Source: Octopus vulgaris
Lineage: Eukaryota
NCBI GenBank assembly: GCA_951406725.2
Contig: OX597828.1
Span: 7,998,001 to 8,062,000, forward strand
Length of the DNA stretch: 64,000 nt
Direction of reading: 5' to 3'
The notes under the pieces were generated by a model. The model did not search any database, was not told the DNA's origin, and worked only from the letters and a program-made list of their open reading frames with translations. This document shows, piece by piece, positions 1-64,000 of this stretch (positions are counted from its first letter, which is position 1; the number at the start of each line of letters is the position of its first letter). Position numbers and translations under genes: made by a program.

Positions 1-18
1 AGGCATTTAATGATGTCA

Positions 19-62
19 AACACACACACACACGCACCGAACACACACACACACACACACAG

Positions 63-95
<33 letters not shown>

Positions 96-152
96 CACAC
101 ACACACACGCACACATACACACGCATGCACACACACACACACATACGCACGC
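19..152. repeat. (CA)n microsatellite, imperfect
   Basis: Direct reading of CA dinucleotide runs. Confidence 0.95.
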
Positions 153-347
153 ACATGTAAGTATGTGAATGTTATCCTAAAACTGTGTGTATATACACAC
201 GGTTTTAGGATAACAGTCTATACCAGTTGTTTGCTCGAAATGCGCTGTATAAAGCGCATGCGTTTGTGTTTATTGTGCTTATGTGTGTGGAAAGGAGAAA
301 CAGAAAGCGGGATATATGTATAAATAAATATATATATATATATATAT

Positions 348-393
<46 letters not shown>

Positions 394-549
394 GAATAAA
401 AGGGATAACAGGAAGGCATTGTCATTAAAATGTTGTGGTAGGTAAACGTCGAGTCAGCTCCAACCGTCACACTATGAGAGGTGACCTGCGACCAAATGTA
501 CTCAGATCAGGATCAATCAGCTCTTTTTTGTATATTTAAAATTAATGTT

Positions 550-890
550 GGAGTGGCTGTGTGGTAAGTAGCTTGCTTACCAGCCACATGGTTCCGGGTT
601 CAGTCCCACTGCATGGCACCTTGGGCAAGTGTCTTCTACTATAGCCTCGGCTCGACAAAAGCCATGTGAGTGGATTTGGTAGACGGAAACTGAAAGAAGC
701 CTGTTGTATATATGTGTGTGTGTGTGTGCATGTTTGTGCGTCTGTTTGTTCTCCCAACATTGCTTGACAACCGATGCTGGTGTGTTTACGTACTCGTAAC
801 TTAGCGGTTCGGCAAAAAGAGACCGATAGAATAAGTATTAGGCTTACTAAGAATAAGTCCTGGGGTCGATTTGCTCGACTAAAGGGGGTG
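550..890 (+). mobile_element. SINE family A copy (tRNA-like head, internal microsatellite), 3' tail truncated
   Basis: GAGTGGCTGTGTGGTAAG..GGTTCAGTCCC A/B-box-like head and CCTTGGGCAAGT body; highly similar to 10898-11368 and 63441-63835. Confidence 0.85.
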
Positions 891-2736
891 TGTTTGATTG
901 TGAGGGAATTTGGCCGATCATTTTAGCGCGTCGAGTCATCACTTTGTACAGTTAAATTCGTGGGCTGTATTAAGTTTTCAAAACGTTAGACATACATGCT
1001 TTTTAGCCCCAACATGCGGCTTACAGGTGACTTATGTTCATGTAAATGTACCGAGTGTATTTATATGGAATATCTTTCGAATTTCGACTCGAAATATTTT
1101 CGGAAATTTGTTTCCAACTTGTAAACGACATAATATTAGTAAATGGGTTATTCAGTGTAGATGACAGAACGAATATCAGAAGACGTTGGGATATTCTTAA
1201 CCTCCTAGGAGCACATCACATAAATCTTCCATTTAGCTGCATTTTATTCTGAGTTCTAGTGCCTCCAACCACAGATCTTAGAGAGACTGCGGAGGTTTAT
1301 TTACATGCCTCGTTTCTGTGAATCCTATGACGTTTTTCATCTCGTCAGCTTTTGTTCGGGTTCCTATGTCTTTGCTTGCTGTTTTTACCGTTCATATACT
1401 TCAGGGATGAGTTATTTTTTTATATTCTTTCCTATTCATCTCAAAATTTGTTGTTATTCTCCCTTGGGGAGAGGGTTTCACGCTTGTTTACAGAATCCGC
1501 AGCAACCGTTCTGTGTTCTTGAAGTTACTTTGGTAAATATGCCTGTTGCTATTGTTGCTGTGACGGCTGCTCTACACAGCTTTCCTTTTTACACCGCATT
1601 TGTGACGTTTCCGGTTTTTCGGGGCAAAATTATCTGCACCCATTTCTGTATTACATATAAAGGAACTTGTATTTTGCTTTGTTCCATGAAAATCATACCC
1701 ACTGATTCGATGCCTTCAAGTTGGTATTGTTCAGTATTGTTTTACTAATATTCGAAGAAACCTCTCCTCCTGAGACTTCTCATCACTCCTGCGTTAACCA
1801 GTCGTCCAGATTCTGACACAAAATGTACAACAAACAAAGAGTTCAACATCATTGAAATTACATTTGCCCATCATATTCGCATTTTTATATGCCACAAAAT
1901 TTGGAGGAAGAGTGTTAGGGCAGGAGCATGCATCAGCAATTCAACCTGCTTTGAACGAATCATTTCTATACAAAAATACTAAAAAAATGGTATAAAAAAG
2001 AAACGCAGACCCGTAAATCTTACGCTGCACAATCAAGAAGATTCCTTCTAATATTAGGTGAGATTCTTCTTTCCAAGTCTGCTCTTTGATACAAAATGAG
2101 AAGCCAACATCATTTTTTTCAAAACACAGATATTGTAGACTTTCTCTTAGTCATTTCTTTCATTAAGTCTTGCAAAGACACAATGTCTGGCTTTACACAA
2201 ATTTTCTAGTCAAGGCTATTTTCTGGAAATTTGAGTAACCTAAAAATAGTAGCTTAGAATATCTAAAATTTAAAATGCGTATGACAGTGAAATATAAAAT
2301 ATTTCCATCTCTCTGAAGGCAGAGATTTATTGGGATTGCTACGATTAATTTCATCTCTGTTTAGAAATTCATCGGAGACGAAAAATGTCAACATAATCTG
2401 TCCACGAAACTACTAATGAAACAGCTATTTATATCAAACACGAAATGGAGCTCAGTTGAAAAGGAGAGTTCAGTTTGTTTGAATGTGCATTCGTTAGCAA
2501 TGTGGTTAACAAATTAAATATGCATGCGCGACTAGGTGTAAATTTGATAATTTGACATTTATTGTACGTATACCTAGAAATTTCAAATGATAAGCGTCCT
2601 TGCGAAAATGCAAAAATATGCTTGCACACTTTCAACTATGATTAGAATAAATAGTTTATCATCTGCATATTTTGAATAAACAAAATATCTTCGCCACATT
2701 TATGAGATATTTCTTCATCTCACCATTACATATGTA

Positions 2737-3585
2737 AAGGCAGTGACCGGGCAGAATCATTACCGCACAAGTAGGTGCGGCGAAAGGCGGAGAGCTGGCA
2801 GAAACGTTAGCACGCAGGGCGAAATGCTTAGCGGTATTTCGTCTGCCGTTACGTTGTGAGTTCAAATTTCGCCGAGGTCGACTTTGCCTTCATCCTTTCG
2901 GGGTCGATAAATTAAGTACCAGTTACGCACTGGGGTCGATGTAATCGACTTAATACCTATGTCTGTCCCAGTTTGTCTCCTCTATGTTTAGCCCCTTGTG
3001 GGTAATAAAGAAATAGGTATTTCATCTGCCGCTACGTTCAGAGTTCAAATTCTGCCGAGGTCGACTTTGCCTTTCATCCTTTCGGAGTCGATTAGGTAAG
3101 TACCAGTTAGGCACTGGGGTCGATATAATCGACTTAATCTCTTTGTCTGTCTTTGTTTGTCCTATCTGTGTTTAGCCCCTTGTGGGTAGTAAAGAAATAG
3201 GTATTTCGTCTGCCGCTACGTTCTGAGTTCGAATTCCGCTGAGGTCGACTTTGCTTTTCATCCTTTCGGGGTCGATTAAATAAGTACCAGTTACGCACTA
3301 GGGTCGATGTAATCGACTTAATCTTTTTGTCTGTCCTTGTTTGTCTCCTCTATGTTTAGCCCCTTGTGGGCAATAAAAAAATAAGAATCATTACTGCACT
3401 GTGAAAAATACGTATCGACATTTTTCCGACTTTACGTTCTGAATCCAAATACCCGTGGGGTCGACCTTGTCTTTCATCCTTTCGGGGTCGATTGAATAAG
3501 TTACCAGCTGAATACTGGGGTGGATGTAATCGATATGTCATCCACAACCCCGAAATTACTGGCCTCGCGCTAAAATTTTAAATCA
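2737..3585 (+). mobile_element. SINE family B nest: younger copy with three ~184-bp tandem units inserted in an older family B copy
   Basis: Units start GGTATTTC at 2833, 3016 and 3200; flanking duplication AGAATCATTACYGCAC at 2753-2768 and 3384-3399. Confidence 0.85.
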
Positions 3586-3769
3586 ACATTACATATATAC
3601 TCACACAAACACTCACACACAGAAACACGCACACAACAGGTTTCTGCACAGTTTCCACCTACCCTACTTGCTCACGTGATATCAGACAGCACTAGGCTAT
3701 CGTAGAATGCAGGTCCTGAAGAGCCCACTCAATAGGATTGAAACAAATGAATGCCAAACGAGTTCCTCA

Positions 3770-3772
3770 AAC

Positions 3773-3854
<82 letters not shown>

Positions 3855-3890
3855 ACACTCACACACACACATACGCACATACACATATAC
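3770..3890. repeat. (CA)n microsatellite
   Basis: Direct reading. Confidence 0.95.
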
Positions 3891-4427
3891 ACGCATGCAT
3901 GCACTCACACGTGCAAACAGACGCGGTTGTGCAGTAAAACAGCGAAGGAAAACAACAGGGAAAGAGTGAGTGAGAGTCAGAGTCAGAGTGAAAGAGGAAA
4001 AGAAAGCGAGAGTAAAGCAAGCTGAACTAGAAAAGTAAATGTAATGGCAGATAGAAAGATTGGACAGTCAAGTTTAGAAATATGTAGCCAAGCATTGCCA
4101 GATACAGGTGTACATTATAATACGATAAAAATTCGTTAGACAGCAGGATAAACTTTTAGCTTCGAGTGAAGACAGTGGGGATATAGGAAACAAAATTTTA
4201 AGGTCACAGCTTCCTTTAAAGGAAGAGCATAAATTTTAACGAAGTTATTTATGGAACACATCACCATAACAATTTCCTACTCTAAGGTCGTGGATCCCTT
4301 ATTTACGGTTTTTATGTTATGGAGAAGGAAATTTAGGAGGTAAGATTTACACGAAGTTGGCAACAGATCTACTTACAAATTCCAGTTTCTCAAAGGACAC
4401 GTTTTTCTCCATAAGGTATTCTATCTA

Positions 4428-4536
<109 letters not shown>

Positions 4537-4573
4537 CTGTTTGAATATATGTGTGTATCCTTGTAATTATGTA

Positions 4574-4611
<38 letters not shown>

Positions 4612-5031
4612 CGCACACATATACACGCATACATACGTACAAATACACACATACAGATCCACACATTCCCATCTCTGTATGCATTCATCTTTGTATATAA
4701 AGAGATTTTGGTTAATATTTTTACGGAGCGAAATGTTAACAAGCTTTGAGTAAATAAACATCAGAGAAGAATACAGACAACTGATACCGAGGGAGATTGT
4801 GGAAAACTACAGATGTTGCTCATCTGTCTAAGGGCCATTGGTCTAAGTAGTTTGTGGATGGCTAAGGAGAAGCTAAAACAACAATAGTCTACGAAACAAT
4901 AACCCGAGCAGTGCATAAATCTTAAACAACTCAACGTCCTTTATTCTGTACGGTCTGTTTTTCTTATTTCTTTATAACTCTATCACTTTACCTCTCTATC
5001 TTTTTCTTTATTCACACACACAGGCACATGG

Positions 5032-5462
<431 letters not shown>

Positions 5463-5464
5463 TT

Positions 5465-5534
<70 letters not shown>

Positions 5535-5567
5535 TTATACGCGCACATGAATATATATATATTTAAT

Positions 5568-5790
5568 CTCTTACTTGTTTCAGTCATTAGACTGCAGCCT
5601 CACTGAAGCAACGCCTTGAAGAATCATTTAGCCGTATGAATCTCCTCCCCAATACTTATCGTCTTTTAAAAGCCTGGTACTTGTTTTTGCACTGTATTTT
5701 ACCGAATCGCTAAGTTGTGGGACGTAAATATAGAAAAATCGGTTGTCAGTCGGTAGCAGGGTACAAACACGGACACAAAGACACACAAAA
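5568..5790 (-). mobile_element. SINE family A 3' half, diverged
   Basis: TTACTTGTTTCAGTCATT..CTGCAGCC is the reverse complement of the family A tail; CGCTAAGTTGTGGGACGTAAA body match. Confidence 0.7.
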
Positions 5791-6197
5791 GCTTATGCAT
5801 ACATATATACACACATTCATAGACAGATAGATACAGACATATTTATATACAGGGTCGTCAAAATTACGCAACGATGAAAATAAAACTGACATCTCATTTT
5901 AACAGATATATTTACCAAAGCAACATAAAAATACTTCAAGACATATTTTCTATAGCCTTCGAATTGTGTAAACGTGGAAGACATTGTTCCATTATAAATA
6001 TCAGGTCGAGGGTGGACCATTTTACTCGCATGTAGAGATTTTGTGGGAATTCTAAAAAAATTTAAAATCCCGTTTTGGTTTAACTTTCATAGGAATGGTC
6101 CTCAAATCCTGTCTGTAGAGCATACATGAATTGAAATGTACAACTTACAAATCTCGAACTAAGTTTAGTGCTATTACTATCTTCCTCAGTCTTTTTA

Positions 6198-6390
6198 TAT
6201 TGATTTCTAATTTTGGACCAAGGCCAGTAATTCCAGGAGAGAGGTTAATCCATTACATCGACCCCAGCTCTCTACTGGTACTTATTTTATCGAGCCCGAC
6301 GGAATTTGAACTCAGAACGTAAAGACGGAAGAAATAAGGTTAAGTATTTCGCCCTGTGTACCAACGATTATGCCATCATACCGCCTTTAG
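6198..6390 (-). mobile_element. SINE family B copy, diverged
   Basis: GGAATTTGAACTCAGAACGTAA and ATCGACCCCAG..CTGGTACTTATTTTATCGA are reverse complements of family B motifs. Confidence 0.75.
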
Positions 6391-7164
6391 TCATTTTATA
6401 TTAGTAATGAATTATGAAAGATAATGACTTTATTATATACAGCCTCTATCCCTCCTTAAGTAAATTTAATAATTTAATTTAATACAAGAGATAATTTAAC
6501 AGCCCCTAGATTCTTGAGCACGTCAAACTAATGAGATCAAACTAGATCGAAATAGTAACTATTTATTAATGCCGTTTAAGACTCAATAATTAAAATAGAA
6601 AATCGAAGTAAGCAAATTCAATAAAATAAAAGGATAAAAATGATGTACATTATTCCATTCCCTTTAATATCGAAAGTTAATGAAATGTAAGCTTGGCGGT
6701 AGTTTTGTATTTCCATAGAGGACAATCAATCAACAGAAAGACTTAAAATGTCACATACACATGACGTTATTTTTTTAATTATTATTTCAGAGAAGACTGC
6801 AGCGCTTTGGAAGAAATCTTGAGAATACGATGGCATACATATTCATTCTTAATACAGTGTAGCCAATTCGGAAATGAATAAGTGGACCACTGTTACATTT
6901 TGACGTTGGAAAACAACTCCTCATTTCAAATGAATGTGCCTTCATTATACACACGTCTATTGGAAAAAAATTTATAACGTGGATATAAAAAAGCTATTTC
7001 TTGTGTAAAATTTCAAAAGAAAGACAATGGAAGTGGTCCCAAGTCTCTAGCAGCCCCCTGAATGGAGCTAGGGCCATTTCCCAACATGTACAACATCGCA
7101 TTTCAAAAAATAAATGAAGAGTTTAAGGGATATATAATTCTTATCGGGTTAACATACCATTATT

Positions 7165-8320
7165 TTTTCGGTTTCATCTCAAAGCTGCGGCCAAGCTGGG
7201 GCACCACCGTTTTGCTACACTGGTATCATTGAGAGCCTTCTCTGATATGTGACATTTGGTGAATAAGGGAGTTTGATGTCACTGCCCTCATTTGCGCCTC
7301 CTGCCGCGAGGTAGATATTCTGGGACTCCCGACAGGAAGAGATCCAGATTTGTTTTGAAAACACCTACATTTACTTCGTGTAGGCCCCTCAGGATCTTTG
7401 AAAGAATGTTAAAAATCTTTGGGCCCTTGAAACATAGGCTGTTGCAGTAACTGGTCCTGAAATGCGACACCTTTTTGGGGAACTTTGGTGCTGTACATTG
7501 GCAAACAGTTCTGCAATTTATGTAGCTTTCAATGCCAAGATGTGACACTATCCCTTCAATGGTCTTCCAGATGTATATTACTGCTTATCTCTCCTGCCTT
7601 CGCTTCAGGGAGTAGAGTCTTAGCTGTTTCAGCCTTTCCCAGTAGCTGAGCTGTTGCAATGAGACGATCTTTTTTGTGAAGCTTCACTGCATTGTTTCAA
7701 GGTTCGCTGTTAATTTTACCCAGTGGAGTGACCATAGTTATGAGAAGTAGTCCGGACGGCTGAGGACGAATATCCTCCAGAGGACCATCATAGTTTCCTT
7801 ATCTATGGATTTAAAATCTCAGGATCAAACCAGCCAGCCGTTTGCACTTTGACGACATCTTGGTAATGTGCACTTGGACAGAGGTATCATCACTCATGTT
7901 AATACCCAAGTCACGCACTGGTTTACGTTCTGAGATTGTAATCTCCGCCGGGCAAGTGTACCCTGTATGTTTTTCGATCAGGTTTGCGGGTGGTAGCGAA
8001 GGGCTCGGAACTTTTCTTGCTTTAAATTGCATATTATTGTCCTCAGCCCATCTGTATATTACATCCAGCTCCTACTGCAGGCGTGCAACATCGATAGAGT
8101 TTTGCATTTTCTGCAAGACTTCCGTATCGTCTGCATAGATAGCAAGGGTGGCTATCCGGGCAGCTGAGGGCATATCTGAGAGAGCCACTATGAAAAGTAG
8201 TGGTCCCAAGACAGTGCCCTGTGGAACACCACTCACTATTTGTATTTCCTTTGAAGTGTCTCCATTGGCCACCACTGCTTGATTTCTATATTTCCGAAAG
8301 TCGTGTAACCAATTTTGCAA
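7165..8320 (-). mobile_element. CR1/L2-group LINE, 3' portion of the RT ORF plus 3' UTR, frameshifted
   Basis: Minus-strand peptides SGVPQGTVLGPLLFI, YADDT, RDLGI, YWERLKQLRLYSL, GPKIFNIL, FKTNLDLFL. Confidence 0.9.
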
Positions 8321-8339
8321 CTTGGAGAAGGAAGGCTAG

Positions 8340-9045
8340 ATATAAATCACGAAAATGACTTGAATCCATCAAAAGTTTGCACCTTGGTCAGCTCGGTTGA
8401 GGAACTTATTGAAAAAGCTTTTCCACGTATAATTTCAAGTTGCACAAATGCCACTTGGTTGTGAGAAAGAGCAACTATGGCAACAAAGAACGTTACTGTG
8501 AATAATTTAAATGAAAAACTCAAGAAACTTTTACCACCAAACGAACATACTTCTAAATATATAGACTCTGTTGTTGATGAATCGGAAATAGTCAATTACC
8601 CGGTTGAGTTCTTACAATCACGCAACCACCAGGAACTCCTCCTCATTACCTTCCATTGAAAATAGGAGCTCTAATTATGCTTCTGCGCAACCTTTCTGAA
8701 CCAAAGTTGTGCAATAGCACAAAGCTTGTCAAGAAAATAATGGGAAATGCCATATAGGCCATGGTGAAGATGTCTTTATTCCACGTTCAACTTTATTGCA
8801 ATCCAATGTGACCTTCGAGTTCAAACGACTTCAATTTCCAATACATCTGTCATTTGCGATGTCTATTAGTAAATCCCAAAGTCAGACTTTGAAAGGTGCT
8901 AGTTTACAATTAGAAGAGGACTGATTCTCCTACGGTCAGTTATATGTTGGGACATCCAGAGATCAATCCAGGATCAATCTTTTCATTTTTGCCCCCACTG
9001 GTAAAACGTAAAACAGTGTCTATAAGGAAGTTTTTACCATGGGAT
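8340..9045 (+). pseudogene. Helitron PIF1-like helicase C-terminal fragment, degenerate
   Basis: [57 protein letters not shown] motifs with stops and frameshifts. Confidence 0.85.
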
Positions 9046-9465
9046 TAACTAACTAAAATTTTCAGAATAATTGATAGCTTTGAATTGATATTGTCAACGT
9101 CACACTATATTCGTCTAAGAAAAGGTATTTGTATTTTAGTTTGTTGTAATACTTAACTTTAATAAATTATAGTATATATGTTTTTAGTTTTCTCCTAACT
9201 TTCATTTGCTATCTTGTACTAGGCATAAGCCAAAGTCTGTGCGATATTTGGTTCATTTATAGACTGAAATACTATAGATCATAGATCAGAAGTTTATATG
9301 CACCCACGATAATATTGGCCAGAAGAAAACAGCTTCATCGTTACATGGAGGTTAATAACCATTTCTTATATACGTTCAATACAATCTAAGTGAATAATTC
9401 TCAATATTCTTAGTGCAATGTTGGTAGCTTCTTTCAACCCAGTCAATGACGGGTGTATCTACTAG

Positions 9466-9515
<50 letters not shown>

Positions 9516-9528
9516 TAGATATATATAG

Positions 9529-9590
<62 letters not shown>

Positions 9591-10108
9591 GTATACATGC
9601 ATATATATACGAGTATATGTATATATATATATACGCACATATATTTACTCCCCCACAGAGTCGCACATACATACAAACACCCACACACGCGTCACATCGA
9701 TTCTCTCTCACTCACGCACACACAGATGCACACACACACGCATTCATACGTACATACACATACATTCCCGCTTCATCAATCGCACACATACAAACACATA
9801 TGCACACACAACTACACCCAACCACTGACACACACATATACACACACACACACTGACCATTTTCTTACTCTCCTGTCCCCTAAAACCAATTTCTCCATCT
9901 CTTTCTACTTCCGATCATTTCAGTAATGTAACTACACACGTGCTTTGGCGATTTCTTTTCATTTTTACGAACTTTTTCCTTTCTCCTTTCCGACGAAGAA
10001 ATATGCTGGAAGCGTCAACCTTTCCCTTTCAACCGAGCTTTCAAGCTATTACATTTTTTTGTGCAAGTACTCTTGTTTCCGTTAATTTTATTCGCTTATT
10101 TGAATTTT

Positions 10109-10185
<77 letters not shown>

Positions 10186-10573
10186 CACCCCACCAAATAT
10201 ATCTATGTATATGTATGTATCTATGCATATATATTATATTTTCGCTTAGGCGTATGGAGACTAATCCCCCGGTAGAGAACTCAGTACACGTATAGTTCCG
10301 ACCACAATGTTAGAGTGGTAATAGAAACGAAGATATGATCCCGGAAATATCAAATGTTTCGTAACGACCTTGATTACATCACAGCCATTTCTGTTATAGG
10401 ATTTGGTGAATTCTTAGTTGAGTACCAAGAGAACATCTTTTAGATTCACCAGGACCTTGAATGGTGCATTTTATTCAGGAAAGTTACATTTTCAGAACAT
10501 ACAGTCGTTATGAGTGAGAAAGTTTATGTTGATGGCTATAGAAAGTTCTATCCCAAGGGTTCAATGTATATTA

Positions 10574-10882
10574 TGAAGGCGCATGGCTCAGTGATTAGAA
10601 CATCAATCTTACAATCGTGAGATTGTGAGTTCGAATTCCGGACCGGACTGCTTGCTGTGTTCTTGAGCAAGGCACTTTATTTCACGTTGCTCCAGTTCCC
10701 TCAGCTGTAGAAATGAGTTGCGACGTCACAGGTACCAGGCTGTATCCGCCTTTGCCCTTCGCTTGGATAACACTGGTGGCATGGAGAGAGGAGGCCGGTA
10801 TACATGGGCGACTGCTGGTCTTACATAAACCTTGCCCGAACTTGTGCAATCCCATGGTCAGTGATGATCGAAGGGGGTCTCA
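10574..10882 (+). mobile_element. SINE family C copy (tRNA-derived head)
   Basis: TGGCTCAGTGATTAG A-box and GTTCGAATTCC B-box; similar along its length to 47197-47540. Confidence 0.85.
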
Positions 10883-10897
10883 GCATATATTGACACA

Positions 10898-11062
10898 GGA
10901 GTGGCTGTGTGGTAAGTAGCTTGCTTACCAGCCACATGATTGCGGGTTCAGTCCCACTGCGTGGTACCTTGGGCAAGTGCCTTCTGCTATAACCTAGGGC
11001 CGACCAAAACCTTGTGAGTGGATTTGGTAGACAGAAATCGAAAGAAGCCTGTCGTATATACG

Positions 11063-11131
<69 letters not shown>

Positions 11132-11368
11132 GTGTGTGTGTGTGTGTATTTGTGTGTGCGTGTGTGTGTGTGCCGTTGTTTGTCCCCCCCAATATCGATT
11201 GACAACCGATGCTGGTGTGTTTAAGTCCCCGTATCTTAGCGGTTCGGCAAAAAAGATCAATAGAATAAGTACTAGGCTTACAAAGAGTAAGTCCTGGGGT
11301 CGATTTGCTCGACTAAAGGCGGTGCTCCAGCATGGCCGCAGTCAAATGACTGGAACAAGTAAAAGAGT
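10898..11368 (+). mobile_element. SINE family A, full-length, with internal (TA)n(TG)n
   Basis: Head, body and tail GGCGGTGCTCCAGCATGGCCGCAGTCAAATGACTGGAACAAGTAAAAGA all present. Confidence 0.9.
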
Positions 11369-11395
11369 ATGCACACTTACATACACACACATCCC

Positions 11396-11446
<51 letters not shown>

Positions 11447-13019
11447 ACATAATTGCAGCTGTGTGTATAAAATGTATCAGAAAAAATATCATACTACAAA
11501 AGGAATAGTAAACATTTAATGACAAGAGGTATTGCTATCATTAAACACATATAATATAAATCTTTAAGGATCTCTTTGATTCTACCGAGGTAAATATACC
11601 TTAATAAGCTTCTTCAGAGTATAACATCGAACAACAAACAAATAAAATCTATAAAGTCAATGGAAACACGTCTCTACTAAAAGACAGATAAAACAATATC
11701 GAACATATGTTGTCTGAATGTATTTAAATATTTAGGCTGCGGGCAAAAGAAAAACAAATCGAACGAAACAAGAAAAATAAAGTGGGTTTATATAGGTTTG
11801 TGTATATCTGCAATAATTAATTATTTTATAGATTCATCAATGATCAGTGCAATTTAGGTTAATCCAGCTAATAAAAATCCATAATAACAGTATTGAAAAG
11901 TAACATTTATTGATTTATTATGATGCTGATTTTTGTGATCTGACACGGCCATGCTGGGGCTTGCAGTGGCATTGTAGTCAACCATGTATACACCAGCACC
12001 TATTCTAAAATGTTATTTATTTTAGTGATATCTTTTCATCGAATGACCGTCTTTAATATACATATATTTGCCAGTGTATGTAAGTATATATATATCTCTT
12101 ATTATAAAAGGCAGATTTTATCTGCCTCCCTTTGTATCTTATAGAAATCTACAATATAGGATTTCTTCAATTACAATTTACCTAGCATTTTTAAGAGTAG
12201 AATGCATCGGGTCATGCCAGGTCCAGTTTTTAAAATTTAAACTCCAATTAAGCAAAATTTACAGAAAACTCACATTCTGGTGTGTATGTCAAATGCTTTT
12301 CTTAGTCTGGTTTACAGCACACGCAAACGCACACACACAGTGTGCTACGAATAAAGTGAAAGTAATTCAGTGTGTTGACAGGTAGACAATACAATGCGGT
12401 GACGATGGCGATGTAATATTTGTTTCTGTCTATGACGCTGATAGATACATGAGTAAAATGTATGGGAAGCTAAGAGATAAGAGCGAGTGAAAATGTTCTT
12501 GGAAGAGAGTAAATAGCGAGAGAGAGTGATTTGAGGAAGACTTTACATTAAATAACCGTAGTGGCTTGTGTTAGTAATAAAGTAAACATACACTCATACA
12601 TACATGCATACATACATACATACATACATACATACACACACACACATACACACACACATACATACATACACACACATACATACATACACACATACATACA
12701 TACATACATATACATACATACATACATATACATACATACATACACACACACACACATACACACACACACAGTATTGAAGCTTGAGAACAATCAGATACAT
12801 TTGCAACACATCTGTTGAAAATATTATTGTTCACACACATACATATACATATATACATACAGACAGACAGACAGATAGACACACACACACACACACACAT
12901 GATCCAGCATGGCCACAACCTCAAGGCTGAAACATATAAAAGAATAACAGAATATAAATGTGTGCATGTGTGTGAGAGAGAGAGTGTGTGTGTATATGTA
13001 TGTATGTATGTATATATAT

Positions 13020-13612
13020 ATAATAATGCGGTTTTTTCAACAGCTTGAACTAAAAGTCAGAGGGGAATGGGATAAACTACTTATATTAACTTGCTATAAA
13101 AGCAGGTAGTAATTTTATCTTGTCTTTATTCATAGTGCAAGTTTTGAAGAGTGCATTTCGATTTTAACAGCTATTTTTTTCAAAGCTATGTTGGAAGTAA
13201 CAAAGGAGCATATTTGGCATATTTTGCTTTATGAGTTCAATAAAGACAACAACGCAACGGAAAGTACAAGAAATATTAATGCAGTATATGGGGATTGGAC
13301 AATAAGCGTAAGGCAGTGTCAATGGTGGTTCCAGAAATTCCGAGCCATAAACTACAGCCTAGAAGACGAGCCTCATTCTGAAAGATCTGTAGAACTCGAC
13401 AAGGACATCCTGAAAACCCTGGTGGAACAAAATCTCATCGTAACTGTTGAGGAACTAGCAGAGAAGCTTGGAGTTGGTCATTCAACCATTCATTGAGACC
13501 TGTGTGCTATCGGAAAAGTCAGCAAATTGGGTCAATGGGTTCCTCACGAACTTTCCGAGTCTAATTGCATGCAGAGAGTGAATGTATGCTTTTCTTTGCT
13601 GTCACATCTCAC
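13020..13612 (+). mobile_element. mariner transposon 5' part with N-terminal HTH region of the transposase, degenerate
   Basis: ORF 13188-13496 HILLYEFNKDNNATESTRNINAVYG..WFQKFR..SLEDEP, continuing to the WVPHEL motif near 13537. Confidence 0.9.
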
Positions 13613-13631
13613 CACTACTGCGCTATGTATA

Positions 13632-14270
13632 TCTATATATATAAAACTGTAGTTGTGTGAGTGTCTGTCCCCTTCGATTTAGATTCCTAACTACTCCCAC
13701 ATTTTGCGGTGCAGTTTAACCAAATTCGGGTAGCTTATAGTCGTGATTCATATCGAGCCCGTGTGATTATTAGCGCGCGTCTACGATGAGTCTACGATTT
13801 TAAAAATAATTTAACATCATTTTTTATTCCATTTTAATGCATAATTTTTCGTGTGTCGATGGCGGCGGAGTTGGCGTCCACGCTCACACCTGCACCTGTG
13901 GGGAAGGGAGTGTAAGGAAATCAACGTCGTAATGCGTTGTCAAGGAGACCAGCGTTCTTTTAGAACAACGACTTCATGGCTTGAAGACACCAAAACAGAA
14001 ATGGCTAAGAAAGCGTCTACATGAGTCTACGATTTAAAAAAAAATTTACCATCGTTTTTTTTTCCATTTTAATGCAATTTTTCGCTATTATATAAGGGAA
14101 GTAACTCTCTAAAAATGTCTACGATGAGTCAACGATTTTAAAAAAAAATTTACCATCATATTTTTTCCATTTTTAATGCATTTTTGGCTATTTTTTGGCT
14201 ATAACTCTCTAAAAATGCTTATATAGTTATTTCCCTTACAAACCCGAGCAACGCCGGGCGATACTGCTAG
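13632..14270 (+). mobile_element. Non-autonomous Helitron, complete
   Basis: A|TC 5' end, subterminal hairpin CCCGAGCAACGCCGGG at 14243-14258, CTAG|T 3' end; three internal repeats beginning TCTACGATGAGTC. Confidence 0.85.
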
Positions 14271-14769
14271 TATATATATATATGTTCTTTAGGTTTTGCT
14301 GAGTTTCCTTCTCGCATTTTTCATTCTTACAGCATTGGACAACTCGAAGCTATAGTAGATAAGACTTGCTAAGCGTGCTATAATCAGTATTGGAATTTGA
14401 AGACAAGTGGTTTCCAAGTGAAGTTTTAACAAAATACTGCCTTCGTCGCTTTACAATTAATTTTTTAAATTATTCTCTTGCACTTTTCATGTCCTTAAAC
14501 ACAGTAAAATACACATAGTGACAAATACCTACATACATAGAGACACACGGGCACGTCAACAGCTCAAAAATAAACTGACAGGCACATATATCTATTACTA
14601 ACTGAACATTTCACAATTCATTGGAGTAAATTTAAGAGTTCCCATGGTTTATTGTCGGAAGCCTGATAGTTTGGGTAGAACATCATTGTGTGTAACTGTT
14701 TATTTCCAAAACAGCATATTCCTAAAAAATTACATGTGTGGTAAGAAGCTTGCTTCCCAAGAAGCTTGT

Positions 14770-15740
14770 GGATTTATACCATCTCAATCACAGATCTTTT
14801 AATTAATTTTTTTGTTAACTAAACTGTTTGAAACTTTGAATACTGGTAGAATTTCTCACGTAGAGCACGGTTTACGCTGAACGTTTTTGACCAATTTTGT
14901 ATTTTAGAAGTTATTTCGTGTTAAAGTTGCAGTATTTGGGTAATTTCAACTAATCAACGTTGTGTATTCGATTGAAGAAAGTTACTGCTGTTTGCGATAG
15001 TAATCGAAGAGGAATAACGTCCGGATCATCTCTACTAAATGTCACCACTCTGCTCTATTCGTATGGCGAGCGAAGACGATGTCATCCTTATCCTTTCTTC
15101 CTTTCTAGTCAGCACCGTGCATTCCTTACTCTTGCCCTTCTTTCTACACTATCAATTAGCAACCAGCGAGTGAACTTGTCACTGACACTATAATTATCGT
15201 ATTTTCCGGTGTATAAGCCGCTATTTGTTTTGTTTTGCCTTCATGTTTTGATAATGTTTTTTTTGTTTATTTGATTAAGACTTTTGTATTGACGAAATGT
15301 GTTTGTTGTTGATTCTAGTAAGATAAAATCATGACAATAACCATACATCTCGTTGTTGCAAAATAAGGCATTTTGAAACTACATACACGTCAACAACAAA
15401 AACTCATTGCTCTATAGTTTTTGGAACAGTGAGATGACATTTAGTAGAGATGATCCGGATGTTATTTCTCTTCGATTACTATCGTAAACAACAGTAGCTT
15501 TCTTCAACTGAATACACGTCGTTGATTGGTTGAAATTACCCAAATACAACAACTTTAACACGAAATGACTTCTAAAATACGAAATTTTGTATAAAACGTT
15601 CAGAGTAAACACGGTTTTGTCAAAAACGTTCAGGGTAAACCGTGTTCTACGGGAGAATTTCTACCAGTATTCGAAGTTTGAAACAGTTTACTTAAAAAAA
15701 AAATTAATTAAAATATCTGTGATTGAGATGGAATAGATCC
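14770..15740. mobile_element. Fold-back/MITE DNA transposon with ~280-310 bp terminal inverted repeats, inserted in a SINE A head
   Basis: GGATTTATACCATCTCAATCACAGAT matches the reverse complement of ATCTGTGATTGAGATGGAATAGATCC; arms about 14770-15050 and 15428-15740; flanks AAGCTTGT and AAGCTTGC. Confidence 0.85.
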
Positions 15741-15878
15741 AAGCTTGCTTCCCAACCCGGATTGAATACTACTGCGATAGCCACAGGTCGACCAAAGCCG
15801 CGTGAGTGGATTTGGTAGAAGGAAACGGAAAGAAGTCCATCGAATACACACACATACATGCACATACACATACACACG

Positions 15879-15934
<56 letters not shown>

Positions 15935-16140
15935 TATGATTATAATGTGTGCGTGTCTTTTTGCTTGTGTTTGTAACCCCATCACCACTTGACAATTTAG
16001 CAGATCGGCAAAAGAGACCGATAAAATAAGTACTAGGCTTAAGAAAGAAGTCCTGGTATCGATTTCTTCGACTAAAGAAACCCATCAAGGCGGTCCTCCG
16101 GCATAGCCACAGTCAAATGACTGAAACAAGTAAAAGAAGG
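15741..16140 (+). mobile_element. SINE family A remainder (head at ~14736-14769, split by the fold-back element)
   Basis: GTGAGTGGATTTGGTAG, GAGACCGATAAAATAAGTACTAGG and tail CAGTCAAATGACTGAAACAAGTAAAAGA. Confidence 0.8.
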
Positions 16141-16269
16141 AAATGAATATGTATATATACATAAGTGTGTGTGTATCTATATATATGTATATATATATAA
16201 ATATTCAATGTATAATTTAAGTATACATATATGCATTTACCGAGTCTCCCAACTGTCTTTTAGTTGATT

Positions 16270-17310
16270 TCTGCTTATACGACAGTATAATGTCGTATAT
16301 AAATGCTAGGAATTAACGCCACGTTTCAACCACGCTAGGGTTTACATTGGCAGCACTTTTGGATTCAAGCGCCGATACTATACTCACAACAATTCGTTTT
16401 TGGAATCGTGGCACTAGACTTTCTACCTCCCTTACACAACCTCAAATTCCGAAATATTCCTTATATCCTATCCTGGTCTATAGTTTGTGTAGCTTCTCCC
16501 TACAATACTAACCCCGTCTTTGTAAATTGTGTTCAAGTGAGTCGCTCGCTATCCTCTCCCACCATGACTCCTCATTACTAAATACATTCTTTGAACAAAT
16601 CTATTCAAGTAAGCAAAAATTTATTCTTCTTTTGCCAATTACGCAAAGTCTCTATAATTCCGTCCAATTACGATGAAGCCCCGACCTACCACTTAGTTGC
16701 ATTCTTTCTCTTTTTCTTTACCTTTCTCTCTCTCTCTTTCTCCTTATCTCAGCATATCTTTCTCCTTGAATACCCTTCTTGCCACGTCCTGTTTTAATCT
16801 ATAACCAGATCCTATCCCTCATTGTTTCAAAGTCTGCTTTTCTCTATTCTCCTCGTGCCTTTCCCTCATCTTAGAAGCCTCTCCTCCGATACCGTTCCTT
16901 TATTTTATTCCTTGTTCCCTATCTTTCTTTACAGCCAGCAACCCTCTTATTGATTTAATGTATATAAGTGACGCACCCGGCTACCATTAATGCTGTCTTT
17001 CACAATACCGAATTATCGTACCCCTCTGCCTCCTCATTCAATCTCACCTTTTCTACTTCCATTCACACTCCAGTTACTGACTTCCCCGTCTTGTATTTCT
17101 TTTTGCTCTCCCTCTACTTCTCTTCCTTTACCTGCTATTTACTCTTTTCTTCCTCTCCTTTCCAACCTTTAAATCTCTCGCATGACGATGTGAAATACTA
17201 TTTGCCACTGTTTCTTCTTATGAAGGAAGCTGCTCTGACGGTAATGTCTATATGCAACTGGTTGCATATCCTCGACTGTTCAGACAATCTATTTACTAAT
17301 AACTAATTGA
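16270..17310 (+). mobile_element. Possible old Penelope-like element fragment
   Basis: Pyrimidine-rich decayed sequence with a weak LN..LFFFC..RK-like remnant near 16591-16650; weak pattern recognition only. Confidence 0.3.
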
Positions 17311-17478
17311 ACATTTGCTTATTGAACATTACGCAGTCCCGAGGCTCCAGAAAAAGCTGTCGAGTTAAAAAGTATATCCACTCACTCCTTAGTATTCTTT
17401 ATTTGTTATGCTTCCTGTAAATGTAAATTTGTTTATACACACATACATACATACATACATATATATATATACAGATAA

Positions 17479-17533
<55 letters not shown>

Positions 17534-17857
17534 TATATGTATGTAGGTATCTGTATAGAGTAGTAAATTTTTACAAATTTCACTACCAGTGGCCTAGCAT
17601 GTATGAAAAGTCAATAGATGTCATTATTATTCAATATAAAATAGTGTACATTTAAACACAAAGAGAAATTTCCTATAACAGGCAATTTCTACACGCTAGG
17701 AGACAGTCAAAACGACCGCAAAACTACAAAATTTAAGCAATTTCAAAGGGAATGAAAAAATAAAAACTTTTACCTTGTAGGTTACCTATAGGTTTTGGAT
17801 ATTTTTAGTAAATAAAATAATTTAAATTTAATATGTACGCTATTTCATATACATACA

Positions 17858-17893
<36 letters not shown>

Positions 17894-18215
17894 TACATAT
17901 ATACATATATATATGCTTGGGCACATGTGTTTATCTCCTGAGCAAATTTAGCTATTTTTATCTGTACGCTTCTCTATATATACATGCGTATCTATATCTG
18001 TATATATATATATATCTATTTTTATATATATCAAGCCTAATCCTGTTCATCTCCATTGCCCGTCCAACTCAGTTCACCAAGATTTCTCATATAGCAGCTC
18101 CTTACCCTGTGAACCAAGCCCTATTTAAAGACTTCGGAGTATAAGTTCAAATCACTTCAGCACTACGTACATACATACAAACACACACATACATACATGC
18201 ATGCATATATACATA

Positions 18216-19272
18216 CAGTCGTCTTCAAAATTATACCCTTGTTAATTTTTGCGATGAAATAAATGCATTTTGTCAAGTTTGAATATGAGTTTTGTGACCA
18301 ACAAGTGAAAGAATGACAACAATACACAATTCCAGAAATTCTTCATTTCATGGGTATTTTATTCATGGATTTCAAAAAATCCCCTGCTCAAAATTATTCA
18401 TACCCTAGGTTTACTGAGTACAATAGCATAGCCTTTGTTTTACATGACTGCTTCTTGACGATTCCTGTACATATTCACAAGCTTCCTGCATGTCTCCTGT
18501 TGGATGTTTACCCACTTTTTCTTCACGAAAGCCTCGATCTGGGTCAGCTTGATCGGTTTTCTAGCCATCAATTTGGTTATCAAGTCTTGCCACGACTTAT
18601 CGATCGGATTCAGGTCTGGAATCTGACTTGGCCATTCTAGGACGTTGACATCATTGTTCTTAAACCATTTCTTCACTAACTTGGTGGTATGTTTCGCATC
18701 ATTGTCCTCCTGGTACTTCCAGTTGTGGCCTAATTGGAGTTTTTCAGCAGATTCTTTCTCATTTCCATCAAGGATACTTTCTCATGATTCCTTGGATTTT
18801 GACCAGGTTCCATTTCCCTCTGGAAGAGAAGCATCCCCATTATATTATGTTTCCGTTACCATGCTTGACGGTGGGCACAGTGTTCTTCGAGTTGAATGCT
18901 TCTCCTTTCTTTCTCCAGACGTATTCAGCATCCATATGGTCAACTTCGTCTACACAGTCCACAGGATGGTTGACCAAATGCTGTGATCTTGCTTCAGATG
19001 ACCTGTAGCAAATGCCAGGTGAGCCTCCAGATGTTTCTTCTTGTGCAGTGTCGTCTTACAAGGCCTACATCCATGGAGATCTTCTCTGTGCCAAACTCGC
19101 TCAGTGGATGACCGTGATACCTTCGACCCTGCCTGGTCAAGCGTTTCAATTAGTTGTTGACCTCTCGCCTAGGGTATGAATAGTTTTGAGCATAGAATTT
19201 TTCGAAAATCCATGAATAAAATACAAAATAATTATGAGGACAAAATTAACAGAATAATCATGAGGACGACTG
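18216..19272 (-). mobile_element. Tc1-family transposon with IR/DR ends, internally deleted
   Basis: TA|CAGTCGTC ... GACGACTG|TA; minus-strand peptide KWFKNNDVNVLEWPSQIPDLNPI; inner inverted repeats at ~18385-18409 and ~19168-19191. Confidence 0.9.
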
Positions 19273-20744
19273 TACATACATACAGAATTTTTCGGCCACT
19301 TGAACGTTAACTTCACGAGCTAGCTGTCTATTCATCGGATCACCAGGCTCCCTTTTCGTCGTAACCGACGGAGTACCCCGTTTTTGAATAATGGAATGTA
19401 CTATCTATGCTAATGTTAAATATATGTATAAATAATGTGTATGTATGTACTATGCATTTAACTTTAAATATAAGTATGTTTGCGCTTTTGTGTTAAAAAC
19501 AATGTGTAGAGTTTTCATCTTCCCTTCACCCGTATGAACCTCAATTACTGTGCAAGACATAATCTTCTGAATTTAAGCTGTGAAGTTCGGTAACATATAC
19601 TGAAATTAATAAATAAATAGATAAGAACCAGATTTTAAAAATTTCTCTTCTATCTGATTTCGTCTTACATGACACCCTTGTGGCACTAAACGTCTTCATA
19701 AATAATATTTTACATTTTTAAACCTCACATTCAGACCCAAACAGATAATATAATGAAACTTCAAGAAATTAATAACCTATGCAAGATAAAAGAAGAAATA
19801 TATATTACGACACATCAGACACGGTGTGTTGCCTTGAAAAACCTTCTTAGGTTAAAAAATTTATTATATTTCCATTGATTTTTATTAGTTTTAATTGTTT
19901 GTTGTTCGATGTATAATGTTTGGTTGTTATATTCTGAAGATGCTTATTTAAGCTATATTTTCCTTAGTAGCATCAAACAGATCTTCAAAGATTCATATTA
20001 CACGCCTATGTGACGTCATTTCCTTTTGTGCTTGGTTATTTATTATTGCTTTGATTTGATTCGTTTTATACATACGGCCATAATTATAAAGTTGTTTGTG
20101 TGTCAGTGTAAATGTCTGTACACATACATACAGAGATACTCGCACATATACAGACACATACGAAAGTTCTCGTATATATATATGTATATATGTATATGTA
20201 TATATATGTCTATATATAAATATATACATATATATATATAAACATATATGTGCACATATACACACATATATATTCATGCATGTACATTATCTTTCTGTAT
20301 ATATCTGTATATTATGTTATATATATATACACCCATACGTATATTGCTCCTTGTGTCCGCTCCAGATATATAAACACGCTGATAGTTGTGTCTCCGTTTA
20401 TTCATCCACCCATCTTGACTTTCTCATATGAAACGCATTATCCCCAGTTTTCCACTGTTTTCTCCTCTGCTCCCTTTGACACTATGTGTGTATCCACGTT
20501 GTTTTTAAGCTTACTTTTTTCTGATTTAAAAAGTTTGACTTCGTACACTATTCCACTATTTATTTCCCGGTGTTTCTGTTTTGTATCTAGTGAAAGACTG
20601 ACGTCCGAAACGTTGTAATACTATTTTCTACTTCACAAGGTTAACATACATACATACATACAGACAGATAGACATACATACATAGAGACAGACAGACAGA
20701 CAGACACATAGAAAGGTAGACAGACAAACACATACACAGACTGT

Positions 20745-20811
<67 letters not shown>

Positions 20812-21772
20812 AAACTACTTTTTCAAATTTTCGTCAATGGAAAAAAAATATGACTACGAATCTATGTAAGAACTCTGACATTATTTAGTGAAAAGGAGAA
20901 TATTTTCCCCAGTTTGGATTCTAACAGAGAATACTTCTCTAATTCCATGCAAAAATCAAGTGCTGGTGTTTTTAAAACGAGTTACATGTGATCTTTAAAA
21001 TAAGGAATATTTTTAGTTACCAAATTTTAATTCCACTTTTGGGGTTGACCCGAGCCTTATGTAGCACTTTTTGCCTAAGATGCTGCGCAGTCGGTTCGAA
21101 CATAAAAGGCAGTTCTTGAACAGACACATAGTCTAAGACAATGCTAAGCATTTCATATAGTGGTTAGAAGAATACCACGTAAACAACACTTTAATGTAGA
21201 ACGAGAACAACTGAAATTAAGGAACCACAAAGCTAACGCGGTCATGTTAACAACTGATATATATATGTGGGGACATTTTTGACCCAGGATCATTTTTGCC
21301 CTTTCTTTTTGAACTGGATTTTCTAATGCCTTATATCACAGAGATGTTCACACTAAAATACACATACGAATAGGAGCCAAATAATACACCAATCCGTTTC
21401 AATCTTCTAGTGCAGCTTCCCAAATTTTCTTCCAAAACGTGCCCCAAAATAGTTGGGTTTTTACTTCCACCTACTAAATTCTACCCTTAAGGGTAATAGT
21501 TGTAATTTCATTTAAAATAAATGCAAACAGTTTTATTACATGATTTACAATAGGGCATTTTTATTAATAAAAAACATGAAAGGAATAATTATGATAGCAC
21601 ATTTATATATAAACACACATGGATATATATGTGTGTGATATACAAAACATACATTCACATACACATATTATTCCATATACTTACACTCACACACACACAC
21701 GTTTGTATATATGTGTATGTGTGTGTTTGTTTATGTGCGCGTGTGTACGTGTGTGTGTGTGTGTGTTTCTGA

Positions 21773-21823
<51 letters not shown>

Positions 21824-22238
21824 TATATATATATGTATATACATATATGTTTATATATGCATACATTCAGTAGAAAAACATTATCCTAGGGATAAAGAAT
21901 GAAAACAACAATGTGTATCACAGAAGTTCTGCGTTAATAAGTCTTGGTAGAATTGTAAGCAACTTGCTCTAAGTGCAGAGCCTGATCATAAGACCTCTAT
22001 ATTGTTTGACGATCATGATCAGTTGCCTTTGTTGTTACGGAATTGTCAAGCAATCTACTGCCACTTCAGTACGTCAACTTTACGTCAAATTTCGTAAGAG
22101 TAATGAAGAATAAGTGGCCTTATGTAAGAATAAATCTATCCCCCTCACATATTGATTTGTATACATACTTATATCTTTACGACGGGCAACGCATTTTATA
22201 ACGAAGACCATATTTTTTCAAGCAATTTTGCAGTCATC

Positions 22239-22450
22239 AAAGGCGGCGGGCTGGCAGAACTGTAAGCACGCAAGACAAAATGCTTAGCGGCAATTCGTCA
22301 ATCTTTACGTTATGAGTTCAAATTCCGCCGTATTCGACTTTGTCTTTCGTCTTTTGGAGGTCGATAAAATTAGTACCAGCAGAGTATTGAGGTTTATGTA
22401 ATCGATTAACTTCGTCCTGCAAAACTTCAGGCCTTGTGTTTATAGTAGAC
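22239..22450 (+). mobile_element. SINE family B copy
   Basis: AAGGCGGCGGGCTGGCAGAA..GAGTTCAAATTCCGCC..GGTCGATAAAATTAGTACCAG. Confidence 0.8.
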
Positions 22451-22520
22451 AGTAAAATTTCAAACATCAACAAAGAAATTCAACGATGATAATAAAATAC
22501 AAATGCTGAAAGTTTATATT

Positions 22521-22667
22521 GGTGTGGATGTGTGGTAAGAAGCTTGCTTCCGAAACACATGGTTCCAGGTTCAGTCTCACTGCGTTGTACCTTGAGCAAG
22601 TGTCTTGTACTATAATCTCGGGCACGGATTTGTGCATGGATTTGGTAGACGGAAACTTAAAGAAACC

Positions 22668-22727
<60 letters not shown>

Positions 22728-22945
22728 TTGTGTGTTTATGTCTGTCACACCCTCACTATCGCTTGATAACCGATGTCGGTGTGTTTGTCCCCGTAAATCA
22801 GCGGTTCGGCAAAAAAGACCGATAGAATAAGCACTAGGTTTACAAGGAATAAGTCTTGAGATCGATTTGTTTGACTAAAACTACTTAAGGTGGGACTCCA
22901 GCATGACCGAAGTCAGTGGACAGATACAAATAAAAGAATTGAAGA
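22521..22945 (+). mobile_element. SINE family A copy, diverged
   Basis: Head GTGTGGTAAGAAGCTTGCTTCC, internal (TA)n, tail CTCCAGCATGACCG. Confidence 0.8.
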
Positions 22946-23302
22946 ATATATCTCAAGACGTTAATTATTGTTGGTGTTGTTGATATTTTCGTAGGGAGAC
23001 CGAGAATGGTGGCAAGGAAGATAGAAAGAAACGTGGTGTAGGGTAATGTAGAGAGAGAAGCAGTGCACGAGGATAGTGCAGACGAGAGCCCTGATTCAAA
23101 TGCTTGCAGTTACATACACTGTGCTAAAGATATCCAAGGACAAAATGGTAATATAACGTAAACCGGATGATGGATTATATCTGCCGCGTAAACCAACAAC
23201 ATCTATGTGGTTGCTCAAACTGCTAGAATTAGCAGCCAATTTAGCCCTAACACCTTACCGTTCTAGAACGAGCGTCATATTTTGAATAATGTAGTCCTAG
23301 AT

Positions 23303-23462
23303 CCGTCCGTTTTTACGTTCTGAGTTCAAATTCCGCCGAGGTCCACTTTATCTTAAATCGTTTCAGGGTCGATAACATAAGTACCAATTGAACACTGGGA
23401 TCGATGTCCTCGGCTTACACCTCTTCCGAAACTGCTGGGTTTGTGTCAAAATTCGAAATCAG
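23303..23462 (+). mobile_element. 5'-truncated SINE B with 13-bp TSD
   Basis: TGTAGTCCTAGAT at 23290-23302 and TGTAGTCCCAGAT at 23463-23475. Confidence 0.75.
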
Positions 23463-24231
23463 TGTAGTCCCAGATACATTCTCTAAAGACACATACGTTT
23501 ATATATGGGGAGGAAACATTCCATAATTACTCTGAATTAAAACAGTACAAAGACGGTATGTACACGACTGGAAAAACCTTGGCTATAGCTCTAATGATGG
23601 AAAATTAAGTAAATTAGGTAAAATTACTAAGCCACATAAACTAAGACTGCATTCTTTACCACAAGCTTGCAAGTTTGACAAAAAGAACAATAAATCAAGA
23701 GTATTACGTAACTCTATGAAGGCGCGAGTTCATCCATTTCTGAAAAGCTTTGCTAAAATATATGAATTAAACTGGTTTCAGATATGGATCGAATAGGAAT
23801 CACGTAATAGTCAATAGGAAACTTCTTGCCTTTTTGCCGTAAGCATTACGTGATGTTACGCATAAATCGGATAATAAACGCTCGATTTAATTAAAATATA
23901 ATAAACACTAGAAAAGATATAATCCTCTCAGTAAAATTCAGAAGAGCTTATATTCCATTACTCTATTGTTTGCTTCAAAAACTAGCCAAACTTTTAACAA
24001 AACCTGCGCACTAGATTCCGCGCTGTATTGTATTACAATGAGGAAAAGAATTTTTTTTGTTTTTGTTTTGTTTTGCAAAATCGTTCTTCTCATGCGTAAT
24101 ACAAGTGGACGTTGAGGACCCTCTCATACTCAACTCGATTATTTACATTTGAATTAGCATACGTTTATTGCCGCCTTCTACACAATAGTAAAACCCTATG
24201 GATATATATATATATATATATACATACACGT

Positions 24232-24269
<38 letters not shown>

Positions 24270-24305
24270 TCTCTCTATATTAATATATAATAAATTAATT
24301 TATTA

Positions 24306-24375
<70 letters not shown>

Positions 24376-24942
24376 CGCGTATATATATATGTATATATGT
24401 ACATATATATATTTATACATATATATGCATATATATGTGTATATGCACACACATATATATATATACTCACAGAAAAACAACACACGCTTGGATATATAAA
24501 TGCATGTGTATATAATGTATGCAAGTCTATGTACAAGTATATTTACACTCACATACAAATGTATATATGTCGATAGGTTACCTTTGAGCACAAGAATATT
24601 GAACGTTGTCTGAAGGGAGCTAACATTAGAAAAACATCAGCTATGAATGCATGGGTTTAGTAATTTAGGTGTAGTAATTTCGGATTGGTGGAGAGAAGAC
24701 AGCTTGACAGGAATTCAGAGACTGCAACAAAGGTGGAGGGTGGTTTATTTGTAAATGGGGTGTAAGACAACAGCAATGTCTAGTTATCTCATTTACATAT
24801 GCAAACACAGAAACACATAAAGACAGCCCAGTACGGACACAAACATTTAATACGTAAGTATAAGAATGTCATTGCATATGGTTAGATTTGATTAAATGAT
24901 TACGTAAGAATTCACAATTTATGTATACATTAGCAAATTCGT

Positions 24943-25256
24943 GTGGAGGCGCAATGGCCCAGTGGTTAGGGCAGCGGACTTGCGGTCGGAGGATCGCGGT
25001 TTCGGCTCCCAGACCAGGCGTTGTGTGTGTTTATTGAGCGATAACACCTAGAAGCTCCACGAGGCTCCGACAGGGGCTGGTGGCGACCCCTGCTTTACTC
25101 TTTCGCCCCAACTTTCTCTCACTCTCTCTTCCTGTTTCTTGAGTAACGCTGCGATGGACTGGCGTCCCATCCAGCTGCGGGGAACACATACGCCACGGAA
25201 TTCGGGAAACCGGGCCCAGGAGCCTGTCTAGGCATGAAAAGGGCGCATAAATAAAA
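24943..25256 (+). mobile_element. SINE family D with perfect 12-bp TSD
   Basis: TGGCCCAGTGGTTAGGGCAGCGG tRNA-like head; TAGCAAATTCGT at 24931-24942 and 25257-25268. Confidence 0.9.
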
Positions 25257-25344
25257 TAGCAAATTCGTAGTCACATGGTTATATACACATTAAAACGCAT
25301 ACAGATTATACGCTGTCCCATACACACACGCGCACACATATGTC

Positions 25345-25672
25345 TTATCTTCTATGCATTTCAGTCATAAGACTGCGGCCATGGTGGGGCACGGTCTTAA
25401 AACATTTTATTGAATGAGTTGAGCTTAGTATTATATTTTTAAAGTCTGGTATATATTCGATAGTTTTTTTTTTCGGGGACGTAAACACGCCAATACCGTT
25501 TGTGGAGCGTTGACGATGGTTGGGAACAATCATAGCCACCCCTACGATCGAGCATATGACGAACTTTTATTCACCTTCCGTACCAAATCTACTCACAAGA
25601 ATCTATTCAGCACGAGGCCGTAGCAGATGAAACTTGCCCAAGGTGCCACGCAGTTGAAAAGAATCCGGTACC
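25345..25672 (-). mobile_element. SINE family A copy, diverged
   Basis: TTTCAGTCATAAGACTGCGGCCATGG (tail) and ACTTGCCCAAGGTGCCACGCAGT (body) on the reverse strand. Confidence 0.7.
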
Positions 25673-25939
25673 ATATATACATACATAATACACACACACG
25701 CACACACACACATACACACACACATACACACAATGCGACGGGCTGCTTCATAAATAGTTTTCGTGAACAGAGTTAATAAGATAGAACTTACAATATGTAT
25801 TTATTGTTTGACGTATTCTGTCTCTCTGTATCGCTGTTGTGATTTTCTCACAAAGCGGGGTTTTCTTTGTATCGTTAAGAAATACGCTCACAAGGTATTT
25901 CGTCACTCGTATTCCAGAGCAGTCATCTGAAAAAGTCTT

Positions 25940-26200
25940 CATAGAAATTTGTTAATTTACTAAATAGAGAAGACACAAATCGTGAAGGATCTACCAAAAA
26001 TATTTCGATCCTAAATTTACACGGAGATAATGGAAGTGACATAAGACAAATTTATCGTGTTATAATAATCATGGCTAAGACCAGACTTGTAGCAGACCTG
26101 AAGGACGTACAACAACTATCTTAGCCTTAATACCTAAAACTTACGGAAGAGCTAAAAGAGATAAAGGGGATGTCCACCTCCTCAGAGAAATACACATATA
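25940..26200 (+). mobile_element. Second fragment of the HERO/NeSL-like retroelement
   Basis: 26059-26200 aligns to 27272-27395 (GTTATAATAATCATGGCTAAG..ATACCTAAAACT.ACGGAAGAGCTAAAAGA). Confidence 0.65.
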
Positions 26201-26301
26201 CAGCTATAATTGTATGCATGTGCATCTATGTATGACTGAATTTGTATGTAAATATAATATATATGACAAATTTATGGTGGAACTTTCGCCTCATTCTTCT
26301 T

Positions 26302-26339
<38 letters not shown>

Positions 26340-26605
26340 CACACATATAACACACACACGCACACTCACATATATACACACACATATACATACATATATA
26401 TTAGCCACTACATTCTTTATTTTCTCTCCTTGTTTCTTTCTCTGTTCCTTTGTGTGGAAGATTGTAGGCTTGAAACGTTAAAGACCTTTTCACTTCCCGA
26501 GCGTTATACTAATACATATGTTTGTTGTCTACACTACCTGTCTTGGTCTCTTTTTTTATTTTAATTCTCCCCATATATATATATATATATCTATACACAC
26601 ACATA

Positions 26606-27030
26606 ATAATGTTCGTCCTTCGGTTCGAAGATGACCAACTGACATCATCTGATGGAACTGCCGCCATGAGACCGGAGGTGGCTGGTGAGGCCAATCCGGG
26701 CAAGGAAGCCCCTCCCACAGGTGGGGCAGAAGTGGGTAGGGGCAGTGCTACTGGTGCAGGCGGCTCTGACTTTACGCATCTGACGTTTCTGCTCCGCTGA
26801 CCGAATCCGTCCCTCCTCGGCTGTCCCTGCTCCCACGGTGATTGCGCTGCGCCAGGATGAGCGGTTGGCAGCAAGTGTCTCCCAGGTCTCTGTTCCGATG
26901 GAGAAGTCTTTGAGAGAGACCTTGAGACTATCCTTGTAGCGCTTTTTCTGCCCTCCGACTTTGCGCCTGCCCTGGTCGAGTTCACCGTAGAAGAGCTGTT
27001 TTGGGATGCGAGTGTTTTGGGATGCGAGTG
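26606..27030 (-). mobile_element. RTE-clade LINE 3' end, 5'-truncated, with C2H2-like finger
   Basis: RIPKQLFYGEL..GGQKKRYKDSLK..WETLAANRSSWR..CPTCGRGF..GLTSHLRSH; TACACACACATA on both flanks. Confidence 0.92.
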
Positions 27031-27082
27031 TACACACACATACGTACATACACACACACACACACACGCACATATATACATA

Positions 27083-29531
27083 CAGCGGTTGGACAAAACA
27101 ATGGGAACACCTATCATCATAATATCATAATTTTGAAATACCTATAAAACCGTCAAAAGTTTGTTTATTTTTATGTTTTTTATTTATTATTAATGTTGCT
27201 TAATATGTTTTGCTAAAATTACTGTTTCTTTTCAGATATCATCAGAAAAAGCTAATTAAAATTCATATCTTGTTATAATAATCATGGCTAAGATCTGAAG
27301 GAGGTGCAACAAGTATCTTAGCCTTGATACCTAAAACTCACGGAAGAGCTAAAAGAAATAAAGGGGATTCCCATCTTCTCACAGAAACACACATCCACAG
27401 ACAGTTTCCGAGTATGATGCGGAGTGAACACAGATCTGTTGTTTGCAACAGCGTCAAAACGAGGGAACCAGAGAGAAGAGAGCTTCATTTGATCCAATGT
27501 GTTCAACAAAGACAGATGACGAGATGGGAAGAACAAGATGTTGAGAAGAAAATAAGCTGGGATGAGATATGGAAACGGACCATATCTCGGCTGAGTGTTT
27601 TGATTCGTTCATCCTATGATGTTTTGCCATCAGCTGCAAATCTAGTAAGATGGAACGTCTCAGAGAATGACATATTCTTTCCAACTGTTCCTTAGCATTG
27701 AACAGGTATACATGGAGACACAACCTGGTCCTTAAATTTATTTTCAATGCTATAAAGAACCAAATTGAACTCAATAACAGTGAGAAGAAACCGTTGAAAG
27801 TAGCAACTAGAGATTTCATTACCTTCGTACGCTCAGGTCACCGGATCCATTTCAAGAAGGACAAGAAACTTCCCGTGAGAGATGAAAAGAGGAACGGCTA
27901 TTGGAAGGTTACTGCAAATTTACCAGGGTGCCGGGGACTCTTTCCCATCCCAGTTACGAAAAAACTGGACATTTTAATGTGGTGTGAAGGAAAGAAAGTT
28001 GTAAATCTAGTTGAGTTAACGGTTCCTCATGAAGATAGCATGGACACCGCTCGGGCTCGAAATATTGACCGTTATGTAAACCTCCTCAAGGAATATGAAG
28101 ACGCAGACTGGAAAGCGGAGCATTTTCCAATCGAAGTCGGATGTAGAGGGTTTATTCGACTCAGTGTGAGATGACTGTTGTTATTGTTAGGCCTAACACA
28201 TCGTAAGGTAAATAAAACCATGAACGATATCCGACCTACAGTGGAGAAGGTTAGCCAATGGATTTGGTTAAAAAGAGACGATGGGCAATGTCTAGCGAAA
28301 TATTGAGCTATATTTAACAACTAGTTAATCTAGCAAGCGGGGCCTCATATCAGTGAGGGGGGCCAGTGCGCAATGATGCCGTCGAGAAGTAGGCCCCGAA
28401 ACACCGTGCATTCTTTTCTGATGACCCCATACACTTGCTGGCTTCCGGTATACGGAGTTCTCGACTGGTCGCACTTGTATTGCAATTGTTTGCAAGACAC
28501 AAAATGACAGATCTATCGGACTTTCAAAGATGTCAAATTGTTGGTGCTCATTTAGCAGGCGCTAGCGTAACGAAAACAGCTGAAATGTTTGGTGTATGAA
28601 GAAGTACTGTCTCGAAAGTAATGACAGCCTTTGAGAAAGAAGGAAAAACGACCTCATCGAAAGAAAACTCAGAAAGAAAGCCAAAAATTTCAGATAGGGA
28701 CAGTCGGACTCTTACACGAATTGTACAGCTCCCAAAATTACTGTAGAGATTAATGACCACCTCGAAACTGTTCCCCGGAAGCTGCACAAAGCCAGATTTC
28801 ACGGAAGGGCTGCAATAAGAAACCCACTACTTCCAAAAGCAAACGTTGCAAAGCGTTTAGACCTACAGAATTGGTCCCTAGAGTAGTGGAAGAATGTTAT
28901 TTTCTCGGACGAGTCATCTTTTGCCTTATATTCGAACAACGGCCGAGTATAGGTGTGGAGCCAGCTAAAAGAAGCATTGATCCAGACTGCCTTCTTCCAG
29001 TTTTTAAACATTGAGGAGGATCTATGATGATCTGGGGGACTATATCTTGGAAATCCGCCAGCCCAATGGTTTCCCTTCATAGCCGAATCAATACTCAAGA
29101 CTATTTAAGCATTTTATCTGATGAAATTCATCCTATTATTGCGGAACTGTTTCCGGAGGGAGACGCAATCTTTCAGGATGATAATGCACCAATTCACACA
29201 GCTAAAGTTGTTATTGAATGGCACGAAGAACATTCTATTGAAGTTGTATATCTTATCTGGCCGACACAGGCCCCAAATCTCAATATTATTGAACATTTAT
29301 GGTGCATTTTAGAAAAACAAGTAAGGTGTCCATCTCCTCCACCATCATCACTACAAGAACTGGAGACGGTTTTAGCTTAAGAATGGACAAAATTCCTTGG
29401 GAAACAAACTTTGTACGAGTGGATACCTCGTAGATCTTAAGCTGTAATTACCGTCATAAGCAGTCCTACCCCATATTAAAATAAATTTGTTTGAAATTTT
29501 AAGGTGCTTTAATTATTTTGTCCACCCCCTA
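27083..29531 (+). mobile_element. Tc1-family transposon (degenerate transposase ~28504-29478) carrying a nested retroelement
   Basis: TIRs CAGCGGTTGGACAAAA and TTTTGTCCACCCCCT with TA flanks; MTDLSDFQRCQIVGA, VIFSDESSF, MIWGTISW, FQDDNAPIH, WPTQAPNLNIIEHLW. Confidence 0.9.
27272..28430 (+). mobile_element. Non-LTR retrotransposon 3' fragment with restriction-like endonuclease (HERO/NeSL-like)
   Basis: YDVLPSAANLVRW, RYTWRHNLVL, LDILMW..VELTVPHED, FPIEVGCRGF. Confidence 0.85.
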
Positions 29532-30095
29532 TATATATATACAATTTTATATCATATTACATATTTTCATAGATGTACATGTTCTTTAGTAACCTGAATG
29601 AGGATATATTTTGTAGTTAATTCCATAATACTTGTGTATGCGTGCGTGCGCGCGCGTGCGTTTGCATGCATGTGTGTGTATGTGTATGCATGCTTGCGTG
29701 TATGCATCTGCATGAATACATAATACCCAGCATACACCGTGTCTTTGTTTTTTGTTTTTTGACCCATCACAAAATTATAAACGATCAGCACACTCATTAA
29801 CATACGAACGTTATTATAATTTCACAAAAACACGTTGCTTATTTGGTTCATAGCATTTCTTCCGAACTTCTAAAAGTCTAACTTTTCACTCCTCTCTAAA
29901 AAAAATATTTTATTGTTGTTGATGAATTTTTTTTTTTTTTAGTAAGAGGTCACTACTGATCGAGCATATCTAAGATCAAAGATGTTGCTGCTTTGATCAT
30001 AGGGATATTTGCGTGTGAGTGTGCTTGTGTATGTGTGTATGCATAACTACATTTTTCAATGTGCATTTGTTGTTCATGATTGTAATGCGTGATTT

Positions 30096-30132
<37 letters not shown>

Positions 30133-31479
30133 TTGGTTTCTATTTCTAGCACACTGAGCAACCACGTTGACACTGCTTTCAGTTGACTCATAAAAAGATT
30201 ATTGGATACAGTGGCTGATTATTTTTACAGTGAAACTATATAATTAACGTTGTCTAAGTGCGACCGTTTCATCTCTTCCCAATCATTCTTTTAATTATTA
30301 CCTCCTTCTCTCTGCTTTCTCTCTCTCTCTCTCTCTCACATCACATATATATATTTATGTGTATGTGTGTGTGGATGTATGTCTATGCATGTATGTATAT
30401 GTTTATATGATTGCTTGATGTGCCTAAATTATTGATTAACAATCTATGTACATGCTTGCTTAAGCTTCTGCTTCGAATTCTATTGTACTGGAAGCCACTG
30501 ATAGCTGCTTATCAGTGTGTCGATAGGTTATCGTGTCATCAGCAGTGGTCTGTATTTATGTCGAATGCCCGCATTTCCAATAGTATAATCCAAAAATCTG
30601 ACTAGTAGATGCAGCGATGAGGGATTTATTAGATTGCAAATTTGAAGTACAATTCTTCTGGGAAACGATTCCTTTCGGGCACGGATCGGATCCAATTAGA
30701 CGCTTTGGCATTGGCCGAGTGATTCATCCAAGCATTGGTTTCATCAACAACCTAATATATTGGCCATGTGATTAACAGAAGTTTGTCCCCGCCAGGTTTT
30801 AGTATATTGACTTTATGACAGATCAGAAAATATTGTACTCCCTGAACTTAATACTTATATTTCGTTAATCATCATATACGGTTTTCACAATGCTCTATTA
30901 ACTTCTAGAAGTAGTCCAAAATAGCCTCTCAGAATCCTTATCCATTGAAATCGAAACCGGAATGCACTTAATAGACTGACCTTGTCTCCAAGTTGTTCGT
31001 AACATATTCACCTAGGGACAATTGCTGAAGATGATGTTAAACGAAGAAGTTAATAAATTTTAGATTTCACTACTCCAATCAGTGTGTGTGAGTTTATATC
31101 ATTTCGGTTTTATTTTTTGCCGATGGACATCATCCCAAACTTCTTCATATCCTAACGATTAACTTTTGGTAACGCCACCCTTTACTCCGCATTCTATCCT
31201 TCTAATCATGTCTTTCGTTGTAATTCATACGTCACGCTGTCTCTTCAAACAATTCTTTCATCACACACATACCTCAATACCAAGCTTCTAGACCTCTCCA
31301 CATATAGAGAGAAAGGAAAGCAATATGTAAGTGACTGAAACAATGAGTGTGTATGTGCTTGTGCATTTGAGTGTGTGTGCATGTGTGTGTGTGAGTGCGT
31401 ATGTATGTGTGTATGTGTCTATGTGTGAATGTAAAAAGATGAGAGATGGGAAGAATGTGCAAAAGAATAATTTTAAAGG

Positions 31480-31516
<37 letters not shown>

Positions 31517-31586
31517 TGGAAAAAAGTGTACAGAACTGTGTATAAGATAGCTAGCTTCCAAGACAGACAGACAGACAGATAGATAA

Positions 31587-31651
<65 letters not shown>

Positions 31652-31688
31652 CAAACATATACAGAGAGACAGAGAGTGAGACAGAGAA

Positions 31689-31730
<42 letters not shown>

Positions 31731-32087
31731 AGTGAAGAAGGAGTGGCATTACGAAATGGAACATCACGAAAAAGAGAAAGAGGAAAAGTAACAAAAAGGC
31801 GAAGAGTAAGAGAGTTGGAAATTAAATCGAATGTGGAAGGGTAGGAAAAATAATAAAAAAATTCTCGTAAACGTCATATATGTTCTTCAATTTAGCCAAA
31901 AGCAATTATTTTATTATTATGTTTTTAGTAAACAGCATAACAAATACAAGTTCTCTTTTGATAACGTTGAGTAAGAAATTCATGATTTCTTTAGTCATTT
32001 TATGACCAAAATAATCAAAGCACAATGGTCTAAACGCACACAGACACGCACACACATATATTGCTATTGGTATCACCTGATTCGCTA

Positions 32088-32797
32088 TTGATTCCAAATT
32101 TTGGCCCTAGGCCAGCAATTCAGGGAGAAGAGGTTAGTCGGTTACATCGACCCCCAGTATTCGACTAATAGATGAAAGGCAAAGTGAACCTCGGCAGAAT
32201 TTGAACTCAGAACGCAAAGACGGACGAAATGCCGCTCAACACTCTGCTCGAAGTGTTGTGCTAGCTCGCCGCCTTATACCTGGATCGATCCCAAAATCTA
32301 ATCAGGTCGTGCCAGTCACGAGGCCAGACATTCCTGAAAGTTTCATCCAAATCCATCAAGAGGTTCTTGAGATATCTTGTCCATGGACAAACAAACAGAC
32401 AGACACGACTGAAAACAATACCTCCACGTTCGATAAGGCGGAGGTAATAATCATAATAATAATACTTTCTGTTATAGGCACAAGGACTACAGTTTAGTGA
32501 AGGGGTAATTTGAATACATCGATCCCATACTTTATTCTTGTTTGTTTTATTAACCCTTCTCCCATAAAGACGAAAGGCAAAGACAGACGAAGCAAAATTT
32601 GTATTCAGAGCATAATGACGGACGAAATATTGCTAAGCATTTTTCCTGGCGTGCTGACTGGTACTTCATTTATCGACCCAAAAGGATGAAAGACAAAGTC
32701 GACTTCGGTCAAATTTGAACTCAGAACGTAAGGACAGACGAAACACCGGTTAGCATTTTGTTCAGCGCGTTAAGGTTTCTGCCAGTTCACCGCCTTT
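32088..32797 (-). mobile_element. Cluster of three diverged SINE B copies
   Basis: AATTTGAACTCAGAAC-type and ATCGACCC motifs at ~32200, ~32600 and ~32715. Confidence 0.7.
32280..32447 (+). mobile_element. Helentron-associated (HINE/DINE-like) element 3' part
   Basis: AAGTTTCATCCAAATCCATC..ACAAACAAACAGACAGACA..TACCTCC[hairpin]GGAGGTA followed by an AT-rich flank. Confidence 0.55.
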
Positions 32798-32802
32798 GAT
32801 AA

Positions 32803-32803
32803 C

Positions 32804-32834
<31 letters not shown>

Positions 32835-32862
32835 TTAATAATAATAATAGTTTATAATGATG

Positions 32863-32931
<69 letters not shown>

Positions 32932-32960
32932 TTATAATAATAATAGTTTATAATGATGGT
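32803..32960. repeat. (AAT)n microsatellite
   Basis: Direct reading. Confidence 0.95.
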
Positions 32961-33129
32961 CTCTAATTATGGCACAAGGCCAGCATGTTTGAGGAAAGGT
33001 GCTTAGTTTATACTAGTGCTACTTTGGTAGTTTTGTTTATTGACCTCCGAAAGGACAACTTCCGGTGGGTTTGAACTTCGAAATTAAAGACAAAGGGAAA
33101 AGATGATATGACCCTAGACGAAATGCTAA

Positions 33130-33700
33130 AGTGAGTACGTAAGCGATTTAATGCCGTTCAGTCGAGTGATCCGTTTCTGGATGCTGACAGAATGTCTGTA
33201 TGCGTAGTAGCAGCACTGTAACACAAGCTGGAGTAAAGTTCCATTTGTAGGTCTAACTTGAGTTTTGTGGAGTGCGAATACTCATAGGGAGCTGAAATAT
33301 ATTTTGACCCTGAAAACAAGGGGCAGACTTCGAGATGACTTACCTGCTATATAAAGGATGTTCTTTTGCCAGGTGAGATTTTCGGTGAAAGTAAAGTCTA
33401 GTATTTTGTTGTTTTTGCTATGGTGATATCAACAGTGATTTTGTCTTTTTGCTGTTAAAAGAGATAAGAAAGGTACACCTCCGCAAGGGGTTGCTCGTGA
33501 GGTATTCTATTCTGCTGTAGATCTGGCGTAGGGTGTTTATGTTGCGAATAAATGTAAATGGATATGGTCGGCAAGGAAGGATAAAAATATCATATAATCC
33601 GTATGGGTGATCGTTGTGGGATGTGGCACTCATTGATGTACAGAAAGAACAGAGTGGAGGGAAAACTGAACCTTGTGGCATACGAGATATCATTTGTAAT
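33130..33700 (-). mobile_element. Old CR1/L2/Jockey-group RT fragment
   Basis: MPQGSV..PL and ISFNSKKTKSLLIS remnants. Confidence 0.55.
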
Positions 33701-34079
33701 AGGGAAAAAAAGTTTCATTCTCACAACTCCAAAATATATTACAAATAAAACACCAGTATTATCCAGTGAAAGGGACGCCATCTTATCTAACGGGAGCTCA
33801 CAAATTTTGCAACAAAGATTATAAAGCAAATAATAATAGAAGAATGGCTAAAGAAAAGGTACGTGAAACTACAGATCAAAAATTAACTAACACAAGAAAA
33901 TAACAAACAAAAACTACTAATGCAAGGTTACTTCAAATCTTCAAACAGGAAGGAAGAAAAGCCAGTAAGGTTCTTTTGTAGTTGAAAAGAACCAGAATAG
34001 CTAGGTAGGCTACTTCAAACACAAAATGGCATAAGAAAATTGATGAATTTGAAGAAACAAACATGTATAGAAGCTATTT

Positions 34080-34930
34080 TGGAAATAAAGAAAGCTTAAG
34101 GTTCTAAATGTGCTGTAAAGATGTAAGTAAAGGAAAGGATTTCATTCAACCCAAAACAAATCCTAAGCTTAATATATTTTGTGATAATGGACTGATGGTA
34201 CTACCATCTATTCCCGATCCACCTATAGACTTGAAAGAACTTTTACCTTTAACTAATGTAAAGGATATCAACTTCAGATCAAAGATTAAAGCTTGTAACT
34301 CGGCTTTAGCTTTTACAACGTCAGAAGAGGCACTAAAAGAGGACAATTCAAATAGAAATGGTGTGTATACTCATAAAATGCATGGTCGACTGTTTCATCG
34401 ATTTACTTCAAATTTAATTTTCTCTGAAAATCAACAACCGCGATCTTCTCAAATATACATTTATGATACACCATATCAAATGGATCGAAAGATGCAAACA
34501 GTAAACACAGCCGACAGAACTGTCATGGGATCACTTCAAGCAATGATATTCTGATGTAATCAGATTGCCACTCTATTTCATGATGATAGCAAAGAATGTT
34601 TGGCTTCTGTTAGTATTCAATAATTTTCAGTGGTTATTCCTGAAAATAAAGAAGCTTCTACATTTGATATCAAAAGATACAATCGGCCCATTGCATAGGT
34701 TATGGTCATTATGTTAGATACTAGCTTGGAAACCTTACAATCGGAACGACTCGTAATCTGTAAAAGAGGTGTCTTAGAAAATGCATCACCTCAAAACAAC
34801 CAAGTTATGACCCGATACACTTTCCATTGCTACTCTCATTTAGTTATCGAAAATGGAAAGTTGACTTAGTATGTGACGAATTGAGACAAACTAAGAAACG
34901 TACATAAATGGATTCTTATAAACTAGCAGT
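34080..34930 (+). pseudogene. Helitron Rep N-terminal fragment, degenerate
   Basis: MCC..LPSIPDPP.DLKELL..FRSKIKACNSALAFT..YTHKMHGRLFHR..QIYIYDT; YDPIHFPLL near 34806. Confidence 0.8.
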
Positions 34931-36874
34931 ATCCGTGGAAATTCAGTGGTCATTTCGATAACTGTAAGATTATTGGAAGTCTATAGAAAACCATGAAATA
35001 TACTTTTCATATATTGTCAGCAGCACCTGTGTTGAGGTCGACATGTGTTTATTCGAATTTTATCGTATCCTACGGTACTGTCTAATATGAATACAAACAA
35101 GAAATGTGTTACCATTTCATATGTATTTGAGGCATATTCGGACCTGTAACGATGCCATTCACTGAATTCTGTAATAATAAAATATTTTCACTGTAGACAA
35201 AAGGTGTAAAATCCATCCTTATCGATGGATGCATGTATTTCGAAGCAATTATCTTCTAATAACCTTCGAACACTGGAGAGAGATGCCACTATGAACCGAC
35301 CACGAGTCTAGATCTCTCTTGTATTAAAGTCCAATGAAAATAGCGGTTGATAGATATCATTTAAAGAATAGAATCTTCTATCTGAAAATTTAGAACTTTT
35401 TAAATGATGTAGCGAAAAAGGAGATTTTTGTTTAAGTTACATTGAGTCATATGAAAAAGAACTATAATGGTTCATACACCGATGAATACAACAGATCTGT
35501 ATCACCAGAGATATCGAACCCAGAAACGCAAACGAAACTAAGATTATAACTGAACGTACGTGACATGATCTGCATGCTTGGTCGTAAATCTCGGAAACAA
35601 TATCGCCGTAAAAGTTTCAGAGAAACTACAGTCGACAATGCTAATTTATCCATATTGGGATGAGATAATTGATCAAAATTCAAGATTCAAACGCACGTTT
35701 TCAGCATTTCGGTGTTTACGGTGATCATTGTAATTAAAAATTACATACAGTAAAGCATATAAATAAATATTTTCATAATAATTTTGGTCAGGTAATAGAG
35801 ACGTTCATAGAAAAGAATACGGCCCTAGTTAAACAGGTGGAATCTATAGTGTAGATGATAGCTCTCTTTTAACATCATAAGCGTTTTGGACAATGTTGGG
35901 ATTAAACTCCATAGTTAACATCCACCTGTCTAATTTTAATTTATATGAAAATTAATCATAAATCAATTTCCTCTTCTAAACACGTATATTTGCTGTTCTA
36001 ATTTTCTGGAGAATTCTGTATGAGATATAAGTTAGAAAATGTGGAATAAGAGGAAAGCTAGCATCCACTACATTTGAGCTATATTTTGTTTCTGCAAAAG
36101 ATAAGGAGCGTTTCTATGTAAGAAATATATGGAATCACATTGCAGAAGTTACATATGCGAATCATGATAGTGCAGTTTGTGTCTTCCAAGAAGTTGCGAT
36201 CGAAATGGATTTTGTACAGCATGGTATCAGGCAATACAGTATTCAATTGTTTGTACACGACAACATCAACTAAGTAGACTTTTATCTTCATTTGTACTTT
36301 GCTATAATTTGAAGAACTTGAGAAATTATTTAATGCATTCGAAAAAAGAACATTCGGACGATTAAATGAATCTGTTAAGGATAACTGAAATCACTGATTT
36401 TGTACAAGATATTATGCGATTGCACGGCTTATTTTATGAGAAAATGATTCCATTTTGTATAATTATGCATATAATTATCTATTACAACGCCTAACTTGCC
36501 TAATGTGAGCAATGGCACAGAAAATAGATTTGTTCTTCAATATTTTCTAAGTTGTAAAGCGAATGAAAAAAATGTACTGTTTTAATTAACTTTTTTAAAA
36601 TAAAACTGTAGTCAAATGGAATATATGTTAACAGACAGTTCTTAAGGCATAAGTAGATGTATTAGCAAAACTTTTGCCTTTTTGCATTGACAGATCTGGA
36701 GGGTACAGGGAATTTTTCTTTATATTGTCATTCTAAAATATGTTCGCACCGATAGAAACATAGTAACAGAATGCATCTCATCTGCTGTCATTAAGTTTGC
36801 TATCTTCATTAGAGGGGAAAACCATTCAATTCAGTTAATGGTGTGACTGTAATATCTCAGTAGACAAGCACAGT

Positions 36875-37169
36875 TGTTTTTTCCTTCTCGAGCCATGCGT
36901 GGCTCATAAGGGCCGGTTTCCCGGTTTCTTGTCGTATAAGTTCCCCACCTGGGTGGGATGCCAGTCCGTCACAGGTGTGCTGCAAGATGCAGGAGGAAAG
37001 AGTGAGAGAAAGTTGTGGCGAAAGAGTCAGCAAAAGGTTCGCCATTACCTTCTGCCGGAGCCGCGTGGTGTTTCGCTCATAAACACACACGCAGCCCAGT
37101 CTGAAATTTGAACCCGCAATTCCTCGACCGCGTGTCTGCTACTCTAACCACTAGGCCATGTGCCTCCAC
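36875..37169 (-). mobile_element. SINE family D with 13-bp TSD
   Basis: Reverse complement of the D head; AGACAAGCACAGT at 36862-36874 and AGACAGGCACAGT at 37170-37182. Confidence 0.88.
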
Positions 37170-38644
37170 AGACAGGCACAGTCTGTTTCTTTGAGTGCAG
37201 ACTGTGGTCAGGTTTTTGTGAAAGACTAGCAAACAAGTCTGACCTCTTCACGCAATTGATACTACCCAGGGTAAAGGTTCTGCTTTATTGCTCCTACAAC
37301 TTAGCACCACTGTCGCAGTAGACATTACTGACATAACGTTAAGCGCCATCACAATGCAACTTGTCCAATACTTTGATAGTTTCATTAATCCACATTTCTG
37401 GATTGCTACATTTTTAAATATTGAATGTATGAAAGACGAGTTGTTCTCGGTGACATTTGAACATTGTTCATAGAGAGCTGGAACTAATACCGGGCTGTAT
37501 TTTATCCAACTCTCATTATAGATAGAAAAGCTGGTTATAGTATTAAAACTGTTATTAATTTTAGGCATGAGCTACCTATGTGTCATAGTTTCATTCTTGA
37601 AGTATTGGTCAGAGCGTTAAGAAATCTTTTGAAATATGGAGATCTCCGTGTTGAACACGTTTCTTTTGGAAGAGAAGTTTTGGATTTTGGTGGTTAGAAA
37701 AGTCTTTGCAGTAAATCAAACGTAGCAGTAGAACAAAGATTATCAAAGGCAATTTTAATAAATCAGCTTAATGGAGATATTAAAAAAAAACAAAACAACG
37801 GAAAACATTTGACCTGAAAATTATGGCCTGAACAATTCAGAGGAGCAAAATCAGCAATTAGGAAATCAAGAACTCCGAGGAGAAAGTGGCGCGAGACCTG
37901 GAGAAAGGAATAAAGAAATTTAATTCCTAGAAGCATGCTACATTGTTGCTGAGCTATCGGACCTCATCTCCTCAGTTTTTAATATAGATTTCATACAGAA
38001 ATGCTTTTGTGTAGACTGGAAATAATTTTAGTTTCAAATTTTGTTCATGGGGAGATATCGAACCAATTTCTAGGAGGTAGAACAATATTGTTTCGGTATG
38101 ATAAACTTTCAGATCAAGCTGACCCTTTCCGATTTGCAACAGAATATTTAAATACCCTAAATGTATCAGCTTCCTATTATACAGATGTAAATTAAAGAAT
38201 AATGCATTAATAATCCAACTACGGACAATTGACCAAGTAAATGAGATGTATACCGGTGTCCGTATATCTATTCAAGACACTGAAACAGAAATCATTAAAA
38301 CCGAAATTATAACTCAGGGTCATCATCATTAGTAAATGTATTTATTCAGCGAGGCATTGTTTTTCTGGAGGTGACAGCTTCCTATTCACATTAATAAGAA
38401 ATGTTTCCACTTAAATTAGCAATGGAAATTACAAATATATGATGAGGACAAATTGAAAATTGAATTAGATTAACAATTGTCTCATATATTAAAATATATG
38501 ACTTCCCTGGAGTGTCGGAAGGGAGCAAGATTATATATATTCTTATTAGTGCAAAATATAAAAACATTATTCACGAAACAACTTAAATAAAGGGATAGTT
38601 TAGATGTATATTTATAGTTTTTAATATCTTTAGAGGTGAAATTG

Positions 38645-39072
38645 TAGCGGGCTGGCAGGTTCGTTACCGCGCCGAGCAAAGGGCTTGGCGGTTTCTCATC
38701 TGTCTTTTACCTTCTGCGTTCAAATTTCGCGGAAGTGGACTTTACCGTACATCATTTAGAAGTCGATAAAATAAATACAGGTGAACACTGGAGACAATGT
38801 AATCGACTTACTTCCTTCACCGAAATTGCTGGCCTTGTGTCATCATTTGTAGCCAATAGGGCGGTGAGCTAGCAGAATCATTACAGTGCCGGGCATAACG
38901 CCTAGCAGTATTTCGTCTGTCTTTATGTTCTGAGTTCAAATTCCGCCGAGATGAACTTTGCCTTTCATTCTTTCAGGGTCAATAAAATAAACAGTAGTCT
39001 CGTGCTAGTGTCGATGTAATCGTCTCACCTCTTCCCTCAAAATCTCTGGCCTTGTGTCAAAATTTGAAACCG
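38645..39072 (+). mobile_element. Two head-to-tail SINE B copies
   Basis: GCTGGCAG/GCTAGCAG heads at ~38651 and ~38868; both end GGCCTTGTGTCA. Confidence 0.75.
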
Positions 39073-39455
39073 ACATTCTTAGATGTAGGAGATTAACAAA
39101 TAATTTTGTATAAATACTAAATGAATTATTTTAAAAGTAAGATAGAACTTTTACGATAACACGATAGATCTAGCGCACATGCGTATACACGTATGTGTGT
39201 GCATGTGTGTGTGAATGTGTGTGAGTGTGTGTGTATGTGTGTGCATGGCTTTATTATTCTCATTTTATCCATTATGCTTCGATCAGTCCATCAATCCATC
39301 AATCGATCCACTTATCCATCTGTATATTCCTCTCTTTTACTCTCTCATTTTAAACACTATTTTCCCATATTATTTCTTTTCTCTTCGATTCTCGTTTGCC
39401 AATTCTAGTCGCATATCGTACACATGCACACAAACACGTACGCACTCTCAAACAA

Positions 39456-39505
<50 letters not shown>

Positions 39506-39942
39506 GCGCAAGCAAACAAAACCCACGCATGAATATTTACGACTATTCAAACATAGATATACACACGTACATAGCCGCATACATGATTCCTACTGTCACA
39601 CCACGCATACATGCATACACATATACCGCTAACACAACAACATATTTTAAACATATGCTCCCGGCTTTAGTATCACACTTGTTTCCATAATAAACGCTAG
39701 TGTTCGTTTTATTCATAACCCTATTCAAGAATACTCTTTATTCGCTCCCAAATCTCTCACGGCAACACACATGCCATTAAACATATACTTCACTGAAGGC
39801 TTTCTATTTTTTCCAGCTTCCATTTATAAAACTCTCAATGAAATTAACTCCTCCATTCTTGTCACCGCCGTACATCTACCACTTCCATTAGATTCCGTTA
39901 TTTAGCCGCCATCTTCGTTACCGTTATCACCTTTTCTACTCA

Positions 39943-39980
39943 TTGTTGTTGCTGTTGCTACCACTGTTGTTGTTTTGTTG

Positions 39981-40011
<31 letters not shown>

Positions 40012-40176
40012 TCTTGCAGGTTTTGTTTTTGTTGTTGCACGTCTCTTCGTTGGTGATGACAGCGAAGAAGTTATGTTATCGCAACCATGGTCATCGTTGT
40101 TGCTGCTATTATTGTTGGTAGTTTGGAGGGCAAAGCCAGCGTTGGTGATTTTATTGTACTAGTTGTTGCTGTTGCT

Positions 40177-40217
<41 letters not shown>

Positions 40218-40492
40218 AGTGGTGGTGGTGATGATGCTGGTTGTGATAATATTAATTTCTGTTGTTAATGTTGTTTTCAGAATCGTGCTAGTTTTGTTGA
40301 AGATGCTGTTATTGTTGTTGCCGCTGCTGATAATTTTATGGTTGTTTTTATTAATACAAATGGTTTTGTTGTTGTTATTGTCGTCACCTTTATAGCACTC
40401 ACCGTTGTTTTTGTTATTGTTGTTGTCAGTGATGATGGTGGTGGTGGTGGCTTTTGTTGTTATTTTGTTGTTTTGTGGCCTTATTATTATTT
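39943..40492. repeat. Degenerate trinucleotide region (GTT/GCT/GGT/ATT)
   Basis: Direct reading. Confidence 0.85.
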
Positions 40493-42239
40493 TTGTTCTC
40501 TTCAAGCCTTTCTTTTAGGATCCCAAGACTATCATCTTCCCGCTATCTCTTTCCACTCATGTTTATTCTTCGATCCGTACTTGTAAATCTTCTCTGGGTC
40601 ATTTCCAATACTTGCTCGATCTTTTACAGCCCTTCAAAATGGACGAGATGCTTAGAATATTGTTTCACATCGCCTCTGTGCAAACATTCAAAAACAAAAA
40701 GTTCATTTGCCTGAAGAAATAATTCAAGCAGATGGAAGAAAAGCTCAACTATGGAAGACCACAATGATATTAATATTGAAGAAACTCGGTAGTTCGTCGC
40801 TGCAAAATGCACAAGCGTTCAAATCACCTTCAACAGATTAACATGTGTCGAATTTCCACAAAACTGACATAGCGCCCAATTTAAGGAGGCCTGTTTGTAC
40901 TTGGCTATCGTTTTTAACAATGAACTCTTCAGGATGTCAAACACATCCTGCGTTTCCCGTTTTAATACATACTCTCTTATATAAATGCTCTAGAGTTACT
41001 CTTCTGAGACATAGAGAGAAAGTTGGTGACTGTGACTTAACTCACCAGGAGTTGGTTGAGCTCGGTCTGCCTGAATTAGGAACTTTACCCAATGGAGTGC
41101 CACTCTCAAAAGTTGAGAGCCTTTGTTCATTTGACTTTGCCTCAGCTTAATTCCAGCTCAGTCAGGATTCCTGTTGTCGCATTTCAACTCACAGGCTCGT
41201 CCTTTCCAGTCGATGATTGCACCTCATTCTGGATACGCAGTTTCTTGCCCTTTCCTTACACCTTATCCTAGTGAGATATTTGAGGGCTACCCAGGTCAGT
41301 CCTTCCTCAAGGTATAATACCCACGGTGTCTCTGTATCTTAGCGGAGACTCTGCAGATTTGACAGCCTCTAGTGCACCTCATTTCTGTCTTGTTCTGACC
41401 TCAATATCAGCCTAAAAAATCTATAGGTTCGTAGGAGTCTCAGTATTGCAGCACCTTCCTAGTAGAGATCATCACGAATTCTTCTGCCAGGAAGATTCAA
41501 CTAATTTCAGTTTCTAATTAATGGAACGTATTTATATGCTGCTAACCAAAACCGAAACTAAAACTACTTCTAACACTGATTTGGTTTACTACATGATACT
41601 TACTAGATTCCACCTCCTACGAATAAAAATCATCGACTTGTCATGCCTCTCTAGAATCCTCCTGTCCCTCATGACTGATGAAGTAATCACAGTTACATCA
41701 ATAAAGGGTCAAAAAGGGGCTCCCGAAATCAAAACACAGAGAGCGACTCTGCATATCATTGCACTACACTTCCGCCGAACTCAGCAACATGTCCAGTGCA
41801 AGCGCGAAAAGGCTCGTATACATCACATAAACACTCCAACGCTTTGTGACAGATTGGAAAGGAAAATTGCTGAATCCAGTTCGATGAATTGTATCTGCAA
41901 TCCAACAGACCAAGATTGTAAGGGACTGCATCACACTGATTATTCAGTAGAAAACACATCACGTTCGCTATAAACAATACACGCATATTCATACAAACAT
42001 ACACGATTGGGAGTGTTTGTGTGTGTGTGTGTGTGTATGTGTGTGTGCGCGCGCGCGCGTGTGTGTACGTGTGTGTGTATGTGACAGAGTGAAGGTAATT
42101 ATACACATAGATACAATCAAACACACACACACGTACACACATATCTATTTATGTATCTACATTTGCACACGTATCTATTTACGTATCTATGTATCTGTCT
42201 ATATGCCTTTGTACATACATACATACATACATACATACA

Positions 42240-42275
<36 letters not shown>

Positions 42276-42283
42276 TATATATA

Positions 42284-42343
<60 letters not shown>

Positions 42344-43080
42344 TTATATGTACACACACACGTATACACACCAACATACACATACATAGTTATAATCACA
42401 CATACGAATAAATATATACATATATAAATATATATACTGCTATATGCTTTTACGTATACATAAAACCGTGTGGAGGTCACATGAGTGTGTGTGTATGTGT
42501 GTATGTGTGTGCGTGTTTATGTTGATTTAAGTTTATGTATAGACATGTAAATAAAGACTGACAGTGGGAAAGAGGCGACAAGAGAAGAGGAATGTGTGTG
42601 GTGTTAACGGTGAGGCAGTAATTAGAATCTCTTATACGACATGAAAAAGGAATCGGTGCTTTGATGTTACGCATGCATTATAGCTAAGACGTTTGCACTC
42701 ACACGCATCCAGTTATGAATTCGCTAATATAAGTATATATGTGTATGCGTGCATACATGTCTAGTGTGTGTTTTTGTGTTTGTGTGTTTGTGTTTAGAAA
42801 CGTACACGCATATATGTTCTTCGTTAACACTATGAGAATCGATATGGGGTGGGTGGGTGGGGGGAAGAATTTGAAACTCTGAGTAATGACTGACGTACGA
42901 AATGTCTACGTCAGTCATTAGTCAGGGATTAATATACTATTCTATCCTAAAAAATCAGTGTTGAGTCTTCTTTTCATACGCTTAGTTGGTGTTCACATTA
43001 CAATGTAAGCACAACCTCACACATAGACATAAACGTTCACGCATATAAACATACACACACACATATATATATATATACAC

Positions 43081-43126
<46 letters not shown>

Positions 43127-43159
43127 TCATACAAACGTACACATCCACACACACATATG

Positions 43160-43630
<471 letters not shown>

Positions 43631-43639
43631 CTCTATACA

Positions 43640-43689
43640 ATATCATTATTATTATTATTGTTGTTATTGTTATTGTTATTATTATTATT

Positions 43690-43774
<85 letters not shown>

Positions 43775-43991
43775 GTGATGATGATGATCTGATGATGATG
43801 ATGATGATAATAATAATAAAAAAATCCATCCATGAATTTATTTATTTGTTAATTTTTAAATACATATTTTACCTGCGAATTTGCGTTGTAATCTGGGAAT
43901 GCATGCAATGAGCTTCTCTGCCCTAGGTGTACGGAAAACACCCGGCGAGAATCGGAAGAAAATTTGAAGAAAGAAGGAAAAAATTGTAATG

Positions 43992-44087
<96 letters not shown>

Positions 44088-44090
44088 TTA
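43640..44090. repeat. (ATT)n/(AAT)n arrays flanking a ~150-bp unique insert
   Basis: Direct reading. Confidence 0.9.
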
Positions 44091-44596
44091 ACAATATATA
44101 TATGTATGTATATATATATATATGTACATACGCTCGAAACGTTAAACCCTTCTTCTTCCCTTCTTTCCTGAGCGTCCAAAAATACTTTATTTGTTCCACG
44201 TCCTCGCGTTGCTGTGTTTTTTTTTGTGTTTTCTTGTTTGGATTAACTATATACTTATATATATATATATAGATATATATATATACATACATACATACAT
44301 ATATACTCTTTCATCTTCCCTTGGTGTACATCTTAAGGCACCCTAAGGCTGTTGTAATATCGTTGTATTACGATGGCATAAGTTTGCGTATACTTTTCAT
44401 ACTGACTTACTTGAGGACACTGTTCTATACTTAGACTCGTATACATATATTCTTACATATATATCCTACACATGTGGGTAAGTATTTGTATGTGTATAGA
44501 TATTCACATATAAATGGAAACTCTGAATAACCCATTCGAGTAAAATTTCTATTTAGTGCCTCCGTCCGCTTCATTTTTCTGCTCTTTCATTTAACA

Positions 44597-44871
44597 CAGT
44601 GTTTTTCAACCATCTTTTTCATATAGACCTCTTCGATTCCAATTTTATATGATTTAACTCTCCTAGTAATTCAGTGTTTAAAAAAAAAATCATATATTTA
44701 TTGCAAAATATTATTAGAAATTGCATTAAAAGAATTTCTTAAAATATTTTACGCATTATAGTAGCATAATCAATTTAGTGCTGATAAATGTTTGACGATA
44801 AAATCTTATATGGACCTCCAAGTGACATATGGAACTCCAAGGGCCATATGGACTCCGGTTAAGAACCACTG
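44597..44871. mobile_element. hAT-type MITE
   Basis: TIRs CAGTGTTTTTCAACC and GGTTAAGAACCACTG; flanks ATTTAACA and GTTTAATA (6/8 match, 8-bp TSD-like); subterminal ATATGGA repeats. Confidence 0.8.
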
Positions 44872-45548
44872 GTTTAATACGTCGACAATTTGAGGAGGAA
44901 AGAGAAATTGGGTACATACTATATTGCAATTATGATAATAATATAAATTTAACGAAAACTGAAAGCAATGCGTCTTGTTCCGTTTCTAATTGCTGCTCTC
45001 CAGATAACTGTGCAAAATTAAATATGAAATTTCGTATATATTATGCGTAGACGAAATATTTTAAAGTATTATAAGGGACGCTTTTGGATAAATAATGAAT
45101 ACAAGAAATAATGGATAATAATTTTCTTGTTACATGAAAAACAAGAAGTGCAAGGTAACAGAGTACAAACTGTAAAAATATATGTATATAAGAAAAAAAT
45201 AAACATTGGTACAAAAAGTGTTAAGCATATGAGAAAAAAGTTACGTTACTCTGTACATGTTATAACGTTGACATTTTTGTGGGAAAGTGAAATGAAACGC
45301 GCTAATTGGGAGTCTTTCAAAATATTTCTTATGCAAACTCATGGAGTGCATACCACCAACTGGAATCAACCACAAGAGGTCTCATAAATTGGAAACGAAC
45401 CTTTTGAGGCGTTTCCACAGTGACCTAATATCTCTGATCATTCGTTTATTTTGTGAGTGTTTTGAAGTGCTATAATAATTTTTTGATTATGCAATATTTG
45501 CACTAAAAAACAACAACAAAAATTGAGGTTCTAATGACTCTTAACTCT

Positions 45549-45916
45549 ATGTATGTATGTATGTATGTATGTATGTATGTATGTATGTATGTATGTATGA
45601 ATGTATGTATGCATGTATGTATGTATTTATGTATGTATGTATGTATGCATGCATGTATGTATCCATGCATGTATGTAGTATGTATGTATGCATGCAGGTA
45701 TGTATGCATGCCTGTATGTATGCAGTATGTATGTATGCATGCCTGTATGTATGTTGTATGTATGTATGCATGCATGTATGTAGTATGTATATATATATGT
45801 ATGTATGTATCTACGTATGTATCTATCTCTCTATATGTTTATCTATCTATATTTGTATATCTATGTATCTATATAGTGTGTACGCACGTTCGTATGCAGG
45901 CGTATGTGAGAGAAAG

Positions 45917-45989
<73 letters not shown>

Positions 45990-45990
45990 G
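45549..45990. repeat. Compound (TATG)n..(GA)n microsatellite
   Basis: Direct reading. Confidence 0.9.
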
Positions 45991-46826
45991 ACCGTTGGTA
46001 TTCGAATATGTGTATATATGATCATGTACATTCAAACACGCTCACAAACACACACATGTAGATATGTTGGCTTCAGAAATATAGAAATAATTGGCGCCAG
46101 GCTTATAACGATGATTGTGACCCATTCTTCAACCCACTTCGCATGCAATATTAACAATGTCGGAAAGGTATGAAAGCCTTTATATCTTGTTAGCCTACTC
46201 ATGATAATGGCATTGGTAGCCCGTTTGCATAAGATATTTAATCACTAGTGATCAATTATCTATTCTTGCTCATATCTATGTGTGTGTCTAATATTTTGTA
46301 CTAATGAGTATATGTGAAGAAGTGTGTTGAGTAAAACACGTCCACAACCTAGGCTACCTGCTGTCATCCACGGTTGGGGTATAATTCCCCTGGATCTACG
46401 GCAGAAATTATGCAGTGTCAGTTGTGATGATAATAATTAGTGAAGGAAATTGAAGATACATTTAGCACTAGTCTGCGTTCAGTAAGTCAATCGTTTCGAC
46501 TCGTCCTGAAACTGTCCGTTATGGGTAGAAATTTGTGCATCTAATGGGGTTGCGTCAATCTGCGCAGTTTGTGTCACATCAGGTACACGCATAAAGAAGG
46601 ATATGTCCTGCTACACATACTGAGATGTTGTTCCTGCTTGCTGTATCTTGAGACACAGAATCCTACTCTTAACGGAGAGTTGCAGGATGAGTCAATGCGA
46701 TCGTCGGACTGAACAGAGGCGTTTTTCCGCTTCCTTCACCAGTTATATTTATATGTGTGTGTGTGTGTATAAATATATATGTATGGATATATTTACACAG
46801 CAACACACATATATTCAGATATATAT

Positions 46827-46866
<40 letters not shown>

Positions 46867-46953
46867 CTTCTGCCATTTTCCTGAGTGCCTAATAATAATA
46901 ATATTGTAATTGTTCCACGTGTTGTTGTTTTTTCTGTTTTCCCGTTTGGATTA

Positions 46954-47540
<587 letters not shown>

Positions 47541-47634
47541 ACATATATAGACATAGACATATTCATCTTACACAAATGTTTTAAATCATATTTTTCCATA
47601 TTTATGTTTAAATATGTATGTGCATAAATGCATG

Positions 47635-47676
<42 letters not shown>

Positions 47677-48685
47677 AGTGTGTGTGTGTATGTATACATG
47701 TATACACATATATACATGTATATATATACACATGTTTATATATATAATATATACACACGCACACACATAAATATGGAAACACACATACACGCGCACACAC
47801 GTATATACGGCCTTACACATTTATTTATTTATATATGTGCGTGGGTGTATAAATAAACACATAGAGACAGACATAACATGTCGACTGAGACAGAACAACA
47901 TCAATCGACCATCATCTTAACAGGGTCAAACACGTACATGTGAACCTGAGAACCTCATTATAGTAATGTTCAGTGTCCATTTTTTTTTTATGCAGCTAGC
48001 ATCAGTGCATGTCTTCATCGCTATGCGAATCGCATATACAGACTAAAAATAAATAAGTACATAAATAAATAAATAAATAGCACCTATATCGCGCCAGAAA
48101 TATAACATGAGTATTATAAAAGAAACGTAAAGATAGAGATATAGAGAAGAAACAGAAATATACACATACACATCAAAGCGCGAGCACACTCTCGTACTCG
48201 CTCACACTGAAATTATACATATACACTGACACACTAAACAGAGAGACCTAGACGGAGCAAACATGCTACAGGAAATGTAAAGTGATTATGAAAATAGAAG
48301 AAGCATGTTATAGTAATTAACAGAGAAGCTAAAGGCACGAGGCATATAAGTTCTCAGAGAATATCAGAAACATTTTTTGAGATAAAATTACATTTTCAGT
48401 AGGAAATTGAGAAGTAATTTACAATGACTTTTGGAAGACCGTTTCTCTAAACGATTGCAGCCCACCGATTCCGTGAATATTTTGATGTTTAGCATGGAAT
48501 ATATAAAAGAAACAGCTGTTTCATTTCACATGTATGTATGTATTTATGCAGGCAAGTATGTGTGTATGCATGTATGCATGAATGCATGCATGAACGTTCT
48601 CTTTCAACTTTTAATTATAGAGGAAATTTTGACCCTCCATCTACTTGGTAGCAAGGATGTGAAAGAAAGCATCTTGCTTTAAGTA

Positions 48686-48935
48686 TCAACATTTAAATTT
48701 TAAGAAGGGCTTGTTGAGTTTTGTTGTAACAAATATCGTGATCATTTGTAGCATATTAATTAAGGATTTGCTTTCCCTCCCCAATATCCCAAGTTTAACC
48801 ATACTTTGCTCCGAATAGTATGGTATGTATTCTGTTTCTCGAATAATAACGGATATGAACCTGAAAGTGTATCTTAGATTTGAAAACTCCTTATCAAAGG
48901 TCCGTAGATGTCCTCTTTCTCTTCTATTTTTCTTG
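48686..48935 (-). mobile_element. Diverged 3' end of an R4/Dong-like retroelement
   Basis: YTFRFISVII..MVKLGILGRESKSLINMLQ resembles YKFRFIPVII..LEKLGFSGTERRMPIRKLQ at 49343-49630. Confidence 0.6.
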
Positions 48936-48944
48936 AACGTAAGT

Positions 48945-49085
48945 ATGTATGAATGTATGTATGTCATTATTTAGCTTATTTCAAGATTTCTTGCTAATTG
49001 AGAAAGAATCAGTTTCTAACTTAGATTCAAGTTTCCTTCATTGGAATTTCAACATCAACATCGGGGTAGCTTTGTATGTATGTAC

Positions 49086-49116
<31 letters not shown>

Positions 49117-52100
49117 TGTATGTATGTATGTATGTATGCATGTATGTATGGATGTAAGTATAGATGTATGTATGCATGCATGCATGTGTGTATGTATGTG
49201 TGTATGTATGCATGTATGTATATATGTATGTATGCATGTATATATGTATGCATGTATGTATGTATGTATGTGCAGATTTGTGTGGTTTATGTCTATATTC
49301 TCATGCATATATATCTGCATATCTAGACATGCTCCTATATATTTAAATGATAAACTTCTGGTAAGTTTTACAGATTTTTACAGTCCCAGAGATGGACTGG
49401 ATCTGTAGTTTTCGAATTGGCATTCTCCTTTCTGTTCCTGAGAAGCCCAATTTCTCAAGATTGGTATTTAGGTAGTGTGTTACATATCCCTGGGTTCCAA
49501 TAATTACAGGTATAAACCTGAACTTGTAATCTGGATAGAGTAATGATAGATTTCTCAATAGTTCAGCATAGGTGTTCTCGTTTTCACTGATCTTCCGTTT
49601 TATGTTAACATCCGCTGTTAACATCCCCAACTATGCACAGTTTCTCTTCCCTATCCCAAATCATAATATCAGGTCTTTTGTGCTTACATTTTATTGAGGT
49701 CTTCACTGGTGAGTCCTAGCTACAACGTCATATCTCATCGGTAGATAATACCATGATGACATTTTTGGACAATTGCTTATGATGTTGGTGTGAACTTCAC
49801 AAAATTTGTTCGGCTGTCAAACTTTACGGCTTTACCTGCATCTCTATCCCTTTTGTGCATCAGGTACTTGGTTAATATTTCCCATTCCCGGATTGCAAAC
49901 GCATACCCTTCAAAGTGGGAGGTAGTAATCCGGCTATTCGTCAACTACTTTGCTGATCGATGTTACTATCATCATGGAGCTTTCTAGTAGCATATCCATG
50001 AATAGTCTTGTGGTCATATAGGCTCATCCGTTCATCTGATGATATGTTGCGGTAGAGTCTTGCGACTTCTTTGGGCATGTATTCTGGCTTATTAGACAAA
50101 GAGTGTTGCTCAAGTAGCTGCCTTCCAAGTCTTATGTTGTAATCAGCCTCATGTATGCAAACTTGGTCAAGCGATGGACTTCGACACTTGGTGGTTAAAA
50201 GATGTTGCTGAATGGATATGATGCCACATTCAAAGGCATTTTAGATCGATGTTAATGTACTTCCGCCTTGTTCTCGTTTAAATAGAGGCGGTCTACATCA
50301 CTGTTTATGTGGAAATTATGTGTGCTTGTTAGTATTTTTCAGGTTTTCGCATCAATGGCTCAGATCTCATCAAACGTCAAATCAAGCAGTCGAAATGTTG
50401 GTATGAGTACTTTCCCTTCAGACACATTGTGGGCCTCTGTTTTATGGAATGCAGAGAGTTCTGTGGTCCAAACTTTCTTTATTCAGCTGTAATATTCTTT
50501 AGTGACACGTGTTTTGCTACAGGTACCACTGTAATATATATTTTCATCCACCCCTAGATACCTGTAACATTCCTCATCAGATACAGGGGAAAAAGTCAAA
50601 TCATTAATGGAAATATTATTAGTCTGGTTTATAGTTTTCTCGCTTTTCACAACCTTAGAACAACATTTATCCTGACCAAACTCCAATCCTACATCCTTTG
50701 AGAATGTTATAACTAGGTCAAGGCTCTTTTTCATCTCATGCATATTCTTTGCATAAAGTATTAAGTCATCCACAAAGAAACAGTGTGTGATTTTGGTATC
50801 TCTGTTTCCTTGAGAACCAGTAAGATATCCGTCAGACTTCCTTAACAAGAATGACAAGGGGTTTACAGAAACTATAAACAACATCACAGAGAGGCTGTCT
50901 CCTTGGAATATGCCTTTGCGATACTGTATTCTATCGGTGATAATACATTCACTCTTTGTGTTTAATTTGAAGATGGTGGCCCAGAATGAACTCCGATCAG
51001 CTATGGCTTTTCTATTCTCACCGGAACTTTAGCAAGTTGAAGGGTATCCATGAGTGGTGAACAGAGTCAAAGGCTTTTCTGATAGCTAGCCACATTGAAA
51101 CTAGGTTACTCCTATGCTCTCGCACCTCTGACATCACAGTTTTGTTGATTAACAATTGTTAGGCACATCCCCGAACTCCCTTCTTTCCAGCTGTTTGTTT
51201 TACTGTGATAATGCTATTGGTTTCACAATGGTCCTGGCGGAAGAGGTTTAAACATGCTGTATTTATTTGATACATTAAGTTCTGACGTGCAATTGGCCGG
51301 TAGATTTTTTTTTTGCCATGTGTGTAGTTCTGCATTTTGGGATCAATTTTGTCCCTGCCAGAGCTAACCAGTGTGGTATGCTGCTGTTCCCAGTCAAAGC
51401 TTGATGGTACAGATTAATAAGATATGGTCTGTGGAATGTTAACTTCTTGTACCAATATCCAACAATCAAATCTCTTCGAGGTGCTTTTCTATTCTGGAGT
51501 TTCTGGATCACAGTTGCAAGAGTTTCACCAGCAATGTTGTATGACTTGGATGTAATGCAGGAGCAATCACTTTTCAGATTTCTTCCAACCACAGAGCATC
51601 TTGGTTATATTCTGTTGGTGGGGCGTATAATGATTTGCTGGTTTGCATGCAATAAGGATCATTCTTTTCTACTCTAGGTACAAAGCCTGAAATTTTGGGA
51701 TAGGGGCCAGTCGATTAGATCGACCCCAGTACGCAACTGGTACTTAATTTATCGACCCCGAAAGGCAAAGAAGACCTCGGCGGAATTTGAACTGAGAACG
51801 TAAATACAGACGAAATACCTATTTCTTTGCTACCCACAAGTGGCTAAACACAGAGAGGACAAACAAGGACAGACATGCGGATTAAGTCGTTATATCGACC
51901 CCAGTGCGTAACTGGCACTTATTTTATCGACCCCGAAAGGATGAAAGGCAAAGTCGACCTCGGTGGAATTTGAACTCAGAACGTAGCGACAGACGAAATA
52001 CCGCAAAGCAATTTACCCGGCGAGCTAACGTTTCTGCCAGCTCGCCGTCTTGCAATAAGGATCATTACATGACTGATGGTCTTCCGTAAACCAGTTAACT

Positions 52101-52385
52101 TTTTCTCTGTCTTCAAAACCTATGATCGTACTTTCTTTGTTATTTTGGTTTAGTTTACCTTTTAAATATCATCCATGTACTGTTTTACAGTAGTAGACAG
52201 AGCATACAGACAGGTGTTAATCTGCCAGTATGTTGGTTAGTCATGCTGTTCTAAATACTCACCACCAATTTCGTTAACAACATTTAATACTGCATCTGAT
52301 GTTTCTTTTACTTACTTTGGCAGAGATTACTCTCTCCTCGAGAGTCCTTTAAAGCCAAATTTACTTTTTTCTTGGAAAATTTCAG
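48945..52385 (-). mobile_element. R4/Dong-clade non-LTR retrotransposon (RT plus restriction-like endonuclease), degenerate
   Basis: NRKAP..GYWYKKL, KAFDSV, GIFQGDSLS, ITHCFFVDDLILYA, GLEFGQDKC, YRYLGV, DVDRLYL, RPDIMIWD, IPVIIGTQG. Confidence 0.9.
51664..52050 (-). mobile_element. SINE B (two-unit form) with perfect 16-bp TSD, inside the R4-like ORF
   Basis: TGCAATAAGGATCATT at 51648-51663 and 52051-52066. Confidence 0.92.
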
Positions 52386-52406
52386 TAAGGGTACATTTGA
52401 CAGGCA

Positions 52407-52442
<36 letters not shown>

Positions 52443-52558
52443 TGTATGTATGTATGTATGTATGTATGTATGTATGTACGTATGTATGTATCTATGTATG
52501 TATGAATGTATGCATTTATGACTGTATGAATGTAGGAATATCTGAATATCTCTTTCAC

Positions 52559-52643
<85 letters not shown>

Positions 52644-52781
52644 ATATATATATAAATATATATTATATATATAGAGATTATAAATAGATATATAGACAGA
52701 CAGACATACATACATACATACATACATACATACAGACAGACAGACAGACAGGCAGACAGACAGGCAGACAGACAGACAGAC

Positions 52782-52877
<96 letters not shown>

Positions 52878-53342
52878 GTAGATATAAATATATTAATAAA
52901 AGCGTAATTCTGTCTGTCCCGTTGGGACTCCCATATCTCAGTCTAGATTTGCTCTACATAGACATTCCTTTTTGGAATCAGGAAGATCTCGGGATTGAAA
53001 ATCTACCCTTCATTTGGGTCTTGAACATCAAGCATTGAGATCTAATTTAAAAGCATTTGGCTTATTATTTCTATCAAGTGACCGTATGAGGTTTCAATGC
53101 TCTAGTACAAAAGTTACCTCCCTTAGCTTTAAGTTTTACTAAAGAATTTAATGGTTCTTTTCTCTTTTTCATTCATGAGGCTGCCGCCATGCTGGGACAC
53201 TGTCTTTTGTATGCCTGCTACTTTCCTTATTGGATTCTTTTACAGAAGGGCTAAGTTACGTGAACGTAAACACAACATCAGTTATCAAGCGGTGGTGGGG
53301 AACAAACGCAGACACCGAACCATATATATACATGCACGAACG

Positions 53343-53374
<32 letters not shown>

Positions 53375-53724
53375 ATTATAGTCATCTCCAAAGTGACGGA
53401 AGGTACTTGTCCGTACCAGCATTGCTAGAAATAAGAGAGCGCCTTTCTAATGTTTGAGAAGTGAGACAAGATCCCTCCCTACGGCGAGCGAGGAATCATA
53501 TCGGCACTGATTTCAGATTGGATTAATCTTCGTCATTGATACTTTACTCCATCACTGAGGGTTAAAGAACTCTGTAAATGCTTGCTGGCGACATTTTTGT
53601 ATCCTCGAAAGGGTATTTACCCGATTTTCTAAGCTGACTTGCGTTCGAGAATTGATTTATTTTGTGTGGACTACTAAGTCACTCGACGCTTATCATTTTG
53701 CTTACAATATGTGAATATTTCTTA

Positions 53725-54167
53725 AAGGACGGTGAGCTGGGAGGAACGTTAGCACGCCAAGTGAAATACTTAGTGTTATATCGTCTGTCTTTACGTTCTG
53801 AGTTCAAATTCAGACGAGTTCGATTTTGCCTTTCATCTTTTCGGGGTCGATAAATTAAGTACCAGTTGCGTCCTGGGGTTCGATCTAATCGACTGCTCCA
53901 CCCCTCGTTAACAATTTCGGGCCTTGTGCATTCATAAGAAATGAATGCATGCATATATAATGGCGGCAAACTGACAGAAAGGTTAGCAGCCGGGCAAAAT
54001 GCTTAGCGTTATTTCGTCTGCCGTTACGTTCTGAGTTCAAATTCCGCCGAGGTCGATTTTGCCTTTCATCTTTTCGGGGTTGATAAATTAAGTACCAGTT
54101 GCATATTGAGGTTGATGTAATCGACTGGCCCCCTCCCACAAAATTTCGAGCGCCTAAAGTAGAAATG
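53725..54167 (+). mobile_element. Two head-to-tail SINE B copies
   Basis: Each has a head, TTACGTTCTGAGTTCAAATTC, GATAAATTAAGTACCAGTTGC and an AGAAATGAAT tail. Confidence 0.85.
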
Positions 54168-54207
54168 AATATATATGTGTGTGTGTGTGTGTGTGTCTGT
54201 GTGTATG

Positions 54208-54249
<42 letters not shown>

Positions 54250-54574
54250 TACATATATATATACGTACATACATACATACATACATACATACATACATAC
54301 ATACATACATACATACATACATACATACATACATACATACTACATATATAATGTTATGTAACACATGCCAAAATATATGGAAATGTATTACATGATATAG
54401 AATAAATTGTGTTTGCCAACGTAAAGTGGCTGTCTTGATTAGGACGATGTTACTACCTTTTTTTTTGCTCAGGGAAACATCTTTACCAGTTGGCTATCGA
54501 CGCAAAACTCCGTCCTTATACTTGCATGTAAGTATATGTATACAGTTCTAAATTTAAGAGATGATGAAATATCT

Positions 54575-54726
54575 ACATTGTTTACATTATTTACATTTGA
54601 CGGATATTTATCCACCTCTTTTTTTGTAAATACAACGTTTCGGCTGATACATCAGCCGAAGTGTTGTGTTAACAGCAAAGAAGATGAGAACAGATATCCG
54701 TCAAATGTAAATAATGTAAATAATGT
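54575..54726. repeat. ~150-bp palindrome made of two inverted copies of a Penelope-like terminal sequence
   Basis: ACATTATTTACATTTGACGGATAT..CGTTTCGGCTGAT / ATCAGCCGAA..ATATCCGTCAAATGTAAATAATGT; same sequence as 59940-59960 plus 60446-60500. Confidence 0.85.
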
Positions 54727-55140
54727 ATATATAACTGTAACCTCCCCAATCTTATAAACTCAAAGAATGTATTTAATTCGCTGTGTGAGCGTACGTGCGC
54801 CAAGCCACGCATATGCCTATGCTCATGTCTACGTGTAAGTTTCACGAGCGAATGGACGTGCGCCAGACATCTTAATTAAAGGCGTTTATACATCCATACC
54901 TTCTAACAGTTATATTCAATAAATTTTTGCTGTGTTGTGTATTTATTTTTTGTTATTTCTGATGTTATTGATCTTCTATAATAATGAAGCTGTGTCCCTT
55001 AATCTGCTGCTTTTGTATACACACACCGAGAAGAAAATATACGTTGTTTTAACGAGAAAGATCTTGAAGTCACCTGAAGCGACACATCTACACCGACGGA
55101 TACTCCTGAACCAGTTGTTCAGTATCCCACCCATGAGGGA

Positions 55141-55431
55141 ATTTTTTTTTGTTCCATCTCGAGCCATGCCTGGCTCATAAGGGTCGCTTTCCCGGTTTCT
55201 TGGCGTATAGGTTCCCCACCTGAACGGGACGCCGGTCTGTCGCAGGTGAGCTGCAAGATGCAGGAGGAAAGAGTGAGAAGTCAGCAGAAGTTTCGCCATT
55301 ACCTTCTGCCGGAGCCGCGTGGAGCTTAGGTGTTTCGCTCATAAACACAGACATCACACGGTCTGAGATTCGAACTTGCGATCCCTCGACCGCGAGTCCG
55401 CTGCTCTAACCACTAGGCCATGTGCCTCCAC
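55141..55431 (-). mobile_element. SINE family D copy
   Basis: Minus-strand head TGGCCTAGTGGTTAGAGCAGCGG..GTTCGAATC; CCATGAGGGA and CCATGAAGGA flanks. Confidence 0.88.
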
Positions 55432-56406
55432 CCATGAAGGATTGATGCTAGTTGGGTCGAAATAATTGTATGGATCGATAAACATACTTGTATCTTTCAA
55501 CTTCTGACTCTCATTAATCAAACATATGTGTGTATGTGTGTGTGTGTGTATGTTTCTATGCATGTATGTATTATTGAAATTGTGAATAAGAGCAAAACCC
55601 AGTGGCATGTTTAATAATTTCTTGGGATTTCATGTACAATACTTACGTCATTCACGAAAATGGAAACCATTCTTGTCTTGTATATTTTGACTTTGATTTG
55701 GTTATCTGACCTTCTTGAGTCTTCTTCTTCTGATGAGTATTTAGGAAATGGTTTGATAATCTTCTAAATGTCAATTTTGATTATATAAAAAACAAAACAA
55801 AATTGTTTTCTAATCTCTATTATTTGTGCATTGATTTTGTTTTCGACAGAGCCACCTGTATTCCCACCGCGAGACAAATGACTACTCACAGAAACTTTAA
55901 AATTTTGCTTGCTTCTTGAACTTTGTTGATGTTTATATGAGGAAAACTGTAGAATGCTCTTTTATTTTGGTTCTGAATTTTCGATATTGGCAAAATAAAA
56001 TTCCGATTAGTCGAAAAGCCAAAAGAAGTAATTATGTTCTTTTAGTGGTGACCAACATTACTTAGAGGTGACTTTTTCGCAAAAATTTCGAACATCTTAA
56101 CTGACAGAAACAACGCAAATATTAGGTTTGAAACTGTTTATATTATGATTCTTCTAGAAGTTTTCTAAGAACTTGAAAAATAATTATAATGAGTAATGTT
56201 CTGCGAATTAATTCATTCGCGATCGATCTATTTCTGATAAACGCTAAATTCTAGTACACATACCTTCATGAATACATACGCACATACAAACTCTTATTTG
56301 TATGTAAGTTCATATTTACAGAAACATAGACCAACACATCCAATTAAATATGAACTTACATATACAGTCTTACAGATAAACGAAAAGACGCTTTCACACA
56401 CACACA

Positions 56407-56484
<78 letters not shown>

Positions 56485-57948
56485 CACACACGTGATGAAG
56501 CATACTCGTTCGCTCATAGTCATTGTACACATTTATTGAAATCTACATGCACATACAAACACACAATCTTACATATGCACACACATGAACAAAGGTGTAT
56601 ATTTATATACACAACACATTACTAAACAGGAAATCAAATAAACCCGCATAGTTCCACATACACATTCCATACGCACGAACATTTACACATACATAACTAC
56701 ACACATACACACACATTCTCATAGCTACACTCATAAGTCCATACATGCACATACGCTCAGAATTAGACTGAAAAAAAGGAGCTTTTGTATAGCTGCGGGA
56801 TATGTGAGAAAAAACAGGTAAATTCACTTCAACAACGTTTTACCTTCATTTATATAGATTAACCAGATCTGAGGATTTAGTCCGTGATATAGGAAAAGCG
56901 TTTTTGTATGTGGTTGGAACATTTTGCATCTGACATAAGTTGAGAAAGAAATAGATTGGTTTTAAGCAAGAGTCGACTACGAGAGAAAGAGGTGGGAAGA
57001 GAGAAGAGAGGGAGAGAGAAAGGAGGGAGAAAGAGAAAGAAAGAGGGAGAGAGCGGAAGAGAGAGGAAGAGGAGAGAGATAGGCACGCAGAAAGAAACAG
57101 AGAGAGAGAGAGGGAGGGACAGAGAAACAGAGTGTGCATGTGCGCGAGAGTCATACATGCGCAGGCTCCAAGAATCAAGAAGATACAAGAACACTAACAG
57201 CACTGATGAAGGATGCAAATCCACAGAAGGAAATAAATTCAAAAAGCCGAACATGGAAGAACCTCTATCCTATAAAGATTCTGATTATCAAGAGATTCAT
57301 TGGATCATGGCACAGAATGCCGTACAGTGTTTATTTCAGTGCTTTGCGTTCTCTGTTCAGTTCTTATCGTGGCCTATTTATGCGTTTTAATTAAACTGAC
57401 ACTCGGTTTAGCACTAGCACCTGGTCCTCTGATGCCTTTTGTGGCGTTCATTTCGTTGCAAGCATTCGGCCGACTTTTGCAGTTTGAAGAGAGTTCCTCA
57501 CTTCAATCTCGGATTCCTCTATACCAAATAAATGATTAAATAAATAAAAAAAAATAAAGCCATTTTAAATAAGATCATCTTATTTAAAATTTTGTAAAGA
57601 TTGAATTCACACTTTTTAAAACTCAACTCTGTAAATACATTGTGTTATGTAGCGATGTTCATACATTGGAAGAATTTAAATATGCCGGAAGATAGAGAGT
57701 AAGGAGAACAATAATAAAAGAATAATATTTTACGGGAAGACGGAGAATTCCAAACAAGTAGAGATGATATAAATACATTTGATTCTATAGAAATATGAAA
57801 AGAATCTGCAGAACATTGTATTCAGTTGTTTCCATATATATTGCAGGTGAATATCTGAGCAAGATTCACAGCCGGGGGAGGAAGAAAACAATCGGTCGAC
57901 TTAAAATCTTTTGAGGAGAAATCCAAGCAAAAAAGTCTAATACACATC

Positions 57949-57979
<31 letters not shown>

Positions 57980-57989
57980 CATACATACA

Positions 57990-58023
<34 letters not shown>

Positions 58024-58029
58024 CATATA

Positions 58030-58095
<66 letters not shown>

Positions 58096-58102
58096 TTTAT
58101 GT

Positions 58103-58140
<38 letters not shown>

Positions 58141-58479
58141 GTATATACACATATATATGCAGGAATATATATATATACATATACATATACGTATACATAC
58201 GCATACTTATATACACACGCACATGTGTGTGCCTGCACGGGCTTATACACACACACAAACACACACACACAAATAAATGTACACAGATGCAAAAACGCAC
58301 ATACACATATACACAAGCGCGTGCAAAGAGATTTCAAATAGAAACACAAGGATATACATATCACAAACGTAATACTCAAACGGGTACACGCGTATATTTG
58401 TGTGTGTTTATTTATTCTCACATTTTAATTCCGAATGGATTTTGACTGGCCACCTGCTTGGTTGCAAGGTTGTGAAGGA

Positions 58480-58740
58480 AAGTAACTTATTTTGTTAATC
58501 ATCCGTTAAATCTTTAAAAATAATGTCTTGCAGATTTTTATTGTCTCGGGTATCGCGATCATTTGTAGTGTATGATTTAAAGATTTTCATTCTCTCCCCA
58601 GGAACTCTAGTTTAGTCATGCTTTGCTGCAGACGCGCTGGTATCTATCGCGGTGCTTCCGTAATAATAGGTACGAAAATGAAAGCGTATCTTTGATCCTG
58701 AATTTCCAAACTGCTTATCAACGGTTCATAGATATCCTCT
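58480..58740 (-). mobile_element. Diverged R4-like 3' end fragment
   Basis: YAFIFVPII..QQSMTKLEFLGRE similar to 48686-48935. Confidence 0.55.
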
Positions 58741-58897
58741 TTCTATCGTGTTTTTAAAACTGTATTGGTGTCCAGAGAGAGAAAGAGTGAGTGAGTGAAG
58801 GTGTGTGTTGTGATGCATGAATATTTTGCATATATGTGTAAGTGGCACTCTCTCTCTCCCTCCCTCACACGCATTTTCTTTCATATACAGGTACATA

Positions 58898-58986
58898 GCG
58901 GAGGTAAGGAATATGCACACCACCCGTCTTTGGCGTAACCCTAACTCTAACCCTAAACACCGGGAGTACGTATTCTTTACCTCAGC
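58898..58986. repeat. Small hairpin element enclosing telomere-type (CCCTAA) repeats
   Basis: GCGGAGGTAAGGAATATGCAC and GTACGTATTCTTTACCTCAGC are inverted arms; TAACCCTAACTCTAACCCTAA at 58936-58956. Confidence 0.7.
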
Positions 58987-59559
58987 CCATAAATACATAT
59001 GCACACAACATTTTGTGCGTGAGAGAGAGAGAGAGAGAGAGAGTTTTCATGCGCGTGCGTGTGACTTCATTTCCTTACAACATAGAAAAATGGATGCAAT
59101 TTTTTGGCTTATTTTAACACAATATTTATGTGTATATTTTCATGTATATTTGTTCCAGTAGAATTCTACGCATCAGTGAAACATTGGACGGAAGTGAAAC
59201 ACCGGAAGGAAATGGAAATATTGTCCGAATATGAACTGAAAATTGTGCGTCCCAACCTAGTTGCCAAGGTTATTTTAGTTGTAAAAAAAGAATTGCTGAG
59301 TCAAAAACATAGTTTATTTGGTAGATAGATAATAAGCAGCTTTCTTTATTATGATACAGATGCGACTAATTTGGAGAAACATTACTTTCATTATTCACAC
59401 ATCGCCACTCCCGAAATGCAACACTTTGTAATTTTGGTTCAAATTGGAAGTCAAACTATTTTCATTTTCTAATGAAACCTGGTCGTTGTAGAGAAGTGTA
59501 TTTGGAATAACTATAGCTGATTGTTGAGATAAATAAAGTTCATTTGACATGTGTAATCA

Positions 59560-59835
59560 ATTTGATTGTTTTGTTCTTAACATCATTTGGTAAGAATAGA
59601 TGTCGTTTGACGACACCTTTTTGTTTGTAATTGGCTATCCTGTTGCAGGTTCAATCCGTGGAACATTGAAACGACACCCATTTTGTCCATTCAATAGAAT
59701 AAGAGTATACTGGAGAGCATGATAAGATGGATGAGTCTGTGAAACATGTAAAAGGTTGTTATCTCGAATATGAATGAGAATATCATGATTTTCATGGGGA
59801 TCACCAACAATAAGGATGGCAACTTCATTAGACAC
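59560..59835 (-). pseudogene. Helitron Rep-region fragment
   Basis: NEVAILIVGD..HDILIH..LLHVSQTHPSYHALQYTLIL..GQNG. Confidence 0.8.
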
Positions 59836-59912
59836 AACAACAACAACAACAATAATAACAATAACATCGAAATATACCTTAGGAATAAGAACACAAGTTC
59901 GAAATTACCCCA

Positions 59913-59960
59913 AGACACCTGAAGAAGGCTGGAGAATATATCAGCCGAAACGTTGTGTTA
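59913..59960 (+). ncRNA. Minimal type-I hammerhead ribozyme motif in a Penelope-like terminal repeat
   Basis: Stem I GACAC/GTGTT; core CTGAAGA(A); stem II GGCTG/CAGCC; GAAAC-GTT with no stem-III loop. Confidence 0.7.
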
Positions 59961-60428
59961 GTTAGTTAATTAGTTAGTTAGTTAATTTGGCTCAAAAGCA
60001 AATAGCAAGGCCATGTAGGGGGACATGGAGTTAAGTACAGGGTGGTGTTCACGTAAAGAGTTCAGGCCACTTGAGGTCCAGGGAGGCTTTGAACAAAGCG
60101 GTCGTCGGCATCTTCACCATCTCGTCTGGCAGCTTGTTCCACGGATCCGCAACCCGGACGGAGAAAGCTCCTCTCCTTCGATTGAGATGAAATCGTCGCA
60201 GGTAGAGCTTTTCGGAATGACCCCGCAGCCGACGCTCCGGAGCAGGAGTGAAGAACAGCTCTTTCGAGAGGTTACACTTCCCGCTTATGATGTTGTGGGC
60301 GAGAATGAGATCACCACGGCGGCGGCGTTTTTCAAGAGAATAAAGGTCGAGCGTCCTCAGCCTTTCTTCGTAGGACAAATTTTTGAGACCATGAACCATG
60401 CGGGTAGCCAGCCTCTGGACTCTTTCGG
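59958..60428 (-). mobile_element. CR1-clade LINE 3' end with open ORF remnant and (TAAC)n tail
   Basis: ERVQRLATRMV..LSYEERL..LYSLEKRRRRGDLI..LRGH..FSVRVADPWNKLP..FKASLD; TTAGTTAG repeats at ~59958-59985. Confidence 0.92.
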
Positions 60429-60647
60429 AATTAATAATATAGAAATTAATAATAAACAAGACGAGAACAAATATCCGTCGAATGTAAATAATGTAAATAA
60501 TTTAAATAATGTAAAGAATGTACAAGAGAGTATTGTTCTTAAGCCGAAATTGTTACTAATGTAAAAACAAATGGAATAGTGAAACTATTGTTTGGTTTGG
60601 TGAAAAGGCAACATTTTGGACTTACGACACTTTAGCATAATATCAAC

Positions 60648-60683
<36 letters not shown>

Positions 60684-60686
60684 CAT

Positions 60687-60748
<62 letters not shown>

Positions 60749-61223
60749 ATGTGTGTGTGTGTGTGCGTGTGTGTGTGTATGTATGTATGTATGTATGTAT
60801 GTATGTATGTATGTATGTATGTATGTATATATCAGGCCTGTGCCGTGAGTTATTTCTCGGGGCAGGCAGTTGGTGATTTTTATGTAGTAAAAAACAAAAT
60901 TATAAGCGAAATACAGTCGCGCGACTGAGTTGAAGGCCTGTAAAGATAACGGTGTTGTAGGAGTGTGCAGCACGCGTACTACAGCACTACTATGCGTAGG
61001 TCAAATACTGAGGTTGAAAAGCAGGGGCGAATTATGCCAACCTAGCCTACAAAAAAGAAATAAAACATTTTGGATTTTATGCATAGTAATCAGAGTAGCC
61101 TTCAGAAATTTTTGAATTAGGTGCATATTTTCCCATAAAAGGAAAATGCTCTCATCGATATATTTTACTTAACGTAGGCACTATCTACTCTGCCTACATA
61201 GGCGGTACGTCCATTATATATAT

Positions 61224-61986
61224 GAACTCTTTTAAAAAAATTCTGTTGACCAGCTTTCCTCGATTTCAGCTCTACGTGTTTTCTGTAGCGAGTAAATAAT
61301 ATGTGGAAATAGCCGATTTAATAGTCTGTTATCACCATATTGGCATAGAAATAATTTTCTTTAGCCCTTGTTTATAAGTTGTTTATAATTTTAACCTTAA
61401 AGGTATTTTAATATGCTGCCACATTTTCTGATGAAATTTTTTCTGTAAAAATGCTTCATCCTATATTAGTAGTAGACTTATTACTATTCGCTATAAGGAC
61501 TGGTAACCACTATAAACTGTAGTGGAGAACAGTTCACACGTGTGCTGAGGCTGACCAAAGGATTTTATATTTAGATATATCTGGGGTACTTATATGTACT
61601 CACGATTTTTGCTTCGGCTTTTTTCCATGGGCACTTGTAAGTTTTTCATTTATGTCTTTCCGTTTTTTCTACTGAAGAGGAAAAAATCTATTATGAGATT
61701 AATTCCGAAATTGATTCAATATAGAAATAACGAACTATTTAAAAAAAATTTTGTTGACTAGCTTTCCTCGATTTCAGCTCTACGTTTTTTCTGTAGCAAG
61801 TAAATAATATGTGGAAATTGCCGATTTAAAAGTCTGTTATCAGCATATTGGCATAGAAATAATTTTCTTTAGCCCTTGTTTATAAGTAGTTTATAATTTT
61901 AACCTTAAAGGTATTTTAATATGCTGCCACATTTTCTGATGAATTTCTTTTCTGTAAAAAAGCTTCGTCCTATATTAGTAGTAGAC
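61224..61986. repeat. ~255-bp direct repeat (61224-61477 and 61732-61986)
   Basis: Both copies run GAACT..AGCTTTCCTCGATTTCAGCTCTACG..TATATTAGTAGTAGAC with few substitutions. Confidence 0.9.
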
Positions 61987-61990
61987 ATAT

Positions 61991-62046
<56 letters not shown>

Positions 62047-62052
<6 letters not shown>

Positions 62053-62325
62053 CAAAATGGGACAAGAACGCAAAACATCCAGACAGTTAGGTAATACAAG
62101 AAAGGGAGAACAAAATATTCAGATTGATGATACAAAGAAAACAAGGACAGGTCATTCGGAGTTTTCTTTCCTCAGTCGAGTTCCAGATTATCTTTGCAAT
62201 TTTGGTTGGTTATACTCGAGATTGCTCCAATCTGGCGAGCCCCATGAAAAGAAGTAAGCTAACAGCATTAGACTCCTTGAAAGAAAGCAGCGAATGTATA
62301 CGAAAACAAGGACGGACAAGAACGC

Positions 62326-62326
<1 letters not shown>
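62047..62326 (-). mobile_element. Interspersed repeat related to 5185-5462
   Basis: Shared blocks in opposite orientation; both copies lie between microsatellite runs. Confidence 0.55.
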
Positions 62327-62393
<67 letters not shown>

Positions 62394-62564
62394 GTGTATG
62401 TATATAAAATATTATTTATTATTATTTATAAATATTCTTACATTTACTTTTTACTTCAAGCAACATGAGCCAAAATCTGTGACCCTTTTGGGATATCGAA
62501 TTTTGTGTAAATGGTTCCTATTTCACACTCACTTTCTTTCTGGAAGTCTGTATTAGTTTGAGTG

Positions 62565-62611
<47 letters not shown>

Positions 62612-63119
62612 TGTATGTGTGTGTGTGTGTGTGTGTGTGAGTTTGTGTGTGTGTGAGTTTGTGAGTGTTTTTACGCGTGTGTGTAAAATGATCATTAACA
62701 CACATTCGAATTCATCGTTGTTTTGTACATCCAGTTCACTCAAATCTGATCATTCAAATCTGTGATTAACGACATTTCTGTTCTCACCACCCAGGATGCC
62801 GCAAGAAAAAAAGAGTCACTGAAGTTTCTCATCTTTGATAAGTGATGTGTTTACTGATTTGTATAAATCCTTAACTTGTGTTACATACTAATTGATTTGC
62901 TTCCTACCGTGGGGCAAAGAGAGAGAGAGAGAGAGAGAGGAGGTAGAGAGAAAGAAAGAGGTAGTGAGAGAGAAGCGAGAGATGCTGTCGTAAGAGTCTA
63001 CTGTGCAAAATGACTCGTCCTTAATATATTAATCTCCTAGGTATGAACTTTGATTGTAGAATTTGACAGGATTTGGATTCGGTTCACTTCATCACGAATA
63101 TATTTATAGAGAATATATT

Positions 63120-63335
63120 GAATTCAGATTTTGGCACAAGGCCAATAAAGTTTTGAGAAGAGTTAAGTCGATTACAGCTAAATCCAGTGCTCAACTGGTA
63201 CCAATTTTATCAACTCTGGAAAGATGAGAGGTAAAGTCGATCTCAGCGGAATTTGAACTCGGAATGTAATGACGAAGCGGAATGCCGCTACGCATTTTCC
63301 CCGATGGGCTAATGATTCTACCAGCATGCAGACTT
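63120..63335 (-). mobile_element. SINE B copy, diverged
   Basis: GGCACAAGGCC, CAACTGGTAC and GGAATTTGAACTC motifs. Confidence 0.7.
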
Positions 63336-63440
63336 AACTATAGTAAGTATATCGGCACATCGTTCAGAGCCTTATTTCGTCTAAAAGTTTCCCAGGTTCG
63401 TTTTGAAGCAAAAAAAAAAAAAAAAATTCATACGGCATAA

Positions 63441-63835
63441 GAGTGGCTGTGTGGTAAGTAGCTTCCTTACGAACCACATGGTTCCGGGTTCAGTCCCACT
63501 ACGTAGCGCCTTGGGCAAGTGTCTTCGTCTATAGCCTCGGGCTAACCAAAGCCTTGTGAGTGGATTTGGTAGACGGAAACTGAAAGAAGCCCGTCGTATA
63601 TATGTATGTGCGTGTGTATATGTTTGTGTGTCTGTGTTTGTCCCCCCAACATCACTTGACAACTGATGCTGGTGTCTTTACGTCCCCGTAACTTAGCGGT
63701 TCGGCAAAAGAGATCGATAGAATGAGTACTAGGCTTACAAAGAATAAGTCTTGGGGTCGATTTGCTCGACTAAATGCGGTGCTCCAGCATGGCCGCAGTC
63801 AAATGACTGAAACAAATAAAGAGTAAAAGAGAGTA
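63441..63835 (+). mobile_element. SINE family A, full-length
   Basis: Head to tail match with 10898-11368. Confidence 0.9.
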
Positions 63836-64000
63836 GAGAGTATAACCTCATTGGAACAAGTTTAACGAAGGAGTAGTCAATTGTTGTTAGTTTTATTTTT
63901 TGAGTGCCCCATCATTTTATCAACTCCAGAAGGTAAGTTTAACCTCAACGTGGTTTGAAATGAGAATATAAGAAAACATGATTAAATGCAGCAGACCTTT

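Follow-up and report, generated by a model that had tools for sequence, protein, structure and literature searches.

An intact minimal hammerhead in a dead, LINE-split end repeat of an octopus Penelope/Poseidon-type element whose RNA was likely made from a captured tRNA-Arg promoter and likely copied mostly uncut

Metazoan Penelope-like elements (PLEs) carry minimal hammerhead ribozymes within the pLTR (PMC4209133; Cervera and De la Pena, 2014). The motif that we analysed in a 64-kb stretch of octopus DNA (the window, by which we mean the whole stretch of 64,000 nucleotides) is like these ribozymes in its core, in an extra nucleotide that separates position 9 from 10.1, in the pair G10.1-C11.1, in a 5-bp helix I, in a loop-less palindromic helix 15.2-16.2, in its pLTR location and in the occurrence of mostly single or opposite-strand copies. 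It differs in helix II, which has 7-8 bp in S. mansoni (canonical 4 bp) and 5-6 bp in the octopus motif. It also differs in that the octopus copies are uniform (91.5% to consensus), whereas the earlier study stressed heterogeneous families with covariation. The accessible part of PMC4209133 contains no octopus, mollusc or cephalopod case and names no tRNA.

Poseidon_Ac of the green anole has been studied in vitro, where its ribozyme cut only in the presence of the element protein; insertion did not need the ribozyme (Frangieh et al. 2024, PMC11167929). The octopus element is similar in several respects: the ribozyme overlaps the start of the ORF, its cut comes after the start codon, copies have their 3' ends at two sites within the first ~170 nt of the ORF, targets are AT-rich (ATT) and there are no RNA ends at the cut (PMC11167929). 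The start codon lies 30 nt before stem I in the octopus element and at stem II in Poseidon_Ac. No tRNA-derived head is described for Poseidon_Ac in the accessible part of that report. The role of PLE hammerheads, and the start and translation of PLE RNAs, are described as open questions (PMC8557442, PMC11167929).

The SINE-like repeats Sm-alpha and Sj-alpha of Schistosoma also combine a Pol III promoter and a hammerhead in one short retroposed unit, and differ in being non-coding, often tandem and cleaved out of multimers (PMC6765202). By comparison, the octopus unit belongs to a coding Penelope, of which it forms the end repeat, its ribozyme is loop-less and minimal, and its Pol III promoter is putative. 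Octopus also has tRNA-derived SINEs, OK, OR1 and OR2, reportedly described by Ohshima and Okada in 1994; OR1 and OR2 we take to be derived from tRNA-Arg. Passages in the later literature cite OR2 as a CORE SINE. Compared by description only, these SINEs resemble our unit in having a tRNA-derived head in a short high-copy repeat, and the unit may already be filed as an OK/OR1/OR2-type SINE or in Repbase. An octopus repeat annotation (PMC13282606) mentions neither ribozyme nor hammerhead in its accessible part, and its one supplement is without a sequence library. A search of open-licence PMC and bioRxiv texts found no coding Penelope with a pLTR that joins a hammerhead to a Pol III promoter.

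Our reading, to which we give a probability of roughly 0.68, is that the window holds an intact minimal hammerhead in a dead, 5'-truncated and LINE-split pLTR copy of a Penelope/Poseidon-type element, the RNA of which was likely made from a captured tRNA-Arg promoter (likely by RNA polymerase III, Pol III) and likely copied mostly uncut. The original prediction had placed a hammerhead with an intact core and one extra A at 59913..59960, and its letters, stems, core and extra A were all recovered in the window sequence. Its limits included one spare A per side, the real span being 59914-59959; the cut that it predicted after 59954 is at the correct position. The motif is a minimal type-I hammerhead, with a helix III without loop, and consists of these parts:

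59914-59918, + strand: 5' strand of stem I, GACAC (sequence, fold).
59919-59925, + strand: core C3 to A9, CUGAAGA, with N7 = A as in a minor subfamily (sequence, pattern, subfamily linkage).
59926, + strand: extra nucleotide A between 9 and 10.1 (sequence).
59927..59946, + strand: stem-loop II, GGCUG at 59927-59931 and CAGCC at 59942-59946 (fold).
59947-59949, + strand: G12-A13-A14 (established hammerhead numbering, PMC4209133).
59950-59953, + strand: loop-less palindromic helix III, ACGU (sequence; numbering as in PMC4209133).
59954, + strand: U17, with the predicted cut directly 3' (sequence).
59955-59959, + strand: 3' strand of stem I, GUGUU (sequence, fold).

The predicted fold of 59914-59959 consisted of stems I and II exactly (-12 kcal/mol, z -2.73), and 3 of 200 shuffled sequences folded equally well. 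Stem II has five Watson-Crick pairs plus one sixth G-U pair in the MFE fold, with G10.1-C11.1 as the closing pair. In the standard hammerhead numbering, A14 and U17 are core residues and lie outside helix III. The palindrome AACGUU had been read as a loop-less stem III; it is indeed loop-less, but its outer A and U are A14 and U17, and helix III is ACGU only. The catalytic dimer helix therefore has 4 bp. We computed an energy of -1.7 kcal/mol for this intermolecular helix and of -5.7 for a 6-bp duplex with flanks; the two-strand MFE fold exchanged stems rather than forming the helix III pairing. Dimer cleavage would be plausible for the family.

The PLE-type features at the motif are a CUGANGA + GAAA core, an NUH triplet, the extra nucleotide 9/10.1, G10.1-C11.1 and a helix I of 4-5 bp. 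A loose core pattern matched once in the 64-kb window compared with 0.01 expected (1 in 100 shuffles). Because Rfam gave no hammerhead family among 86 matches at E<=10 in 54000-64000, the hammerhead call rests on pattern, fold and genomic context.

That context is a split copy of the pLTR, and a second insertion of the same family lies about 5 kb away:

59839..59862, + strand: (AAC/AAT)n tract of the pLTR and 5' truncation point, tRNA-derived head absent (alignment with the reconstructed unit begins at 59839).
59863..59913, + strand: pLTR segment before the ribozyme, with the family's first in-frame ATG mutated (alignment to family consensus).
59960..60427, - strand: 468-bp piece of a young LINE, 5'-truncated and ending in (TAAC)n (ORF, genome copies).
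60428..60445, no strand assigned: AT-rich filler that contains a short duplication and separates the LINE 5' end from the resumed pLTR (sequence, junction).
60446..60510, + strand: remainder of the pLTR, with ORF start and 9-nt repeats (89% match, alignment).
54540..54731, no strand assigned: two 5'-truncated copies that make up another, separate insertion of the family.

The LINE was inserted directly 3' of stem I, and 59957-59960 are common to LINE and target; the GTTA repeats past 59960 are the tail of this LINE and lie outside the ribozyme element. The LINE fragment is very young. It gave 927 first-look candidates in the genome and was found at 100% identity in at least 39 other places, and all 11 of the other copies examined had the same (TAAC)n tail and longer 5' ends. 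It had no Pfam match, and we take it to be CR1-like from its C-terminal motifs. Beyond the LINE, the pLTR copy ends at 60510, in the first of the two clusters into which the 3' ends of the family fall (see below). The family's start codon ATG reads ATA at 59885-59887. In the second insertion, two truncated copies are joined head to head inside stem II to give a palindrome without the catalytic core. We found no second intact hammerhead motif in the 64-kb window or in the next 30 kb, and complementation by tandem copies, as had been suggested, is not supported here. The window copy is a dead fragment that has no promoter, start codon or partner and whose priming tail is displaced; it is most likely inactive. 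The ribozyme pairing is still intact despite the truncation and the LINE split. Elsewhere in the window, 49941-51604 holds broken minus-strand frames of another reverse-transcriptase element, and 2833-3383 is a tandem array of three 184-bp units that are 87% alike.

The family is large. A search of the 2.8-Gb genome with the 101 bases that surround the motif returned 2,223 first-look candidates; 40 of these were scored, at 92-100%. A 24-mer downstream of the ribozyme had 5,924 exact genome matches (control, 0), which, as exact matches only, are a lower bound on pLTR copies. Given that copies are ~8% off consensus, the true copy number is likely in the tens of thousands. Decay and covariation were followed in 234 copies spanning the ribozyme, many of them picked by exact patterns; 30 loci chosen for their likeness to the window were left out. 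The consensus of these copies keeps the full hammerhead core, which is kept in 76/234 individual copies (core and stems in 42/234). Core positions varied as often as the flanks, and CpGs varied most. The copies decay neutrally after insertion. Covariation among genomic copies had been put forward as a check on the original prediction, and it was absent: no recurrent two-sided (compensatory) change was found at the 10 stem I/II pairs in the 234 copies of this genome. This does not refute a ribozyme in the source elements, because neutral copies of few source elements give the same result.

The main non-CpG substitution in the motif was T to A at N7, the sole free core position (34/234). N7 = A marks a subfamily that includes the window copy and has linked changes in head and tail, at +63 (p 7e-7) and +228 (p 4e-14). 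This pattern fits constraint on the source elements, though it concerns a single site. Together with the presence of the diagnostic sequence features of PLE minimal hammerheads, in the place where PLEs carry them, it speaks against a chance look-alike within a coding repeat that was never a ribozyme. Such a look-alike would explain the absent covariation and the lack of an Rfam match, and the reading frame across the motif could by itself hold the sequence; even so, we find it hardly credible. We classify the ribozyme, from its sequence features, as one more member of the described class of minimal PLE hammerheads.

A relic of a Penelope-type minimal hammerhead had been predicted, and a coding parent element was indeed found in the genome. 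It came from a degenerate pattern for a Penelope/Poseidon RT motif, which matched 118 places, with the same unit of head and ribozyme ~1 kb downstream. The end of the ORF was present in 39 of 70 RT-motif loci; in 35 of these 39 the head came next, and 24 of the 35 had the ribozyme. Among spacer-anchored copies, the head followed in 28/30. Two loci (L153 and L171) are pLTR-ORF-pLTR partial tandems, in which the sequence past the ribozyme continues into the ORF. Majority reconstruction gave a 2,622-nt unit with a single open frame of 823 codons, the 5' third of which rests on 7-18 copies. This frame starts 30 nt before stem I, crosses the ribozyme and stops 29 nt before the next head. A unit runs from the stop of the ORF through a spacer of 29 nt, the tRNA-Arg-derived head, (AAT)n, the ATG, the hammerhead and the 9-nt repeats into the rest of the ORF. 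Two natural copies matched RVT_1 (4e-9 and 1e-10), and look-alikes of the element in the Atlas carry RVT_1/HTH_animal at 0.96. Reading the reconstruction by eye, we found RT followed by a GIY-YIG endonuclease without Zn-finger linker. The parent can be classified as a Penelope/Poseidon-type retrotransposon; its clade, assigned by eye from RT motif and linker, is presumably Poseidon.

The insertions themselves were followed in two samples of 70 copies, one anchored at the tail and one at the head. The two samples share part of their copies and were drawn from one chromosome arm (all our samples lay in the initial part of one or a few chromosomes); some inverted pairs are represented by both halves. 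The 3' ends of 70 sampled copies fell into two clusters ~35-40 nt apart, 39/70 at +243 to +262 and 27/70 at +282 to +296, and an opposite-strand ribozyme lay within 1.45 kb in 33/70. An optional 30-40-bp tail and an inverted 5'-truncated partner have been described for PLEs (PMC8557442; PMC11167929), and the insertion marks of the family are those of Penelope-like elements.

The 30 best GIY-YIG loci that we examined included none of this family; they belong to other, Neptune-like Penelope families without this pLTR. We rejected the assignment of these families to Naiad, the endonucleases of which are N-terminal (PMC8557442). One young Neptune-like family (L061-L073, for example G000:C16:20834500-20841500) has many intact 781-codon RT + GIY-YIG frames, the start of which is overlapped in L064 and L069 by a 479-codon upstream frame; a simple scan past the ORF showed no clear canonical hammerhead. 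A different hammerhead family, in which stem-loop II is long and helix III is the palindrome CGAUCG, occurs as an inverted pair in L039 (~454 on the + strand and 208 on the - strand), and L070 holds a weaker hammerhead candidate.

The original prediction had also considered a retrozyme-like family. Metazoan non-LTR retrozymes (PMC7229834; bioRxiv 10.64898/2026.07.22.740005) share the type-I hammerhead and a tie to PLE pLTRs, from which animal retrozymes have been proposed to derive (bioRxiv 10.64898/2026.07.22.740005), and the octopus motif could be part of a non-autonomous repeat that cleaves itself from tandem arrays into circular RNA. The definition of a retrozyme asks for tandem units that each contain a ribozyme, whereas a same-strand ribozyme within 1.45 kb was present in only 3/70 octopus copies. 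Moreover, the copies are not circularly permuted and have fixed 3' clusters and a fixed 5' wall, and the unit directly forms the end of a coding element. The retrozyme reading seems largely refuted by these sequences, and we consider it very improbable.

Many copies of the family carry a 73-nt tRNA-like head upstream of (AAT)n, which the window copy is without. The head aligns ungapped with host tRNA-Arg(ACG) genes (confirmed as tRNA genes by ARAGORN), 44/73 positions being identical; the identity was 18/22 in the A and B boxes versus 26/51 elsewhere. ARAGORN found no tRNA in 9/9 element loci, and Rfam found none in L092. The head is best described as a decayed tRNA derivative that has lost tRNA folding. 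Our initial reading of the head as a separate tRNA SINE was dropped, since the head directly follows the ORF. In the host genome, ~20 tRNA-Arg genes (ACG with some TCG) are clustered at G000:C2:211,887,000-211,908,000, many of them ~206 bp apart.

Most copies begin at the head. Of the 70 head-anchored copies, 58 had their 5' limit at about -12 to +21 of the head, one at -26 and 11 in the ORF, and the commonest limit was at -7/-6. Apparent ends at -10 to -34, when examined by a strict walk, were mostly fold-back junctions. The downstream module was present in 60 of the 70 and the ribozyme in 56. Genome-wide, a 21-mer of the head had 4,006 exact matches, compared with 863 for a 21-mer of the spacer just upstream. 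This wall at the 5' edge means that the template RNA ended there. Two other sources of the wall were rejected: for cutting by RNase P, the acceptor stem no longer pairs and the wall lies 6-7 nt upstream; and a stall of reverse transcription at a tRNA fold would pile up ends at the 3' edge of the head, where 3/34 copies end (+21 to +75).

A type-2 Pol III promoter initiates a few bases upstream of the tRNA body, and Pol III terminates at runs of four or more T. The reconstructed 2,622-nt unit has no T4 run on its sense strand and 13 T3 runs, and each T3 site is T3 in most copies. Two Neptune-like Penelope ORFs of like T content had 8 T4 runs each (8-10 over the counts made in Neptune-like ORFs); an RTE-like ORF had only one in 1.4 kb. 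The chance of zero T4 was 0.008 with single bases, 0.018 and 0.046 with codon re-draws, 0.08 with dinucleotides and 0.21 with trinucleotides, and the absence of T4 as a hint at Pol III is suggestive only. Taken together, the start wall, the kept boxes and the absence of T4 point to likely transcription by Pol III.

An ordinary Penelope could also have this structure if a tRNA-derived SINE head had landed once in its pLTR, with a Pol II promoter of the pLTR near the head and the short copies being truncations. Protein-coding RNA usually needs a cap, the zero T4 count falls in the range of chance when dinucleotides or trinucleotides serve as the null, and an internal pLTR Pol II promoter would likewise produce a 5' wall; indeed, the Penelope of D. 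virilis has an internal TATA-less, LINE-like promoter (PMC2377424). However, the wall stands 6-7 nt before the head, at the start position of a type-2 Pol III promoter, the boxes are kept (18/22) while the rest has drifted (26/51), and 0 T4 in 2.6 kb contrasts with the 8-10 of the Neptune-like ORFs. We regard transcription by Pol II as unlikely, though less so than the other alternatives discussed here.

A further explanation is that solo head copies with their own Pol III promoter became a true Penelope-driven SINE and were the source of most short copies, with the element protein acting in trans. Such copies pack promoter, ribozyme and priming tail into ~290 nt with no internal terminator, and N7 = A was commoner in solo copies (22/102) than in ORF-linked ones (1/29, p 0.026). 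We did not, however, find a lineage private to solo copies: N7 = A copies were ORF-linked in 3/19 head-bearing cases, and N7 = A occurred in 4/19 scorable spacer-anchored copies, about the usual rate (11/70 and 34/234 in the whole family), so that a subfamily private to solo copies was dropped. Internal priming near the 5' end of full-length RNA would yield the same short copies in cis. The unit resembles a SINE and may work like one; because full-length RNA can yield short copies and N7 = A is also ORF-linked, we do not file it as a separate SINE, and we judge an independent SINE to be improbable. We propose instead, tentatively and with odds short of even, a coding Penelope with a captured tRNA-Arg promoter that would be transcribed by Pol III end to end across a 2.6-kb unit that would have been kept without T4 terminators. 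Its uncapped RNA would be translated from the ATG 30 nt before a hammerhead that can remove the start codon, and its SINE-shaped copies, in the tens of thousands, would arise by internal priming close to the 5' end.

Whether the RNA was cut before it was copied can be judged from the 5' ends of the copies. In the numbering of the unit the cut site is +191. The 70 tail-anchored copies began in the ORF (5), in the spacer (1), at -16 to +20 of the head (25), inside the head (3), in (AAT)n (19), before the ribozyme (8), at the 5' arm of stem II (5) and at +190 to +194 (4). Since 66/70 thus begin upstream of the cut, the templates were mostly uncut. A search for junctions near the cut gave 368 matches; the first 100 of these were read by eye and were spread over +187 to +198, with no single-base peak at the cut. 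The commonest class among these 100 was a fold-back at the palindrome one base after the cut. This class always passes the filter used in the search, and it was not counted as a footprint of cleavage. Some cleavage in vivo is compatible with the 4/70 starts at +190 to +194 and with the fold-backs near the cut.

Two features of the 5' ends may be mentioned separately. Among L081-L150, 5/70 ends lay at +161 to +165 (5' arm of stem II) and none in +166 to +189, perhaps owing to template switching at the hairpin. Copies that start in (AAT)n often abut (AAT)n tails of other repeats (L012, L017, L019, L026, L027, L086, L110, L119, L130, L134 and L140), as if the cDNA end had annealed to the tail of the other repeat or the endonuclease had cut there.

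RNA reads were taken from three runs of one study (~6% of each run), the species label of which differs from that of the best DNA holder. We found 6,353-9,104 reads per run on a copy, equal in both directions. RNA ends at the cut, which had been suggested as a test of the ribozyme, were not seen: in the three runs, neither read starts nor read ends piled up on the unit. As 77-82% of the reads ran on into unrelated sequence, they appear to be mostly passenger copies inside host transcripts and carry little weight. None of the indexed records that hold the unit was registered as RNA. We conclude that the genomic copies likely derive mostly from uncut RNA and that cutting itself is likely rare.

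The source element may then work as follows. The A and B boxes would place the start of transcription ~6 nt upstream of the head. The element protein would nick AT-rich DNA, as in Poseidon_Ac, and reverse transcription would begin at two internal sites of the RNA, which lie ~120-140 and 160-175 nt past the ATG, again by comparison with Poseidon_Ac. Copying back to the 5' end of the RNA would give the SINE-sized copies, which number thousands, measure 200-300 bp and often stand in head-to-head pairs; the ORF-bearing copies would arise when copying begins in the downstream pLTR of a tandem read-through. The ribozyme would be off in a lone RNA, because its helix III has no loop, and would cut only when two motifs pair via ACGU, most likely held by a tandem transcript or by the element protein. 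Since the cut would lie in codon 24, the start codon would be lost; cutting would thus serve as occasional processing or as an off switch rather than as a step required for insertion. Self-cleavage is reported to be able to start cap-independent translation (PMC13725137), a route that would need another start here, as the octopus cut lies after the first in-frame ATG, and on which we do not build.

The ribozyme is thus of a known kind, and the novelty lies in an element with a tRNA-derived head that is likely a Pol III promoter. In this family a span of 300 nt takes in a mappable start site, the start codon, the ribozyme and two priming sites. Its thousands of dated copies record which RNA was copied: mostly uncut, beginning at the tRNA-type promoter. 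If transcription by Pol III is true, a coding mobile element would here use the polymerase of tRNA genes, and SINE-like repeats would have a Penelope as their source; in such genomes, some of the repeats classed as tRNA SINEs would then be ends of Penelope elements. There would also be a direct route from a Penelope end repeat to a SINE and to a promoter-plus-hammerhead repeat of the Sm-alpha type.
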